Source: Acidobacteriota bacterium (lineage in GTDB: Bacteria; Acidobacteriota; Terriglobia; Terriglobales; SCQP01). Taken from it: a stretch of DNA of 64,000 bases. This document shows positions 1 through 64,000 of this stretch, piece by piece. A program made the position numbers and the translations under genes. The stretch covers positions 14,886 through 78,885 of the forward strand of contig JAKASR010000006.1 of assembly GCA_021818955.1 (NCBI GenBank). The letters are read 5' to 3'. The notes under the pieces were generated by a model. The model saw only the letters and a program-made list of their open reading frames with translations, did no database searches and had not been told where the DNA came from. Position 1 is the stretch's first letter, and every line of letters begins with the position of its first letter.

Positions 1-58
1 GTTTCGGCCGGACTTTTGCGAAAGCGTCAGCGCCTAAAAGTAAAAGCGGCCGTGCCGC
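1..58 (+). repeat. Dispersed intergenic repeat, copy A (3' 58 nt of the core; truncated by the window edge)
   Basis: nt 1-58 align without gaps to 33811-33868 and 57437-57494 with only a few substitutions. It ends in the shared terminus AGTAAAAGCGGCCGTGCCGC. Confidence 0.9.
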
Positions 59-97
59 CGTGAACGAGCGGCCAGGCCGCGCACCGGGAATGTAAGC

Positions 98-128
98 AAA
101 AAGAGCGGGCGTTGCGCCCGCTCTTTTT
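98..128 (-). terminator. Rho-independent (bidirectional) terminator downstream of hppA
   Basis: AAAAA-GAGCGGGCG-TTG-CGCCCGCTC-TTTTT. Perfect 9-bp GC stem (103-111/115-123), 3-nt loop, A5/T5 flanks. Lies about 25 nt beyond the hppA stop. Confidence 0.8.
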
Positions 129-154
129 GCTTTTTCCGCGAATAGGGTTCGGGG

Positions 155-2704
155 TTATCGCGCCGGGCCGGCGGCTTTCGCCTCGCGCTCCGGCTGTCCG
201 CTGCCGATGCGCATGCCGTAGAAGGAGCGATAGACGAAGTAATAGGAAATGATAAAAAACACCGCCGCCAGAATGTGCGTCAGCGTGGGGCCGTGCGTGG
301 CGGTGAGGCGCACCGCCAGCTCCACCGCCAGCAGCCCGAACAGGGTAGTGAATTTGATGATGGGGTTGAGGGCCACCGAAGAGGTGTCTTTGAAGGGATC
401 GCCGACGGTGTCGCCCACCACGGTGGCGTCGTGCAGCGGCGTGCCTTTCTCTTTCAATTCCACTTCGACAATTTTCTTGGCATTGTCCCATGCGCCGCCG
501 GCATTGGCCATGAAGATGGCCTGATAGAGGCCGAAGGCGGCAATCGAGATCAGGTAGCCGATAAAGAAGAACGGGTCGGCAAAGGCGAAGGCCAGGGTGA
601 CGAAGAACACGGCGATGAAGATATTGAGCATGCCGCGCTGGGCGTATTGGGTGCAGATGCTCACCACTTTTTTGCTGTCTTCAGTCGAAGCCTTTTCCAC
701 GCCTTCGAGCCGGATGTTGGCCTTGATGAACTCCACCGCGCGATAAGCGCCGGTGGTCACCGCCTGGATGGAAGCCCCGGTGAACCAGTAAATCACCGCG
801 CCGCCGGAGATCAGGCCCAAGACAAAGGGAGCGTGCAACAGCGATAATTTGCTGATATTTATCGTCAGCCCTTTGGTCAGCGCCATGATGGTGGCGAAAA
901 TCATGGTGGTGGCGCCAACCACGGCGGTGCCGATCAACACCGGCTTGGCGGTGGCCTTGAAGGTGTTGCCGGCGCCGTCGTTGGCTTCCAGCATTTCCTT
1001 GGCGCGCTCGAAGTTGAGGTCGAAGTGGAAGTTGCGCTTCACTTCCTGGTGCACGTTGGGCACGTGTTCGATGAGCGAAAGCTCATAGACCGATTGGGCG
1101 TTGTCGGCCACGGGGCCGTAAGAATCCACCGCAATCGTGACCGGCCCCATGCCGAGGAAGCCGAAGGCCACCAAACCGAAGGCGAAGACCGGCGCCGCCT
1201 TCATAATTTGCGGATTGTCGAGCCCATGCAGGCTGACCCAGGAGCCGATGGCCATCAGCGCCATCATCGTGAGGCCGAGATAGTAGCTGGAAAAGTTGCC
1301 GGAGACGAAGCCGGAAAGGATATCGAGCGAGGCTCCGCCCTCGCGCGCCGAAGCCACTACTTCTTTCACATGGCGCGACTCGGTCGAGGTGAACACCTTG
1401 ACCAGCTCGGGAATGAGCGCGCCGGCCAGAGTGCCGCAGGAAACGATGGTGGCGAGTTTCCACCAGAGGCTGGGATCGCCGCCGATGGAGGGCAGAATCA
1501 GCTTGGAGCTGATGAAGGTCAAGCCGATGGAGATGAGCGAGGTCAGCCAGATCAGCGAAGTCAGCGGGGCTTCGAAATTCATGCTCTCCGCCTGGCTATA
1601 GCGGGCGCGAACGACGGCTTCGTTGAGGTAGTAGGCCGCCGCCGCGGCAATCAACATGACGATGCGGATGACGAAAATCCAGACCAGCAACTGGACCTTG
1701 GTGATGGCCGAAGGCACTGCCAGCAGGATGAAAGTGATGAGCGCGACGCCGGTGACGCCGTAGGTTTCAAAGCCATCGGCGCTGGGCCCGACCGAGTCGC
1801 CGGCATTGTCGCCGGTACAGTCGGCAATCACGCCGGGGTTGCGGGCATCGTCTTCCTTGATCTTGAAGACGATCTTCATCAGATCGGCGCCGATATCGGC
1901 GATTTTGGTGAAAATGCCGCCGGCAATACGCAGCGCGGCCGCGCCAAGCGACTCGCCAATGGCGAAGCCGATGAAGCAGGGGCCGGCGTATTCGCCCGGC
2001 ACGAACAGCAGAATGAACAGCATCATCAGCAGCTCGACAGAGATAAGCATCATGCCGACGCTCATGCCGGCGCTGATCGGGATGCGGTAAACCGGGTAGG
2101 GCTTGCCTTCGAGGGCGGCGAAGGCGGTGCGCGAATTGGCGAAGGTATTGACCCGGATGCCATACCAGGCCACCAGATAACTGCCGCAGATGCCGAGAAC
2201 GCTGAAAGCCAGAATGATCAGCACCTGGCCGGCGGAAAAGCTGGAGAGCACGCCGAAGTAGAGGATGATGATGGCGGCGATGAAGGTCCAGAGCAGCAGC
2301 AGGAATTTACCCTGCTGCACCAGGTAGGTTTTGCAGGTTTCCCAGATCAGCAGAGAAACATCCGCCATCGAGCGGTGAACGGGGAGGTTTTTCAAGCGGC
2401 CGTACATGATCAGGCCGAACAATAGGCCCAGGCCGCAGAAAATCAGGCCGTAGAGCAGCAGATGATGGCCATTCACGCCGAGGAAATTGACTTGCGAGAG
2501 CGAAGGCAAGCGCAAGTTGGCCTCGCCCGAGGGAGCGGCCTGCGTGGCGGCGGAAGCGGCCGAAGCTGAAGCCGCCGCGCCGGGCGACACCGCGGCTTGA
2601 GCGGTTGCGCGGGCAGCGCAGGCCAGGCCAGCGAAGCCGCCGATCAACGTTTTGAAGATTCGGTCGTGCAGGCGCGACCCTGGCGACACTGGTTCCAATC
2701 CCAT
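155..2704 (-). CDS. hppA: Membrane-bound H+(or Na+)-translocating pyrophosphatase
   Basis: Long multi-TM ORF with the hallmark motifs ADCTGDNAGDSVGP and GDTVGDPFKDTSSVALNPIIKF. Start placed at ATG 2704 (GGAGAGG 6 nt upstream). The ORF-track start at 2818 looks like an upstream extension. Confidence 0.9.
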   Translation of the reverse strand: MGLEPVSPGSRLHDRIFKTLIGGFAGLACAARATAQAAVSPGAAASASAASAATQAAPSGEANLRLPSLSQVNFLGVNGHHLLLYGLIFCGLGLLFGLIMYGRLKNLPVHRSMADVSLLIWETCKTYLVQQGKFLLLLWTFIAAIIILYFGVLSSFSAGQVLIILAFSVLGICGSYLVAWYGIRVNTFANSRTAFAALEGKPYPVYRIPISAGMSVGMMLISVELLMMLFILLFVPGEYAGPCFIGFAIGESLGAAALRIAGGIFTKIADIGADLMKIVFKIKEDDARNPGVIADCTGDNAGDSVGPSADGFETYGVTGVALITFILLAVPSAITKVQLLVWIFVIRIVMLIAAAAAYYLNEAVVRARYSQAESMNFEAPLTSLIWLTSLISIGLTFISSKLILPSIGGDPSLWWKLATIVSCGTLAGALIPELVKVFTSTESRHVKEVVASAREGGASLDILSGFVSGNFSSYYLGLTMMALMAIGSWVSLHGLDNPQIMKAAPVFAFGLVAFGFLGMGPVTIAVDSYGPVADNAQSVYELSLIEHVPNVHQEVKRNFHFDLNFERAKEMLEANDGAGNTFKATAKPVLIGTAVVGATTMIFATIMALTKGLTINISKLSLLHAPFVLGLISGGAVIYWFTGASIQAVTTGAYRAVEFIKANIRLEGVEKASTEDSKKVVSICTQYAQRGMLNIFIAVFFVTLAFAFADPFFFIGYLISIAAFGLYQAIFMANAGGAWDNAKKIVEVELKEKGTPLHDATVVGDTVGDPFKDTSSVALNPIIKFTTLFGLLAVELAVRLTATHGPTLTHILAAVFFIISYYFVYRSFYGMRIGSGQPEREAKAAGPAR

Positions 2705-2900
2705 AATCATCCTCTCCCCTATGTTCCTCTGTAAGTTGTGTGTGGACCGGACGGCGAACTCGCGCCGGTTATTCGATTTCACCTGGAGGAGCTCCAAGCT
2801 TTGACGAATGTCTATCATAGCCTTGCCTTTGCATCACGGGCAACCCGGGACCGAGGCGGCGGTCGAACCAGGCTTCAGCATCACAGTACAATAGGTTTAA

Positions 2901-4133
2901 GTGTTCAAGAAGCTCGATGCGTGGTGGCGAGACGCGCTGGTCTGCGGACTATGCGCCGCCAGCCTTTACGCCGCTCCTGCCCGCCCGCACACGCCGCTGA
3001 AACAACTGCTGAACAGCCAGCTTGAACAGCGCGGTTTCTGGCACTTTTTCAACCTGGAATACGGTCCGGCGCTGCGCGACTTTCAGGAATTAGCCCGCCG
3101 CCGGCCCTGGGATGCCTCCGTATGGAACCATATCACCCAGACGCTGATCTACCGGGAGATGTACCGCATCGGGGCGCTCGAAACTCAGCTCTATAGCCAT
3201 GGCAACCCGTTTCTAAAGACCAAGCTGCCGCCGCCCAGTCCGGCGGCGCTGAAAGCGATTTTGAGCGCCAACCGGCGCGCCATGCTGCTGGCGCGGCAGG
3301 TGCTGGTCCATAAACCTCACGATGCCTTTGCCCGTTACAACGAGGCCGTCGCCTGGGCGCAACGCGGCACCTATTATTTCGTGCTGCACAAATCGTACTT
3401 TGAAGCCTTGCGTGATGCTTTGCGGGCGCGCCATCAGGCCAGGCTGGCGGAAAAATACGATCCCCATTTTGTGGACCCGAGGCTGATACTCGGGGTGCAG
3501 CAATTTGTTGCCGCAAGCCTGCCCTGGTCGGTCAAACTGCTGGCCCATTTCGTCGGTTACAGCGGCAGCAAGAAGAAGGGAATTGCCGAAATTCAAGACG
3601 TCATCGCGCATGGCGAAAATGCGCGCACCGACGCCCGGGTGCTGTTGGTCGTGATTTACCGCCGGGAAGGTTTAAACCGCCAGGTGCTGCCCATTCTGGG
3701 CTGGCTGCAGCAGCATTATCCGCGTAATGTGCTGTTTGCGGTCGAACAGGCCGAAGCGACCGAGGCGGCCGGGCTGCACGAGCAGGCGCGGAAGGAATAT
3801 CACGCCATCTTGCAGCGCGCCGCCGCCCATGCTCCCGGCTATGAAAACGCGCCGCTCGACAAAGTATGGTACGACCTGGGCGGCATCAATCGGCTGTATT
3901 CGCGCTGGGGCGCGGCTTTGGCCGATTACCGCCGTTCCGCCCAGGTTTCGCATGCGGAACTGCGTTACCGGCAGGCCGCCGAACTGGCCGCCGGGCAGAT
4001 GCAAGACATGCTGGGCAACCGCAGCGCCGCTCTGGTCGCATATAAAAACTGCCTCGCGCTGGGAGAAAGCCCCGCCGCCAAGGCCGCTCAACATTACTTG
4101 CAGCACCCTTACCGGCGGCAGCATAAAAGCTAA
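2901..4133 (+). CDS. Hypothetical secreted helical-repeat (TPR-like) protein
   Basis: 410-aa ORF with a GTG start. N-terminal hydrophobic signal-like segment (LVCGLCAASLYAAPA). Alpha-helical repeat-like composition and no catalytic motif recognised. Confidence 0.5.
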   Translation: MFKKLDAWWRDALVCGLCAASLYAAPARPHTPLKQLLNSQLEQRGFWHFFNLEYGPALRDFQELARRRPWDASVWNHITQTLIYREMYRIGALETQLYSHGNPFLKTKLPPPSPAALKAILSANRRAMLLARQVLVHKPHDAFARYNEAVAWAQRGTYYFVLHKSYFEALRDALRARHQARLAEKYDPHFVDPRLILGVQQFVAASLPWSVKLLAHFVGYSGSKKKGIAEIQDVIAHGENARTDARVLLVVIYRREGLNRQVLPILGWLQQHYPRNVLFAVEQAEATEAAGLHEQARKEYHAILQRAAAHAPGYENAPLDKVWYDLGGINRLYSRWGAALADYRRSAQVSHAELRYRQAAELAAGQMQDMLGNRSAALVAYKNCLALGESPAAKAAQHYLQHPYRRQHKS

Positions 4134-4140
4134 GCGATGC

Positions 4141-4180
4141 AGTAAGAGCGGCCGAGCCGCTTCGACTCGGCCGATAACGC
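4141..4180. repeat. REP-like hairpin built from the two termini of the dispersed repeat in inverted arrangement
   Basis: 4141-4160 AGTAAGAGCGGCCGAGCCGC matches the repeat right terminus (33849-33868) at 19/20. 4166-4180 CTCGGCCGATAACGC is the reverse complement of the left terminus GCGTTAACGGCCGAG (14/15). CGGCCGAG (4149-4156) pairs with CTCGGCCG (4166-4173). Confidence 0.7.
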
Positions 4181-4220
4181 TTGACGGCGACGCGGCGGGC
4201 ACTACTGATATGATCCTGCT

Positions 4221-5063
4221 ATGCAAATCGCCATTCAGGGCGAGGCCGGCTCGTTCAGCGAGGAAGCCGCACTGCGGCTTTTTCCCCGCGCCCGCATGCT
4301 GGCCTGCGCCACCTTTGCCGAAGCCTTTGAAAGCCTGGTCGCCGGCCGCGTCCAGCGGGCGCTGATCCCGATCGAAAACAGCCTCGCCGGGGCGGTCAGC
4401 GAAAGCTACGATCTGCTGCGGTTGCAGCCGGTGCGCATTGTAGGCGAAGTCCAAATCCGGATCGAGCACAACCTGATCGCCCCTCCCGGCGTAAGCTTGG
4501 CCCGCATCCGCCGCGTCCTCTCCCACCCCGTCGCCCTGCAGCAATGCCGGCGTTTTCTCCATCAACATCGCCGCTGGCAGGCTGTCCCATTTTATGACAC
4601 CGCAGGTAGCGTGAAGCACTTAATGGATACGGGCGCGCAAGACGCCGCCGCCATCGCCGGCCGGCGCGCGGCCCAAGTTTACGGCGCCCGAGTGCTGGCG
4701 CCCGGAATCGAGGATAACCGCCAGAACTATACCCGTTTTTTTCTGCTCGACCGGGCTACGAAACCCGCGGAGGCGCTATCCACCCCGGCAGACGCCAACA
4801 AGATTTCGATTGTCTTTCTCGCCTCCAATCAGCCGGGCGCATTGTTTAAATGCCTGGCGGTGTTTGCTTTGCGTGAAATTGACCTGACGCGGATAGAATC
4901 TCGCCCCATTCCGGGAAAGCCTTGGGAATACAGTTTTTATGTGGACTTTCGCGGAAACCTCCGGCAAAAGACCACCCGGAATGCGCTGCGGCATCTGGAG
5001 GAGATATCGGACTCGGTTAAGGTCCTGGGATGCTACCGGGCTGCGGACAAAACCTTAGCTTGA
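4221..5063 (+). CDS. pheA: Prephenate dehydratase (PDT domain + C-terminal ACT domain)
   Basis: N-terminus MQIAIQGEAGSFSEEAA. ACT region ISIVFLASNQPGALFKCLAVFALREIDLTRIESRP. 280 aa. Confidence 0.85.
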   Translation: MQIAIQGEAGSFSEEAALRLFPRARMLACATFAEAFESLVAGRVQRALIPIENSLAGAVSESYDLLRLQPVRIVGEVQIRIEHNLIAPPGVSLARIRRVLSHPVALQQCRRFLHQHRRWQAVPFYDTAGSVKHLMDTGAQDAAAIAGRRAAQVYGARVLAPGIEDNRQNYTRFFLLDRATKPAEALSTPADANKISIVFLASNQPGALFKCLAVFALREIDLTRIESRPIPGKPWEYSFYVDFRGNLRQKTTRNALRHLEEISDSVKVLGCYRAADKTLA

Positions 5064-5088
5064 CATTGTCAAATTATATGAGCACAAT
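5060..5088 (+). promoter_or_regulatory. Candidate sigma70-type promoter for lon
   Basis: TTGACA (5060-5065), 17-nt spacer, CACAAT (5083-5088), about 38 nt upstream of the lon ATG. The -35 is embedded in the 13-nt palindrome TTGACATTGTCAA. The -10 is weak. Confidence 0.3.
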
Positions 5089-5125
5089 CAGTTCATAGCG
5101 GCCCGCTCATCCGAGCTGATTTGCC

Positions 5126-7537
5126 ATGCCTAATCCCAACCCCATTGATGTACCAAAGATTTTGCCAGTTCTGCCGGTGCGCGAGACGGTGTTATTTCCC
5201 CATGCCGTTTTGCCCCTGACCGTGGGCCGCGCTTCCTCCATTCAACTGGTGGATTCGCTGGGGGAAAACAAACTGTTGCTGGTCGTGACCCAGCGCGATG
5301 CCCACGTCGAAACGCCGAAGCCGAACGATATGTTCCAGGTGGGCTCGGTGGCGCTGGTGCACAAGATCGTGCGCATGCCCAACCAGACGCTGTTTCTGTT
5401 TATCGAGGGCGTGCAACGGTCACGCATTGCCGGATGGCTGCAGCTCGATCCTTACCTGACCGCCGAGCAAGAACTGATCGAGACCACGCCTTCGCTGAGC
5501 TCGCCGGAAACCGAGGCGCTGCACCGGAACGTGGTCAACTTGTTCCAGCAGATCGTCAGCCTCTCGCCCAATCTGTCCGACGAATTGCAGGGGCTGGTGA
5601 ACAACATTGAGGATGCGGGGCGATTGGCCGATTTTGTCGCCGCCTCGTTGCCCTCGCTTTCCACCTCGGACAAACAGGAACTGCTGGAAATCGCCGACGA
5701 TCATCAACGCCTGCTGGCCGTGCACCGCCATCTCAGCCGCGAGCTGGAAGTGCAGCAGTTGCGCAGCAAGCTGCAAAGCGAAGTGCAGGACCAGGTACAG
5801 CAGTCGCAGCGCGAATACTTCCTGCGCGAGCAGATGAAGGCGATCCAGAAGGAACTGGGCGAAGGCGACGAGACGCAGCGCGAGATCGAAGACCTGAAGC
5901 AGAAAATCGAAGCCGCCGGGATGCCGGACGAGGTCAAGGCGGAAGCTTTAAAAGAGACGCAGCGCCTGGGGCGAATGTCGCCGGCGGCGGCGGACTATTC
6001 GGTCACCCGCAACTATGTCGAATGGCTGATCATGCTGCCCTGGTCGAAAAGTTCCGCCGGCGAGGTGGACCTGATCAAAGCGGCGCAGATCCTGAACGAA
6101 GACCATTACGACCTGGAAAAGGTCAAAGACCGTATCCTCGACTACCTGGCGGTGTTGCGCCTGAAGCCGGAGATGAAGGGCCCGATCCTGTGTTTTGTCG
6201 GCCCTCCCGGGGTGGGCAAAACCTCGCTGGGGCGCTCGATTGCGCGCGCCCTGGGGCGCAAATTCTACCGGCTGTCGCTAGGCGGCGTGCATGACGAAGC
6301 GGAGATCCGCGGTCACCGCCGCACCTACATTGGGGCCTTGCCCGGGCAGATCATCCAGGGCTTGCGGCGCGCCGGCACCAACGACCCGGTATTCATGCTC
6401 GACGAAGTGGACAAAATCGGGCGGGATTTTCGCGGCGACCCCTCTTCGGCGTTGCTCGAGGTGCTTGATCCGGAGCAGAATTTCGCGTTCCGTGACAATT
6501 ATCTCGACCTGCCGTTCAATCTTTCGCGCGTGCTGTTCATCACCACCGCGAACATGCTCGACACCATTCCCGAGCCGTTGCGCGACCGCATGGAAACGAT
6601 CGAGCTGAGCGGGTACACGGAGGAAGAGAAACAGCATATTGCCTTCCGCTACCTGATTCCCAAGCAGTGCAAGGAAAACGGCGTCGCCGAAGACCGCATT
6701 CACTTCCAGCCGGAGGCGGTGCAGTCGCTGATTCGCAATTACACCCGCGAAGCCGGGGTGCGCAGCCTGGAGCGGCAGATCGGCTCGGTGGTGCGTAAGT
6801 ACGCGCGCCGGCTGGGAGAAAAGCCCGAGGAAGGGGTCGGGGTGCTGGAAGTCACTCCGGCGCTGGTGCGCGAGTTCCTGGGCGGTCCCAAGGTGTGGGT
6901 CGAAACCGAAATTGCCGAACGCACCCGCCGCGCTGGCGTCGCCGTCGGCCTGGCCTGGACGCCGACGGGAGGCGACGTGCTCTTCGTCGAGGCCAACCGC
7001 ATGAAAGGCGGCAAAGGGTTCACCATGACCGGGCACCTGGGCCAAGTCATGCAGGAATCCATGCAAGCCGCCCTGACCTGGGTGCGCTCGCATGCCGCCA
7101 TGCTGCATATTCCGGAAGACTTTTTCCAGCAGCACGACATCCATATTCACGTGCCCGCCGGCGCCATCCCCAAAGATGGCCCTTCGGCCGGCATCACGAT
7201 GGCAGTGGCGCTGGCTTCGCTGTTGATGGATCGTCCGGTGCGTCCGCGCCTGGCCATGACGGGCGAGTTGACGCTATCGGGCGATGTGCTGCCCATCGGC
7301 GGGGTGAAAGAAAAAGTATTGGCGGCCAAACGCGCCGGCATCGAGCACGTTCTGTTGCCGGCAGAAAACCGCCAGAACGTCGAAGAAGACCTGAAGCCGG
7401 AACAACTGCAGGGCATCGAGCTGCGCTATGTGCGCACCATGGAAGATGTGCTGCGGTTGGCGCTGCCGCAGTCGCCGGACGAACAGGCCGTCGACCAGAA
7501 GCAGCGCGATGAAATACTGGAGCCGGCGCATAAATAG
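5126..7537 (+). CDS. lon: ATP-dependent Lon protease
   Basis: 803 aa. Has a LON N-domain, Walker A GPPGVGKTSLG, and the protease active-site region PKDGPSAGITMAVAL. Confidence 0.95.
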   Translation: MPNPNPIDVPKILPVLPVRETVLFPHAVLPLTVGRASSIQLVDSLGENKLLLVVTQRDAHVETPKPNDMFQVGSVALVHKIVRMPNQTLFLFIEGVQRSRIAGWLQLDPYLTAEQELIETTPSLSSPETEALHRNVVNLFQQIVSLSPNLSDELQGLVNNIEDAGRLADFVAASLPSLSTSDKQELLEIADDHQRLLAVHRHLSRELEVQQLRSKLQSEVQDQVQQSQREYFLREQMKAIQKELGEGDETQREIEDLKQKIEAAGMPDEVKAEALKETQRLGRMSPAAADYSVTRNYVEWLIMLPWSKSSAGEVDLIKAAQILNEDHYDLEKVKDRILDYLAVLRLKPEMKGPILCFVGPPGVGKTSLGRSIARALGRKFYRLSLGGVHDEAEIRGHRRTYIGALPGQIIQGLRRAGTNDPVFMLDEVDKIGRDFRGDPSSALLEVLDPEQNFAFRDNYLDLPFNLSRVLFITTANMLDTIPEPLRDRMETIELSGYTEEEKQHIAFRYLIPKQCKENGVAEDRIHFQPEAVQSLIRNYTREAGVRSLERQIGSVVRKYARRLGEKPEEGVGVLEVTPALVREFLGGPKVWVETEIAERTRRAGVAVGLAWTPTGGDVLFVEANRMKGGKGFTMTGHLGQVMQESMQAALTWVRSHAAMLHIPEDFFQQHDIHIHVPAGAIPKDGPSAGITMAVALASLLMDRPVRPRLAMTGELTLSGDVLPIGGVKEKVLAAKRAGIEHVLLPAENRQNVEEDLKPEQLQGIELRYVRTMEDVLRLALPQSPDEQAVDQKQRDEILEPAHK

Positions 7538-7608
7538 GCGCAGTTTCCTGTACCAGTTTCCAATTGAGTTTTGGGTTTTGAGTTCCAAGTCATCTACGAA
7601 CAGAGAAG

Positions 7609-9933
7609 CTATTCCAGCAATAGTCTAACCCGATCCAGCAAGGCCTCCGGGGTAAACGGTTTTTGCAAAGGCTCGCCGAACTCGTTCAAGTCATGGGTTT
7701 CCAGCGGCATCAACTTGGGGCCATAGGCGGAGACCAGCAGCGCCTTCAATTGCGGCCACTGCGCGCGTAGCCGCTGAATCAGTTCCGGCCCGGACATTTC
7801 CGGCAGCAGCACATCGCTGATGACCAGATCGGGCGGGCTGTCGGCTTTCGATTGCAGGTTCAAGGCCGCCAGCGGCGAGGCGGCTTCCAGCACTTCGTAG
7901 CCGGATAGCTCCAGCACCGAGCGCATCAGCCAGCGCATGCCCTCTTCGTCCTCCACCACCCAGATGCACTGGCGTTCGGCGGCAAGCGCCACGATGGATG
8001 GCGCCGGCGCGGACGGCCAGAAAATCTGGAACTGGGTGCCTTGACCGGATCGGCTCTCCACCGTCATGCCGGCGTGATTTTGCTCGGCCAGGCTATAGAC
8101 GGTGGTCAAACCCAAGCCGGTGCCGCCCTTATGCGCCCGGGTAGTAAAAAAAGGCTCGAAGATGTGCGACAGCGTGATTTCGTCCATACCTTCGCCCTGG
8201 TCGCGCACGCTGAGCTGCGCATACAAGCCGGCGGGAAGTTCAGTTGTCAAGGTGGAAAGCGGCTGCGGCAGGGAAAGTTCCCGGGTAGAAATATCCAGCC
8301 GGCCGCCGCGTGGCATGGCGGCGCGGGCATTGATGGCCAGGTTGTTGATCATCTGCTCCACCTGGCTGGCACGGGTGCGAATCCATAAGCTGCCGGGGGC
8401 CAAATCGAGCCTCAATGCCACTCCGAACGGGTTCAGCATGGATTCCACGGTAGGCGCCAGGCGGCGCAGGATGAGATTCAGGTCGAGCACTTCCAGCGCC
8501 GGCGGCTGCTGCCGGCCGATGGCAAGCAATTGTTCGGTCATGGCCGCCGCCCGCTGTCCGGCGGCGATAATTTTTTCCAGCGGTTCGCGCCAGGTGGTGC
8601 GCCGCTCATTCTGCGAGCGGTATTGATCGAGCAGTTGGCGCGCGGCAGTGTTGATGACCATTAAATAATTACTGAAATCGTGCGCCAGTCCGGCGGCCAT
8701 GCGCCCGACGCTCTCCAAGCGCTCGGCGCGTCCCAGCTTTTCCTGTAACCGTACCTGCCGGGTGATATCGTTCACGGTGGTGATCACATATAACGACTCG
8801 CCGCCGGGGGCGTGCTCGTCCGGCACGCGCAGCAGCCGGCCTTGAGTTTCCGCCCAGATGGCCTGCCCGTTTTTGGCGAGATAGCGTTTTTGCAAGCTGT
8901 AGGAGGCGATGCGGCCGGCGAGCACATCGTTATGGCGGGTAATGTGCGCGGGAATATCCTCCGGACTGGTGAATTCATAAAAGGGGCGCCCCAGCAATTC
9001 TTCCGGGCGAAAGCCGAGCATTTCACAGAAGCTGTGATTGACCTCGTGCAGGATATGCCGACGATCGCTAATGGTGATACCCACAGGGATGGTTTCGGCC
9101 AGATTGGCATAGCGCCGCTGGCTTTCGCTTAAGGCGCGCAGCGCCTGATGCTGCTCGCTGATATCGCGAAAAACCGCGTGGAAGTTGTGCCCGTCGCCAT
9201 CGCGGCTTTCCATATACTCGATTTCGAGCCGGATTTCCCGTTGCTCGCGATGCCATCCCGGCGCCTCGTAGCGTTCCCAATTCAGCGTGCGCTCGCCGGT
9301 TTTCAAAAAGCGTTCGAAGGCAGCGCGAAAGCGCGCCTTGTAATCCGGCGGCATCAGCATGGTCAAAGGCTGGCCGGCAAGCTCGGCGTGGCTATAGCCG
9401 AAGATCTTTTCCGCCGCCGGATTAGCGAACAGGATGCGAGCCTGCTCGTCAATGCTGATCATGCCCACGGCCGAGGTTTGGGTGAGCAGGCGATAGCGTT
9501 GTTCTGATTGGGTTAACTCCTGGCAACATTGCTGAGCTTGTTGCAGGGCTTCGAGGTCGCATCGATGCTGGCGCAGTTGCCGCAACGCCAGGGTCAGGGT
9601 ATCGGGAGCGAGCTCGGTGGCGAGCAGATAGCCGCCGGCACCGGCTGCAAGCGCCGCTTCCCCCATGCCGGCATCACCAGCGAGCGCCAGCGTCATTTTC
9701 TGGGCTAATAATTCGCGTCCGGCCGCGGTGCCCGCGGCATTGAGATCCAACAAGACGGCGTCAAATTCGCTTTCCCGCGCCCGAATTTCTTCCAGAGCCT
9801 GCTCGGGATGCGCATACACCCGCACGCGGATCGAAGCCCCTTCCAGCAGTTGGCTCATACGCCGCAAGAGACTGGAATTATTGGAGATGCAAGCAATACT
9901 GTGGGCTTGGCTGGAGGCCGCAGGGGAAGACAT
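7609..9933 (-). CDS. Hybrid PAS sensor histidine kinase (N-terminal receiver-like domain, 2 PAS, HisKA/HATPase, C-terminal receiver)
   Basis: H-box AAGLAHDFSNYL. ATPase G-box GGTGLGLTTVY. C-terminal REC IWVVEDEE...DLVISDVLLPEMSG. PAS-like segments (ILFANPAAEKIFGY; ILHEVNHSFCEMLGF). Confidence 0.85.
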   Translation of the reverse strand: MSSPAASSQAHSIACISNNSSLLRRMSQLLEGASIRVRVYAHPEQALEEIRARESEFDAVLLDLNAAGTAAGRELLAQKMTLALAGDAGMGEAALAAGAGGYLLATELAPDTLTLALRQLRQHRCDLEALQQAQQCCQELTQSEQRYRLLTQTSAVGMISIDEQARILFANPAAEKIFGYSHAELAGQPLTMLMPPDYKARFRAAFERFLKTGERTLNWERYEAPGWHREQREIRLEIEYMESRDGDGHNFHAVFRDISEQHQALRALSESQRRYANLAETIPVGITISDRRHILHEVNHSFCEMLGFRPEELLGRPFYEFTSPEDIPAHITRHNDVLAGRIASYSLQKRYLAKNGQAIWAETQGRLLRVPDEHAPGGESLYVITTVNDITRQVRLQEKLGRAERLESVGRMAAGLAHDFSNYLMVINTAARQLLDQYRSQNERRTTWREPLEKIIAAGQRAAAMTEQLLAIGRQQPPALEVLDLNLILRRLAPTVESMLNPFGVALRLDLAPGSLWIRTRASQVEQMINNLAINARAAMPRGGRLDISTRELSLPQPLSTLTTELPAGLYAQLSVRDQGEGMDEITLSHIFEPFFTTRAHKGGTGLGLTTVYSLAEQNHAGMTVESRSGQGTQFQIFWPSAPAPSIVALAAERQCIWVVEDEEGMRWLMRSVLELSGYEVLEAASPLAALNLQSKADSPPDLVISDVLLPEMSGPELIQRLRAQWPQLKALLVSAYGPKLMPLETHDLNEFGEPLQKPFTPEALLDRVRLLLE

Positions 9934-9945
9934 GCTAGATTTCTA

Positions 9946-10083
9946 GCGGCACGGCCGCTTTTTATTTTGAGGCACCGATTCCATAGTGCGGAAATAAGAG
10001 GCAGCCGGCATTTGAACCGCCTAGGGCGGACATCTCGGCCTGCCCTCCAGGCATGCACTACGGTTCGCCTCGGCCGTTAACGC
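9946..10083 (-). repeat. Inverted, diverged copy of the dispersed repeat (both termini retained)
   Basis: The reverse complement of 9946-9962 is AAAAGCGGCCGTGCCGC, an exact 17-nt match to the right terminus. The reverse complement of 10069-10083 is GCGTTAACGGCCGAG, an exact 15-nt match to the left terminus. The internal CATGCCTG...GGCCG block is shared with 57283-57297. Confidence 0.7.
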
Positions 10084-10266
10084 CTACTATCGTTAAGATG
10101 AGAAATTCGGCATTTAAGGTGCTGGAAGCTGCGGATTTTACTCCTGAATTTACGCGACCCTCCAGCTTTGATCCAATCCCAACTGCAAGAGTTTGCAGTG
10201 TACATAACGGCCGTTTCATTTACAAATTCCGGACATGCGACTTGAAGAGTCATGGAAAAATGAAAC

Positions 10267-11454
10267 ATGCCCGATCCGCGCTTTGCCCGACGCACGGCCT
10301 GGGAATTCGATCCCGACCCATTAGGTTCCTTAGCGGAGCGGTTGCGCGTCCGAGGCGAGCTTTACGACTTGACCGAATCGAATCCGACGCGATGTGGCTT
10401 CCATTATGAGGATGCGCGTATCCGGACGGCGCTAGCCGATGCGCGCAACCTGCTCTATGCTCCCGACCCGCGCGGGCAAGCCTCGGCCCGTGCCGCCGTC
10501 CAGGCGTATTATCAGGCCCGCCGCATTGACCTGGACCCCGGGCGCATTTGGCTTACCGCAAGCACCAGTGAGGCCTATTCGCACCTTTTTCGTCTGCTGG
10601 CCGATGCCGGCGAGCGGGTGCACGCGCCGCAGCCGGGATATCCGCTCTTCGAACTTCTGGCTGGACAGAACGATCTTGAATTGGCCGCCTACAAACTGCA
10701 CTATGATGGCGGCGCCTGGGAACTGGATTGGGAATCGTTGGAAAGCGCCTGGACGCCTCAATCGCGGCTAGTGTTATTGCTGAATCCCAACAATCCTACC
10801 GGCGCTTACCTGCGCGCGGGCGAATGGCCGCGCCTGCAGGCTTGGGCGGCGGAACGCGGTTTGGCGCTGGTGGTGGATGAGGTTTTTTTCGACTATGCTT
10901 TTGCGCCCGACCCGAACCGATTGTGCGACTGCCTTCAGGACGCCACCGCGCTGACCTTCGTCTTGAGCGGCTTATCCAAAGTAGCGGCGCTGCCGCAAAT
11001 GAAGTTGGGCTGGATTGTGCTGGCCGGTCCCGCAGGGGCCGCCGCCGCCGCCATCCAGCGTCTGGAAATGATACTCGACATTTACTTGAGCGTCGCCGCG
11101 CCGGTGCAGAATGCCGCGACGGAACTGCTGGCCACCGCCCCCGCCATCCAGGCGCAGATTCGCGCCCGCACCCTGGCGAATTTACGGGAACTCGACGCCG
11201 GCTTGAGCGCGAGCCCGGAAGTGACGCGTTTTGCGGTGGAAGGCGGCTGGTATGCCACTTTGCGCCTGCCCCGCCATCATGACGATGAAACCTGGGCCCG
11301 GCGGCTGCTGGAACAGGACTCGGTTTATCTGCATCCTGGCCATTTTTATGGTTTTTCCCAGGAAGGCTGCGCGGTCGTGAGCCTGCTGCCGCGCGAGCCG
11401 GATTTCCGCGAAGGGATACGTCGGCTGCTGGAGCGCGTCAGGCAAGCCAGCTAG
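10267..11454 (+). CDS. Pyridoxal-phosphate-dependent aminotransferase (class I/II)
   Basis: 395 aa. PLP-lysine region LSGLSKVAALPQMKLGWIVL. NPNNPTG motif (LLNPNNPTGAY). Confidence 0.8.
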   Translation: MPDPRFARRTAWEFDPDPLGSLAERLRVRGELYDLTESNPTRCGFHYEDARIRTALADARNLLYAPDPRGQASARAAVQAYYQARRIDLDPGRIWLTASTSEAYSHLFRLLADAGERVHAPQPGYPLFELLAGQNDLELAAYKLHYDGGAWELDWESLESAWTPQSRLVLLLNPNNPTGAYLRAGEWPRLQAWAAERGLALVVDEVFFDYAFAPDPNRLCDCLQDATALTFVLSGLSKVAALPQMKLGWIVLAGPAGAAAAAIQRLEMILDIYLSVAAPVQNAATELLATAPAIQAQIRARTLANLRELDAGLSASPEVTRFAVEGGWYATLRLPRHHDDETWARRLLEQDSVYLHPGHFYGFSQEGCAVVSLLPREPDFREGIRRLLERVRQAS

Positions 11455-11502
11455 CAGGCAGCCCATCGCCCCGCAAGCCCGAACGGATCGTTTCAGCGGC
11501 GG

Positions 11503-12417
11503 CTAATGCGGCTCTTCATATCGGGTGAGATGGGCGATAATCGTGCCCCAACTGACTTGCGCTTTCACCATCACCGGCAGGTGCAGGCGATCGTCGCTGA
11601 ACCAGATCCACATCCGCCCCGGACGGTGGAAGACGGCGGTATTGAAAATATGCGGCTCGGCGCGCAGGGTGTGGAATGTCCCCGCCGGCGTGATCACCGT
11701 TTCTTTTAAATCGGGGATCAGCCGCACTTCCACGGTTTTGCCGCCCTCGTTGACCGGGAAATTGTAAACCTCGTTGAGTTTCAAAGGCAACTGGCGGACA
11801 TAATACAAGGCCGTGAAAAGATCGAGCACGCAACCGGGGATGGCCTGCTGGGAGTGCTTGTATCGCGGACGCGGGCCGCTCAGATTCGTCTCTTGGAGCG
11901 TCAATTTGTGGCGAAGCAGATGATAGACAATGCGGGTGCGCAGCTTACGCCGGCCTTCGAGCGTGTTTTTCCGCACGCTGCGAGTGCAAAAATTGTTCTG
12001 GTCGTAAAACGATTCAATCTGGTCGCGCACCGGAAACAGCACCGAGACCACGCCGGTGGAGACGGCCGAAAAAGTAATTTCGCGATCGACGCCGCGCCGG
12101 CCCAGCGTCAACATCGCATTGCCGGCGGGCCATAAGCGCCAAGTAGCGGAGTAATACAATTGCTCGCCCACTGGAATCCGCGAGCGCGCCTGAGGGGCTA
12201 TGACGGCTTTGACCGGCGCGGACGGCTGCGGATCATTCGCGGGGGCGAGGGCGGTCGCCCGGAATAACAGCAGCAGCGCTGCCGAGAAGGCGGCGAGGAG
12301 ATATGGCAGGCCACGCTTCAAGCCGTGCTCCAAAATCAGCAATCGATCACGGCGGGGCTGCAAAGCGCCGGCTTGGTTCATTATGCCAATGGCCAAACCG
12401 GCGAGTTCGCCGGACAA
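11503..12417 (-). CDS. DUF3108-like protein (secreted/periplasmic, unknown function)
   Basis: 304 aa with an N-terminal TM/signal segment. Overall resemblance to DUF3108 (YYSATWRLWPAGNAMLTL..., C-terminal beta-rich region). Confidence 0.5.
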   Translation of the reverse strand: MSGELAGLAIGIMNQAGALQPRRDRLLILEHGLKRGLPYLLAAFSAALLLLFRATALAPANDPQPSAPVKAVIAPQARSRIPVGEQLYYSATWRLWPAGNAMLTLGRRGVDREITFSAVSTGVVSVLFPVRDQIESFYDQNNFCTRSVRKNTLEGRRKLRTRIVYHLLRHKLTLQETNLSGPRPRYKHSQQAIPGCVLDLFTALYYVRQLPLKLNEVYNFPVNEGGKTVEVRLIPDLKETVITPAGTFHTLRAEPHIFNTAVFHRPGRMWIWFSDDRLHLPVMVKAQVSWGTIIAHLTRYEEPH

Positions 12418-12424
12418 ATTGGTG

Positions 12425-12988
12425 CTACGGCATATAGCCGTGTATTCTCCACCACATCTTGACCAACAAGGCCAACGTCACCAACAAATAGCCTAATAAG
12501 GCATTGTACTCGCGGTGGCGCCAATAACGGCGCCAGGAAAAAACAGCCGCGGGGCCGGGCAGGCCGGCGGCCGACCGGCGGCGCGGCCAAAAGCGCGGTA
12601 CGGCGCCGCAATAAGCGTTAAATTCAGCGCCAAAGCGCGATTGAAGAAAGCCTTCCTCGCGGCGAATGACGGGCAGGTAAATGCCCCAAAGCAAAGCTGC
12701 CACGAGGACGGCGATGAGCCAATCGCGGGCGACCCAAAGAAAGCCGGCGGCCAGCAGCAGACTGCCGAGATAGAGCGGATTGCGCGTCCAGCGGTAAGGC
12801 CCGCTGGTGGTGAGGCGGGCATTTTTTTCAATGTGGCCGGCGGAGGCGGCGCGCAGCGCCAGGCCGCAAAAGGCCAGCGGCAGACCGAGCGCCAGGCTGG
12901 CGGGCGTGGGGCGGGCGCGCAGCAGATAGATCGCCGCCAACACAAAGCCGAGCGGCACGCGATAACGGGTTGGATCCCAACCGCTCAT
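12425..12988 (-). CDS. Membrane methyltransferase, isoprenylcysteine carboxyl / phospholipid methyltransferase family
   Basis: 187 aa, multi-TM. Family motif TSGPYRWTRNPLYLGSLL. 4-nt overlap with the upstream GT9 gene. Confidence 0.65.
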   Translation of the reverse strand: MSGWDPTRYRVPLGFVLAAIYLLRARPTPASLALGLPLAFCGLALRAASAGHIEKNARLTTSGPYRWTRNPLYLGSLLLAAGFLWVARDWLIAVLVAALLWGIYLPVIRREEGFLQSRFGAEFNAYCGAVPRFWPRRRSAAGLPGPAAVFSWRRYWRHREYNALLGYLLVTLALLVKMWWRIHGYMP

Positions 12989-13959
12989 GCCGTGGATGGC
13001 GCCGCCGCCAGCAGTTCCACGCAGGCGGCGTGAGCTTCCTCGACCGAAATGGCCAGCAGCGCGGGTGAGGTTTCCCGCCCGCGCATATAGCGGCCGTTGC
13101 GCGAAGCTTGCGGCGGAGCCTTATAGAGAATGCGCACGTTCGCGCCGAGCGGGCCGTTACGTTCCGGATCGGTCGGCCCGAACAGGCCCAGCGCCGGCGT
13201 GCCCAAAGCCGCCGCCAGGTGCAGCGGTCCGGTATCCCCGCCCACCACCAGGCGCGCCGCTTGCAACATCGCCGCTAAGGGCAAGAGCCCGCCACGGAAA
13301 ACAGGAATGCCGGCCTGCTCGAATAAGGCATCCTGTGGGCCATGATTAACCACGGGCGCCAGTCCCTGGTTGCGCCGCAGCGCGCCGGCCAGTTCGCGAT
13401 AGCGTACGGCCGGCCAGAGCTTCGATTCCCAGCCACCGCCGGGCAGCAGGAAGGCCATGGCTTCCGTGCCTTGCCGGGCGCGCCACTGCCGCGTTTCGGC
13501 CTGAACCGATGCCGGAATCGTCAGCAAAAACTGAGGAAAGTCCGGCGCCGGGGCCAAATCGCCCGCTAGTTCGAGCAATTGTCCGGTGATATGGGCGGAG
13601 CGCGGGCGCACCTGGCGGGTGTAAAACCAGGCGGCGGCGCGCTCTCGCAGCCACGGGGTGGCGAGCCCGAGGCGTCGCCGGGCGCCGCTGAGCAACCCGA
13701 GCAGGGAAGATTTGAAATTGCCTTGCAGATCGAGTGTGATATCCGGCTGAAATCGGCGCGCCGGCCACCAGCTCAAGCCCGTAATCGGGATAACGCGGTC
13801 GAGCGCCGGATGATGTTCCACCAGCGGCAGCCAGCGCTCGCCTACCGCCCAGGCCAACTCCGCTTCGGGCAAGGCCGAGCGCAGGCTGGACGCCACCGGC
13901 AAAGCGTGCACGATGTCGCCCAGGCTGCTCAGTTTTAAAATCAGCACCCGCTGACGCAT
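12985..13959 (-). CDS. Glycosyltransferase family 9 (heptosyltransferase-like)
   Basis: N-terminus RVLILKLSSLGDIVHALP. C-terminal GGDTGPLHLAAALGTP, typical of GT9. Confidence 0.8.
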   Translation of the reverse strand: MRQRVLILKLSSLGDIVHALPVASSLRSALPEAELAWAVGERWLPLVEHHPALDRVIPITGLSWWPARRFQPDITLDLQGNFKSSLLGLLSGARRRLGLATPWLRERAAAWFYTRQVRPRSAHITGQLLELAGDLAPAPDFPQFLLTIPASVQAETRQWRARQGTEAMAFLLPGGGWESKLWPAVRYRELAGALRRNQGLAPVVNHGPQDALFEQAGIPVFRGGLLPLAAMLQAARLVVGGDTGPLHLAAALGTPALGLFGPTDPERNGPLGANVRILYKAPPQASRNGRYMRGRETSPALLAISVEEAHAACVELLAAAPSTA

Positions 13960-13976
13960 GAGCGTACTCCGCCGGC

Positions 13977-14528
13977 CTATTCTGCCGGACGGGCGTGGCG
14001 AATCGCCTCGAGCAAGCCGCTGCTGGCATGATTTTTGGGGTCACCGGCAATGGCGACCTGGATACCTAGCCGCCGCGCCAGTTCGCGCTCAGGCACCGAC
14101 TCAATGGTGTAATCAGTGCCTTTGGCGTGCACATTCGGACGCAGGCGTTCGAGCCAATGGTTCACATTGGGTTCGGAAAAAATGACTACCGCATCCACGA
14201 CGCGCAAGGCCGCCACCAAACGGGCGCGATCGCCGGCGGCCATAACCGGGCGTCCCGGGCCTTTCAGCGCCGCCGCACTGGCATCATCGTTAATGGCCAC
14301 CACCAGCCGGTCACCCAACATGCGCGCTCCCGCCAGGTAGCGCGCATGGCCAACATGCAGCGGATCGAAGCAGCCATTGGCCAGCACAATCCGCTGGCGG
14401 CGCGCCCGCCATTCCGCCGACCGCGCCAGCAGCGCAGGGCCAGCCATAATCTTGACCGCAGTGGAGTCAAATTCAGTCACAGTCTCAACATAATGGCCGA
14501 TCCCGTGCGCCGCTGGCAACGGCGGCAA
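13977..14528 (-). CDS. D-glycero-beta-D-manno-heptose-1-phosphate adenylyltransferase (HldC / RfaE domain II type)
   Basis: Cytidylyltransferase-fold motif NGCFDPLHVGHARYL. The true start may be the internal ATG at 14447 (MAGPALL...). Confidence 0.75.
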   Translation of the reverse strand: MPPLPAAHGIGHYVETVTEFDSTAVKIMAGPALLARSAEWRARRQRIVLANGCFDPLHVGHARYLAGARMLGDRLVVAINDDASAAALKGPGRPVMAAGDRARLVAALRVVDAVVIFSEPNVNHWLERLRPNVHAKGTDYTIESVPERELARRLGIQVAIAGDPKNHASSGLLEAIRHARPAE

Positions 14529-14612
14529 ATGGCCAGCGGTGAAATTCGGCTTGAATTCTGTAAATCGCAGGCGAAGCTCCTCCCTTTGCAGGGGCGGGAG
14601 GGCCGCCGTATT

Positions 14613-15614
14613 TTAGGTGGCCTGCGCCCGGGCCCAGGCCGGCGCCAGTTCGTCGGGGGTGAGCGTTGCGGTGCCGCGCTTCATGACCACCAGACCGGCG
14701 GCGCAGTTGGCTAGCCAGGCGGCGGTTTCCATATCCGATCCTGCGGCCAGCGCAGCCGTAAAAACCGCCAGCACGGTATCGCCCGCGCCGGTAACGTCCA
14801 CCGCCTGGTCCTGCCCGAAGATGGGGACATGCAAGGTCGGGCGTTCGGGCAAAAACAGCGCCATGCCGTCGCGACCGCGGGTAATCAGCAAGCCAAGCGC
14901 CTCCAATTCGCGCAGCATGCGCCGCCCGGCCTCTTCCAGCCGGATTTCGTCATGACCAATCGCCAAATGATAAAGGTCTTCGACTTCCTCTTCATTGGGA
15001 GTCGCCGCAGTCACCCCGGCATAGGCGGTGACCCCTGAGCGGGCATCCACTGTGACGGGCAACTGCGATGGCAGTTGCGGGCGCAAGGCCTGCCAGCCCG
15101 CCGGCCAGACCGCTCCGTATCCGTAATCGCAGAGCAAAAGCGCATGGCAGCGACGCGCCAGGCGCAGCGCGTGCGCCAGCAAGCGGCGACGCAGAGCGGG
15201 AGAATCCAGCGGGCCCGGTTCGCGATCAATTCGAATGACCTGCTGGCGGGTAGTGTGCGCGTGACCGGCAAGAATGCGCGTTTTAGTTGGGGTCAACCGT
15301 TGCCGCACCCGCAACAGGCCGCTGACATTCATGCGCATCGCGGCAAATTGCCGCATCAACTCGGTACCCGCTTCATCATCGCCAATCACGCCGACCAGGC
15401 TGACGCTGGCTCCCAGGGATGCCAGGTTCGCGGCAGTATTGGCGCCGCCGCCCGGCACCAGCGCTCGATCGCGGTGCTTCAAAATCAGCACCGGCGCTTC
15501 CCGCGAAACCCGGGTGATTTCGCCATAAAGGAATTCGTCGGCGATGAAATCGCCCCATACGACTAGGTGCAAGCCGGCCAGGCGCTCGACCAGATTATGG
15601 CTGGCTGCGCTCAT
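14613..15614 (-). CDS. PfkB-family sugar kinase (heptose-7-phosphate kinase, HldA / RfaE domain I type)
   Basis: Motifs VPGGGANTAANLASLGA and DVTGAGDTVLAVF. Start set at ATG 15614 (MSAASHNLVERL...), giving an ATGA overlap with the gmhB stop. The 106-codon upstream extension in the ORF track lies inside gmhB. Confidence 0.8.
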   Translation of the reverse strand: MSAASHNLVERLAGLHLVVWGDFIADEFLYGEITRVSREAPVLILKHRDRALVPGGGANTAANLASLGASVSLVGVIGDDEAGTELMRQFAAMRMNVSGLLRVRQRLTPTKTRILAGHAHTTRQQVIRIDREPGPLDSPALRRRLLAHALRLARRCHALLLCDYGYGAVWPAGWQALRPQLPSQLPVTVDARSGVTAYAGVTAATPNEEEVEDLYHLAIGHDEIRLEEAGRRMLRELEALGLLITRGRDGMALFLPERPTLHVPIFGQDQAVDVTGAGDTVLAVFTAALAAGSDMETAAWLANCAAGLVVMKRGTATLTPDELAPAWARAQAT

Positions 15615-16264
15615 GCGGTTTCCGTCGTGGCGGAAATCAGTGCGCCTGCGTTGTCGCCGCGGCGCGCCGGCCGCGGCGAATGCGGAGGTTTCAAGATGCT
15701 TTCCACCGCTTCCAGGACGCCGGTTGCGATCAGGTCGGGACGCCGCGACCAATCGGCCTGCGATGCCAGCTCCCGGCGTCCATAGCCGGTCAGCACCAGC
15801 GCGGCTTTGCCGCCTTCGGTTTGCATCATCGCCGTTTCCATCTGGCGGTCGCTGATCAGCCAGCATGCGGCGAGATTCAAATGCCGCTCCCGAACGGCGC
15901 GCCGCAACATGCCCGGACGCGGTTTGCGGCACTCGCAGACTTGGCGATAAGGCGGCTCCCCATGTTCGGGATGATGCGGACAGTAATAGATGGCGTCCAG
16001 CCGCGCGCCGCCCTTTCGGAGTTCGGCCTCAAGCTGCGCGTGGATGCGTTTTAACATCGCTTCATTCAGCAAACCGCGCGCAACCCCCGCCTGGTTCGTG
16101 ATCAAAATGGCCAAACGTCCGCTCCGATTGACGCGCCGCACTGCCTTGGCTGCTTCGGGATAGATGTGGAGTTCATCCGGATTGCGGATATAACCCAGTT
16201 CCTCATTGAGCACGCCATCGCGGTCGAAAAAAATCGCGCTGCGCCGGGGAATTGAAGAGGCCAT
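15611..16264 (-). CDS. gmhB: D-glycero-D-manno-heptose-1,7-bisphosphate phosphatase (HAD family)
   Basis: HAD motif I FFDRDGVLNEE. Zn-binding-loop-like CPHHPEHGEPPYRQVCECRKP. Start set at ATG 16264 (MASSIPRR...). Confidence 0.8.
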   Translation of the reverse strand: MASSIPRRSAIFFDRDGVLNEELGYIRNPDELHIYPEAAKAVRRVNRSGRLAILITNQAGVARGLLNEAMLKRIHAQLEAELRKGGARLDAIYYCPHHPEHGEPPYRQVCECRKPRPGMLRRAVRERHLNLAACWLISDRQMETAMMQTEGGKAALVLTGYGRRELASQADWSRRPDLIATGVLEAVESILKPPHSPRPARRGDNAGALISATTETA

Positions 16265-16336
16265 ATCATCTACATTGTATGTTGCGTTGACGCCTTTTTG
16301 CCGGAGGAGGAGCGGGGACGGGAAGCCGCGCCCCGG

Positions 16337-16366
16337 TTGACAATGCGCACAGCTAAGCCCTAAAAT
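16337..16366 (+). promoter_or_regulatory. Candidate sigma70 promoter of the rplM-rpsI operon
   Basis: TTGACA (16337-16342), 18-nt spacer, TAAAAT (16361-16366). Lies about 235 nt upstream of the rplM ATG. Confidence 0.45.
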
Positions 16367-16604
16367 TAACAACTGCCCTGCCTTCTACCCCTCCGCCAAC
16401 GGCAGGGATTGGATGAATAACGCCCCGACCGGAACTTAAAAGCCGGACAATGAAGTTGAGGGGAAGGGAAGGGCCGCGCCCCGGCTGGGAGAGCATTTTG
16501 CCAACCAGCGGCGCGTACGCAGCCGCGCTAAGCGGAAAAAGTTTGCGCTGTCCACACTGCCCCATCGCGGCGGCGCGGCAGCCGGAAGTTGAGGATCGTT
16601 GCGC

Positions 16605-17030
16605 ATGCGGACTTATGTTCCCAAAGCCACCGAACTGGCGCCCAAATGGTACCTGGTGGACGCCCAGGGTCAAGTCCTGGGCCGGGTGGCGGCCCGGGTT
16701 GCCAGCCTGCTGCGGGGCAAGCAGAATCCCCGCTTCACTCCCTACATGTCCACCGGCGAGCATGTAATCGTCATCAATGCCGCCAAGATCAAAATTACCG
16801 GCAGCAAGCTTGGAAGCAAGCAATACCATCACTTCACCGGATATCCTGGGGGCTTGAAAACCAAGAACATGCAGCCTCGCTTCGCTCTTCAACCCGAGGC
16901 GGTGCTGCGTGACGCCATCGTCGGCATGCTGCCCAAAACCACTTTAGGCAAGCATCTGGCGCGCAACTTGCGAGTTTATGGCGATGACAAGCATCCTCAT
17001 TTCGGGCAACAGCCCGAAGCGGTAAGCTGA
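16605..17030 (+). CDS. rplM: 50S ribosomal protein L13
   Basis: MRTYVPKATELAPKWYLVDAQGQVLGRVA... GAGGA lies 9 nt upstream of ATG 16605. The ORF-track TTG at 16599 is too close to the SD. Confidence 0.95.
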   Translation: MRTYVPKATELAPKWYLVDAQGQVLGRVAARVASLLRGKQNPRFTPYMSTGEHVIVINAAKIKITGSKLGSKQYHHFTGYPGGLKTKNMQPRFALQPEAVLRDAIVGMLPKTTLGKHLARNLRVYGDDKHPHFGQQPEAVS

Positions 17031-17057
17031 GCTTGATTTTTGAAGGAAAATAATTCC

Positions 17058-17450
17058 ATGGCGTTAACCCAATATCAGGGCACCGGCCGCAGAAAGAGTT
17101 CAGTGGCGCGCGTCTGGTTGCGCCCCGGCAGCGGCCAGATCCGCATCAATGGGCGCGAATTTGTGCGCTATTTCACTACCCCGGCGCTGCGCTTGCAGGC
17201 GGAACAGCCCCTGCAGGTACTGGAATTGGCTTCTCAGTTCGACGTGCATGCCAACATTGATGGCGGCGGGCTGGCTGGCCAGAGCGGAGCGCTCCGGCTC
17301 GGCATTGCCCGCGCCCTGCTCGCCTACAATGCCGAGTTGCGCCCGCGACTGCGCTCGCTTGGCTTGTTGACACGCGATGCCCGCATCAAAGAGCGCAAAA
17401 AGTACGGGCAGAAGGGCGCCCGCAAGCGTTTTCAGTTCTCGAAACGGTAA
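17058..17450 (+). CDS. rpsI: 30S ribosomal protein S9
   Basis: MALTQYQGTGRRKSSVARV...KKYGQKGARKRFQFSKR. Confidence 0.95.
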   Translation: MALTQYQGTGRRKSSVARVWLRPGSGQIRINGREFVRYFTTPALRLQAEQPLQVLELASQFDVHANIDGGGLAGQSGALRLGIARALLAYNAELRPRLRSLGLLTRDARIKERKKYGQKGARKRFQFSKR

Positions 17451-17492
17451 GGATTCATGTCAAGACGTGGAAATCTTCCGCAAGGAATCTCA

Positions 17493-17520
17493 ATCCCGCC
17501 CGGCGGGATGTCAGCTTTTT
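17493..17520 (+). terminator. Possible attenuator/terminator hairpin between rpsI and rpsB
   Basis: ATCCCGC-CCG-GCGGGAT (7-bp stem) followed by GTCAGCTTTTT. It lies immediately before the rpsB SD AAGGAGG. Confidence 0.35.
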
Positions 17521-17531
17521 AAGGAGGTTGA

Positions 17532-18455
<924 letters not shown>

Positions 18456-18481
18456 GCCGTAAACATCGCTGATTGAACACC

Positions 18482-19087
18482 ATGGAAATTTCCGCTGCTT
18501 TAGTTAAGCAACTCCGTGACCGTACCGGCGCGCCCATGATGCACTGCAAAACCGCACTGGTGGAGGCCAAAGGCGATATTGCCCAAGCCGAAATCCTGTT
18601 GCGGCAGAAGGGGTTGGCCAGCGCCCGGCAAAAGGCCGCGCGGGTCACCAAAGAAGGGGCGATCGGCGCCTACATTCACGCCGGCGGCAAAATTGGCGTG
18701 CTGGTCGAAATCGACTGCGAAAGCGATTTCGTGGCCCGCACACCCGAGTTTCAACAACTGCTGCACGATATCGCCATGCACATCGCCGCCGCCGACCCGC
18801 GCTATCTGGACCGCGAATCGGTGCCGGAAGAAGTGCGCGAGCGCGAACGCTCGATTTATCGCGCGCAAATTGAGGGGCAGAACAAGCCCCCGGCGGTGGC
18901 GGAAAAAATCATTGCCGGCCGGCTAGAAAAGTTTTATGAGGAAATCTGCCTGCTTGATCAGCACTTTATCAAGGACGATAAGCTGACTGTTCGCGAGCTG
19001 GTCGCCGGCAAAGTGGCGCAATTCGGCGAAAATGTCACGCTGCGCCGCTTCACCCGCTTCAAGGTTGGCGACAACTCCGCCGCCTGA
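18482..19087 (+). CDS. tsf: Translation elongation factor Ts
   Basis: MEISAALVKQLRDRTGAPMMHCKTALVEA. Confidence 0.95.
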   Translation: MEISAALVKQLRDRTGAPMMHCKTALVEAKGDIAQAEILLRQKGLASARQKAARVTKEGAIGAYIHAGGKIGVLVEIDCESDFVARTPEFQQLLHDIAMHIAAADPRYLDRESVPEEVRERERSIYRAQIEGQNKPPAVAEKIIAGRLEKFYEEICLLDQHFIKDDKLTVRELVAGKVAQFGENVTLRRFTRFKVGDNSAA

Positions 19088-19121
19088 GCCGGCGGCGAGG
19101 CGAGCGAATGCCACAACGCGC

Positions 19122-19856
19122 ATGGCTTATAAACGCATCCTGCTGAAACTTTCGGGTGAGGCGCTGGCCGGCGGCCAGAGTTTCGGCATTGATCCGGAGA
19201 AACTGAGCTTTCTCGCCGACGAGGTGGTCGCGGTCCAACACGATGGCGTGGAAGTCGCGCTGGTGCTGGGCGGCGGCAATTTCTTTCGTGGTGTCTCGCA
19301 ACAGGCCCGCCACATGGACCGAGTCGCCGCCGACCAGATGGGCATGCTCGCTACCGTCATCAACGGGCTGGCAATGCAGGACGCGCTGGAAAGCCGCGGC
19401 CTCAAAACCCGACTGATGAGCGCGGTCGAGATGCAAAAGGTGGCTGAGCCGTTTATCCGCCGCCGCGCCATCCGCCACCTGGAAAAGGGCCGTGCTGTGC
19501 TTTTTGTCGGCGGCACCGGCAGCCCCTATTTTTCAACGGACACCGCCGCCGCCTTGCGGGCCATGGAAATCAAAGCCGACGTGCTGCTCAAGGGCACACA
19601 GGTGGACGGCGTCTATGATGCCGACCCGGCGCTGGTGCCCACCGCGGTCCGCTTCTCCCGGCTCAGTTATCAGGAATTCATCGAGCGTAACCTGCGCGTG
19701 ATGGATATTTCCGCTATTGCCTTGTGCCGCGACCATCAGCTGCCGGTCGTGGTCTTCAACCTGCATCAGCCCGGCAACGTGCGCCGCGCCGCCGCCGGCG
19801 AGCCCTTGGGTTCGCTCATCGGCCCGTCGCAGCCCGCCACCACGCCCCCCGGCTGA
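19122..19856 (+). CDS. pyrH: UMP kinase
   Basis: MAYKRILLKLSGEALAG...LGGGNFFRG. The ORF-track start at 19032 overlaps tsf and is rejected. Confidence 0.95.
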   Translation: MAYKRILLKLSGEALAGGQSFGIDPEKLSFLADEVVAVQHDGVEVALVLGGGNFFRGVSQQARHMDRVAADQMGMLATVINGLAMQDALESRGLKTRLMSAVEMQKVAEPFIRRRAIRHLEKGRAVLFVGGTGSPYFSTDTAAALRAMEIKADVLLKGTQVDGVYDADPALVPTAVRFSRLSYQEFIERNLRVMDISAIALCRDHQLPVVVFNLHQPGNVRRAAAGEPLGSLIGPSQPATTPPG

Positions 19857-19877
19857 AACCGTTCTCGAGGGTTAGCC

Positions 19878-20462
19878 ATGTCCGCTGCTTCCGCTTCCGT
19901 TCCCGCCCTGCGCGATACTTTCCAGCAACTCCGCTCTCGCATGGATAAGGCCGTAGCCGATTTTCGCGCCGCTCTGGCCACCATCCGCACCGGACGCGCC
20001 TCCGTGCATTTGCTCGATGGAGTGCGGGTCGAGTACTACGGCACCGCCACGCCACTCAACCAGCTTGCAACTTTGCACGCTCCCGATCCCCAGCTGATTA
20101 CGGTACAACCCTACGACGCTGCCATTTTGCCGGTGATTGAGAAGGCCATCCGCGCCGCCGATTTAGGCCTGAATCCCGCCAATGACGGCAAGTTGCTTCG
20201 CCTCCCCGTTCCCGCGCTGACCGAGGAGCGCCGCAAGGAACTGGCCAAGCATCTGCACAAGGTGCTCGAAGATCATCGCACCGCCATGCGCAACATCCGC
20301 CGCGACGGCAATGAGTCGGTTAAAAGACTGAAGGCCGAAAAAAAAGTCAGCGAGGACGAGGAACGCCGCGCCCACGACGACATTCAGAAACTCACCGATG
20401 ACGAGATCAAACAGCTCGAATCGCTGGCCCAAAATAAAGAAAAAGAAATTATGACGGTCTGA
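19878..20462 (+). CDS. frr: Ribosome recycling factor
   Basis: RTGRASVHLLDGVRVEYYGTATPLNQLA...TEERRKELAK. Confidence 0.95.
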   Translation: MSAASASVPALRDTFQQLRSRMDKAVADFRAALATIRTGRASVHLLDGVRVEYYGTATPLNQLATLHAPDPQLITVQPYDAAILPVIEKAIRAADLGLNPANDGKLLRLPVPALTEERRKELAKHLHKVLEDHRTAMRNIRRDGNESVKRLKAEKKVSEDEERRAHDDIQKLTDDEIKQLESLAQNKEKEIMTV

Positions 20463-20651
20463 ACCTGATCCCAGGGCGCACTCTGGCTTCCGCCGGAATT
20501 TCAACGTGCTGTCCCCGGCATCTATAACGGTCACCAAACCGGCGATGAGGGAGCCGTATCGGCGAGACATCCGCTCGTTCGTTTTTTTGTTTCGCAGCCA
20601 CCCAAAATTGCCGCGGCGGCGGCAATCCGTTAGCATGTGTCTCGGGCCGTC

Positions 20652-22070
20652 ATGAAAACCAAAATTCTGATTTCCGCCAGCATCATTTTTCTCGCCGTCC
20701 TAAAAACTTGCGCGCAATTTCCGGGTATTCACATGACGGCCGCCCAGCGCGCCACGATGCGGGCGCAGCAACGCGCAACCCATGCCGACTATGAGCGCAT
20801 GCTCGACATTCTGCATATCCGCCACATGCGCCCTGGCGCGAACGGCTTGAACCCGCACGCGCCTAATTATCAAAATACCGATGAAGCCAAAGCCAACCCC
20901 TATCCGCAACTGCCTAACCCCCTGGTCAGCAACTTGGGCGTGCCGATCACAACGCCGGCGCTCTGGTGGAAGCTGCGCCGGGGGGAAATCGAGCAGGATT
21001 TTGACCGCGACGTCTATGGCTATGTGCCTCGCAACGTGCCCAAAGTCACATGGAAAGTCATCAGCATCAAGCGTGAAACGAATCACGGGATACCGATCAT
21101 CATCCAGCGCCTGGCCGGAGAGGTGGACAATTCCGCCGATCCGTCGATCACGGTCAATATACCGTTAACACTGACGTTGCCGGCGCGCGCCTCCGGCCCG
21201 GTGCCAGTGCTGATTCATTTTGGATTCAACTTCAGTCCGGCCATGATGAAGGCATTGCGGGCCATGCTCAAGGCGCGTGGAGTCAAGCTCCCGCCTGCGC
21301 CCACAGGACCGTCCTGGCAACAGCAGTTGCTCGACGCCGATTGGGGCTACGCCGTCTTGATCCCCACCAGTTATCAGGCCGACAATGGCGCCGGGCTGCG
21401 TAGCGGCATTATCGGGCTGGCTAATCATGGACGCCCGCGCCGGCCATATCAATGGGGCGCTCTGCGCGCGTGGGCATGGGGCGCCAGCCGCGCGCTCGAT
21501 TATCTAGAGACCGATCCCGCCGTCAACGCTCACGCCGTCGCTATCGAGGGACTCTCGCGCTATGGCAAAGCCGCGCTGGTCACCATGGCCTACGACCGCC
21601 GGTTTGCGATCGGTTTAATCGGATCTTCGGGCAAGGCCGGCGCCGCCCTGTATCGCCGCCATTTCGGCGAGCAGATGGGCAACATCGCCGGCGAGGGCGA
21701 ATATCACTGGATGGCCGGAAACTTTCTCAAATTCGATGGCCCGCTCACCGCTAACGATCTGCCCGTGGATTCACATGAACTGATCGCCATGTGCGCACCC
21801 CGTCCCATCTTCATCAGCTATGGATCGCCCCAGGTGGAGGGCACCTGGGTGGATGCGCGGGGTTCGTATATGGCCGCCGTCGCCGCCGATCCGGTTTACG
21901 AATTGTTAGGCAAGCGCGGATTGCCTGCGGCCATGCCCGCGATCGGCACCGCTCTGATCTCAACTCAGATTGGCTGGCGGCAGCACCATGGCGGGCATAC
22001 CGACATTCCCAATTGGCCCGCTTTTATGCGCTTCGCCGCGCGATTTATTCAGCCTCCGCCGCCACGCTAA
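20652..22070 (+). CDS. Secreted carbohydrate esterase, CE15 (glucuronoyl esterase)-like
   Basis: Signal peptide MKTKILISASIIFLAVL. G-x-S-R-x-G nucleophile motif (EGLSRYGKAAL). Conserved C-terminal His region (HHGGHTDIPNW). Confidence 0.55.
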   Translation: MKTKILISASIIFLAVLKTCAQFPGIHMTAAQRATMRAQQRATHADYERMLDILHIRHMRPGANGLNPHAPNYQNTDEAKANPYPQLPNPLVSNLGVPITTPALWWKLRRGEIEQDFDRDVYGYVPRNVPKVTWKVISIKRETNHGIPIIIQRLAGEVDNSADPSITVNIPLTLTLPARASGPVPVLIHFGFNFSPAMMKALRAMLKARGVKLPPAPTGPSWQQQLLDADWGYAVLIPTSYQADNGAGLRSGIIGLANHGRPRRPYQWGALRAWAWGASRALDYLETDPAVNAHAVAIEGLSRYGKAALVTMAYDRRFAIGLIGSSGKAGAALYRRHFGEQMGNIAGEGEYHWMAGNFLKFDGPLTANDLPVDSHELIAMCAPRPIFISYGSPQVEGTWVDARGSYMAAVAADPVYELLGKRGLPAAMPAIGTALISTQIGWRQHHGGHTDIPNWPAFMRFAARFIQPPPPR

Positions 22071-22096
22071 TCGCCGGCAGGCGGAGCCCGGTTTGC

Positions 22097-23971
22097 TTAC
22101 CGCCCCACACGCGCCGGCACCCACTGCAGCACCGTATCGCGAATGGCCGCGGCGTCAATTTTCTGCTGGGCCATCAGTTCTTCCGGCTTGCCGCTACGCG
22201 GCATTTCGCGTACCGCCAAGCGCACCACCCGGACTCCTTCCGGCCCCACCGCCTCCGCCACCGCGTCCCCCAGCCCGCCCGCGGCATGATGGTCCTCGAC
22301 CGTGATCAGCAGGTTCTGGGTTGCCCGCGCCGCTTCCAACAGCAGCGCAGTATCGACTGGACGCACGCTGAACAGGTCAATGACCCGGATGGCGACTCCT
22401 TGGCTTTTCAGCTCATCGGCCGCCTTGAGTGCTTCATTCAAGGTCACGCCCGCCGCGACCACTGTAGCCACGTCCTGATTGCCGGAGCGCAGCAATTTCC
22501 CTTTGCCGATCGCAAACGCCTCTTTGGTGTCGTAGAGAATAGGCTGCTTGGGACGCCCAGTACGAATATAGACGACTCCCGGCTGATGAATCGCCAGTTC
22601 CACGGCACGCCAGGCGCTGGTTGCATCGCTGGGATAAAGCACCGTAGATTCCGGTAGTGCCCGGAACATCGCCAGATCCTCCAACCCCATTTGCGAGCCG
22701 CCATCTTCGCCAATCGAGACGCCAGCATGAGTTCCGACAAATTTCACATTCGAACGCGCCAGTCCCGCCAAGCGGATAAAATCGGCGGCACGGGTTAGAA
22801 AACAGGCGAAGGTGGAAACAAAGGGAATCCGGCCGGCCGCGGCCAGGCCCATGGCCATGCCCACCATATTTTGTTCGGCAATGAAGCCTTCGACGAAACG
22901 GCCCGGCGCCTTGGCCTGGAAATCCTCGGTAAACGTGGAATTTTTCACATCGCCATCGAGCACGCTCAACCGCGTATCGCCCGCGCCGGCGGCGGCCAGC
23001 GCTTCCCCAAACGCTTCGCGTGTCGCCACCGGCTGGGCGCGGTTGAAGTTCGGCGCCGGCATTGGCTCCGGGGGGCGCGTAGTCACATTCGCTCGCGCCG
23101 GCGGCAGCGGGGTGGGGCGCTCGCCCCCAGGCTGCATCTGCGCCTGCAGTTCTCCCAGAGCCTTCTCCGCTTCCTGCGGCTTCAGCGCTTTGCCATGCCA
23201 GTTTTCCTGATCATTGAGAAAAGACACACCGTGGCCTTTGAAAGTCCGCGCCAAAATCACCGTCGGCCGGCCGTGGGTTTCGGCGGCTTGCTCGAATGCC
23301 GCCAGCAGTTGATTCAGATCGTGGCCGTCCACGACCAGCGCCAGCCAGCCAAACGCTGTCCAGCGCCGCTTATAAATTTCCAATTCATGCTGCAGCATGG
23401 TCGGCTGGCTCTGGCCAAGCCGATTCACGTCGACTATTCCGCAAAGCGTATCGACTTGATGGAAGCTGGCCAATTCGGCGGTTTCCCAGACCGAGCCTTC
23501 GGCGTTTTCCCCATCGCCCATCAGCACGTAACTGCGGTATAGGCGTCCATCCATGCGCGCCGCCAAGGCCATGCCTAGCCCTACCGCCAAGCCTTGCCCT
23601 AGCGATCCGGTGGGCACCGCGACGAAGGGCAGCAGAGGAGTGGGGTGCCCTTCCAGATCGGAATCGAAGCGACGCAGCGTTTTTAAATGCTCGCGCGGGA
23701 ATAAATCCAGTTCCGCCCAGGCGGAATACAGCACCGGCGCGGCGTGGCCTTTGGAGAGCACAAAACGGTCGTTGTCGGCGTCCTGCGGATTGCGCGGATC
23801 GAAGCGCATGACGTGGAAAAACAATGCCGCCATGATTTCCGCCGCCGACAGGCAACTGGTCGGATGCCCGCTGCCGGCTGCCGTAGTGGCGTTAATCGAA
23901 TCGATCCTCAACTGAGTGGCGATATTTTGTAAACCGCTAAGGCGCTTGCTGTCCAGGCTGGTAGTGGCCAT
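22097..23971 (-). CDS. tkt: Transketolase
   Basis: 624 aa. Motifs GSGHPTSCLSAAEIMAALF, LSKGHAAPVLY, GDGENAEGSVWE, and a pyrimidine-binding/C-terminal domain. Confidence 0.9.
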   Translation of the reverse strand: MATTSLDSKRLSGLQNIATQLRIDSINATTAAGSGHPTSCLSAAEIMAALFFHVMRFDPRNPQDADNDRFVLSKGHAAPVLYSAWAELDLFPREHLKTLRRFDSDLEGHPTPLLPFVAVPTGSLGQGLAVGLGMALAARMDGRLYRSYVLMGDGENAEGSVWETAELASFHQVDTLCGIVDVNRLGQSQPTMLQHELEIYKRRWTAFGWLALVVDGHDLNQLLAAFEQAAETHGRPTVILARTFKGHGVSFLNDQENWHGKALKPQEAEKALGELQAQMQPGGERPTPLPPARANVTTRPPEPMPAPNFNRAQPVATREAFGEALAAAGAGDTRLSVLDGDVKNSTFTEDFQAKAPGRFVEGFIAEQNMVGMAMGLAAAGRIPFVSTFACFLTRAADFIRLAGLARSNVKFVGTHAGVSIGEDGGSQMGLEDLAMFRALPESTVLYPSDATSAWRAVELAIHQPGVVYIRTGRPKQPILYDTKEAFAIGKGKLLRSGNQDVATVVAAGVTLNEALKAADELKSQGVAIRVIDLFSVRPVDTALLLEAARATQNLLITVEDHHAAGGLGDAVAEAVGPEGVRVVRLAVREMPRSGKPEELMAQQKIDAAAIRDTVLQWVPARVGR

Positions 23972-24111
23972 GATGGGAGACTCCGCAAGATGTGTGGCGA
24001 CGGCTGCTGCCCTTCAATTCCTTATCGTACCAGCAGCCGAAGCCGGCGAGACCGGGCGCCCCGCGCGAGCCCCAGCTTAGTTAAAATAAAAGAATCCAGC
24101 CGGATTTGGCT

Positions 24112-25065
24112 ATGGGCTTAAAAACCGTCTATATTCTGAAACCGCGTGGCTTTTGCGCCGGCGTGGTGCGCGCCGTCGAGGCGGTGGAGAGCGCGCTCGA
24201 TAACTTCGGCCCACCGATATATGTGCTCAAGGAAATCGTCCATAACCGCGCCGTGATCAGCGCTTTGGAAGCGCGCGGCGCGATCTTTGTACCCGCCCTG
24301 GACTGTGTTCCCGAAGGAGCGCGAGTGTTTTTCAGCGCCCACGGCGTGGCGCCTCAGCTTTGGGATGAAGCCCGCGCCCGCAACCTGGAAATTATCGACG
24401 CCACTTGTCCCCTGGTCAGCAAAGTGCACTTCGAGGCGCGCGATTACCTTCGCCGCGGAACGGGCCTCATCATCATCGGCCACCGCTCCCATGATGAGAT
24501 TATTGGTTTGCTCGGCGAAGTGCCGCACGGCACGCCTGTGGTCGAGACAGTCGAGCAGGCCGAAGCGTTGGAAATCGCTCAACCCGATCGCCTGGCCTAT
24601 CTGACCCAAACCACCTTGAGCCTGGACGAAACCGCCGCAATCATCGCCGTTCTGCGCCGCCGCTTTCCGACCATCCTCGCGCCTAAAGCCCAGGACATTT
24701 GCTACGCTACGCAAAACCGCCAGACCGCGCTCAAGCTTGCCGCGCCCCAGTTGGATCTGGTCTTAGTCGTCGGATCGGAAAATAGCTCCAACTCGCTTCG
24801 CCTGGTCGAGGTGGCGCGCAACGCCGGCACTCCCGCTTACCGCATCGAAAACGCCGCTTCGATCCGTCCGGAGTGGCTGCACCCGGTCGAACGCCTCGGC
24901 TTGACTGCCGGCGCTTCCGCCCCGGAAACACTGGTGCAAGAAGTGGTCGCCGAGTTACGCAACCGTTTCGGCTTTACCCGGGTCGAGGAAACCGGCGAAG
25001 TAGACGAAAACGTGCGCTTCAGCCTGCCGGCCGAGGTGGTTCCCATAGCTTCCCGCCAGGCGTAA
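24112..25065 (+). CDS. ispH: 4-hydroxy-3-methylbut-2-enyl diphosphate reductase
   Basis: PRGFCAGVVRAV, IDATCPLVSKVH, and SSNSLRLVEV. Confidence 0.9.
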   Translation: MGLKTVYILKPRGFCAGVVRAVEAVESALDNFGPPIYVLKEIVHNRAVISALEARGAIFVPALDCVPEGARVFFSAHGVAPQLWDEARARNLEIIDATCPLVSKVHFEARDYLRRGTGLIIIGHRSHDEIIGLLGEVPHGTPVVETVEQAEALEIAQPDRLAYLTQTTLSLDETAAIIAVLRRRFPTILAPKAQDICYATQNRQTALKLAAPQLDLVLVVGSENSSNSLRLVEVARNAGTPAYRIENAASIRPEWLHPVERLGLTAGASAPETLVQEVVAELRNRFGFTRVEETGEVDENVRFSLPAEVVPIASRQA

Positions 25066-25083
25066 CGGCTTCCCTGTTTATTC

Positions 25084-25584
25084 TTATTTCAGCGCCGCTC
25101 CCACCGCCGCCGGCAACTGATTGGCATGACTGAGCAGCAGGCTTACTTGCCACATCTGTTCCTGCGACAGCTTGGATTGAAACGCCGGCATGCCGCTCAG
25201 CCGGATACCGTTTTTAACTTTCCAGAAGGTGATCCCCACCGGGTCGTCGGTGACCATTCCGTGCGCGGTAAACAGTTGGGGCGGGCGTGGAAACATACCT
25301 TCCGCAATTTTGGAATTTTGATGCGGCTCGCCATGGCAGAAGGCGCAGTTGTGGTTATACACCATTACCCCGCCAAATAAATTATCGGAGTTTACCGGCA
25401 GCGGCGACTTCAATTTGGCTGCCGGAGCCACCGTCGCGTGCAAGGCTGTTTTGGCAAAAAAGGTTTCCATCGGCAACGGCCCGGAGTTGGTCGCGACGGG
25501 CGCATGGCCGCTGCGAACGTACAGGAATGCACCCACAAAAATCGCCACCCAGCCTAAAATCCAGCCCAGAATGAATTTTTTCAT
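25084..25584 (-). CDS. Membrane-anchored mono-haem c-type cytochrome
   Basis: N-terminal TM helix. Single CxxCH (CAFCHG). Distal Met candidate in LSGMPAF. Confidence 0.75.
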   Translation of the reverse strand: MKKFILGWILGWVAIFVGAFLYVRSGHAPVATNSGPLPMETFFAKTALHATVAPAAKLKSPLPVNSDNLFGGVMVYNHNCAFCHGEPHQNSKIAEGMFPRPPQLFTAHGMVTDDPVGITFWKVKNGIRLSGMPAFQSKLSQEQMWQVSLLLSHANQLPAAVGAALK

Positions 25585-25708
25585 GCCGCCTTCGCTCTCT
25601 CTTCAGCGGCGCGCCCAGGGCGCGCAACGCCGGAATGCGTGTCAATGTAAGCAGTGTACGCTATCCAGCATCGTTTCCAAACTCCCGCTCGTGCTGGCGG
25701 CCGCCACC

Positions 25709-26074
25709 CTATTCGTCGCCCCAATACTCGATGGCCAGCCGGCGGGTTTCCCAGAGCTCCACGCCCAAATGAAGCGGCGCGGGCAGATGCGGCCGTAACC
25801 GCTGCCAAATCCACTCCGCCAGCGCCTCGGCGCTGGGATAGGGCAACAGCGCGTTCAGGTCCTGATGGTCGAGCGCCGCGATAATCCGGGTATTTACCAA
25901 GGCGGTGAGTTGGCGCGCATCATACAGCATGGCGCCGGATTGGAAATGGCCCTCCAGCCATAGCGCCAGTTCATAATCGTGCCCGTGCGGATGCGCATCG
26001 CAGCCATCCTCGCCGGGGAAATGATGCTGGGCGTTGAAGTGAAATCCCGATTTATGCAAGCGCACGCGCGGCAT
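25709..26074 (-). CDS. 6-carboxytetrahydropterin / 6-pyruvoyl-tetrahydropterin synthase family (QueD-like)
   Basis: 121 aa. FHFNAQHHFPG...CDAHPHGHDYEL (His triad region). Confidence 0.7.
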   Translation of the reverse strand: MPRVRLHKSGFHFNAQHHFPGEDGCDAHPHGHDYELALWLEGHFQSGAMLYDARQLTALVNTRIIAALDHQDLNALLPYPSAEALAEWIWQRLRPHLPAPLHLGVELWETRRLAIEYWGDE

Positions 26075-26217
26075 CGAACGTCAGTTTAGCAAAACAGCCA
26101 TAATGGAAGCCTAGGAAAGAAATTTGGTTCAAACCGCTCGCATTATAGCCGGCGTGGAAGAGGCGCAGAAATGAGTTCCACAAGGCGCCGCCACCCCACC
26201 GGCTATTACCCGAAGCC

Positions 26218-26961
26218 ATGATCGTTCCGGCGATTGATTTCGCGCACGGCAAAGTCGTGCAACTGGTGCAAGGCGAACGGCTCGCCCTGGAACGCGAACT
26301 CGAGCCGGTGCTCGAAGCCATGCGCGGCTTCCCCTGGCTGCAGGTAATTGATCTGGATGCCGCCAAGGGAGAAGGCGATAACCGCGACTTGGTTCGCCGC
26401 TGCTGCCAGGCCGGCCATCGGGTGCGAGTAGGCGGCGGGTTGCGCTCGCTCGAGCGCGCCCGCGAAGTCCTGGAGTGGGGTGCCGAACGGGTCATCCTTT
26501 CCAGCGCCTTGTTCCGCGGCGAGCTGCCCGACTACGATCTATTGCACGCCTTACAGATCCTGGGCCGGCAGCATCTGGTTTTCGCCGTAGATGCCCGAGG
26601 CGGCCAGGTTGCGGTCCAGGGATGGCGGCATCGGCTACCGCTCACGCCGGAACAGGCCATGGCCGCGCTCGAGCCGTATGGCGGCGAGTTTCTTTATACG
26701 CATGTGGATACGGAAGGCTTGATGCAAGGCATGCCGCTGGATCGCATTCGCATCTTGCGCGCCGCTACCCGCCTCCCGCTGACCATCGCCGGTGGTATCG
26801 CCAGCCTAGATCAGCTCCAGGCACTGGACGATTTGAACTGTCATGCCGTGCTCGGTATGGCAATGTATACCGGCCTGCTCGATTGGAGTGCTTTACGGGC
26901 CTTTAATGACGGCGCTCAAACCCGGTTTGAAGGCGACAGAAACGAGCAGCCCGTCTTCTGA
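26218..26961 (+). CDS. HisA/HisF-family (beta/alpha)8 barrel protein (ProFAR isomerase-like)
   Basis: MIVPAIDFAHGKVVQLVQGE...VIDLDAAKG...IAGGIASL. It is not embedded in a his operon. Confidence 0.6.
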   Translation: MIVPAIDFAHGKVVQLVQGERLALERELEPVLEAMRGFPWLQVIDLDAAKGEGDNRDLVRRCCQAGHRVRVGGGLRSLERAREVLEWGAERVILSSALFRGELPDYDLLHALQILGRQHLVFAVDARGGQVAVQGWRHRLPLTPEQAMAALEPYGGEFLYTHVDTEGLMQGMPLDRIRILRAATRLPLTIAGGIASLDQLQALDDLNCHAVLGMAMYTGLLDWSALRAFNDGAQTRFEGDRNEQPVF

Positions 26962-26966
26962 CGCCT

Positions 26967-27950
26967 ATGCGAGTCGTTATCTCCGTTCGCCATCGCGGCC
27001 CTTTGTGGAATTGGCCCTCCGACGCCACCGAGCGTTTGCAGCGTGAATTTCCCCAGGTGGAATTTGTCGAGATTAGCGATCCCGCGCAGTTGGAGCCCGC
27101 GCTCGCCCCAGCAGAAGTGTATGTGGGCTGGCGGCTTTCGCCGGAACAGTTCGCCGCCGCGCCCCGCCTGGCCTGGATCCATTCACCCGCCGCTGCCGTG
27201 CATCAATTATTGTTTCCCGCGCTGGTCGCCTCGCCCGTGCGCCTCACGAGCGCCCGCGCCGCGCACGGTCCGGTCGTTGCAGCCCATGCGCTAGCTTTAA
27301 TGCTGGCCCTGGCGCGCGGCCTACATCGCGCCCGCGATCTGCAGCACCGCGCCGAGTGGTCGCCCACTACGCTGCTCCAAGCTCCAGGCGGCATCCGCGA
27401 ACTGCGCGGCGAAACCGCCCTGATCGCCGGCCTGGGCGAGATTGGCCGCGCTCTGGTTCAACATTTGAAGCAGCAGCAGATGCGAGTGCTGGCGCTGCGC
27501 CGCCGCCCGGAACTCGGTTCCGAAGGCGCCGATGAAGTTTATGCGCCCGATCAGTTGCCGGCCCTCCTGCCTCAGTCGCAATGGCTGGTGCTGGCCGTGC
27601 CGGTTACCGATTCCACTCGCGCCTGGGTTGGCGCCCATGAGCTGGCGCGTATGCGCGCCGACGCGTTTCTGATCAATGTCGGTCGCGGCGCCCTGGTGGA
27701 TGAACCCGCCCTGGCGGAGGCATTGCGCCATGCTCGCATCGCCGGCGCCGGCCTGGATGTCTTCGAGCAGGAGCCGTTGCCGCCCGGTTCCCCCTTATGG
27801 TCGTTGCCTTCCGTCCTGATTACACCGCACACCGCCGGCGCGACGCCCGCATTATGGGAGCGGCAGCGCGAAATATTTGCCGAAAACCTGCGACGCTATC
27901 TTGCCCATGAGCCGCTGCGGTATGAGTTAGATAAACAGCGCGGCTATTGA
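26967..27950 (+). CDS. D-isomer-specific 2-hydroxyacid dehydrogenase, NAD-binding
   Basis: IAGLGEIGRAL (GxGxxG). INVGRGALVDE. DVFEQEPLP...ITPHTAG. Confidence 0.8.
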   Translation: MRVVISVRHRGPLWNWPSDATERLQREFPQVEFVEISDPAQLEPALAPAEVYVGWRLSPEQFAAAPRLAWIHSPAAAVHQLLFPALVASPVRLTSARAAHGPVVAAHALALMLALARGLHRARDLQHRAEWSPTTLLQAPGGIRELRGETALIAGLGEIGRALVQHLKQQQMRVLALRRRPELGSEGADEVYAPDQLPALLPQSQWLVLAVPVTDSTRAWVGAHELARMRADAFLINVGRGALVDEPALAEALRHARIAGAGLDVFEQEPLPPGSPLWSLPSVLITPHTAGATPALWERQREIFAENLRRYLAHEPLRYELDKQRGY

Positions 27951-27996
27951 CTCCACGCACGGCCACGCATTGAACGAAAGCTGGTAAGGTGGTTTT

Positions 27997-36571: not shown

Positions 36572-37473
36572 GCGCGTGCCTGCAACGCCAACTGCTGCCC
36601 TTGCCGGCAGCCATGACGCCACCAGCGCCAGGGCGCGAGGGAGTGGCGCCGCAGACTGGCCGCCAGCGCCCACAGCCCCAAACCACAGTTCAACCAGCTA
36701 TACCAGCCCCATTGCCGCCGCCAATGCCGGAAATAGAGATAGGTATAAACGCGGCTGTGTTGCTGTAACGGCGGTTCCTGGATCCGGCCGCTCATCGTTT
36801 TCAAGTGCCGCAGCTGCGCCCGGGGCGTGATTGCCAAACGGCTGCCCTGCGGCAAGCGCAGGCAAAAATCAATGTCTTCCCCCTCGCAGCCGCCCCGCAG
36901 GCCTTCATCGAATTTCAACCCCGCAATGCGGGATGCGCGAAATCCCATCAGCCCGCCGCTCAATCGGGTCACCGGAATTGGCGCTTCGCCTCGCGTCCGG
37001 ATTTGCCCCCAATACACCGGCTGGCGATCGTCATAAAAGGGGCCGCGCTGAAAACAACACTGCCATAAACGCCGCGCGGCCGGCGGCGGAACATAATTAG
37101 TTACCCGCCCGGCAATCCCATCCAGCCGGGTATCCGTTTCCAAGGCGCCAATCAAGGCGGCTAAAAAATCCGCCTTGAGCTCGACATCATCGTCCAGAAA
37201 TACCCAATACGCGCCGCCCGCCAGCGTCATGGCGCGATTACGTGCGGCCGCCGCTCCGCCAATTGCCGGATCGTGCACATAGCGCAACGCGATTGCCGGC
37301 TGGCCCGCCAACTGCCGCCGCGCCTCTGCTTCGCTCGAAGCCGAGGGCGTCTGGTCAATAACCACCACCTCCGCCGGCGCGCGCGTCTGCCGACGCAGGT
37401 CGGCCAGGGTCGCCAGCAATTCGCGCTGCCGATTTTTGGTCGGAATCAGCACCGAGATCGTTTTTCGAGTCAT
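36568..37473 (-). CDS. Glycosyltransferase family 2
   Basis: ISVLIPTKNRQRELLATLADLRRQT and the DxD motif in VFLDDDVEL. Confidence 0.8.
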   Translation of the reverse strand: MTRKTISVLIPTKNRQRELLATLADLRRQTRAPAEVVVIDQTPSASSEAEARRQLAGQPAIALRYVHDPAIGGAAAARNRAMTLAGGAYWVFLDDDVELKADFLAALIGALETDTRLDGIAGRVTNYVPPPAARRLWQCCFQRGPFYDDRQPVYWGQIRTRGEAPIPVTRLSGGLMGFRASRIAGLKFDEGLRGGCEGEDIDFCLRLPQGSRLAITPRAQLRHLKTMSGRIQEPPLQQHSRVYTYLYFRHWRRQWGWYSWLNCGLGLWALAASLRRHSLAPWRWWRHGCRQGQQLALQARA

Positions 37474-38986
37474 GCCGCCGTTTCCCTTCCTTCGGCTGGC
37501 GAGTCCCGGGCAACAGCAGCCGGATTAATTGCTGCAGTTCCGCGCCGCGGTAACCTGCCAGGACCAAATAGGCTCCGCCATTGCCCATCCAGAGCAGCGT
37601 GCCCTGCTGCCATGAGATGCGGCCCGCGTGCGCGGTCCAGAGCGCTGTCGCCCCAATCAGCCCGAAATAAAGCAGCGGATTGCCAAATGCGGAAGCCGAA
37701 ACCTGCCGCAGGTTTCGTAATAGGAAATAGCTGGCCAGATAATAGACCAACTCGCCCAGCCCCCAGGCGGCGATCGCACCCCCAAAGCCCCAGCGGTGCC
37801 AAAAAGGCCAGAAACTCGCAATGAAAATCGCGGCATGCAGCGCTGCCGCCACCAAGGCGCGTTGCGCATGCCCGCTGGCATTCAAGAGCAATCCATGCAG
37901 CGCATTGCAGGCTTGCAGCGAAGCGCAGATTACGGCCCAGGGTAAAATCCGGATCAAGGCCAGGTACGGACGCCCCAGCATCCACAGCAACGGCTGTGCA
38001 AAACAAAGCACGAAGGCGGCCGACAGCAACGCCATGGGGTAAAACATCCGGATATAGCGGAACAATACGGCATCCGTGCTGGCGAGATCGTTCACGCCCC
38101 AGGTGTGCGCCAGAGAAGGGAACAGGCTGTCGAGCAGTAATTGCAGCGATTTCCGCAAAGTCTGGGAGAGGCTTTTCAAGGCGACATACTCGCCCAGGAC
38201 GCTAAGGCCACCGGCGCGCAACACCAGTAAAAGATCGAAACGGTTGGCGAAAAAATTCAAAATACTATTGCTCTGCAGGCTAAGCGTATAACTCCAAAAA
38301 CCTGCCGGCAGGCGCACATCCACGCCCGCCGGCGGCAAAAGACGGCGCAAGCGCGCCAGCCCTATCCCTGCGCCCACAGTCGCTAAAAACAGGTAAGTGC
38401 CCCAGATCGCCGCTTGCGCGTGCAAGCGAAACCAGACCGGAGTCCACATCCATAAGCCGGCATAGGCCAAAAACGACAGAATGGGCACGGCGCGGCTCAA
38501 GGCCTGGGCAAAGGCGATTTCCAGGGTTCCTTTCAAGGCGGCAATGGCGAGCATATAAGCGATCGTGACTGGCGCCAGCCAGACCAGCGCCAGTTCCAGT
38601 CGCGTATCGCTACCCGGGCCAAATACAAAATGCAGCCATTCCGGCTCAAGCGTCGCCAGCAATAACCAGGGCGCCAGCGCCAGACCAACAATACCGATAT
38701 AACGGGTTAAAAATTTTCTTTTTTCCGGATCCGGCAAGCGTGGCAAAAATGCCATTACCACCGCATCTCCTCCGAGGTAGAGAAAAACGCTTGCCAGGCT
38801 GGAATAAACGCCCAGCAAACCAAAGGTTCCGAGAATTTCAGGCCCCGTGCGCGCCAGCAGGACACGAGTCCCTAGGCTGAAGGGGACCGATAGCGCGGCC
38901 AGCCAAAAGGTCCAGCGCATACCCGAGAAGATGCGCCCCTGCAGCCAGTGACCGCTGTCCGGTGTTTTATGGGCCAAGCCAATCAT
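37355..38986 (-). CDS. Wzx-type polysaccharide flippase (MOP superfamily)
   Basis: 543 aa with about 12-14 hydrophobic helices. N-terminal pattern LLARTGPEILGTFGLL. The 3' 119 nt overlap the next gene. Confidence 0.7.
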   Translation of the reverse strand: MIGLAHKTPDSGHWLQGRIFSGMRWTFWLAALSVPFSLGTRVLLARTGPEILGTFGLLGVYSSLASVFLYLGGDAVVMAFLPRLPDPEKRKFLTRYIGIVGLALAPWLLLATLEPEWLHFVFGPGSDTRLELALVWLAPVTIAYMLAIAALKGTLEIAFAQALSRAVPILSFLAYAGLWMWTPVWFRLHAQAAIWGTYLFLATVGAGIGLARLRRLLPPAGVDVRLPAGFWSYTLSLQSNSILNFFANRFDLLLVLRAGGLSVLGEYVALKSLSQTLRKSLQLLLDSLFPSLAHTWGVNDLASTDAVLFRYIRMFYPMALLSAAFVLCFAQPLLWMLGRPYLALIRILPWAVICASLQACNALHGLLLNASGHAQRALVAAALHAAIFIASFWPFWHRWGFGGAIAAWGLGELVYYLASYFLLRNLRQVSASAFGNPLLYFGLIGATALWTAHAGRISWQQGTLLWMGNGGAYLVLAGYRGAELQQLIRLLLPGTRQPKEGKRRHDSKNDLGADSDQKSAARIAGDPGRPASADARAGGGGGY

Positions 38987-40656
38987 CGCCGTCGCGGCAA
39001 ATAGCCGAGCCTCCGCGCCAGCGCCGCGCTCCAGCGCAGGATCTGCAAATTGCCGGCGCGGACCTGGCGGAGGAAATTCCCGTAATCTCGTGTTTCACCG
39101 CCGGTCGAGTATCCCCACAGGTCATGCCGCCGTTTACGCATCGCTTCCCGGCCGTCATAGGCGTTGTCGCGCCAACTCACCAGTCCCCAATTCATCTTTT
39201 CCGCCCAGGAATCGGCGAAGGCCCAATATTTAATGCCCACCACCGGGCACTGGCCAGCCTCGCATCGCCAGAATGCGGTGGTCACCGCCTGCCGGTAGGC
39301 TTGCCCGCGCCCGGCTTGGGTCCGGTAAAGCCGGACTCCGGCCGGCGCATGCGGGTAATGCCAGAGATCGGAATCGGCGTTGGCCGCCAGCCCCAGCCAG
39401 CTCACGATTGGAATCTTGCCAGTGGCCGCAAGCGTTTCCTGCAATATGCGTTGGCTCGCCACATTGGCCTGCAGCACGTCAACGTTTTCTGCGGCCGCGC
39501 GCAAGATGCCGCGGCGGGTCAATCCACCCCAGCCGTTGAGTGTCGCCGGGCCGAAGACGAGATGCCCTGGAGCGGCCTGTCGCAGTGCGGCGGTGGTTGC
39601 TCTGAAATACTGCCGTGCGTAAAGATAGACGAAGTGATTCAAATCGCGGCGAACTGCCGCCTGAGCGGTGTGCAAGCCGCAACTATCGCTTCCGATCCAG
39701 GCATGACGGCCATTTTCATCCAGCCATCCGCGGCCGCGGCCCCAGCCGCCGTCATCGCCAAAGCGGCTGTAATCGGATCGCCACGCGGCGTTAAGCCTGG
39801 CAATTGTGCCGTATTGCCGGCGCAAGAAATCCTTCAGGGCCAGCTTCGTGTACACTTGCCGGTCGCGATAGCGCAGCCGTAACCGGGCATTGCCGGACTG
39901 CTCGAAATTGGTGACCGCGGCTACCCAACCCAGATGGGGACTGCAACGCACGGCCTGCGGTTCAGGGCCCGGACCGAAGCCGACCAGATTGTCGGCGTCA
40001 TCGCTGGTGATGCCGATCAGCCAGCGCGACTGCCGCACTGATTGCGGCAAGGCCTGAGCTTCGCCGCGCGCATAGGCGGCAAAATCGGGATCGAAGACGT
40101 CTGGCGTCGCCTGCCCGCGCCAGCCGCGATAAAATCGGCGATCGACTCCGGCCAGCAAGTCTTTTACAGGATTCCGGGCGAAACCCTGGAGATTACGCAA
40201 GCTGTAGAGCGCCGGACGAATCATCGCCACGAAAGGCATGCGCACGGGATTGCTCCAGCCTCCGCCCCAGGGGCCGCGCACGGGCAGGAGGTAAAGGCTG
40301 GCGTATTCTCCCAGGCTATTAAAGCCCCAGCTCAACAGCCGCCTCGCGCTTTGCTTCGCCCAGATTTTTTCGGTGGCATACTTGGCGATGGCATAGTTGG
40401 CATAGCTGCGGCCGACGGTATCGCGTCCATGGCTGGCGTCCACGTCATCCACCGCCAGCATCCAGAAAACCCGCCCGTTGGGCGTCAGCAGCCACCATCG
40501 GCCATTTCGCCGCAACCGGCTGAAATAACGCCGGGGCGGCGTTAGCGGCGCGCCGACACCGCCAAAATGCGGACGTGCCGCAGCCAGAGCACAGCAACAA
40601 CCCAAAAGCAGCAGACTGCGCGCCAGTACCGTTTGTCCCATGCGAATCGCGATCAT
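38983..40656 (-). CDS. Secreted hypothetical protein, possibly a TIM-barrel glycoside hydrolase (GH42/GH50-like)
   Basis: Signal peptide MIAIRMGQTVLARSLLLLGCCCALAAA. Segments YGTIARLNAAWRSDY and VVGIKYWAFADSW resemble beta-galactosidase/agarase-like families. ATGA overlaps at both ends. Confidence 0.35.
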   Translation of the reverse strand: MIAIRMGQTVLARSLLLLGCCCALAAARPHFGGVGAPLTPPRRYFSRLRRNGRWWLLTPNGRVFWMLAVDDVDASHGRDTVGRSYANYAIAKYATEKIWAKQSARRLLSWGFNSLGEYASLYLLPVRGPWGGGWSNPVRMPFVAMIRPALYSLRNLQGFARNPVKDLLAGVDRRFYRGWRGQATPDVFDPDFAAYARGEAQALPQSVRQSRWLIGITSDDADNLVGFGPGPEPQAVRCSPHLGWVAAVTNFEQSGNARLRLRYRDRQVYTKLALKDFLRRQYGTIARLNAAWRSDYSRFGDDGGWGRGRGWLDENGRHAWIGSDSCGLHTAQAAVRRDLNHFVYLYARQYFRATTAALRQAAPGHLVFGPATLNGWGGLTRRGILRAAAENVDVLQANVASQRILQETLAATGKIPIVSWLGLAANADSDLWHYPHAPAGVRLYRTQAGRGQAYRQAVTTAFWRCEAGQCPVVGIKYWAFADSWAEKMNWGLVSWRDNAYDGREAMRKRRHDLWGYSTGGETRDYGNFLRQVRAGNLQILRWSAALARRLGYLPRRR

Positions 40657-41918
40657 GCCGGTTGGAGGCGCGTCCGTTCCGCCTCGCGCGCGGCCAGCGG
40701 CGGCAATGCCAATGCGAGAAACAAGGCCAGCCACAGCAACTTTTGGTATTCCGCCGATAGAAAAAACATGCTCACCGCGTACCCCAATAACCCCGCTTCC
40801 AGGGCTTCCGCGGTGATCCTGACAAGACTGCCCGACGGCGCCTGCTTGCGACTGCGCTCAAGACTGCGCCACGTTGCCAGCCATAGCAGCCCCCATGCCA
40901 GCAATCCCGGCAAGCCCAATTCAGCGGCGATTTCCAGATAGGTGTTATGGGCAAGGGAACGCACGCTCCCGTTCGAACGCCATGCGTCTTTGTGCGGAGC
41001 TTTTTCATAAGCGGCCACCTGGTTTTTAAAATTGCCCAGCCCCACTCCCCACAGTGGATGGGCGATGACCATGCGCAACCCCGCCCGCCAGACCACCTCG
41101 CGCTTCATCACCGCCATCCGGTCGCTGCGGCTGGGATGAAGTAAACGCTGCAGAGGCGAGTTGGGCAAAGCCAGCAGCAGCGGCAAAATCAGCAGTCCGG
41201 CCGGGGCATATTTCCACACCTGGAGGTTGCCGAACGTTAAGCCGCGCCGGCGTGATGCCGGTTGGGCGCGCTGCGCTCGCCACACCAGCCATAACGCGCC
41301 GGCAATCAGTCCCAGCAGCCCGCCACGAGAGGCCGCCAGCCAAGTCGCCACGATCAGCAACAACATGCCCGCAGTCAACAGCCAACGGAGAGCCGGGTGC
41401 CGGTTCTCCCGGCGCAGGTTCCAGATCAGCGGCAGCACCAAAACCGCACCGATGGTGAAGTAATTGGGGTCGCCTGCGATCCATCCGGGACGGAAATGCG
41501 CAGTACCCAGATGGTTCTGCCATTCCCGCAAGACGTACAGCGCGGCCAGGCCCATACCACCCGCCATGGCCCAAAGCGTAGCCCGCAACCGCCGCTCCGT
41601 GGTCACCAGTATTAGTACCGTGGGTAATAACGCCAGAAACGAAAGGTAGCTCGCGCCCGGGCTGTGCGACCAAGGCGAAGGCGAGCCTACAAACGCCTCG
41701 GACAACAAGCTCCAGCAAGCCAAGGCAATAAAATACACGCTGGCCGGCTGCCGCAGTCCCGCCCAGGGCTTCTTCCGCCGGGGCAAGATCAGCGCGAGCA
41801 CCAAGCAGGTGAAACCTAGATACTTAATCACGCTGATACTGCCGAAAAAATGCTCCAGCAGCGGACTACGTTCCAACGGCATGGAGGCCACCAGCAGATA
41901 AAACAACCCCATGCACAC
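40653..41918 (-). CDS. O-antigen ligase/polymerase-family membrane protein (Wzy_C-type)
   Basis: About 10-12 TM segments. Conserved loop SRGGLLGL...SLAHNTYLEIAAELGLPGLL. Confidence 0.75.
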   Translation of the reverse strand: MCMGLFYLLVASMPLERSPLLEHFFGSISVIKYLGFTCLVLALILPRRKKPWAGLRQPASVYFIALACWSLLSEAFVGSPSPWSHSPGASYLSFLALLPTVLILVTTERRLRATLWAMAGGMGLAALYVLREWQNHLGTAHFRPGWIAGDPNYFTIGAVLVLPLIWNLRRENRHPALRWLLTAGMLLLIVATWLAASRGGLLGLIAGALWLVWRAQRAQPASRRRGLTFGNLQVWKYAPAGLLILPLLLALPNSPLQRLLHPSRSDRMAVMKREVVWRAGLRMVIAHPLWGVGLGNFKNQVAAYEKAPHKDAWRSNGSVRSLAHNTYLEIAAELGLPGLLAWGLLWLATWRSLERSRKQAPSGSLVRITAEALEAGLLGYAVSMFFLSAEYQKLLWLALFLALALPPLAAREAERTRLQPA

Positions 41919-43155
41919 CTCCTTCCCCCCACGGCAGCCGCGCTAGCGCCTGAGCCAGGGCATGGCGCAGTTGCCGTGGGCTGTAGTTTGCCCGCAGCCG
42001 GCGCTGCGCGGCCCGGCCCAGCGCCGCGCGGCGCAGTGGATCGCGCAGTAAAGCCACGGTCTTGGCGGCGAATTCTTGCGGCGCATCGGCCAACTCCAAT
42101 TCCTGTTCAGGCTGAAACTCCAAGCCTTCCGCCCCCAGGCGGGTGCTGACGATGGCGCGTTCCCAGGCCGCGGCTTCCAGAATCTTGAAACGAGTGCCGG
42201 CGCCAATCCGCAGCGGAACCACGGCCACGGCCGCTTGCGCCAGCCAGGGCGCCAAGCTGGCTTGGGTTCCTGTAAAACGCGTGCGAGACAATTGTCGCCA
42301 ACGATGCTGCCAGCGCGCGGGGCCTTCCCGCCCGGCAATGATCCATTCCGCTTCGGGCGCCTCCCGCAAAACGCGGGGCCAAATCTGAGTTCCGAAAAAC
42401 TCAACCGCGTCGCGGTTGGGTAGCCAATCCATACCACCGCTGTAAAGCACCCACGGGCGCGCCTTCGCCATCGCCGCGGGCTCGGGAATGGAGATCACGT
42501 TAGGCGCGACCGCGATAGCGGCGGCGTCGCCGAGTTCCCGCCGCAGCATCTCCGCTTCCTGTCGGGAGCAGGTCAGCACCAGCGCCGCCTGGCGATAAAT
42601 CTGCATCTCCCGCCGATGCAGCGCGCGCGCTTCCCGTGCGGCATAGGCGCTCCGCCAGGCGGTGGGCATCGTGGCGCGATAGCGTTGCCAGATGCGGTAT
42701 TCCAGATTGTGCGCATTGACCACTAGCGGCAGTGGTGGCGGCCAGGGCAGATTCATGGCCGGATAGGGGCTCTCGCACCAGATGGCGTCGAATTTCTTTT
42801 GCCGCAGCCAGCTCGTAATGCGTGCTTGCCAGGCTCGATCGCGCCAGCGCTCGAAGGCGTAGGCGTTGCCGTTAAGCGCCGCGCGCGCCCTCCCGCACCA
42901 GGCGCGCGCGCTGCTTGCCGGCGCCGGATTGAACGGCACATATTCCGCCGCTTCGCACTCCGGGAAATCCGTCTCCGGCGGCGCTCCCGCCGCCAGCAGC
43001 ACCAGGCGATGGCCTTCGGCGGCCAGCGCCGTCAAAGTCGAACTCATGCGCATGCGCAAACCATTTGTCGCCGGCCGCGGCGCATCCGGAGCCAGGATCA
43101 GCAAACGCAGGCCGGTTCCGGCTCCAGCTTTCAGCTTTGCGTCATCGTTTGGCAT
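41866..43155 (-). CDS. Glycosyltransferase family 4 (GT-B)
   Basis: LRLLILAPDAPRPATNG at the N-terminus and a C-terminal GT-B region (VLYSGGMDWLPNRDAVEFF...). Start set at ATG 43155, 14 nt after the upstream stop. Confidence 0.7.
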   Translation of the reverse strand: MPNDDAKLKAGAGTGLRLLILAPDAPRPATNGLRMRMSSTLTALAAEGHRLVLLAAGAPPETDFPECEAAEYVPFNPAPASSARAWCGRARAALNGNAYAFERWRDRAWQARITSWLRQKKFDAIWCESPYPAMNLPWPPPLPLVVNAHNLEYRIWQRYRATMPTAWRSAYAAREARALHRREMQIYRQAALVLTCSRQEAEMLRRELGDAAAIAVAPNVISIPEPAAMAKARPWVLYSGGMDWLPNRDAVEFFGTQIWPRVLREAPEAEWIIAGREGPARWQHRWRQLSRTRFTGTQASLAPWLAQAAVAVVPLRIGAGTRFKILEAAAWERAIVSTRLGAEGLEFQPEQELELADAPQEFAAKTVALLRDPLRRAALGRAAQRRLRANYSPRQLRHALAQALARLPWGEGGVHGVVLSAGGLHAVGT

Positions 43156-43168
43156 CGCAGCATCGGCC

Positions 43169-44317
43169 TCAACTGCGAGTGGTAACCAGCAGCCGGCGGT
43201 AGTTTTCGACCAGGCCCAGTTCCCACCCTCGTCCGAACTGCGCCGGCAGCGGCAACCATGGCGGCAATGCCGGCGCATTTTTTCCTTCGTTCAACAGCCG
43301 CTCCAGTCCGGCGTAGACCCAATATCGCGGTGATGCTCGCCAGCCGCGGCAGATCCAGGCCGGCCATCTCCGGCATTCGCGCACGTCCAGCGCGCGGGCT
43401 GCGGCCAGCCAGCCCCGGAACCGCTCCCGCCAAGCCAGCCGGCGGTACCAGTTCGCCAATTGCTGGTAGGTAATGCCGTTCCCCTCCGGGTCGGCCATCT
43501 GCACCCGTTCCCAAGCCCAAAGCCGCGCCGCATCCGATAACGCATGATGTCGAAGCTCTTGCCATCTCCAGGCGGGTAGCTGGCGCTCGCCCAGCTTATA
43601 GGGGGTGGCGGCGCTGACTCGTTCCACCCACGCCTGCCAAGCCGTTCCGGATTGCTTCGACCAGCGCAGCAAGCGCATCTGGCGCTCGCGATAACCGGCG
43701 GCGCAAGCATGCTCGAAAATCAATCGCGAGGTGCCCATGTCCACGTAGAGTTTGCACAACGCATAATGCCAATCGCGGCTCCAGCGCGCCTCTAGCCATT
43801 CCAGCAAGCGATTCGCCAACAGCCTCCAGCCGTCCTCCCGGGCAATTTGCGCGGCGTCTTGCGCGGGTACCCGCCCAAGCACCTCAGGGTCACCCGCAAC
43901 GACCCGTCCGCAGGCGCGCAGTTCGAAGGCGAACAACCCGGAACCCAGGCGGCGTAAGTTAGGTGACCGGATGCGGCCTATATCCACTCGCGCTTGCAAG
44001 CCTTGGCGCTTCAAGGCTAGCGCCAGCCGTTGCTGCAACTGTTCGCATTCGCCTTGCGACGGTAAGTTCCCGCGATGATCGAAGACCGCCAGCAATTCGG
44101 CGTCTCCCAACAATCGCCCTCGGCCGTTTTCCCGCACCCAGGCTTCTTCCCGCCGTGCCATACTGCCGGTCAGAATTAACGCCCGCCAGTTTCCTCCCCA
44201 ATTTGGCTCATAGATCGCCAGTACCTGGGCCAACAGATTGTTTCGGGCAGTTTGGGCCGCAGAGGAAGATAAAAATTCCGTTTCCAGGATCCGCTGATTT
44301 GATTTTTCAGCCATCAT
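43169..44317 (-). CDS. Hypothetical protein with an N-terminal nucleotidyltransferase (Pol-beta superfamily)-like motif
   Basis: LTGSMARREE...GDAELLAVF resembles the GS-x(n)-[DE]x[DE] NTase signature. The rest is a W/R-rich helical region with no recognisable family. Confidence 0.35.
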   Translation of the reverse strand: MMAEKSNQRILETEFLSSSAAQTARNNLLAQVLAIYEPNWGGNWRALILTGSMARREEAWVRENGRGRLLGDAELLAVFDHRGNLPSQGECEQLQQRLALALKRQGLQARVDIGRIRSPNLRRLGSGLFAFELRACGRVVAGDPEVLGRVPAQDAAQIAREDGWRLLANRLLEWLEARWSRDWHYALCKLYVDMGTSRLIFEHACAAGYRERQMRLLRWSKQSGTAWQAWVERVSAATPYKLGERQLPAWRWQELRHHALSDAARLWAWERVQMADPEGNGITYQQLANWYRRLAWRERFRGWLAAARALDVRECRRWPAWICRGWRASPRYWVYAGLERLLNEGKNAPALPPWLPLPAQFGRGWELGLVENYRRLLVTTRS

Positions 44318-45507
44318 GCCGCTTGCCTTAACCCGGCGCAGGTCGTGTGCGGGTGGAGAGCCTGTTCATAGACGCAAGCGGTTTCTTCCACTTGTTGAGC
44401 CAGGTCGAAATGTTCGGCAACCCACGTTCGTCCTGCGGCGCCCATGCGCTCGCGGCCTTCCTGTGTGCCGAGCAATTCGGCGATGGCCTCGGCCAGCGCC
44501 GCAGTATTGCCGGGCGGCGCGAGAAACCCATTGATCCCATGCCGCACCACTTCCGGGATTCCATCCACATCGCTGGCCACGACCGGCCGCGACATCGCTA
44601 AAGATTCCAGCGCTGCCAGCGGCAAACCTTCAAACCAGGAAGGCAGCACGCTCACCCAAGCTGCCGCCAGCCAGTCGCGCGGATCGGGCAAGTAACCCAC
44701 CAGCCGCACCGATTCGGGATGCTGCAGCCGCGCAATGCGCGCTTCCAATTCCCTGCGCATGCTGCCTTCGCCCACTAGCGCGAGACGTAGCCGCGGAACA
44801 CGTTGCCAGAGCCGAGGCATCGCCTCAAGCAGTACGGCGTGCCCTTTCTGCGGCTCCAGCCGGCCCACCTGGACCAGCAGGGGATCGTTTTCACTCCACC
44901 CCCAATCGCGCGGCCAGCAGGCGCGCCGTGGCCGCGGCTTCCAGTAAGCCAGATCGCAGCCATTGCGAATGGTGACGACTTTGGCGGCGGGCAGCCGCTT
45001 GCGCTCCAATAAGTAAGCGGCATTGGCCTGGCTGACCGCAATATAGCGATCCACCAGCCGCGCCTGGACGCGGTCCCAGAAATAACTGCGCTTCCAAATG
45101 CCGGCGCCGCCTGGTCCCGGTGCATGCGGCTGCGATTCGCGCCAGGCCTCGCGCAGGTGCGGCGTTTCCACAATCCATGCGACTCCGGCCAGGGTGGCTG
45201 CCGGGACGGCGCAAACGCTGGCGCGAAACATGTGAGTGTGCAGTACGTCGACGCGTTGCCGCCGCAGCCACTGCGATAAGCGAAAAACGGCGCCTCCGCC
45301 CAGCGGCGGGCGCAATTCCACCGCCAGCCTCGCAATATCCTCCGGCCAGCGTGCCGCGCCGGCGGCCAACAAGGCTGCCGGCGCGGCCACCAGCGGCTGG
45401 ATTCGTTCTCGTGGCAAACGGACGAGTAGTTGCGCCATGTATTCTTCCGCGCCGCCCCAATGCCGCGCGATCGAGACATGCGCTACCACCAGCCGCCGCG
45501 GCTTCAT
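44314..45507 (-). CDS. Glycosyltransferase family 4 (GT-B)
   Basis: VGRLEPQKGHAVLLEAM. EX7E region LPSWFEGLPLAALESLAMSRPVVASDVDGIPEVV. Start at ATG 45507, 2 nt after the upstream stop. Confidence 0.85.
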   Translation of the reverse strand: MKPRRLVVAHVSIARHWGGAEEYMAQLLVRLPRERIQPLVAAPAALLAAGAARWPEDIARLAVELRPPLGGGAVFRLSQWLRRQRVDVLHTHMFRASVCAVPAATLAGVAWIVETPHLREAWRESQPHAPGPGGAGIWKRSYFWDRVQARLVDRYIAVSQANAAYLLERKRLPAAKVVTIRNGCDLAYWKPRPRRACWPRDWGWSENDPLLVQVGRLEPQKGHAVLLEAMPRLWQRVPRLRLALVGEGSMRRELEARIARLQHPESVRLVGYLPDPRDWLAAAWVSVLPSWFEGLPLAALESLAMSRPVVASDVDGIPEVVRHGINGFLAPPGNTAALAEAIAELLGTQEGRERMGAAGRTWVAEHFDLAQQVEETACVYEQALHPHTTCAGLRQAA

Positions 45508-45509
45508 CC

Positions 45510-46682
45510 TCACTTGGCCTCCCGGCTGTTCTGGACGCTTGCCGCCGCTTCCGCCTGGGCTTGCAATCCAGCCAATTCGCACAATCCTCCATAAACCTGT
45601 TGCAAGTTGTCGGGCGAGGCTGCCGGCGCGGTTTCGCTCAGCCATACCGCATCGGAATCCGCATCGTCGGGATGGTAGCCGTGCATGCCGGCCGGTTGCC
45701 AGTGGCGATGAAATCCGGTTTCCGCGATCATCCAGCCCGGGTCGGCCAGCCAAAGGCTTTCGCCATAGCGGGAGTCGCAAAAACCCAAGCCTTCAGCCTC
45801 TAATACGGCCGGCGCGAGCAGGCGGCCATGCGGCCATTCCCGCATCGCCGCTTCCATTTCCCGCCGTGCCTCCCGGTGGGAATACCAGCAGCGGAACATC
45901 GTCGCGTCGGCCACGGCCAGCAGGTCATCCGGCATGCGCCAGCCGCGCGGCAGCGCGGTATTTACGGTGCCTTGGACCGGCGCCATGCCGTGATCGGAAA
46001 TTACCGTCAGCTTCGCCCCCATTCCCGCCAGCCGGTCCAGCCGCTGAGCGTAAAATTCAAGCGCCGCCGCAATCACCGGTTCGTTTTTCCCTAAATGCTC
46101 GTGCAGCAGATGATCCAATTTGCACAAGTACAGGAAATAAATTTCGGCCCGCCGCTCGCGCAGATCTTTTTCAAGCTGGGTCAGCAAGGCGGCATCCTGG
46201 CCGGCCGCGTAGGAATAGACCCGCCAGCTTCGGCCAGCGTCTTGCAGCCGGCGGAAAAAGAACGCCGCCTGCGGCATGCCGTCAAGCGCGTATAAATGCC
46301 GCGGCTCCGCCCAGGCGAACCAGGCCAGCAGCCGCGGGCTGACGGCGCAATCGAAGCCCGGCCCGGCCGCGAACACCTGCCGGCCCAGCCATTGCATCAG
46401 CTTGCGGCCGGCGCGATGATTGACGCTCCAGTCGGGCAGATGCCGCAACCCACGCAGCCGCCGGAATGGCGAATGCTGCGGGTCGCGATAGAGCAGATTC
46501 CAGCGCCCGTGCTGGGCCGGCGTCATTCCGGTCAACAGCGTGGGAATCGCTCCCGAACTGAAGCCTAAGATGCTGCGCACTGCGCGCCGATAGGGCAAAC
46601 GCCCGGCGAGAAAACCATATGCTTCCGCCAGCCTCCAACCCAGGGCATCGATCAGCACAATGCATTGCGGCCGCCGATCCAT
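45510..46682 (-). CDS. Alkaline-phosphatase-superfamily enzyme (nucleotide pyrophosphatase/phosphodiesterase-like), apparently soluble
   Basis: CIVLIDALGW. Nucleophile region GFSSGAIPTLLTGMTPAQHG. Metal-ligand motifs ISDHGM and GMHGYHP. No TM segment seen. Confidence 0.65.
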   Translation of the reverse strand: MDRRPQCIVLIDALGWRLAEAYGFLAGRLPYRRAVRSILGFSSGAIPTLLTGMTPAQHGRWNLLYRDPQHSPFRRLRGLRHLPDWSVNHRAGRKLMQWLGRQVFAAGPGFDCAVSPRLLAWFAWAEPRHLYALDGMPQAAFFFRRLQDAGRSWRVYSYAAGQDAALLTQLEKDLRERRAEIYFLYLCKLDHLLHEHLGKNEPVIAAALEFYAQRLDRLAGMGAKLTVISDHGMAPVQGTVNTALPRGWRMPDDLLAVADATMFRCWYSHREARREMEAAMREWPHGRLLAPAVLEAEGLGFCDSRYGESLWLADPGWMIAETGFHRHWQPAGMHGYHPDDADSDAVWLSETAPAASPDNLQQVYGGLCELAGLQAQAEAAASVQNSREAK

Positions 46683-46690
46683 ATCCGCTC

Positions 46691-47827
46691 CTAACGCACC
46701 CGCTCCCAGGTGCCGTCGCGCGGCGGACGCAGCGAGCGCCACCAGCCTTGTAAATAAGCCAGATTCATCGCCAGCGCGTAATACACCAGGCTGCGGCGCT
46801 CGACGAGCGCCACCGCAACCAGCGCCAGCCCGGCCGCCCACACAGCCAGGCTGAGCTGGCGCGGCAGCCCCGCGAATGAAGCGAGCAGCAGGGCCAGCAG
46901 CAGAAAAGGCGTCAGCCAGCGCAACAGCTTATGCGATAGAAACGCCCAGGCCGTCCAGATGCCCAGGGGCGTATGGCGCACCTGCCGCAAGGCGCGAAAG
47001 CTGCCTTGCGCCAAGCGCCGTCGCCGCCGCACCTGTCCAGCTATATTCCCGGGTCCGGCATCGTGCGCGACGGCTTCCGGATCGTAGAGCACCTTCAATC
47101 CTTGCCCCCGTGCCGCCATTGGCACCAGCAGATCGTCGACTAACGCGCACTCTTCCAGGCGCCGGTAGGCGCTGCGGCGCATCGCATACAGCCCGCCATG
47201 CGCGGTGAGGGTGATGCCCAGGCGGGATTCCAGCATCCGCAGCCCGCATTCAAACTGCCAATAGCGCGCTTCGGTGCGCGCCGTTCCGGGCGTCGTGTCA
47301 AATTCCACTCGCCCGCAAACCACGCCGTTTTGCGGCGACTCAAAATGTCGCGCTAGTTTATCGAGGCTGTCGGGCTCAAGCCGGGTGCCGGCATCGGTGA
47401 AAACCAACAACTCGCCGCGCGCCGCATCGGCTGCATGGTTCAAGGCGTTCGCTTTGCCTTTGCGCCGGGGCAGCTCTAAAACTCGAATGCGCGCGTCGCC
47501 AGCGGCGCGAATTTCCCGGGCGGTGCCATCGCGGCAGCCGTCGGTAACGTACACCGCCTCCCAGCGCGGATACGTCAGCCGTGCCAGCGAGGCGAACTGT
47601 GGGGCCAGACGCCCGGCTTCATCGTGCGCCGCGATCAAAATTGAGATGAGCGGGGTCGCGCGTGCTGGCTGCAGCCGGCGATCGCGGCTGCCGCGCAGGT
47701 ACCGCCAGTCGCGCGCGGACTGCATCATGGTGGCGGCCAGCCAGAGCAGCGCCGGATACCCCGCATAGGCATACACCAGCAGCCCCAGCGCCAGCCAGAA
47801 AACCAGTGCGGCTAAAATAGCCATCAT
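46691..47827 (-). CDS. Membrane-embedded glycosyltransferase family 2 (synthase-like topology)
   Basis: N-terminal TM. ISILIAAHDE, YVTDGCRDGT, FTDAGTRLEPD. C-terminal TM helices. ATGA overlap with the upstream gene. Confidence 0.8.
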   Translation of the reverse strand: MMAILAALVFWLALGLLVYAYAGYPALLWLAATMMQSARDWRYLRGSRDRRLQPARATPLISILIAAHDEAGRLAPQFASLARLTYPRWEAVYVTDGCRDGTAREIRAAGDARIRVLELPRRKGKANALNHAADAARGELLVFTDAGTRLEPDSLDKLARHFESPQNGVVCGRVEFDTTPGTARTEARYWQFECGLRMLESRLGITLTAHGGLYAMRRSAYRRLEECALVDDLLVPMAARGQGLKVLYDPEAVAHDAGPGNIAGQVRRRRRLAQGSFRALRQVRHTPLGIWTAWAFLSHKLLRWLTPFLLLALLLASFAGLPRQLSLAVWAAGLALVAVALVERRSLVYYALAMNLAYLQGWWRSLRPPRDGTWERVR

Positions 47828-49113
47828 TGCCCGCCCCGCGACAGCAGCAGCACGCGCGGCGTGCGCAACAAAATCAATAAATCCAGCCGCCAACTGCCAT
47901 GCTGGATGTAAAACAAATCGTAAGCCAGCTTTTCCCGGTTATCCTCCAGCGAGCGGCAGTAGCCGCGATGGATCTGCGCCCATCCGGTCGCGCCGGGAGG
48001 TACTTGCCAGCGCCGCGCATAGCCCGGCAACTGTTCCGCCAGCAGCCGTTCCTGCTCCACCGCAAACGGGCGGGGTCCGACCCAGCTCATCTCGCCGCCC
48101 AAAATGTTCCAGAGTTGCGGCAGCTCATCCAGGCGGTAGCGACGCAACCATTTCCCCAGCCGGGTGCAGCGCCGATCGTTCAGATCCGCCGGCCGCCAAC
48201 CGGCCTCGCCCGTGGTAGCTGCCGGGCACATGGTGCGAAATTTATAGAGCACGAAGGCGCATCCGCCCTCGCCCAATCTCAGTTGCCGGAATAGAACCGG
48301 CCGGCCGGAATCCAGCCAGATTCCGAAAGCGATTAACGCCAGCAAGGGCGCCAGTCCGGCCAGCGCCAACGCTGCCAGCACGGCGTCACGGACTCGCTTT
48401 GAGCGCCGCCGTATCGGGCGCCCGCCCGCCCCCGGATCCGCCGCTTTGCCGGTAACCTGCTCGAAAAACTCCTGAGCGCGGACGAGCCGCGCGCCCGCGG
48501 CTTGCAATTTCCGCCATACCGGCTCCGGCGCAGCTTGCGCCAGCACCAGATGGCGGATGTCTTGGCGCGCCAACTCGGCCTGCATTTCCGCCCAATGCTG
48601 GGGAGCGGGCCAGGCTACATGCGCCGCAATCCGCCAGCCCCATTCCGGATGTTGCTCCAACTCCGCTTCGAGTTCTCGCCACAGCCCGCACTCGCCGACC
48701 AGGGCCAGATTACGCCGCGTGCGTCCGCAGCCAGCCAACGCATGTACCCCCATCATGGCCGCAAGCCCCATGCCCGCTCCGGCCAAAAACACGCCGTGAC
48801 CGAGACGCAATTCCGGCCAGATCAGTTCGAGTAAACTCCAAAGCCACCAGGCCGCGCCCACGCCTAAAAATAATCGTTCCAGAAATCTCCGCCAGTCGCG
48901 CTGCGCTAGTGCGGCATAAAGATCGGCCCAGCTCAACGCGCTCACCATCAGGCTGCCCAGCAAGGCCATGCGCGCCCACGCGGTCCAGAAATGATTCGCC
49001 GGCGAGAGTTGCACCCCAAACAGCGCCAGCCAGACCAACCAGGCCAGCACGCGCAGGCCGCGCTCCCGATAAGGCCGCCCAATCCGGCTCAATGCCAGCT
49101 CATCACTCGCCAT
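47824..49113 (-). CDS. Polyprenyl-phosphate glycosyl-phosphotransferase (bacterial sugar transferase, initiating enzyme)
   Basis: N-terminal TM block. Catalytic domain GRPVLFRQLRLGEGGCAFVLYKFRTM...DELPQLWNILGGEMSWVGPRP. Confidence 0.85.
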   Translation of the reverse strand: MASDELALSRIGRPYRERGLRVLAWLVWLALFGVQLSPANHFWTAWARMALLGSLMVSALSWADLYAALAQRDWRRFLERLFLGVGAAWWLWSLLELIWPELRLGHGVFLAGAGMGLAAMMGVHALAGCGRTRRNLALVGECGLWRELEAELEQHPEWGWRIAAHVAWPAPQHWAEMQAELARQDIRHLVLAQAAPEPVWRKLQAAGARLVRAQEFFEQVTGKAADPGAGGRPIRRRSKRVRDAVLAALALAGLAPLLALIAFGIWLDSGRPVLFRQLRLGEGGCAFVLYKFRTMCPAATTGEAGWRPADLNDRRCTRLGKWLRRYRLDELPQLWNILGGEMSWVGPRPFAVEQERLLAEQLPGYARRWQVPPGATGWAQIHRGYCRSLEDNREKLAYDLFYIQHGSWRLDLLILLRTPRVLLLSRGGQ

Positions 49114-49978
49114 GCTGGTCCTCTCGTCGTGCGGTCTCCATGAGCGCCTTGCCGGCCGCACTATCCGCCTGATTCAGCACCCAGCCCAACCGCTTTTCTT
49201 CCGCTACCCGCCGCCAGGCTTCCGCCAGTTCCGGCTTACGGCTGATTCCCGCCCGAGCCACCAGTAACACGCCATCCACCCACTGCGCCCAATGCTGGGC
49301 TTCGGCGACCGGCAATAGCGCCGGGCCATCGAGCACAATCCAATCCAGCTCCTGGCGCAGCTGCGTCAGCAACTCACGAATGGGCGCGGCGCATAAATTT
49401 TCCAGATTCCAGCCGCCCTCTCCCGCCGGCAAAAGATACAGCGGCCAAGGTTCAAGCCGCACGCAAAAGCGCTGTACCGGCTCCTGGTTGCACAGCCAGT
49501 CGGCGAGCCCGCCCCGGACTTCCACTCCCAGACGGGCGGCGAGCCGCGGTTGCGGGCTGGCTTCCAGCAGCAGCACCCGCCGCCTTCCGCTGCGCGCCAG
49601 CGCCGCTGCCAGATTGAGCGCGACGGTGGTTTTGCCTTCGTTCGCTCCGGCGCTGGTGATCAATAAAACTCGAGGCGGCGTTTTACCGGTCCATTGCTCC
49701 AGCTCCCAGGCCAGGCGCCGGAATGCTTCCGCGCCAAATCCCGGTTGCGGCGACCACATGCACGCGCGCGCCTCCGGATGCGGATGCGCCGACAGGCCGG
49801 ACCCTTCTTCCGTCAGCGATAACGGCCGAGATAGAGCCGACAGAACCGCCGCCGCCGGTTCCATCCCCGTGGCTGGAAGTTCGTGGCGTAAATCCAAATC
49901 ATCGTTTACTCTGGCTGGCGCCGAGCCATTCATCCGCTCGCGCTCGGCCTGTTGCAGCGCATCGTAAATTCTGCCCAT
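49103..49978 (-). CDS. P-loop ATPase related to polysaccharide co-polymerase tyrosine autokinases (PEP-CTERM-locus type), atypical
   Basis: N-terminus MGRIYDALQQAERE. Walker A TSAGANEGKTT. Walker B-like WIVLDGPAL. Start at ATG 49978 with AAGGAG 7 nt upstream. Confidence 0.65.
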   Translation of the reverse strand: MGRIYDALQQAERERMNGSAPARVNDDLDLRHELPATGMEPAAAVLSALSRPLSLTEEGSGLSAHPHPEARACMWSPQPGFGAEAFRRLAWELEQWTGKTPPRVLLITSAGANEGKTTVALNLAAALARSGRRRVLLLEASPQPRLAARLGVEVRGGLADWLCNQEPVQRFCVRLEPWPLYLLPAGEGGWNLENLCAAPIRELLTQLRQELDWIVLDGPALLPVAEAQHWAQWVDGVLLVARAGISRKPELAEAWRRVAEEKRLGWVLNQADSAAGKALMETARREDQHGE

Positions 49979-50031
49979 GCCCCCGCTCCTTTCCCTCCGT
50001 TCGCGCCCATTCTCGTGCCCGGATTCCGGAT

Positions 50032-50871
50032 TCAAGCCGCGGTCGTTTCCATCGCCTGCAACTGCATCTCGGTCGCAATCTCCGCCACCTGGGCGGAGTC
50101 AACCCGCCGTTGCTGGCGCGCATAGGCGGCCAATAAGGCTTGATCGCAGAGCAGGTTGATCAGACGGGGAATCCCGCCCGAAGCCTGCTGTATCGCTTCG
50201 CTGGTTTCCGCCGTAAACCAGCCGGCCGCCGCCCTCGGGTCTGCTCCCGCCCGCTCCAATCGCCGCAATATGTACTCGCGCGTCTCCGCCGGCGTAAGCG
50301 GCATCAAGCGGCAGCGCAGGCTGATGCGTTGCCGTAATTGCCGCAGCCGGGGCTGATTTAATTGCCTTTCCAGTTCCGGCTGGCCTAGCAGGATCACCTG
50401 CAACAGCTTGTGCCGCGGTGTTTCCAGGTTGGTCAGCAGCCGGATTTCTTCCAATAAACTCCACGGTAACTGCTGGGCTTCATCCACCACCAGCACCGTC
50501 GTCTGTCCCAGCCGGTGGCGGGCAATCAAAAACGTTTGCAACCGTAGCAGGCGTTCCGCCTGATCTTTTTCCGGCAACTCCAGGCCGAGATCGTGCAACA
50601 CAAAACGCCAAAATTCGCTGCGGCGTAGTCGTGGATCGAAGATGTAGCTGAACGCCAGCCCCTGCGCCTGCAGCCGTTCCAGCAGGCAACGAGCCATCAG
50701 CGTCTTGCCCGTGCCCACTTCGCCGGTCAGCATGAGGCAGCCGAGACGCTGTTGAATGCCGTAATACAACCGCGCCAGCGCCTCCTCATGCGCTGCTGTC
50801 GGGCAGAGGAAATAGGGGTCCGGGCTGAGCGCGAAGGGAGCGCGTTCAAGCTTGAAAAAATGCCAGTACAT
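50032..50871 (-). CDS. ExeA-like AAA ATPase (PEP-CTERM/EPS-locus secretion ATPase type)
   Basis: MYWHFFKLERAPFALSPDP. Walker A LTGEVGTGKT. Walker B VLVVDEAQ. Start at ATG 50871 (GAAGGAAG SD). Confidence 0.75.
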   Translation of the reverse strand: MYWHFFKLERAPFALSPDPYFLCPTAAHEEALARLYYGIQQRLGCLMLTGEVGTGKTLMARCLLERLQAQGLAFSYIFDPRLRRSEFWRFVLHDLGLELPEKDQAERLLRLQTFLIARHRLGQTTVLVVDEAQQLPWSLLEEIRLLTNLETPRHKLLQVILLGQPELERQLNQPRLRQLRQRISLRCRLMPLTPAETREYILRRLERAGADPRAAAGWFTAETSEAIQQASGGIPRLINLLCDQALLAAYARQQRRVDSAQVAEIATEMQLQAMETTAA

Positions 50872-50892
50872 GTTCACTTCCTTCGGGCAGTC

Positions 50893-52446
50893 TCAACGCA
50901 GCGACCACCAGCTTCCGGCTGCGATCAAAAGCACCAGCAACAGGGAAACCGCCCAAGTCCAGCGCCTTTGCCGGTCGGCTCGCCGCAGCTCGGCCTCCGT
51001 CGCCAGGCGCGGGATGGCGGCCAGCAACGTGCCGCCGGGCAGCGCCTCCTGCGTCCAGAGGCGATCATCGTGGCTCTCCAGCGCGGCCGCCGTGCCGGCG
51101 CCCAGCGCCAGCCCGAGCAGTAATCCCATCCAATTCCATTGCGCGCGATTCGGCCAGTTCGGCCGCTCGGGCCGCGTGGCCGGCACCAGCACGCGCGTCT
51201 GCCGCCCCTGCTCCCGGCGTTCTAACGCCGTGGCCAGCGCGGATTGTTGCGCCCGGCTGGCCAGCGAGTTATAGGCCGCCTGCGCCGCGTTCAGCCGCGT
51301 GGTCAACGCGTCGAGTTGTTGGCCGCGCAAGGGCGCCAGCGCTAATTGCTGCTGCCGCCGCGCCAGCCGGGCCTGCAGCCGGCGCTCATCGGCCAGCGCG
51401 GAACCCAGCGCCAATTGATTCGACTGGCGCCGGCTGGCCAACTGCATCATCTCCGCCGTGAGCGGCAGTTGCGCCACCGGAGCGGGAGGCTGCGCTCGCT
51501 CCAGCCGCTGCAACGCCGCCAGCTTCTGCCGCAGTGCCTGGATATCGGGATTGGCGGCGGTATCTTCGGTTTCCAGTTGCGCCAGTTGCGCGGCAATCGA
51601 CGTACGCTGTGCCGCGAGCGATTGCCGCTCCGGCGAGGGGTTGAACGGGCCGGCGGCGATCTGGTTTTGCAGCCGCTGATAGCGATGCAGCAGCGCGTCC
51701 AGATAGCGTGCTTGCTGATGCGCCTGGCGCGCCTGTTGCCGCGCCGCCGCCAGCTGGTTCAGATCGTTGCTGATTTCCTGTTGCAGGCCGCCGGCTTGGG
51801 CGGGCAGTTCGCCGCTGTAGCGGCGCTGAAACTCTTCCACCGCTTGGGCTCGCCGCGCCAGCCGGGCCGCCGCCTGCCGCGCCTGTTGTTGCAGAAAGGC
51901 GGTGGTCTGGGCCGAGTGCTGCTCGCCTTCGCGGCGCAACTCCTGCACCCAGTCGGTGGCCAGCGCTTGCGCCACCTGCTGGGCTCGCTTCGGACTCGAG
52001 GCGCGATAGCGCACTTCGAGCAAGGCCATGGTAGGCGCAATGCGCGGGTTGAGGTTCGCCTCCAGTGGAGTTAGCGTCAGCCCTCGGCGCAAGCGCGCCG
52101 CCACCGCCGCCGCGCCGCGCGCGGTCTTCATATGGGGATACAAGTGCAGATGCTCGGCTTCGCGGCGCAAAGGTGCCGGGCTCAGCAGCCGCTCCATCAG
52201 CGCCGGCAATTGCGCCAACGGCTGCGTGCTGCCATTGGGCATGACATAATCGCGCGGTACCGGCGGCGGCGCGATCTGGATGACGCTGCGCGCATCATAG
52301 CGCGCGGGCAGCAGCCAGGCCAGGCTCCAGGTCAGCATCCAGACTCCTGTCATTACCGCCGCCGCCCACCGCCAGCGCCGGCGCAGCAACGCGCTCAGCG
52401 GCGCCGGCGCGGCGTTTTCCGACTCGGTCTCTTCCCAGCGGCTCAT
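50893..52446 (-). CDS. Polysaccharide chain-length determinant (Wzz/GumC-like co-polymerase)
   Basis: N-terminal TM (AAAVMTGVWMLTWSLAWLL), a long Q/A/L/R coiled-coil periplasmic region, and a C-terminal TM (WTWAVSLLLVLLIAAGSWW). Confidence 0.75.
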   Translation of the reverse strand: MSRWEETESENAAPAPLSALLRRRWRWAAAVMTGVWMLTWSLAWLLPARYDARSVIQIAPPPVPRDYVMPNGSTQPLAQLPALMERLLSPAPLRREAEHLHLYPHMKTARGAAAVAARLRRGLTLTPLEANLNPRIAPTMALLEVRYRASSPKRAQQVAQALATDWVQELRREGEQHSAQTTAFLQQQARQAAARLARRAQAVEEFQRRYSGELPAQAGGLQQEISNDLNQLAAARQQARQAHQQARYLDALLHRYQRLQNQIAAGPFNPSPERQSLAAQRTSIAAQLAQLETEDTAANPDIQALRQKLAALQRLERAQPPAPVAQLPLTAEMMQLASRRQSNQLALGSALADERRLQARLARRQQQLALAPLRGQQLDALTTRLNAAQAAYNSLASRAQQSALATALERREQGRQTRVLVPATRPERPNWPNRAQWNWMGLLLGLALGAGTAAALESHDDRLWTQEALPGGTLLAAIPRLATEAELRRADRQRRWTWAVSLLLVLLIAAGSWWSLR

Positions 52447-52447
52447 C

Positions 52448-53707
52448 TTATTGCTCCCAGCCCCAGTTGGGCAGTTGATAGTGCAGGCCGATCGCCAGCC
52501 GGCTATGTTCGCGGCTCAAGCCCAGGCGGCGGCCGCCGCGATGGCGCTGCCACAGCCGCGCCGCTTGCAAACGCAGCCATAGCCCGCGCCGCAAGCGGCG
52601 CTCGATTTGCGGCCCGCTCCAGGCGCTGAAAAATCGCTCGCGCGGGCTGGCAAGATTCAAACCCCGGATGTCGGCTACTGCCGCTTGCCAACTCCAGCGC
52701 CAGTTGCGGCCGGCATCTCGCCCCAGGCGGAGTGCAGCCGCGCGGCTGAGGCCCGGCACGGCCAGCAGCCCCGCGGCTGAACTTTCCTGCTGGGTAAGGC
52801 GCGCCTCCCATTGCCAGCGGCGGCGATATTCCAGGCTGGCCCCGCTGGCGCAGAGCCAGCGCATGGCCCGCCCCCCTGGGTTTTCCGCCAACTGTGCGCG
52901 CTCGGGACCGGCAAAACCGGCTAACCTCCAGCCCGCCGCCGGTTGCCAGCTCAGCTCGCTCCATCCCCCTAGCAGGTGTAATTGCGAGCTGCCGGGCTCC
53001 TGCTGCTGGCGGAGGAAGACGCGTGCCAGCCAGTTCCAGCGAGCGGTCAGCCGCCGGCTGAATTGCCAGCCTTCTTCCCGGCTGCGGTTGCGCACGGGGA
53101 GTGCCTGCTTCCAGGACAGAAAATCGTAGCGGCGATTGCCCGCGGCCAGGTACAACTGCCACCAGGCGTACGGCGAAACCGCATGCATCCATTCCAGCCG
53201 GCCGCCTTGCAAAGATTCGCTGATTTGGGAGCCTGCCGTTCCCCATCCCAAGGCCATCGCCCCGCCGCTGGCTTCGCCGCCGTCGCGCCGCAACCAGCTG
53301 AGGCGGCCGCGCAACCAATCCTGCCAGCTAAAGGCCCATCCCGCCCCGACGTTCAGGATTTGGTTGAATAGATTGCGCCCCGGCTCGTGCGCAAATCGCC
53401 ACCACCAGGGGGCGTAACTTAGGTTCCATTGCCAGCGCGCTCCGCCCGCCCACCAATCCACCCGCGGGCCCAATTGCCAGTCCACGTCCGGGCGCCCGCC
53501 GCCTTCGCCGCTGTAGTCGTCCAGCGCCACGCCTTGATCCCAGCTCAAGCGCAATAGATTGCCCGCGCCCGCACTCGTCGCCGCCCCCGATCCCGGCGCC
53601 AGGCTGGGCAACTTGCCCGTCGCCCAAACACTGGGCGCGAACTGATTGGTTTGCGCCCAGAGTCCAATCCCTAGCCATGCCAGTAGCAATAAAACTCGCC
53701 AGCTCAT
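52448..53707 (-). CDS. Putative outer-membrane beta-barrel protein of the EPS locus
   Basis: Signal peptide MSWRVLLLLAWLGIGLWAQ. Alternating aromatic/polar beta-strand-like pattern. Extremely Trp-rich. ATGA overlap with the wza-like gene. Confidence 0.5.
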   Translation of the reverse strand: MSWRVLLLLAWLGIGLWAQTNQFAPSVWATGKLPSLAPGSGAATSAGAGNLLRLSWDQGVALDDYSGEGGGRPDVDWQLGPRVDWWAGGARWQWNLSYAPWWWRFAHEPGRNLFNQILNVGAGWAFSWQDWLRGRLSWLRRDGGEASGGAMALGWGTAGSQISESLQGGRLEWMHAVSPYAWWQLYLAAGNRRYDFLSWKQALPVRNRSREEGWQFSRRLTARWNWLARVFLRQQQEPGSSQLHLLGGWSELSWQPAAGWRLAGFAGPERAQLAENPGGRAMRWLCASGASLEYRRRWQWEARLTQQESSAAGLLAVPGLSRAAALRLGRDAGRNWRWSWQAAVADIRGLNLASPRERFFSAWSGPQIERRLRRGLWLRLQAARLWQRHRGGRRLGLSREHSRLAIGLHYQLPNWGWEQ

Positions 53708-54279
53708 GGCACCACCAGCGTGTCTCCCGGTTGCAGTTGCGGATCCGGGGATTGGCCGGCGAGAATCGCCGCATAATCCACCGCTTGCCGCGTGCCCTTG
53801 CGGCGCAGGATATAAATCCGATTTTTATGCGCAAAAGGAGCGAACCCGCCCGCTAGCGCCAGGGCATCCAGCACCCGCTCGGACCTGGACAGGGGATATG
53901 CTCCCGCATGCATCACCCGCCCCAATACATTAAAGCTGCGGCTCCGCACCTCGACTACCGATACGGTCACCCGCGGCTGCGCAAGGTAACGCGCCAACCG
54001 CACTGCGATAAGCTGGGCTAACGCAATCGGCGTGCGCCCCCCGGCGCGCAATTCCCCAATCAAGGGCATGGTGATCCGGCCATCCGGACGCACTGCCGCT
54101 TGCAAGCTCAATTGTGGTTGCCGCCAAACATTGACGGCCAGCAGATCGGCGGGCCCAATCACATATTCGGTGTGGCTGAGCTTGCCCCCGCCTTGACTCC
54201 AGCCCGATAGCGTGATGGCCAATAGCGTCCACACCGCTGCCGCTGTTCCCTTATGTCGCCCTCTGCTTTGCCCGTTCAC
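53704..54279 (-). CDS. Polysaccharide export protein, short Wza-like (Poly_export + SLBB)
   Basis: YVIGPADLLAVNVW...VRPDGRITMPLIGELRAGGRTPIALAQLI. GTG start with AGGAGA 7 nt upstream. First gene of the operon. Confidence 0.8.
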   Translation of the reverse strand: MNGQSRGRHKGTAAAVWTLLAITLSGWSQGGGKLSHTEYVIGPADLLAVNVWRQPQLSLQAAVRPDGRITMPLIGELRAGGRTPIALAQLIAVRLARYLAQPRVTVSVVEVRSRSFNVLGRVMHAGAYPLSRSERVLDALALAGGFAPFAHKNRIYILRRKGTRQAVDYAAILAGQSPDPQLQPGDTLVVP

Positions 54280-54300
54280 TGCCGGCTCTCCTGCTCGGAA

Positions 54301-54324
54301 AATTCATTCCGGGTTGGATGAATT
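54301..54324 (-). promoter_or_regulatory. Hairpin/inverted repeat in the leader of the EPS operon
   Basis: AATTCAT(T)CC-GGGTT-GGATGAATT, 22-45 nt upstream of the wza-like GTG and immediately 5' of its SD. Confidence 0.3.
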
Positions 54325-54467
54325 CCCCCGCCTTGGCAGGACTGCTAATGGCTCACGACGATACGAATAGCGAGCAAAAAGGTTCAGAACGGGAGTGGCC
54401 GGAAAGTGGTCGGCCTAAATTGGGCAGGCAGCCGCGATGTGGTTTGCTACTCTGTTCACACACTGGA

Positions 54468-57113
54468 ATGGCTAGTCCTGGTTCTGAAAAATTCGCCCAT
54501 CCCCGCCATGCCGCGGCTAGTCCAGTGGCGCTGTCGGCCGCCTCCGGCGTCGCTCCCACGGCTACGGAACCATATGGGTTAATTCAAGTCTCGCTTCCGG
54601 GCGCCTCCGGCTCAGGTTATACGTACCGCTTTCCCTCTGATTTATCGCCCCAACCCGGAATTCGTGTCTTAGTGCCCTGGCGCAATCAACAGCGGGTCGG
54701 CGTGGTGCTCGGCACGATTTCAGCGTTGCCGGAAGGTTTGCTGGCGGAACAAGTGCGCCCGATCGCCTGCATCCTCGATTTCGAGCCGTTGTTGATTCCG
54801 GAATTGCTCGAACTATTACGCTGGGCGGCGGATTATTACCACGCCGGATTGGGCGAGCTGCTGCAATGCGCCTTGCCGCCGGATCTGATCCGGCCGCGCC
54901 GTTTAGCCTTGACCGAGGCGGGAAGGGAAGAACTGAAGCGGCTTGCTGCGGAAGTCGCGCCGTCGCAGTTGGCTCTGCCGGCGCTGAATGCCCCGGTCGC
55001 CGCTCTCGTCAATCCCACGCTGGCCTGCCTCTCCGCCGCCGAGCGCGGACTGGCGCTGCCCGGAGCGCTTCGCCGGCGCGCCTTCACCGCGCTGGATTTA
55101 CAACGCGCCATCCGCCGCGGCTGGATCGCCTGCGTCGAGCAGGAGCCGCGCCGGCGTTCCGCGCCCACCACACTCTACTATCGAATTACCGATCGCCCCT
55201 GGAGCGAACCGTTGAGCCCGGCGCGCGTGCGCGTGCGCAACGCATTGCAGGCCGCTGGCGGCGAACTCAACGCGGCGGAGTTAGCCGGCATCGCTTCTAA
55301 TACCGTGTTGCGCGCGCTGCTGCGGCAGCAATATCTGCAAGCCTGTCCGCGCCCCACGCCGCCGCCGGCCCCGGAATGGGAGGCGCGCCCGCGAGTCGTT
55401 CGCCTCAACCCGCCGCAGGCTTGCGCGCTGCATGCGATCGTTGCCGCGCTCGACGCGCTCCCCCCCCCTGGTGTTCCGCTCGGCCGTCCGGCAAAGCCGG
55501 ATTCCGTCCCGGCGCCGCCGGTCTTTCTGTTGCATGGCGTGACCGGCAGCGGCAAAACCGCCGTCTATCTTGAAGCCATTGCCGCCTGCTTGGCGCGTGG
55601 ACGCGCGGCTCTGCTGCTGGCGCCTGAAATTGGGCTTACGCCGGCGCTCGAAGCCGATTTTGAACAGGCCTTCCCCGGCCAAGTCGCCATCCTGCATTCC
55701 GGCTTAAGCCGCGCCGAACGCAGCGCGGCCTGGTATCGCATCCGCCGGGGCGAAGCCCGGGTCGTGATTGGCACGCGTTCGGCTGTCTTTTCCCCGCTGC
55801 CGAATCCCGGCTTGATAATTGTGGATGAAGAACACGACGCATCTTTTAAGCAGCAAAACTCGCCCCGGTATCATGCGCGCGATCTGGCCTTGGTGCGCGC
55901 CCGCATCCAGGCTGCGGTGGCCGTGCTCGGCTCCGCCACGCCGGCGCTCGAAAGCTATCGCCATGCCCGTGTTGGCAAATATCACCTGCTGGAACTGCCT
56001 CAGCGCGTGATTGCCCGCCCGCTGCCCCGGGTTGAACTGGTCTCGATGCGCGACGCCTTTCGTCAACACTCCCAGGCCGCGCCAGCAGCTTCCGGCCTGC
56101 CGCGTTCCGAGTTGGTCGTCTCCGAGCCTTTGCGTGCCGCCTTGGCGGTCCGCCTGGAACGCGGCGAACAGTCGCTGGTATTGATCAATCGCCGCGGTTA
56201 CGCCCCGGTCGCGCTTTGCCGCGCTTGCGGCCAGGCGCAGGCTTGCCGCGATTGCTCCGCGCCCATGACCTGGCATAAACGCGCCGGCGTTCTGCTCTGC
56301 CATCTCTGCGGCTATTCCCAGCCGCCTCTGCAGACGTGCCCGGCTTGTGGTAGCGAGCATCTGTATTTTCTTGGCATTGGCAGCGAAAAGGTGGAAGAGC
56401 ACCTGCGCCGGCTTTTCCCCGCTGCCCGGCTCGGCCGGCTCGATCGCGATACCGTTCGTGGCCGGCGTGACTTTGCCCGCATCCTTGCCGCCTTCCGCCA
56501 CGGCGAACTGGATATTCTGCTCGGCACACAAATGATCGCCAAGGGACACGACCTGCCCGGCGTCACTCTGGTCGGCGTGATCCAGGCCGATTTGAGCTTG
56601 CTCCTGCCCGATTTCCGGGCTGCCGAGCGCACGTTCCAACTGTTGACCCAGGTGGCCGGACGCGCCGGGCGCGCGGCCTTGCCGGGCGAAGTCTATTTAC
56701 AGACCCTCTTTCCCGAACATTACGCCGTGCGCGCCGCCGCCGCGGCCGATTATTTTGGTTTTTGGCAGCGGGAGTGCCATTTTCGCCGTGCGCTCTCTTA
56801 TCCACCCTTTGCCTCGCTGGCTATGGTCCAATTGCGCGGGCCGCGGGAAGACTCCTTGCGCGCGGCTGCGCTGCAGCTTCGCGAACGGCTGGAAGCGGCG
56901 CGCAAAGCGGAGCAATTGCCGGTCCGCATTCTCGGCCCCGTGCCCGCGCTCGTCGCCCGCCTGAAACGCGAGTATCGCTTCCAGTTGCTGTTAAAATCTC
57001 CGCGCCGTTCCCCGCTGCATCGCCTGTTGGCCCGCCTCAATGCCATGGCCGCGGAGGTGTCACTTGCAGGCGGTAGCTTAATTGTGGATATTGACCCGGT
57101 TACGCTTGATTAA
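54468..57113 (+). CDS. priA: Primosomal replication-restart helicase PriA
   Basis: Walker A HGVTGSGKTAVY. IIVDEEHD. Zn-binding Cys clusters CRACGQAQACRDC...CHLCGY...CPACGS. The start is uncertain (ATG 54468 or GTG 54525). The ORF-track start at 54318 is probably an extension. Confidence 0.9.
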   Translation: MASPGSEKFAHPRHAAASPVALSAASGVAPTATEPYGLIQVSLPGASGSGYTYRFPSDLSPQPGIRVLVPWRNQQRVGVVLGTISALPEGLLAEQVRPIACILDFEPLLIPELLELLRWAADYYHAGLGELLQCALPPDLIRPRRLALTEAGREELKRLAAEVAPSQLALPALNAPVAALVNPTLACLSAAERGLALPGALRRRAFTALDLQRAIRRGWIACVEQEPRRRSAPTTLYYRITDRPWSEPLSPARVRVRNALQAAGGELNAAELAGIASNTVLRALLRQQYLQACPRPTPPPAPEWEARPRVVRLNPPQACALHAIVAALDALPPPGVPLGRPAKPDSVPAPPVFLLHGVTGSGKTAVYLEAIAACLARGRAALLLAPEIGLTPALEADFEQAFPGQVAILHSGLSRAERSAAWYRIRRGEARVVIGTRSAVFSPLPNPGLIIVDEEHDASFKQQNSPRYHARDLALVRARIQAAVAVLGSATPALESYRHARVGKYHLLELPQRVIARPLPRVELVSMRDAFRQHSQAAPAASGLPRSELVVSEPLRAALAVRLERGEQSLVLINRRGYAPVALCRACGQAQACRDCSAPMTWHKRAGVLLCHLCGYSQPPLQTCPACGSEHLYFLGIGSEKVEEHLRRLFPAARLGRLDRDTVRGRRDFARILAAFRHGELDILLGTQMIAKGHDLPGVTLVGVIQADLSLLLPDFRAAERTFQLLTQVAGRAGRAALPGEVYLQTLFPEHYAVRAAAAADYFGFWQRECHFRRALSYPPFASLAMVQLRGPREDSLRAAALQLRERLEAARKAEQLPVRILGPVPALVARLKREYRFQLLLKSPRRSPLHRLLARLNAMAAEVSLAGGSLIVDIDPVTLD

Positions 57114-57197
57114 AAATGTTGATGTCGCGGATATTCCAGGTAATCTTTTTCCCTAAAAGCGTTAACGGCCGAGTCGGGCAGCAGTTTTCGTCATTGG

Positions 57198-57287
57198 CAA
57201 TTTCGGAGAAATTGCCTGCAGCCTGCTCAATTTCGGAGAAATTGCCTGCAGCCTGCTCAATTTCGAAGAAATTGCCTGAAGCCATGC
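57198..57287 (+). repeat. Tandem 30-bp repeat x3 inside copy C, each unit carrying a CAATTTC-GGA-GAAATTG hairpin
   Basis: The unit CAATTTCGGAGAAATTGCCTGCAGCCTGCT occurs at 57198-57227 and 57228-57257 (identical). A third, diverged unit lies at 57258-57287. Copy B has a single unit. Confidence 0.9.
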
Positions 57288-57342
57288 CTGCGGGCCGAAG
57301 CGCGGGTTCCGGTTAGCCCGCGCCTATGAACGACGATACCAA

Positions 57343-57393
57343 GCAATTCCGCAGGAATTGCATCAAGCAAGCCGGCAATTCCGCAGGAATTGC
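57343..57393 (+). repeat. Two copies of the 19-nt hairpin GCAATTCC-GCA-GGAATTGC, 32 nt apart
   Basis: Identical 19-mers at 57343-57361 and 57375-57393. This module is absent from copy B. Confidence 0.9.
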
Positions 57394-57477
57394 GTCCGGC
57401 AATGCCCGGCATCCATGAGTATTCGCCATGCGTCCGGTTTCGGCCGGACCTTTGCGAAAGCGTCAGCGCCTAAAAGT

Positions 57478-57506
57478 AAAAGCGGCCGTGCCGCTTTTCT
57501 TGTTTT
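57478..57506. terminator. Bidirectional terminator-like hairpin formed by the repeat right terminus
   Basis: AAAAGCGGC-CGT-GCCGCTTTT followed by CTTGTTTTC. It sits between the priA stop (57113) and the M50 protease stop (57506). Confidence 0.55.
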
Positions 57507-58447
57507 CAAACTAGACGAACCGGGGCCAGCACCATGGTCAAGGCGAGAATAATAGCCCCAGCCAGCGCCAGACTGAGGCGCAAAGGCCCTAAATCTTCCC
57601 CGCGAGGCACGCCTGGATGTTGTCCGCGCATCAGCAGGATAAATCCCGCCCAGATGTACCAGCCCTGCCAATAACGCCATCCCGCCCATACCAACGCTGG
57701 CGCCAGCAGCCAGGATGTCCAACGGTGCAGCCGGGGCGCCAGCGCGTAAAGAATATGGCCGCCGTCCAATTGTCCGGCCGGGATCAAATTCAGCATGGTG
57801 GCCATGAAGCCGAACCAGGCGGCACGGGCTACGGGGGATAAATAGATTTGCCCGGCCGCCATGCCGGGATGAGCCACCCACAATATGGCGTGTGCCACCG
57901 CCGGCCAGCCGAAGGCCATTCCGCTGGCGTTGGTCGGAAAGGGTTTCAGCACCGATTGCCGCAATCCTAGCCAGAAATAAGGTACAGCCACTACGAATCC
58001 GGCCAGCGGGCCGGCGATGCCGACGTCCAGCAGTGCCCGGCGATGGGGAAAAGGAGAATGAATGCGTATAAACGCGCCTAGCGTGCCCAATAGCGTGGGC
58101 GCCGGAAGAAAATAAGGTAGCGAGGCGGCCATCCCGTACTGGCGGCAGGCAAGATAGTGTCCCATCTCGTGCGCCAGCAGTATCAACAGCAGCGTCGAGC
58201 AGAACGGCAGCCCCTGCATTAGCAGGCCGGGATGATGCCAAGCCCATAGAAACGGAAATACGTCATTGAAAGTGCGAAACGGCGGGCGCAGGCGGTTGAA
58301 ATTGTATTGCAGGCGCGCGCCCACAACCAGCATGGATACGCTGGTCAGCAGCAGCAGCAATGCCGGTACGAGCCGGGGCGCGTGGTATTCCGCCGGCCAT
58401 AAAGGCAAGTTGGGATAGGGAATATAAGTTTCGCGGTCGGCCTGCAT
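57506..58447 (-). CDS. Site-2 protease family (M50) membrane metalloprotease
   Basis: HExxH in LLAHEMGHYLACRQYG. Multi-TM. Downstream NLIPAGQLDGGH motif. Confidence 0.85.
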   Translation of the reverse strand: MQADRETYIPYPNLPLWPAEYHAPRLVPALLLLLTSVSMLVVGARLQYNFNRLRPPFRTFNDVFPFLWAWHHPGLLMQGLPFCSTLLLILLAHEMGHYLACRQYGMAASLPYFLPAPTLLGTLGAFIRIHSPFPHRRALLDVGIAGPLAGFVVAVPYFWLGLRQSVLKPFPTNASGMAFGWPAVAHAILWVAHPGMAAGQIYLSPVARAAWFGFMATMLNLIPAGQLDGGHILYALAPRLHRWTSWLLAPALVWAGWRYWQGWYIWAGFILLMRGQHPGVPRGEDLGPLRLSLALAGAIILALTMVLAPVRLV

Positions 58448-58520
58448 GCTGTTCCCAGTTTAGGCCGGGGCGCGGCCGCGAGGGTTGGCCGGGATCTGCC
58501 GGCCGATCCTGGCGGGGGAT

Positions 58521-58790
58521 TTATTCGATGGTCTGCAACTCTTTTCCCGGTTTGAAACGAACGGCGCGTCCGGGGGGAATGGTGACCTGCCGGCCCGTGC
58601 GTGGGTTGCGCCCAATTCCGGTTTTGCGCGGACGCACTTGAAAAACACCAAAACCGCGCAATTCGATCCGCTCCCCCTGCTCCAGCGCTTGTTTCATTTT
58701 TTCAAAAATGCTTTCCACTGCTTGCTCGGCCTTGGCTTTCGGCAAGCCCGTGCGTTGTACGACCTCATTGACAATGTCTTGCTTGATCAC
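58521..58790 (-). CDS. Integration host factor / HU-family DNA-binding protein
   Basis: RIELRGFGVFQVRPRKTGIGRNPRTGRQVTIPPGRAVRFKPGKEL. Start set at GTG 58790 (AAGAGGGG SD 4 nt upstream), giving about 90 aa. The ORF-track 128-aa version is an extension. Confidence 0.85.
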   Translation of the reverse strand: MIKQDIVNEVVQRTGLPKAKAEQAVESIFEKMKQALEQGERIELRGFGVFQVRPRKTGIGRNPRTGRQVTIPPGRAVRFKPGKELQTIE

Positions 58791-58975
58791 AGTACCCCTC
58801 TTATCTGTCGCGGCATCGGCCTGGTGCCGGACAAAAACTGTTGGATTCTGCTGCGAGGCAAAATCGGCCGTGCCGACATCTTGCCACACTCTGGCGCGCT
58901 CGGCCAAATATAGTTTGCCGTGTAATTAGGTCGATCTTCATCCCCCGAATGTGGGGACGAAGCGAAGCCCAAGAG

Positions 58976-59626
58976 TCAATTTCCGGAAATACTGCCGGGA
59001 GGCGTGCCTTTTGAAGCGGCGGCCGACATCCATGCCTGCGCTTCCGCGTCGGCTAGCAACAGGCTATGGGGTGGCTTGCGCGCATTGCGCCGTGTCAATT
59101 GCCGGGGAATTGAACCAATCGCCAGCGCCAAGCCCAGCAGGAAAAGTCCGACAGCCAGGTTGGATTGATACGGCGCCAGGCTATGCTGCAGAGAGCGTAA
59201 CGCGGCCTGAATTTCCACCCCGAAATAAACCAAAATCCCCGTCCAAATAAACGCTCCGGCTATATTGCAGAGCAGGAACAGCCGGCGGCGGATGTGCATC
59301 GCGCCCGCGGCGCAGGGGATCAGCAGGCGAAATCCCCACATGAAACGCGAAAAAATCAGCGTCATGCGGCCAAAATTTCCGTGCAGCCAATGCTTGACCC
59401 GGGATTCGGAAACGTCGGGCAGATAGCGGCGCCCACCCCGCCGGCCCAACTCGTACAGCACCATGTTCGCTACAAAACTTATCCCCAGCGCCAAGCCAAT
59501 CACCCAGCGCAGGTTGAAGTAGGCATCCTCGGCTAGGATCACCGCCGCGACCAAGGTCGCATCGCCTTCCAAAATAATGCCGAGAATTAAAAATGCGTAT
59601 CCGTAATGTAGCAGTAGATATTGCAC
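58976..59626 (-). CDS. DedA-family inner-membrane protein
   Basis: GYAFLILGIILEGDATLVAA and FSRFMWGFRLLIPCAAG. GTG start. Confidence 0.8.
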   Translation of the reverse strand: MQYLLLHYGYAFLILGIILEGDATLVAAVILAEDAYFNLRWVIGLALGISFVANMVLYELGRRGGRRYLPDVSESRVKHWLHGNFGRMTLIFSRFMWGFRLLIPCAAGAMHIRRRLFLLCNIAGAFIWTGILVYFGVEIQAALRSLQHSLAPYQSNLAVGLFLLGLALAIGSIPRQLTRRNARKPPHSLLLADAEAQAWMSAAASKGTPPGSISGN

Positions 59627-59823
59627 TGGCTTTTTTAAATTTTCACGTTATCTGCGCTACAGTCTGACGCTCTGCTTTTCGCGCCACACTGATAGGGGGA
59701 ACCCGGTCATTCCAGTTTTGGTAAAACCGCTCAGCAAATTCTATTAAAACTGGTAGTAGACTGCAAATCCTGTTTACTACAGGATTAATAACTTCTACAC
59801 CATAGGAGGGGGCTTGTCCAGTC

Positions 59824-59880
59824 GAAAGTGTATTGGCCCGAGTCGGACAGTCGTTCATTTCCGCCCGGCTTGGCAATCTC
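59824..59880 (+). repeat. Degenerate partial copy of the repeat left module
   Basis: GAAAGTGTATTGGCCCGAGTCGGACAG...TTGGCAATCTC compared with AAAAGCGTTAACGGCCGAGTCGGGCAG...TTGGCAATTTC (57155-57204). The GCCGAGTCGG(G/A)CAG block matches 13/15. Confidence 0.45.
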
Positions 59881-59909
59881 CTAACCAGTGCTATAGGCTG
59901 GAAGAAATC

Positions 59910-60998
59910 ATGAATACGACGCTTGTATCGTCCCGGACCGGCATCACCGGTCTGGTGGATCAAATTGCCGGGGGGGAGCGGTTGCAGCCCGATTCCGCCC
60001 TCCGCTTGTGGCGGGAGGCCGGCGAGGCGGATTGGCGCCGGCTGGCTGGCGCCGCTCGGGCCCGTTTTCACGCCCCGCATGACTGCACCTACCTGATCAT
60101 GCGGATCATCAATTACACCAATGTCTGCGTGGCCCAGTGCGATTATTGCGCGTTTTATAAACTCCCCGGCGAGCCGGGCGGATATGTGCTCGACCGCGAG
60201 GCAGTCTTTGCCAAAATTGACGATTTACTGGCCCGCGGTGGCGATTTGGCCGGCTTTAATGGCGGCTTCAATCCTCACCTGCCGCTTGATTACTATTGCC
60301 GGTTATTTGCCCAGATCCGCGAGCGTTATGGCGAGCGTCTGGAATTTTACGCGCTCACCGTGGCGGAGTTTCTCTACCTTGCCGACCGCGCTCGCATCAG
60401 CTTGGCCGAAGCCGCCGAACGCTTGCGCCACGCCGGCGTGCGCTGGGTTACCGGCGGGGGTGCGGAAATATTGACCGAGAGCTTTCGCGCCCGCCACAGC
60501 CGCTTCAAGTACCGTGTCACCGATTTTTTTGATGCTCAGCGCGCGTTGCTCGCCGCCGGCCTAAAAACCACCGCCACCATGGTGATCGGTTTCGATGAAA
60601 GCGTGGAGGAGCGCATCGAACACCTGGAGCGTGTGCGCCAATTTCAAGAACAAACCGGCGGTTTGGCCAGCTTTTTATGCTGGACCTATAAGCCCTACAA
60701 CACCGCGCTCGGCGGCCGGGAAATCGCCGCCGAGGAGTATTTACGCCACCTCGCCCTGTGCCGCGTTTACCTGGATAATATCCCGCGCCTGCGCACTTCC
60801 GTGTTGACCCAGAACGAGCGCGCGCTCGAAGGCTTGGCTTGGGGCGCGGATGATTTCGATTTGCCGCTGGAAGACGAAGTCACCGAGCTGGCCGGCGCCC
60901 GCATCGAGATCGATCTCGATCGCCTGCTCGCCCATGCTCGCGCCCTCGGGTTCACGCCCCGCTACCGCCATGTCGCCGCCATGCCCGCCGGAGCATGA
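59910..60998 (+). CDS. Radical-SAM enzyme of the futalosine menaquinone pathway family (MqnC/MqnE/CofH-like)
   Basis: CxxxCxxC cluster NYTNVCVAQCDYCAFY, about 362 aa. MqnC and MqnE cannot be distinguished by eye. Confidence 0.7.
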   Translation: MNTTLVSSRTGITGLVDQIAGGERLQPDSALRLWREAGEADWRRLAGAARARFHAPHDCTYLIMRIINYTNVCVAQCDYCAFYKLPGEPGGYVLDREAVFAKIDDLLARGGDLAGFNGGFNPHLPLDYYCRLFAQIRERYGERLEFYALTVAEFLYLADRARISLAEAAERLRHAGVRWVTGGGAEILTESFRARHSRFKYRVTDFFDAQRALLAAGLKTTATMVIGFDESVEERIEHLERVRQFQEQTGGLASFLCWTYKPYNTALGGREIAAEEYLRHLALCRVYLDNIPRLRTSVLTQNERALEGLAWGADDFDLPLEDEVTELAGARIEIDLDRLLAHARALGFTPRYRHVAAMPAGA

Positions 60999-61002
60999 TC
61001 CC

Positions 61003-61069
61003 CATCCATGAGTATTCGCCATGCGTCCGGTTTCGGCCGGGACCTTTGCGAAAGCGTCAGCGCCTAAAG
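61003..61069 (+). repeat. Dispersed intergenic repeat, copy D (core only, 3'-truncated, 1-nt insertion)
   Basis: ATCCATGAGTATTCGCCATGCGTCCGGTTTCGGCCGGGACCTTTGCGAAAGCGTCAGCGCCTAAAG matches 57411-57476 apart from one extra G. It begins 5 nt after the mqn stop and ends 5 nt before the rhodanese stop. Confidence 0.9.
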
Positions 61070-61073
61070 TCTC

Positions 61074-61532
61074 TTATTGGCGGGTGTGCGGCAACCCGGC
61101 CTGGATCCAGTTGGTGTAGAAGTTTTGCGGCAAGTCGATGACCCGCACTTGCCGGAAGCCCATTTTTTTCAGCACCGTCCACGCCGGGCGCACGTTGGGG
61201 CACTCGGCCATGGGGCAGCAGCCGCAATAAATGAAAATTTGCGCGTTTCGTGGCCAGCTCTTGACCGCCTGCCGCAGCTTCTGCCGGCCTTGGGCCGTGC
61301 GCGCCGGTCCGGCATAAATTGCGCCTGGAATGTGTCCCGCTTCGTAGAGGCGAAAAAAGCCGACTTGAACTACGCGCGGGCGCCGGGCGGCCGGGCCGCG
61401 AAGCTCTGCCGCCGCCCGTTGCGTGCGGATCAATTTCATTCCGGAGCGGCTGGCTTGCGCCGGCGCCGGCGGCGCCTGCATCGTCAACAGGAAAAGTCCG
61501 GCCAGGGAATACAGTCCAAAACGATGTAACAT
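61074..61532 (-). CDS. Secreted rhodanese-domain protein
   Basis: Signal peptide MLHRFGLYSLAGLFLLTMQAPPAPAQA. GHIPGAIY. Active-site loop FIYCGCC. Start at ATG 61532 with GGAGG upstream. Confidence 0.7.
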   Translation of the reverse strand: MLHRFGLYSLAGLFLLTMQAPPAPAQASRSGMKLIRTQRAAAELRGPAARRPRVVQVGFFRLYEAGHIPGAIYAGPARTAQGRQKLRQAVKSWPRNAQIFIYCGCCPMAECPNVRPAWTVLKKMGFRQVRVIDLPQNFYTNWIQAGLPHTRQ

Positions 61533-61680
61533 CCCCACCTCCAGGCACTACGCCCATTCCCATTTTGCCGCATCCTGACGGCTTTCTGATGCCTGTTTTT
61601 TAGGAGGCTAGCTGTCCAGCATAGGGATTGTGCTATATTGCCGCCCGGATAGTAAAAAGCGCTGGGCTGAAGGAGGTTGG

Positions 61681-62289
61681 ATGGAAGCCATAGCCTATTG
61701 CACCCAATGCGGTTGCGCCACCACCCCCGATAATTTAGTGACCTTGGCGGGAATGCCGGTTTGTGGTGCCTGTAAACCGGAATTTCTGCGCCGCCTGCAA
61801 ACTGGCGCCGCCGAATTGGGGGCGGCACAGGCCGCGGCCGGCCGCCGATATCGAGGCTTCTGGTTTCGCGTTCTCTCTTATCTGCTCGACAGCATGATTT
61901 TGGGCGTGCTGTTGGCTCCTCTTCAGTTTTGGGTTTTCGGCAGCATGGCTTTCACCCTGCAGGCAAACAATCCCGCGCAACTTCAAGCCAATCTGCCTGG
62001 TTTTTTTATGCGGTCTCTTTTGTTAGACCTGGTAACGTTAGGGGTAACTATAGCGTATGCCACGCTGATGATCGGGCGATGGGGAGCGACATTGGGGCTA
62101 ATGGCCATCGAGGCGCGGGTGGTCAATCGGGACGGTACGCCGCTCGGCTATGCCAAAGCCTTAGGTCGCGCATTCGCCATCATTCTCAGTGGCGTAACAC
62201 TCGGTATTGGGTTTCTGATGGTCGCGTTTGATGAACAGAAACGCGGCCTGCATGATCGCATTTGCGATACGCTGGTGGTCCAGAAATGA
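61681..62289 (+). CDS. RDD-family membrane protein with N-terminal zinc ribbon
   Basis: CTQCG...CGAC. RDD region RYRGFWFRVLSYLLDSMIL...GLHDRICDTLVV. AGGAGG SD precedes ATG 61681. Confidence 0.7.
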   Translation: MEAIAYCTQCGCATTPDNLVTLAGMPVCGACKPEFLRRLQTGAAELGAAQAAAGRRYRGFWFRVLSYLLDSMILGVLLAPLQFWVFGSMAFTLQANNPAQLQANLPGFFMRSLLLDLVTLGVTIAYATLMIGRWGATLGLMAIEARVVNRDGTPLGYAKALGRAFAIILSGVTLGIGFLMVAFDEQKRGLHDRICDTLVVQK

Positions 62290-62903
62290 ATCCGGCGCCG
62301 GCCCATTCCGCCCCGGCCGTTTCCATTCCGGCGGCGCTGGCGCTGGAAGCGGTTTCCCCGCCTTCGTGCCCGAAATGCGGTCAGGACTTAAACTCGCCCA
62401 TCCCTGAAAAGGGAGCTTGCTCCCACTGCCGCCAGATCGTCTATCTCTGGACGTTTGCTCGCCTGGTGCGCCGGCCGGCGCCGGAACCTTCCCCCAGCGG
62501 CGCCGATGGAGCCATCTGTTATTTTCATGATGCCCGCGCCGCCCTCGCCGCCTGTCAATCCTGCGGGCGTTATGTTTGTGAACTCTGCGAGCTGAAGCTG
62601 GAGGGCCGCCAGATATGCCCCGATTGTTTCAACCGCGGGCTCCTCAATCAGCAATGGAGCAGCTTGCGCCAGCACGAAATTCTTTATGACACGCTGGCGC
62701 TGGAGTTGGCCTTTGCCGGCTGGTTCCTTTGGATGCTGGCCCCTCTGCTGGACGCCTATATCGTTTATTTGTTGCTGCGCCATTGGAACGGGCCGCGCGC
62801 CTGTCTGCTGCCGCGAAACCGCTGGCGCTTTTATCTGGCTATGCCGGTGATGGCCGTGCCCCTGGGATATTGGCTGTTTCTTTTCGTGCTTTTAAAGCGA
62901 TGA
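62286..62903 (+). CDS. Zinc-ribbon / B-box-like cysteine-rich membrane protein
   Basis: CPKCG...CSHC, then CYFH...CQSCGRYVCELCE...CPDC, followed by 3 hydrophobic helices. ATGA overlaps on both sides. Confidence 0.5.
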   Translation: MNPAPAHSAPAVSIPAALALEAVSPPSCPKCGQDLNSPIPEKGACSHCRQIVYLWTFARLVRRPAPEPSPSGADGAICYFHDARAALAACQSCGRYVCELCELKLEGRQICPDCFNRGLLNQQWSSLRQHEILYDTLALELAFAGWFLWMLAPLLDAYIVYLLLRHWNGPRACLLPRNRWRFYLAMPVMAVPLGYWLFLFVLLKR

Positions 62904-64000
62904 CGCCCGCCCCTGCCCCGAGCTCGAATGCTTCCCACGGCCCGCAGCCGGGTCGGCTGCGCTGCCTTGGCCACGTCGTTCGACTCACCCATAGTTGGCG
63001 CTGGTATCTGGCTGAAGATCATTTACTGCTTGCCGACCGCGGCTTTTATACCGTGACCTATACCCGTTTTTATCTGGATGAATTGCAAACCCTGGCGGTG
63101 TGGCCAACGCGCGGCAGACGCACTCGTTGCCTGCTGCTTGGCTTGCTGAGCGCCGTGCTGGCCATTCTGTTTTGGGTGACCGGGTTGCATCGCGTGATCT
63201 TCCTCCTCGCCGCGCTGGCGCTCGCCGTAGCCGCACTGGAGTGGATTCGCGGCCCCCTGGCCCAAGCCGAAATTCGCACCCCCGGTCAGGCACGCCGGCT
63301 GGCTTTGTCCAGCCGCTTGCCTGCCAGCCTGCGCGCCGCTCGCGCTATAGCTGCGGCCGCCGCGGCTTATCAACCCCCAGTCGTTGCCGCCCTGCCCCTA
63401 TTGAGCCGTAGCCAGAAGCCCTCTTCAACGTCCGCATCCCCGGCAATGCGCGATCGCCGTGGTTGGGCGAATGGGCCCTATAGCGCCCTGATCTGGACGA
63501 TGTTGGTCCTCCTCTTGACCAAAGGCGTGATGGATTTGGGCCTTTGGTCCGCGCTCGTCGTTGCGCATGTTCAGTCGAGGATAGTCCGGGTCGTGCTCGC
63601 TTCCGCTCTGGATGGAGCTTTTTGGATTGTATTAATCCTTTGCCTGTTAAAAATCCATCGCTACCGCACTGCATGGGGCTTGCGGGCTTGGCTGTGGACG
63701 ACCACCGGGGCTGGCCTGGCCTGGATTGTTGTCTATGTGAGTAACATCGTTTATATCGGGGTTCAAGGCGTGACGCGGAATCTGCCGCCAGCGGCGATTA
63801 AGATTTTAACCAGGACTACCCTGCAGCGGAATTTACATGTTTATAGTGTTGTGCTTCTGGTTTTGGCCTTGTTCGGGCTCTGGCTTAGCATCCGGCATGG
63901 GCATTTTGAAACCGATCGGCGGGCCTCGCTTGCCGTGGATCGGGAGCTCGGCTTGAATTTATCTGGCTCTACCCCAGCTTCTGTGCCGGCTATGGCTGCG
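62900..64000 (+). CDS. Hypothetical multi-pass membrane protein (partial, runs off the window end)
   Basis: Not in the ORF track because it has no stop. I translated it manually from ATG 62900 and it is open for 367 codons to nt 64000. Several hydrophobic helices (LLLGLLSAVLAILFWV; IWTMLVLLL; FWIVLILCLL; VVLLVLALFGLWL). Confidence 0.55.
   Translation, partial: MTPAPAPSSNASHGPQPGRLRCLGHVVRLTHSWRWYLAEDHLLLADRGFYTVTYTRFYLDELQTLAVWPTRGRRTRCLLLGLLSAVLAILFWVTGLHRVIFLLAALALAVAALEWIRGPLAQAEIRTPGQARRLALSSRLPASLRAARAIAAAAAAYQPPVVAALPLLSRSQKPSSTSASPAMRDRRGWANGPYSALIWTMLVLLLTKGVMDLGLWSALVVAHVQSRIVRVVLASALDGAFWIVLILCLLKIHRYRTAWGLRAWLWTTTGAGLAWIVVYVSNIVYIGVQGVTRNLPPAAIKILTRTTLQRNLHVYSVVLLVLALFGLWLSIRHGHFETDRRASLAVDRELGLNLSGSTPASVPAMAA

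Follow-up and report, generated by a model that had tools for sequence, protein, structure and literature searches.

The REP and BIME elements of enterobacteria are high-copy extragenic mosaics in which short palindromic units, rich in GC, are combined with linker motifs; the number of units in tandem varies, and the elements often lie just behind stop codons. The REPs of a BIME alternate in orientation. The mycobacterial MIRUs are intergenic repeats in which the number of tandem units varies among strains and the ends run into the start or stop codons of the neighbouring genes; they follow the direction of the operon, are simple tandem repeats and have neither separate end modules nor hairpin cassettes. 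PATEs derived from IS200/IS605 and the REPIN/RAYT systems have no inverted termini and no target duplication, carry a terminal hairpin and show strand-biased orientation. In the BOX elements (boxA - boxB(n) - boxC) of Streptococcus pneumoniae and S. suis, boxB forms a variable tandem array with strain-variable length, longer arrays being the more variable, and the elements are predicted to be hairpin-rich, are restricted to their species, give rise to spurious or fused ORFs and have ends that are inverted repeats related to ISSpn2 (PMC3049150). BrickBuilt of Porphyromonas gingivalis is a MITE with an internal minisatellite, in which a leader and a tail flank spacer-free 23-nt tandem units; it is always intergenic, multi-copy (19 per genome) and limited in host range, and has small inverted-repeat ends (PMC4596501).

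Here we describe a repeat from a 64-kb window (the whole stretch of DNA that was analysed). The copy at 57151..57494, which we denote locus C, probably is a long copy of a lineage-specific, high-copy, non-coding and non-autonomous composite interspersed repeat of the BOX, BIME and BrickBuilt kind, with cassettes that would be internal minisatellites. The papers searched contain no description of interspersed repeat families from Acidobacteria.

Locus C and the other copies in the window

Copy C (57151..57494, plus strand, ~345 nt) lies between two convergent genes, encoding PriA (54348-57113, plus strand) and an M50 peptidase (57506-58447, minus strand), and consists of an L terminus, three hp1 units, a block, two hp2 cassettes, a core and an R hairpin, all read on the plus strand. 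The L terminus (57151..57196), CCCTAAAAGCGTTAACGGCCGAGTCGGGCAGCAGTTTTCGTCATTG, includes the T motif AAGCGTTAACGGCCGAG and has no significant hairpin as ssDNA (z -0.68 against shuffles). It is followed by the hp1 minisatellite (57197..57283; 2.9 units of 30 bp), in which each unit is a hairpin, (GG)CAATTTC-NNN-GAAATTG(CC), with a 9-bp stem and a folding energy of -7.3 kcal/mol as DNA (z -5.0); Tandem Repeats Finder places this array at 57198-57283 (period 30, 2.9 copies, 96% matches, score 158), with the consensus CAATTTCGGAGAAATTGCCTGCAGCCTGCT. The block (57283..57336) comprises an imperfect palindrome, GCGCGGG...CCCGCGC, and then CCTATGAACGAC, and the two hp2 cassettes, GCAATTCC-GCA-GGAATTGC, occupy 57343-57361 and 57375-57393 (region 57343..57393), 32 nt from start to start. 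Neither hp1 nor hp2 units are separated by spacers of the CRISPR type: the units adjoin, and the linker belongs to the repeated unit. The core (~84 nt, 57410..57494) terminates in the R hairpin GCGGC-CGT-GCCGC (-9.3 kcal/mol as DNA, z -3.6), located precisely on the 3' boundary. Together with flanking A and T runs, AAAAGCGGCCGTGCCGCTTTT CTTGTTTTC, the R hairpin of copy C makes up an intrinsic-terminator-like pattern (57478..57508, plus strand) between the convergent genes; the T run after the R hairpin is missing in the other copies, so that the pattern is not a family-wide one. There is no sigma-70-like promoter at locus C, and a sigma-54 promoter reading of TGGCA...TTGC in hp1 was rejected on inspection, the GG-to-GC spacing being 16 nt as opposed to 10.

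Copy B (33644..33868, plus strand), located between two minus-strand genes, is a short form that contains L, a single hp1, the block and the core and lacks hp2; its 84-nt core is 95% identical to that of C. An earlier note, made from the sequence of the window, described B (33644-33868) and C (57150-57494) as collinear, with three hp1 units in C against one in B and two 19-nt hp2 hairpins in C against none in B, and the letters at both sites agree with this description. Several details have to be amended. The left end of B reads CCCAAAGCG, not CCTAAAAGCG; the 30-bp unit, said to be present once in B, is shared in its 21-nt hairpin part, whereas the linker of B differs; and the difference in length between the two copies, attributed entirely to cassettes, is explained by them approximately, given that in the alignment the hp2 region replaces the B segment AATAATCTTTCGGTAT and the block has small indels. 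The left and right termini are indeed alike in direct orientation, as had been noticed (AAAAGCG[TTAAC]GGCCGAG versus AAAAGCGGCCG(A/T)G).

The window, in which B and C had been singled out, holds additional copies. Copy A (1..58, plus strand) is cut at the window edge; in its complete form, at L089 5617-5839, it consists of L, one hp1, the block and the core, and its L overlaps, at its start, with TAA, the stop codon of the preceding gene. A degenerate L terminus with a disrupted hp1 (72%; 59824..59883, plus strand) lies directly 5' of a radical-SAM (CofH/MqnC-like) gene (59910-60998), and a core-only copy without the R hairpin (61003..61068, plus strand; 98% identity, 1-nt insertion) directly follows the stop codon of the same gene. 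These two pieces, 59824-59883 and 61003-61068, form a split or degenerate pair. Copy E (9945..10090), the sole copy on the opposite (minus) strand, has the L GGCGTTAACGGCCGAG and R AAAAAGCGGCCGTGCCGC termini of the family around an unrelated interior and, by its sequence, looks like a second subfamily. In mini form F (4141..4182, strand undefined), an R-type hairpin, GTAAGAGCGGCCGAGCCGCTT, abuts an inverted L terminus, CGACTCGGCCGATAACGCTT; this form is identical across three assemblies. The palindrome pattern CAATTYCNNNGRAATTG occurs six times in the window, in each case within B or C, against 0.00 occurrences in shuffles.

Locus C also differs between strains, in line with the VNTR-like variation that the earlier note had proposed to look for. 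ENA contig k141_173273 (ERZ27233565) has two hp1 units at this locus, exactly 30 bp less than the three units in GCA_027357485.1, with the proviso that both are short-read assemblies (k=141), which occasionally collapse tandem units; the flanks are 99.6-99.9% identical. The exact one-unit difference points to VNTR-type behaviour: as far as short-read assemblies can tell, the unit number at locus C differs between close strains in the manner of a minisatellite.

Module plan, termini and distribution of the family

Module-wise BLAST and nhmmer searches identified more than 25 insertion loci in ~150 kb of same-species DNA, that is, about one per 7 kb. The family plan is L terminus, hp1 (0-5 units), block, hp2 (0-3 units), core (1-3 copies) and R hairpin. 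The basal unit of ~190 nt comprises the L terminus, block, core and R hairpin, and the hairpin minisatellites are located at two fixed internal positions, hp1 with a 29-30-bp period and hp2 with a 31-32-bp period. Cassette number differs in whole-unit steps, reaching five for hp1 (L086 10122-10256) and three for hp2 (L087 16-96), and all four combinations of presence and absence of hp1 and hp2 are seen in the multiple alignment. At one locus (L085 19414-19642), the core is triplicated in tandem, and tandem cores meet at a constant junction, GCCGC|TTCGCC. Thus, the long modular form with a variable number of hairpin cassettes, originally described from two copies, holds across loci: many further copies have the same module order, and the cassettes, rather than being confined to a single locus, are present at many. 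Copies truncated at the 5' and at the 3' end are about equally frequent. Some variants are local: a private GTG variant is present in 3 of 3 cores of contig 63 and in 0 of 13 other cores, and CAAAG or ACTTTTG variants are common to adjacent copies. Such private sharing suggests local homogenisation or local origin; a permutation test of core distances within versus between contigs was not significant (p = 0.17).

In sequence comparisons, no part of the family is better conserved or more informative than the termini. The L and R termini are direct repeats with a common CGGCCGAG, and the right boundary is sharp in all copies, immediately after GCCGC. A search of 57140-57510 for terminal inverted repeats produced internal hairpins only, none joining both ends, and the flanks of ~12 complete copies contain no short direct repeat that would represent a target-site duplication. 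No 4-5-nt target is conserved 5' of L; the base preceding the A-run of L varies (T in 8, G in 7 and C in 5 copies), with only a loose tendency to TAA or TGA. In addition to full copies, there are mini L-R forms (L089 2377-2421 and 4141-4182 of the window), solo hybrids AAGCGTTAACGGCCGAG|CCGC (L085 13686 and 12746), in which the 5' half of L and the 3' half of R are joined through CGGCCGAG, and compound arrays punctuated by T sites (L085 9857-10357), the T sites of an array all having the same direction. Taken together, the same termini around a different interior in copy E, the mini forms, the solo hybrids and the sharp right edge indicate that the ends matter. Within contigs, 21 of the 22 loci are co-oriented (p = 2.9e-6, for a near-identical tally), regardless of the direction of the flanking genes, a pattern that a simple selfish repeat in decay would not be expected to show. 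On four contigs, the strand-level GC skew, taken relative to copy orientation and corrected for gene orientation, amounts to -0.043, -0.050, about 0 and +0.093; the signs are inconsistent, hence no consistent tie to replication direction.

The copies are intergenic and non-coding, and carry frameshifting indels. The candidate coding frame MSIRHASGFGRTFAKASAPKSKSGRAA was rejected: copies differ by 1-nt indels, and there is no codon-like pattern of substitution. All four configurations of flanking genes are occupied, convergent 3' ends included, and in co-directional contexts 6 copies are sense and 4 antisense. The arrangement of an L terminus, a gene and a core could be read as a cargo-carrying element; this reading is weakened by the core that follows a RimO/MiaB-like gene, which has its own degenerate T start and a block remnant, and by the nature of the enclosed genes, which are widespread housekeeping genes. 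Gene tables for the ~150 kb list no transposase or recombinase. Annotation is affected: public protein sets contain spurious ORFs and false N-terminal extensions seeded by the repeat (P0001-P0005), a DUF58 gene call begins inside copy G, and a translated search in which the five remaining frames were combined into a 355-aa chimera found at least one protein (P0005) among the matches listed.

The family is lineage-restricted and is known only in one uncultured soil-type Acidobacterium (MAG GCA_027357485.1). A core 22-mer has no match in GTDB species representatives and one, at a contig end, in JGI metagenomes; neither this 22-mer nor an L-terminus 19-mer matches viral contigs, and blastn at a distant setting produced no match in plasmids and phages. 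Among 80 related Acidobacteria loci (1.4 Mb, found via the radical-SAM protein), neither blastn nor nhmmer detected a copy, and neither the PriA-M50 nor the VTT-rSAM-rhodanese synteny is present. Because relatives share no synteny, an empty site could not be defined, and mobility of the family is, for this reason, something that we infer rather than observe. Contigs from other samples (L002, L003, L004) end inside the core, as repeats behave in assemblies. A family of such density (about one locus per 7 kb) evidently breaks short-read assemblies and distorts annotation; conversely, its loci could act as strain markers in metagenomes, given that cassette number differs between near-identical strains.

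Mechanism and rival explanations

Under the preferred reading, a composite interspersed repeat with internal minisatellites, hp1 and hp2 units would be gained and lost when replication slips or when tandem units recombine unequally, and the reshuffling of modules among copies would be due to recombination or gene conversion. The family would be a selfish, non-autonomous element, with conserved ends that are needed in cis, and the hairpins would be structural features of ssDNA or RNA rather than sites for a dedicated regulator. Effects on the host would be incidental and local, such as the terminator-like R hairpin between the PriA and M50 genes, the provision of stop codons through GTTAAC in L, and gene calls with spuriously extended N termini.

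A possible, if doubtful, refinement of this reading, which would not replace it, is mobilisation as ssDNA by an HUH-type enzyme (IS200/IS605 TnpA, a RAYT-like Y1 transposase or a rolling-circle Rep) that recognises the R hairpin together with the L motif related to it. Such mobilisation would explain the lack of inverted termini and of target duplications, the same-strand orientation and, through repeated or one-ended events, the tandem cores with their fixed junction; IS200/IS605 insertions are strand-biased relative to replication, and the termini that are alike in direct orientation as well as the stable R hairpin exactly at the 3' boundary fit as well. However, the L terminus lacks a significant hairpin and is not preceded by a conserved 4-5-nt target, the relationship between GC skew and copy orientation is inconsistent on the four contigs, the ~150 kb of DNA reached showed neither a Y1 nor a Rep gene, and 5'- and 3'-truncated copies are about equal in number. 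Alternatively, site-specific recombination at the T site that recurs in the family (core CGGCCGAG) might assemble and remove modules, in the manner of integron- or Xer-module-like arrays of non-coding cassettes, without transposition. L, R and solo sites conform to an attL / attR / attB-like logic, and T sites punctuate compound arrays in a shared direction, and still we regard this as very unlikely, considering that the deletion end points of the mini form at L089 2377-2421 fall outside CGGCCGAG, that an 8-nt microhomology deletion yields the identical solo product, that the arrival of T sites at new loci is left unexplained and that no recombinase gene was seen nearby. Quite unlikely, too, is the proposition that the repeat represents a new, strand-polar class of mobile modules without terminal inverted repeats, in which the hp1 array, block, hp2 array and core, as non-coding cassettes, are joined, duplicated and excised at the directional T site by a dedicated single-strand or site-specific recombinase, and is not a decaying parasite; if this were the case, co-oriented arrays would extend over tens of kilobases, and solo T sites would be footprints or landing pads.

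The hairpins themselves allow two functional readings. Their arms are nearly invariant while the loops vary (GGA, GAA, AGA), and a single symmetric change, T..A to C..G, distinguishes hp1 from hp2; these features fit a protein site and an RNA stem-loop equally, and the near-perfect conservation of the arms could reflect selection for function rather than youth. That the palindromes are dsDNA sites of a dimeric protein, arrayed at 29-32 bp (~three helical turns, hence on the same helix face) in a cooperative complex that takes part in regulation, in nucleoid organisation or in a partition-like process, would be in keeping with their perfect dyad symmetry, variable 3-nt spacer and a change that is symmetric in both half-sites. 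We nevertheless consider it unlikely: no stand-alone palindrome with 0 mismatches exists outside the elements in ~130 kb, the arrays can be missing (many copies lack them, and each of the four combinations occurs), copies occupy gene contexts of every kind, convergent 3' ends among them, degenerate units stay unrepaired, and unit number varies between near-identical strains. A structured RNA family, either an sRNA or a cis-acting UTR module (mRNA stabiliser or terminator) with cassettes as stem-loops, appears decidedly improbable. Both strands, when folded as the earlier note had proposed, are more stable than shuffles (z -5.1 for plus, z -3.7 for minus), the R hairpin at C is terminator-like, a block variant at L086 12661 keeps its pairing via G-U pairs on the plus strand only, and an effect of this kind on transcripts is described for the BOX, ERIC and Correia elements (PMC3049150). 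Yet RNAalifold analysis of 15 cores revealed compensatory substitutions in 0 of 21 predicted core pairs, with a penalising covariation term of +1.15, at low power since the copies are 2-12% diverged; variants in mutated hairpin units break the stem; Rfam 15 yielded 0 matches in the whole window in gathering mode and, in permissive E-value mode, one noise match (E = 2.9) in 57050-57600; no promoter-like site was found; the T run follows R at C only; and copies are oriented at random with respect to the transcription of their neighbours (6 sense and 4 antisense where the context is co-directional).

Comparison with known systems

Like MIRUs, the repeat consists in part of strain-variable intergenic tandem units, and its ends overlap codons of flanking genes; unlike MIRUs, the copies ignore gene direction and possess end modules and hairpin cassettes. 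It resembles PATEs and REPINs in the lack of inverted termini and target duplication, the hairpin at one end and the biased orientation, and differs from them in that the left end has no significant hairpin, no target tetra- or pentanucleotide is conserved, orientation is not consistently linked to GC skew, and neither TnpA nor RAYT was found in the ~150 kb reached. The short imperfect palindromes, high copy number and extragenic location are shared with REP and BIME; here, however, the palindromic units are all in direct orientation, and both hp1 and hp2 have AT-rich stems in a genome with 62% GC. The repeat has neither the terminal inverted repeats nor the target-site duplication of MITEs, and its direct-repeat termini, solo hybrids and near-uniform orientation fit the classical MITE model poorly.

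The likeness to BrickBuilt extends to a spacer-free tandem array between end subunits, intergenic location, multiple copies and a limited host range; the differences are that inverted-repeat ends are lacking here, that the units are perfect hairpins of two kinds, and that the density, about one copy per 7 kb, is much higher than 19 per genome. As regards BOX, the strong co-orientation seen here has no mention for BOX in the pertinent sections of PMC3049150; the termini here are direct repeats, without an inverted terminal repeat; and there is no sequence similarity, as judged from the absence of the family in the collections searched outside the species rather than from direct alignment. What the repeat shares with BOX, as described in those sections, is a composite intergenic design, in which the end modules are fixed and an internal module occurs in zero to many strain-variable tandem copies, together with a predicted richness in hairpins, restriction to the species and the generation of spurious ORFs, whereas the family described here has two distinct hairpin minisatellites at two positions and a core that duplicates too.

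Modular structure of copies B and C

The sequences of copy C (57150–57494) and copy B (33644–33868), the long and short members of one intergenic repeat family, match their description in the earlier note, with the left end of B corrected to CCCAAAGCG. The cores of the two copies are 95% identical across 84 nt. Both hairpin cassettes, the 30-bp units (hp1) and the 19-nt hairpins (hp2), were said to share one architecture, and the palindrome CAATTYC-NNN-GRAATTG indeed occurs six times in the window, every time within B and C, versus 0.00 expected from shuffles. Tandem Repeats Finder detects 2.9 copies of the 30-bp unit at 57198–57283 (96% matches, score 158). The presence of this unit in both B and C holds for its hairpin part, which is common to the two copies, but not for the rest of the unit, which differs in B; likewise, hp2 is present in C and absent in B, but it is not a pure insertion, given that the hp2 region replaces a short alternative segment of B (alignment A2). 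The left and right termini, L (AAGCG-TTAAC-GGCCGAG-TCGG) and R (AAAAGC-GGCCGAG-CCGC), previously described as alike in direct orientation, are direct repeats with CGGCCGAG in common. Folded as single-stranded DNA, the hairpins of hp1 (9 bp, −7.3 kcal/mol), hp2 (8 bp, −6.3) and the right end (−9.3) are all far better than shuffles; the folding of the left terminus is not (z −0.68).

Distribution and variation of the family

The window sequence is part of the 172-kb contig DAHVUN010000017.1 (contig 17) of MAG GCA_027357485.1; the nearest genomes, found via the radical-SAM protein, are Acidobacteria/Terriglobia MAGs with amino-acid identity of at most 76%. Besides B and C, the window contains copy A (1–58, cut off at the window edge), the minus-strand variant E (9945–10090), in which the termini are those of the family and the interior is different, and the 42-nt mini form F (4141–4182). 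The core 22-mer, the query for scans of public DNA, had no matches among 185,579 species representatives and a single match, at a contig end, in JGI metagenomes. The translated repeat, used as a protein query, retrieved four spurious ORFs (P0001–P0004), whose contigs yielded three further stretches: L085 and L087, on contigs 41 and 63 of this MAG, and L086, from an ENA assembly. The catalogue also includes the stretch L088 and an extension of contig 17, L089.

Module BLAST, nhmmer profiles and direct reading gave more than 25 insertion loci in ~150 kb, with 11 loci in 77 kb on contig 17. The common plan is L, n hp1 units, block, n hp2 units and n cores, and the copies end exactly past the R hairpin GCGGC-CGA/CGT-GCCGC. 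Neither cassette is found in copy G or at L089 518, L085 10016 and L086 12661; without hp2, there is one hp1 unit in A, B and L085 19274 (three tandem cores with the fixed junction GCCGC|TTCGCC) and two in L088, and L087 6764 has one hp2 and no hp1. The cassettes occur together at L087 755 (one each), L086 8034 (two each) and C (three hp1, two hp2); L086 10087, which lacks the core, has five hp1 units, and L087 14–198 has at least three hp2. Because the module order recurs at many loci and the cassettes are not limited to one, the two outcomes that the earlier note considered damaging, a lack of further copies with this order and cassettes duplicated locally at a single locus, do not apply. 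The family was not found in 80 related Acidobacteria loci (1.4 Mb), nor in plasmids, phages or viral contigs.

The variable-number behavior that was proposed for comparison among strains was observed at locus C. In a 4.6-kb contig from another sample (L093; ERZ27233565 k141_173273), found via the M50 peptidase, the flanks are 99.6–99.9% identical to the MAG, and the element differs from C only by a single SNP and by lacking exactly one 30-bp hp1 unit (2 vs 3, with the caveat that both sequences come from short-read assembly). Two other assemblies, evidently of the same strain, carry copy B unchanged, and F is the same across three assemblies. The family is an abundant, non-coding, intergenic repeat of defined architecture, restricted to a single lineage, in which unit number varies across loci and, at locus C, between strains.

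The genes flanking the copies are ordinary chromosomal ones (PriA, M50 peptidase, HU, Lon, PheA, H+-PPase and PAS histidine kinase, among others). C sits between the convergent 3' ends of the PriA and M50 peptidase genes, and B is flanked on both sides by minus-strand genes; a stand-alone HNH endonuclease gene (32212–32781, 189 aa; HNH_5, E 1e-16) lies ~0.9 kb upstream of B, with no evident link to the repeat. Copy A is separated from the 3' end of the H+-pyrophosphatase gene by AAAAAGAGCGGGCGTTGCGCCCGCTCTTTTTGC (98–130), a strong hairpin, terminator-like in both directions and unrelated to the repeat in sequence. Public gene calls begin within the repeat for a DUF58 gene (L001 18567–20309, copy G), a 301-aa gene (14511–15416, copy H) and the N-terminus of an S10 peptidase, and four database "proteins" are pure repeat translations (entries P0001–P0005 are concerned); the repeat contaminates public annotation.

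Termini, arrays and orientation

The termini are the conserved parts of the family: E keeps both around an unrelated interior, and the mini elements (L089 2377–2421 and F) consist of little else. Two "solo" hybrid sites (L085 13686–13706 and 12746–12770), AAGCGTT(A/C)ACGGCCGAG|CCGC, join a 5' half matching L to a 3' half matching R, as if the direct-repeat ends had recombined or a deletion had occurred between them. A compound array (L085 9857–10357) reads L, two hp1, block / L, block, core / two hp2, core; at L086 6923–7034, the central 35–40 nt of the core (GTCCGG...GTCAG; 6972–7013) run opposite to the L and R ends. Outside the R hairpin, TAGAAATCTAGCATGT in E (9945–9931) resembles TAGAATTCGGCATGT at L088 414–430, a similarity that hints at a longer form of the right end in some copies.

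Stop codons often coincide with the start of L or adjoin it: GTTAAC supplies the TAA stop at L085 12656 and 13692 (the latter, 13692–13694, being that of an OpuAC-like gene), and TAA or TGA adjoins L at copy A and L086 6924. In three cases, coding sequence is preceded by an L piece, with or without hp1, and directly followed by a core piece, with or without hp2: a radical-SAM/CofH-like gene (window 59824–61068, with a degenerate L piece at 59824–59883 and a core-only piece at 61003–61068), a RimO/MiaB-like gene (L086 10078–12091, where the downstream piece has its own degenerate start in T, the motif shared by the termini) and an OpuAC plus FG-GAP gene (L085 12646–15830). Given the density and co-orientation of the copies, this split may be due to chance. 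Within the RimO/MiaB-like gene (10393–11922), the T-like motif CCTAAGCGTTAACGGCCGTG (L086 10893–10925) is read in frame as ...SLSVNGRVMPP... within a low-complexity linker; it could stem from an ancient insertion into the gene, resembling in this the Rickettsia palindromic elements.

When the loci of each contig are compared with a single reference copy, 21 of the 22 others share its strand (binomial p 2.9e-6 for a near-identical tally, 22 of 23), and the flanking genes, counted from gene tables, show all four configurations (6 tandem-sense, 4 tandem-antisense, 6 convergent, 5 divergent). Gene-orientation-corrected GC skew is inconsistent on four contigs (−0.043, −0.050, about 0 and +0.093), so that a link of copy orientation to the replication strand is unsupported by these values. 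Within the window, skew in 8-kb bins is +0.03 and +0.01 in the first 16 kb and then negative, down to −0.10 at 40–56 kb, independently of gene orientation; E (~10 kb), the sole opposite-strand copy, falls in the positive part. Neighboring copies have private variants in common, namely GTG (3/3 cores of contig 63, 0/13 others), CAAAG (two adjacent cores, contig 41) and ACTTTTG (two neighboring copies, contig 17), which points to probable local duplication or gene conversion; overall, the within- versus between-contig distance difference is not significant (p = 0.17).

Origin of the repeat and relation to known systems

Several identities were rejected. The repeat is not a strict MITE (no inverted-repeat pair joins the termini, and the flanks contain no target duplication), nor a CRISPR array, being devoid of spacers; there is no match to a known RNA family, and 1-nt indels in copies rule out coding. 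None of the 21 predicted pairs in 15 aligned cores shows compensatory changes (the covariation term is positive), and variant hairpin units merely lose pairing; with copies only 2–12% diverged, these results argue weakly against an RNA role and do not refute it. No sigma-70-like promoter was found at C, where the R hairpin and the T run beside it resemble a terminator; other copies have no such T run. The palindromes could possibly be protein-binding sites or RNA-functional elements, although both readings lack specific support.

Most likely, the family consists of composite interspersed repeats that are lineage-specific and non-autonomous, with the hairpin cassettes as internal minisatellites. 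Hairpin units would be gained and lost by slippage or unequal recombination, modules would be shuffled through recombination between copies, the termini would be required in cis, and host effects would be only incidental. Spread by an HUH-type single-strand mechanism fits in part: it would account for copies that lack inverted ends and duplications, carry a terminal hairpin and are co-oriented, but the left end shows no significant hairpin, no target is conserved, and the GC-skew test gives it no support. Recombination at the repeated T site also fits in part, accommodating both the solo sites and the way arrays are punctuated, but accounting neither for the mini forms nor for dispersal to new loci.

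No relevant account of interspersed repeats in Acidobacteria turned up in a search of the literature. BIMEs, MIRUs and IS200/IS605-derived elements each share individual traits with the Acidobacterium repeat; the alternating REP orientation of BIMEs was looked for and is not seen in it. In architecture and behavior, the BOX element of pneumococcus, boxA–boxB(n)–boxC, comes closest among described systems, its array varying between strains (PMC3049150); second is BrickBuilt, a P. gingivalis MITE that contains a minisatellite (PMC4596501). The inverted termini that define BOX, BrickBuilt and MITEs were sought in the repeat and are lacking, and it belongs to none of the BOX, BrickBuilt, BIME, MIRU or IS200/IS605-derived groups, with no evident sequence relationship to them. 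The repeat family is real, well-supported and of a familiar general kind, and it is unusual in some traits: its termini are direct repeats, it carries hairpin minisatellites of two types, and its copies are nearly uniform in orientation.

Follow-up and report, generated by a model that had tools for sequence, protein, structure and literature searches.

An abundant, hairpin-rich mosaic repeat family in intergenic regions of an Acidobacteriota genome

Copies in the window and modular structure

The window (the whole stretch of 64,000 nucleotides analysed here, from contig JAKASR010000006.1; coordinates given without a locus label refer to it) is a core chromosomal region that carries rpsI, rpsB, tsf, pyrH, frr, ispH, lon and priA together with an exopolysaccharide cluster. 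Between the convergent genes for priA and an M50 protease lies an 84-nt sequence that the initial annotation had singled out as the core of an intergenic repeat with four near-identical copies. All four were recovered where they had been placed: with 57411–57494 taken as the reference, the copy at 33785–33868 differs by 4 substitutions (2 per half), the copy at 1–58, which is cut by the window edge, differs by 1, and the copy at 61003/4–61069 has one extra G and lacks the 3′ hairpin. Neither half of the core had a match in 100 dinucleotide-preserving shuffles of the window, and the copies are far beyond chance. The view of the core as a unit of its own was not borne out; the 84 nt are the end part of a longer, hairpin-rich, multi-copy mosaic repeat of 190–350 nt, of which they make up the last two modules, E1 and T.

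A repeat search and an alignment showed that the copies of 222 nt (33647–33868) and 339 nt (57156–57494) are homologous from end to end save for tandem-unit expansions in the longer one, and from these we divided the element into six modules. Their order, A-B(n)-C-D(n)-E1-T, is constant in every copy, and nearly all of them are hairpins or palindromes. Module A is AAGCGTTAACGGCCGAGTCGGRCAGCAGTTTTCGTC; B consists of 0–6 tandem units of 29–30 nt each with the palindrome CAATTTC-N3-GAAATTG; C is a hairpin, GCGCGGG..CCCGCGC, followed by CCTATKAACGAC; D consists of 0–3 tandem units of 32 nt each with the palindrome CAATTCC-N3-GGAATTG; E1, ATCCATGAG..GCGCCTAAAAGT, combines an imperfect palindrome of ~36 nt with a small hairpin; and T, AAAAGCGGCCGWGCCGC, is a GC hairpin. 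The start of A is related to T, and pairing between the two (AAGCG..ACGGCCG with CGGCCGT..CGCTT) could give an imperfect terminal inverted repeat, albeit a weak one that agrees at about 12 of 17 positions. Modules also occur independently, in that E1, E1-T, A-B, A-B5-C-T and T were each found without the remainder, and the family includes complete elements, incomplete module sets and tandem clusters (Table 1).

Table 1. Copies, modules and related stretches of the element in the window and at other loci of the same genome.
Feature	Locus	Position	Strand	Context or content
Full element A-B3-C-D2-E1-T	Window	57156–57494	+	Between convergent priA and M50 protease genes
Module A of this element	Window	57156–57197		
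B array of this element	Window	57198–57283		3 x 30 nt, palindrome CAATTTCGGAGAAATTG
Module C of this element	Window	57284–57343		Hairpin GCGCGGG..CCCGCGC
D array of this element	Window	57344–57407		2 units, palindrome CAATTCCGCAGGAATTG
E1 of this element	Window	57411–57473		
T hairpin of this element	Window	57474–57494		
84-nt core, E1 + T	Window	57411–57494	+	Two hairpins of E1, A-rich tract, T hairpin
Full element A-B1-C-E1-T	Window	33647–33868	+	Between two minus-strand ORFs
E1 3′ half + T	Window	1–58	+	3′ portion of a full A-B1-C-E1-T element, L019 5619–5838
Solo E1 with one extra G, without T hairpin	Window	61003–61069	+	
Degenerate copy	Window	9945–10085	−	A-like end 10057–10085; T-like end 9945–9973, GCCTCAAAATAAAAAGCGGCCGTGCCGC on the − strand
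T-like hairpin AGTAAGAGCGGCCGAGCCGC joined directly to inverted A start CGACTCGGCCGATAACGCTT	Window	4141–4182	+	Between two + strand genes
Weak A-like stretch	Window	59825–59856	+	72% identity to A; 5′ region of radical-SAM gene
Weak match to 5′ half of E1	Window	31350–31382	−	76% complementary; no nhmmer recovery
A + part of C	L007	12166–12245		
A-C-E1-T	L007	16109–16299		Between MoxR and DUF58 genes
A-B5-C-T, without E1	L007	19836–20099		
Full copy	L019	520–708		
T alone	L019	2398–2421		
E1-T alone	L011	5240		
A-B only (A-B3)	L011	16539		

The tandem modules are the most regular part of the element. B and D units repeat with a period of 29–32 bp, about three helical turns, and the palindrome arms are complementary in all 24 in-element instances, the distinguishing pair being T..A in 17, C..G in 7 and mixed in none: B arms are invariably CAATTTC/GAAATTG (n = 17) and D arms invariably CAATTCC/GGAATTG (n = 7). 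The central triplet is variable (GGA, GAA, GCG, AAA, GCA, GTA).

Both hairpins first described in the core are present, and the first extends into a longer imperfect one; the reference copy folds into TTCGCC..GTCCGGT-TTCG-GCCGGAC..GCGAA, a small GCG-TCAG-CGC hairpin and GCGGC-CGT-GCCGC, and its A-rich tract is CCTAAAAGTAAAA. RNAalifold on 12 E1-T copies predicted the same arrangement, namely a 14-pair imperfect hairpin with a TTCG-type loop, the 3-bp GCG-TCAG-CGC and a 5-bp T hairpin. Fold z-scores for RNA were −3.4 and −2.4 on the two strands of the core and −2.6 and −2.3 on those of the 222-nt copy; for DNA, the whole 339-nt copy scored −5.1. The check for compensatory changes that had been recommended was run on the E1 and T stems and found no excess over shuffled controls (94.3% paired against 93.9% shuffled; covariation score 0.056 against 0.051), but since the stems hardly vary this test is uninformative and speaks neither for nor against a conserved fold. 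The sole clear compensation lies between modules, in the B arms as against the D arms, and, with each unit type having spread by duplication, it is to be taken as one event only.

Several copies in the window lie close to their neighbouring genes. At 33647–33868, the A end is 12 nt from the start codon of a 113-aa minus-strand ORF (33293–33634), and a 679-aa minus-strand ORF (33837–35876) enters T/E1 by 32 nt and takes as its stop a TAG within the element. The element whose end forms positions 1–58 begins 162 nt to the left of the window, on the stop codon of a 143-aa gene on the + strand. The solo E1 at 61003–61069 fills nearly the whole spacer between the convergent stop codons of a radical-SAM gene (MqnC/CofH-like) and a rhodanese-like gene, with 4–5 nt to spare. 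At 4141–4182, the T-like hairpin and the inverted A start together form a single long hairpin. Of the two weak matches, the stretch at 59825–59856 may be an old fragment or a chance match, and that at 31350–31382 is probably a very old fragment or chance, given that nhmmer did not recover it.

Distribution in the genome and in a relative

The M50 protease that adjoins the core is identical to a protein of the MAG GCA_027357485.1 (contig DAHVUN010000017.1), and those of its homologues that carry a source name mostly bear the label Terriglobales. We found ~20 complete or partial copies in ~127 kb of GCA_027357485.1 (Acidobacteriota), among them those on L007 and L019, which extend the contig on both sides. 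Nine additional copies come from L010, L011 and L012, including a gene-free cluster of 1.7 kb with at least three elements in tandem; these loci were reached through proteins with element-derived N-termini, as six-frame translations of the element, used as protein queries, retrieved five database proteins whose N-termini run through E1-T. An nhmmer profile of E1-T gave 13 strong matches across the ~127 kb, a few partial ones and one weak minus-strand match (9945–9980).

An exact 24-mer of the core matched one short metagenome contig (L001), with no matches in species-representative genomes and none in viral contigs; absence from the representatives together with a single metagenome contig indicates that the source genome is not among the representatives and that the family is narrow. 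A blastn search of a plasmid collection gave no match to the element. A contig of another assembly (Logan, L004) has one end inside E1 and the other inside T, which is the expected behaviour of a multi-copy repeat as met by an assembler. At the priA/M50 locus, an ENA assembly (L003) differs from the window by one SNP and by the lack of exactly one 30-nt B unit.

The copies had initially been described as strictly intergenic or at gene 3′ ends, and all of them are indeed intergenic after gene-caller artefacts are set aside. They had also been described as lying on the + strand without exception; this is true of the four good copies, but the degenerate copy at 9945–10085 is on the − strand. Read in the element's orientation, the strands of the flanking genes are (+,+) in 9 cases, (+,−) in 6, (−,+) in 2 and (−,−) in 1, from which it follows that the gene preceding the element is usually on the same strand as the element, as with REP, BOX and SPRITE. 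With one exception, copies lie on the same strand as the first copy of their contig (16 of 17; binomial P < 0.001, our own estimate), and P stays < 0.001 with the tandem cluster counted once. This co-orientation has three possible causes that are inseparable here: upstream gene strand, replication direction and local amplification. Of 7 regions, 6 show negative GC skew along the element strand; in the ~20 kb at the left end of the same contig, where + strand copies also sit, the skew is positive. Co-orientation is, moreover, confounded with local gene orientation.

Judged by the M50 protease, the closest genome is GCA_021789895.1 (Acidobacteria bacterium DBS2-1.bin132), at 74% protein identity. 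A looser two-anchor pattern found three diverged copies in it (~81% identical; L013, L014 and L017), all with the same A-(B)-C-E1-T order. Between E1-T copies, identity is 92% within GCA_027357485.1, 85% within GCA_021789895.1 and 81% between the two. Three sites in total are occupied here and empty in the relative: the priA/M50 spacer measures 392 nt here versus 74 nt, element-free, in GCA_021789895.1; the spacer between the radical-SAM and rhodanese stop codons measures 75 nt versus 5 nt; and the 3′ end of gyrA has an element here and none there. The copies in the relative sit elsewhere, upstream of what read as acetate-kinase-like and PyrR-like N-termini, and two of the three are antisense to the adjoining gene. 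The relative is fairly distant (the M50 proteins being 74% identical), so the exact ends of the element could not be mapped from its empty sites. Insertion is read here from empty sites in a distant relative, with no event caught directly.

Identity, possible function and possible mobility of the element

The initial annotation had offered three options for the core: a structured sRNA gene family, a REP-like protein-binding element or a non-autonomous mobile element. The empty sites, the mosaic structure and the likeness of copies within a genome agree best with the latter two, and its statement that the sequence was not recognisable as a known family was upheld, as the whole window gave no Rfam match at gathering score, a search of 57100–57520 at E ≤ 10 returned nothing meaningful (best 14.9 bits against a cutoff of 45), and a full-text literature search for five motif strings of the element found no paper. 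This is a real and abundant repeat family, not described before, that belongs to the known class of composite intergenic repeats. We consider it likely that the core forms the 3′ end of a multi-copy, non-coding mosaic repeat specific to one uncultured acidobacterial lineage, and the best reading of the family is a lineage-specific, non-autonomous, BOX/BIME-like mosaic repeat.

An intrinsic (Rho-independent) terminator consists of a GC-rich hairpin with a U-run directly after it. In a terminator scan, T and the A-rich tract leading into it look like a terminator on the − strand in every copy, inside the conserved element, where the sequence is GCGGCTCGGCCGC then TTTTACTTTT (also given as GCGGCWCGGCCGC then TTTTACTTTT or TTTTACTTTTAGG). 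The terminal hairpin had been described with a T-run after it; on the + strand this is so at 57494 only, the terminator-like stretch there being 57478–57498 with a T-run that belongs to the flank of that copy and not to the element, and in all copies the hairpin is terminator-like on the opposite strand. In six of the nine T-bearing copies not chosen via gene fusion, T is directly preceded by the 3′ end of a − strand gene, the genes in question being H+-PPase, the 679-aa methyltransferase/kinase ORF, the M50 protease, gyrA, a 570-aa ORF of L011 and GTP cyclohydrolase II. That the family is a shared intrinsic terminator and nothing else, conserved by convergence or duplication with no repeat biology, is nevertheless highly improbable: the hairpin occupies only ~21 nt of a conserved mosaic of 190–350 nt, E1 without T (61003) and A-B and A-C fragments without T exist, many copies sit inside operons of the + strand or ahead of + strand genes, positions in which termination on the − strand would serve nothing, and an identity of 92% over 88 nt goes well beyond the needs of termination, as the initial annotation had argued.

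An origin as small structured RNA genes or cis-regulatory leaders, with a promoter of their own and acting through their fold, would account for the stable predicted folds (z-scores of −2.3 to −3.4), for the several copies that lie directly upstream of same-strand genes (DUF58, GH18, phosphoesterase, glycoamylase) and for the three or four cases in which a gene on the other strand starts right at the A end. We regard it as very unlikely, as no Rfam family matches, a promoter scan detected no sigma-70-like site in or beside two full copies, and covariation does not exceed that of shuffled controls; copies furthermore occur in all gene configurations, including between convergent stop codons with 4–5 nt to spare, and modules are lost and multiplied with a freedom that is ill-suited to one functional fold. 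The sRNA option of the initial annotation is left without support on the same grounds. A portable regulatory cassette, in which the B and D arrays serve as operators for a dimeric DNA-binding protein and the terminator adds insulation, is also quite unlikely. Its attraction is that the arms are perfectly conserved around a free central triplet, that the two arm classes differ by a complementary pair, that units are spaced 29–32 bp apart, about three helical turns, and that the fused downstream genes are mostly those of secreted hydrolases. Yet the number of units ranges from 0 to 6 and varies even between assemblies of one locus, many copies stand at convergent junctions with no downstream gene to regulate, single-stranded nucleic acid hairpins would be expected to give the same pattern, and the gene set stems from a biased search that covered fused ORFs only.

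A coding role for E1-T, as a small protein or a portable N-terminal peptide (MSIRHASGFGRTFAKASAPKSKSGRAA..), was likewise considered, and it scarcely deserves credence. Every full copy keeps the frame ATG AGT ATT CGC.. open, third codon positions account for 5 of the 7 substitutions seen among the first copies, and automatic gene calling has joined this frame to four proteins at their N-termini (P0121–P0123 and P0125) and the antisense frame to P0124. But the same substitutions lie in hairpin loops or at unpaired positions, B units are 29 or 30 nt long, and past the element the fused proteins carry signal peptides or Tat motifs of their own. We rejected the coding reading because the copies of GCA_021789895.1 have ATACGT in place of ATGAGT together with a 1-nt deletion, the 61003 copy is frameshifted, and the frame on the opposite strand is equally open. 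The fused N-termini through E1-T are annotation artefacts.

Taken as a repeat, the family appears to be spreading, or to have spread recently, through copying in trans of a non-autonomous element; the alternative is that copies recombine or undergo gene conversion with one another. Among 15 flank pairs we saw no target-site duplication on inspection, and no conserved insertion target next to either end. A search for a REP-associated transposase had been advised at the outset; no RAYT or IS200/IS605 TnpA, nor any other transposase, integrase, Y1/HUH or TIRYT gene, is present among the annotated genes of the ~127 kb; a PF01797-type gene is likewise absent among those of the window, L002, L007, L011, L012 and L019. 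A small stand-alone HNH endonuclease gene lies ~0.9 kb from the 33647 copy, amid housekeeping genes, and is not thought to be connected to the element.

Hairpins at both ends, absence of duplications and strand polarity are the outcome of single-strand HUH/Y1 systems such as RAYT with REP and IS200/IS605. The agent we propose would be an HUH/Y1 transposase (RAYT, TIRYT or IS200/IS605 type) acting on single-stranded DNA, whose hairpins it would recognise; it is favoured by the absence of target-site duplications, the weak terminal inverted repeat, the hairpins at both ends and the strong co-orientation, and we put it forward tentatively as the most likely agent of mobilisation, a possibility that is still somewhat doubtful. 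Y1 transposases with flanking repeats, named TIRYT, have been reported from Acidobacteria, and these flanking repeats are able to form families (PMC6006769, PMC3733652). Once inserted, the element would be passive, as REP, BOX and SPRITE are: it would add a structured 3′-UTR appendix to an upstream + strand gene and, on its other side, end transcription of an incoming minus-strand gene as a Rho-independent terminator. One may also postulate, as a rather unlikely further step, an actively spreading, strand-polar mosaic element copied by an HUH/Y1 enzyme via single-stranded hairpin intermediates, with B and D arrays that bind a protein of the host or of the element. If this were true, every insertion would bring with it a terminator, an array for protein binding and a structured 3′ UTR, and the element would be a portable transcription-unit boundary, not inert junk.

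Comparison with known repeat families

To our knowledge, small dispersed repeats have been well studied in Proteobacteria and Firmicutes and hardly at all in Acidobacteriota, a phylum known mostly from metagenome bins. The family described here opens no new category of biology, and its use lies in assembly, annotation and strain typing in this phylum. It breaks assemblies, as contigs of another assembly end within the element; it misleads gene callers, as five public database proteins have a false N-terminus through E1-T and one ORF takes its stop from the element; and the variable number of tandem units makes it a ready marker for typing strains. The hairpin ends and the two palindrome arrays, finally, provide a defined substrate with which to look for a mobilising enzyme in the phylum.

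Among known classes, MITEs derived from insertion sequences have terminal inverted repeats of 15–30 bp, a target-site duplication and a parent IS with matching ends; the element has a weak inverted repeat and no duplication, and no parent IS is present in the ~127 kb. PATEs, which are non-autonomous derivatives of IS200/IS605, have subterminal hairpins, neither inverted repeats nor duplications, insertion 3′ of a conserved short target, and an orientation linked to replication. PATEs and the TIRYT-associated repeats of Acidobacteria resemble the family in having hairpins near both ends, no target-site duplication and strong co-orientation (PMC6006769, PMC3733652); in the family no conserved tetra- or penta-nucleotide is seen beside either end. 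SPRITEs share with it a hairpin and U-rich tract that resemble an intrinsic terminator, with enrichment beside gene 3′ ends, here provided by T on the − strand (PMC3049150); a SPRITE, however, is a stand-alone duplex of 18 bp (PMC3049150), while T is a stem of 5–6 bp at the end of a larger mosaic.

The likeness to REP/BIME sequences extends to GC-rich imperfect palindromes of 20–40 nt, high copy number, mosaic structure and absence of target-site duplication (PMC3733652), as well as to location, since both lie between genes in unidirectional or convergent arrangement and mainly on the 3′ side of coding regions (PMC3733652). The E1 hairpin, at ~36 nt with 14 predicted pairs and 13 strong copies in 127 kb, fits REPs in size and copy number. 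REPs tagged with CGTC have a stem of 8–9 bp that starts with A/T pairs, a loop of 4–5 nt and a CCA tail (PMC3733652); in the element, by contrast, the CGTC within GCGTCCGG is paired inside the GTCCGG/CCGGAC stem and is not an unpaired tag, and the inner stem is 6–7 bp and GC-rich at its base, so that stem and loop sizes do not fit. The modules, unlike those of REPINs and BIMEs, always stand in direct order, without head-to-head, tail-to-tail or alternating units. Membership in REP/BIME was accordingly rejected on two features: the family has neither an unpaired GTAG or CGTC tag nor any units in inverted or alternating arrangement.

The closest system by architecture is BOX of Streptococcus pneumoniae (boxA-boxB(n)-boxC), which combines fixed end modules with a variable tandem middle (PMC3049150). 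The two are distinct families: no homology to boxA, boxB or boxC was expected or seen, given the other phylum and GC content, and BOX has clear terminal inverted repeats and target-site duplications where the element has an imperfect inverted repeat and no duplications; two tandem modules (B and D) and a terminator-like end module further set the element apart. In the absence of homology and of duplications, it is not a member of either BOX or SPRITE. Both BOX and the element nonetheless form stem-loops, occur in clusters, lie mostly downstream of genes and differ in length between strains, with a range of 67–637 bp for BOX (Croucher et al. 2011, PMC3049150) and of 67–350 bp for the element. 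The BOX-type plan of fixed ends around a variable tandem array recurs here, with 0–6 B units, 0–3 D units and one B unit fewer in L003.

Assembly breaks and tandem arrangement

Contigs of an independent assembly (Logan SRR13205814) end within modules E1 and T of the mosaic intergenic repeat, at both ends of the Logan contig L004 (positions 1-30 and 3539-3564) and at the ends of L009; short-read assemblies of the source organism are thus fragmented by the repeat. At a further locus of this genome, L011, 1.7 kb without a called gene consists nearly entirely of repeat modules, and the cluster comprises at least three elements in tandem, in which the A start is duplicated, module D is present as three units and the middle copy is degenerate.

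Sequence comparison of diverged copies in the related genome GCA_021789895.1 (loci L013 and L017) revealed a clean hairpin in module A that appears to change by pairs from copy to copy, with three variants (GGACAG-TATTT-CTGTCC, GGATAG-CTTTT-CTGTCC and GGACAGC-ATT-GCTGTCC). The corresponding place in the window genome has a 4-bp stem only (GGAC..GTCC).

Gene calls running through the element

Called ORFs run through the element at two loci and in five database proteins (P0121-P0125). In the ORF at the full copy 33647-33868, T/E1 supplies the stop codon and the final ~10 codons. The five proteins (DUF58, GH18, phosphoesterase, S10 carboxypeptidase and glycoamylase) carry a false N-terminus reading MSIRHASGFGRT.. 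or, in antisense, AARPLLLLGADAFAK.., and their real signal or Tat peptides lie downstream of it.

Genomic surroundings of the copies

Features and their locations
Feature	Location	Strand	Details
Tandem cluster	L011 19762-21452
Exopolysaccharide cluster	within 33293-54279	-	Wzy-like, several GT2/GT4, sugar transferase, chain-length ATPase, polysaccharide export
~11-kb block	~61600-72120, continuing in L007 (contig extension) 9396-19831		RDD, DUF4129, MoxR, DUF58, SpoIIM-like, RDD
ORF through element	33837-35876	-	679 aa
ORF through element	L007 16191-17933
Hairpin	98-135		AAAAAGAGCGGGCGTTGCGCCCGCTCTTTTTGC
HNH endonuclease ORF	32212-32781	+	small, stand-alone, 189 aa

The ~11-kb block separates the rhodanese-like gene from gyrA. 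In the related genome (L005) the radical-SAM gene, rhodanese and gyrA are adjacent. Repeat copies lie at or near both edges of the block (the solo E1 at 61003 and the copy at L007 19837), with two further copies within it.

The region 33293-54279 holds ~20 successive minus-strand ORFs with almost no spacers. No repeat copies were found inside this block, which is in keeping with a repeat that needs free intergenic space.

The 3′ end of the H+-pyrophosphatase gene is separated from the first repeat copy by a strong, symmetric, terminator-like hairpin, whose sequence is unrelated to that of module T. The HNH ORF, flanked by a ComF-family gene on one side and a HIT-family gene on the other, lies ~0.9 kb from the 33647 copy, and no tie between this ORF and the repeat is evident. 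Its HNH domain most resembles those of IscB and Cas9d, but at scores far under the cutoffs (54.6 bits vs 175).
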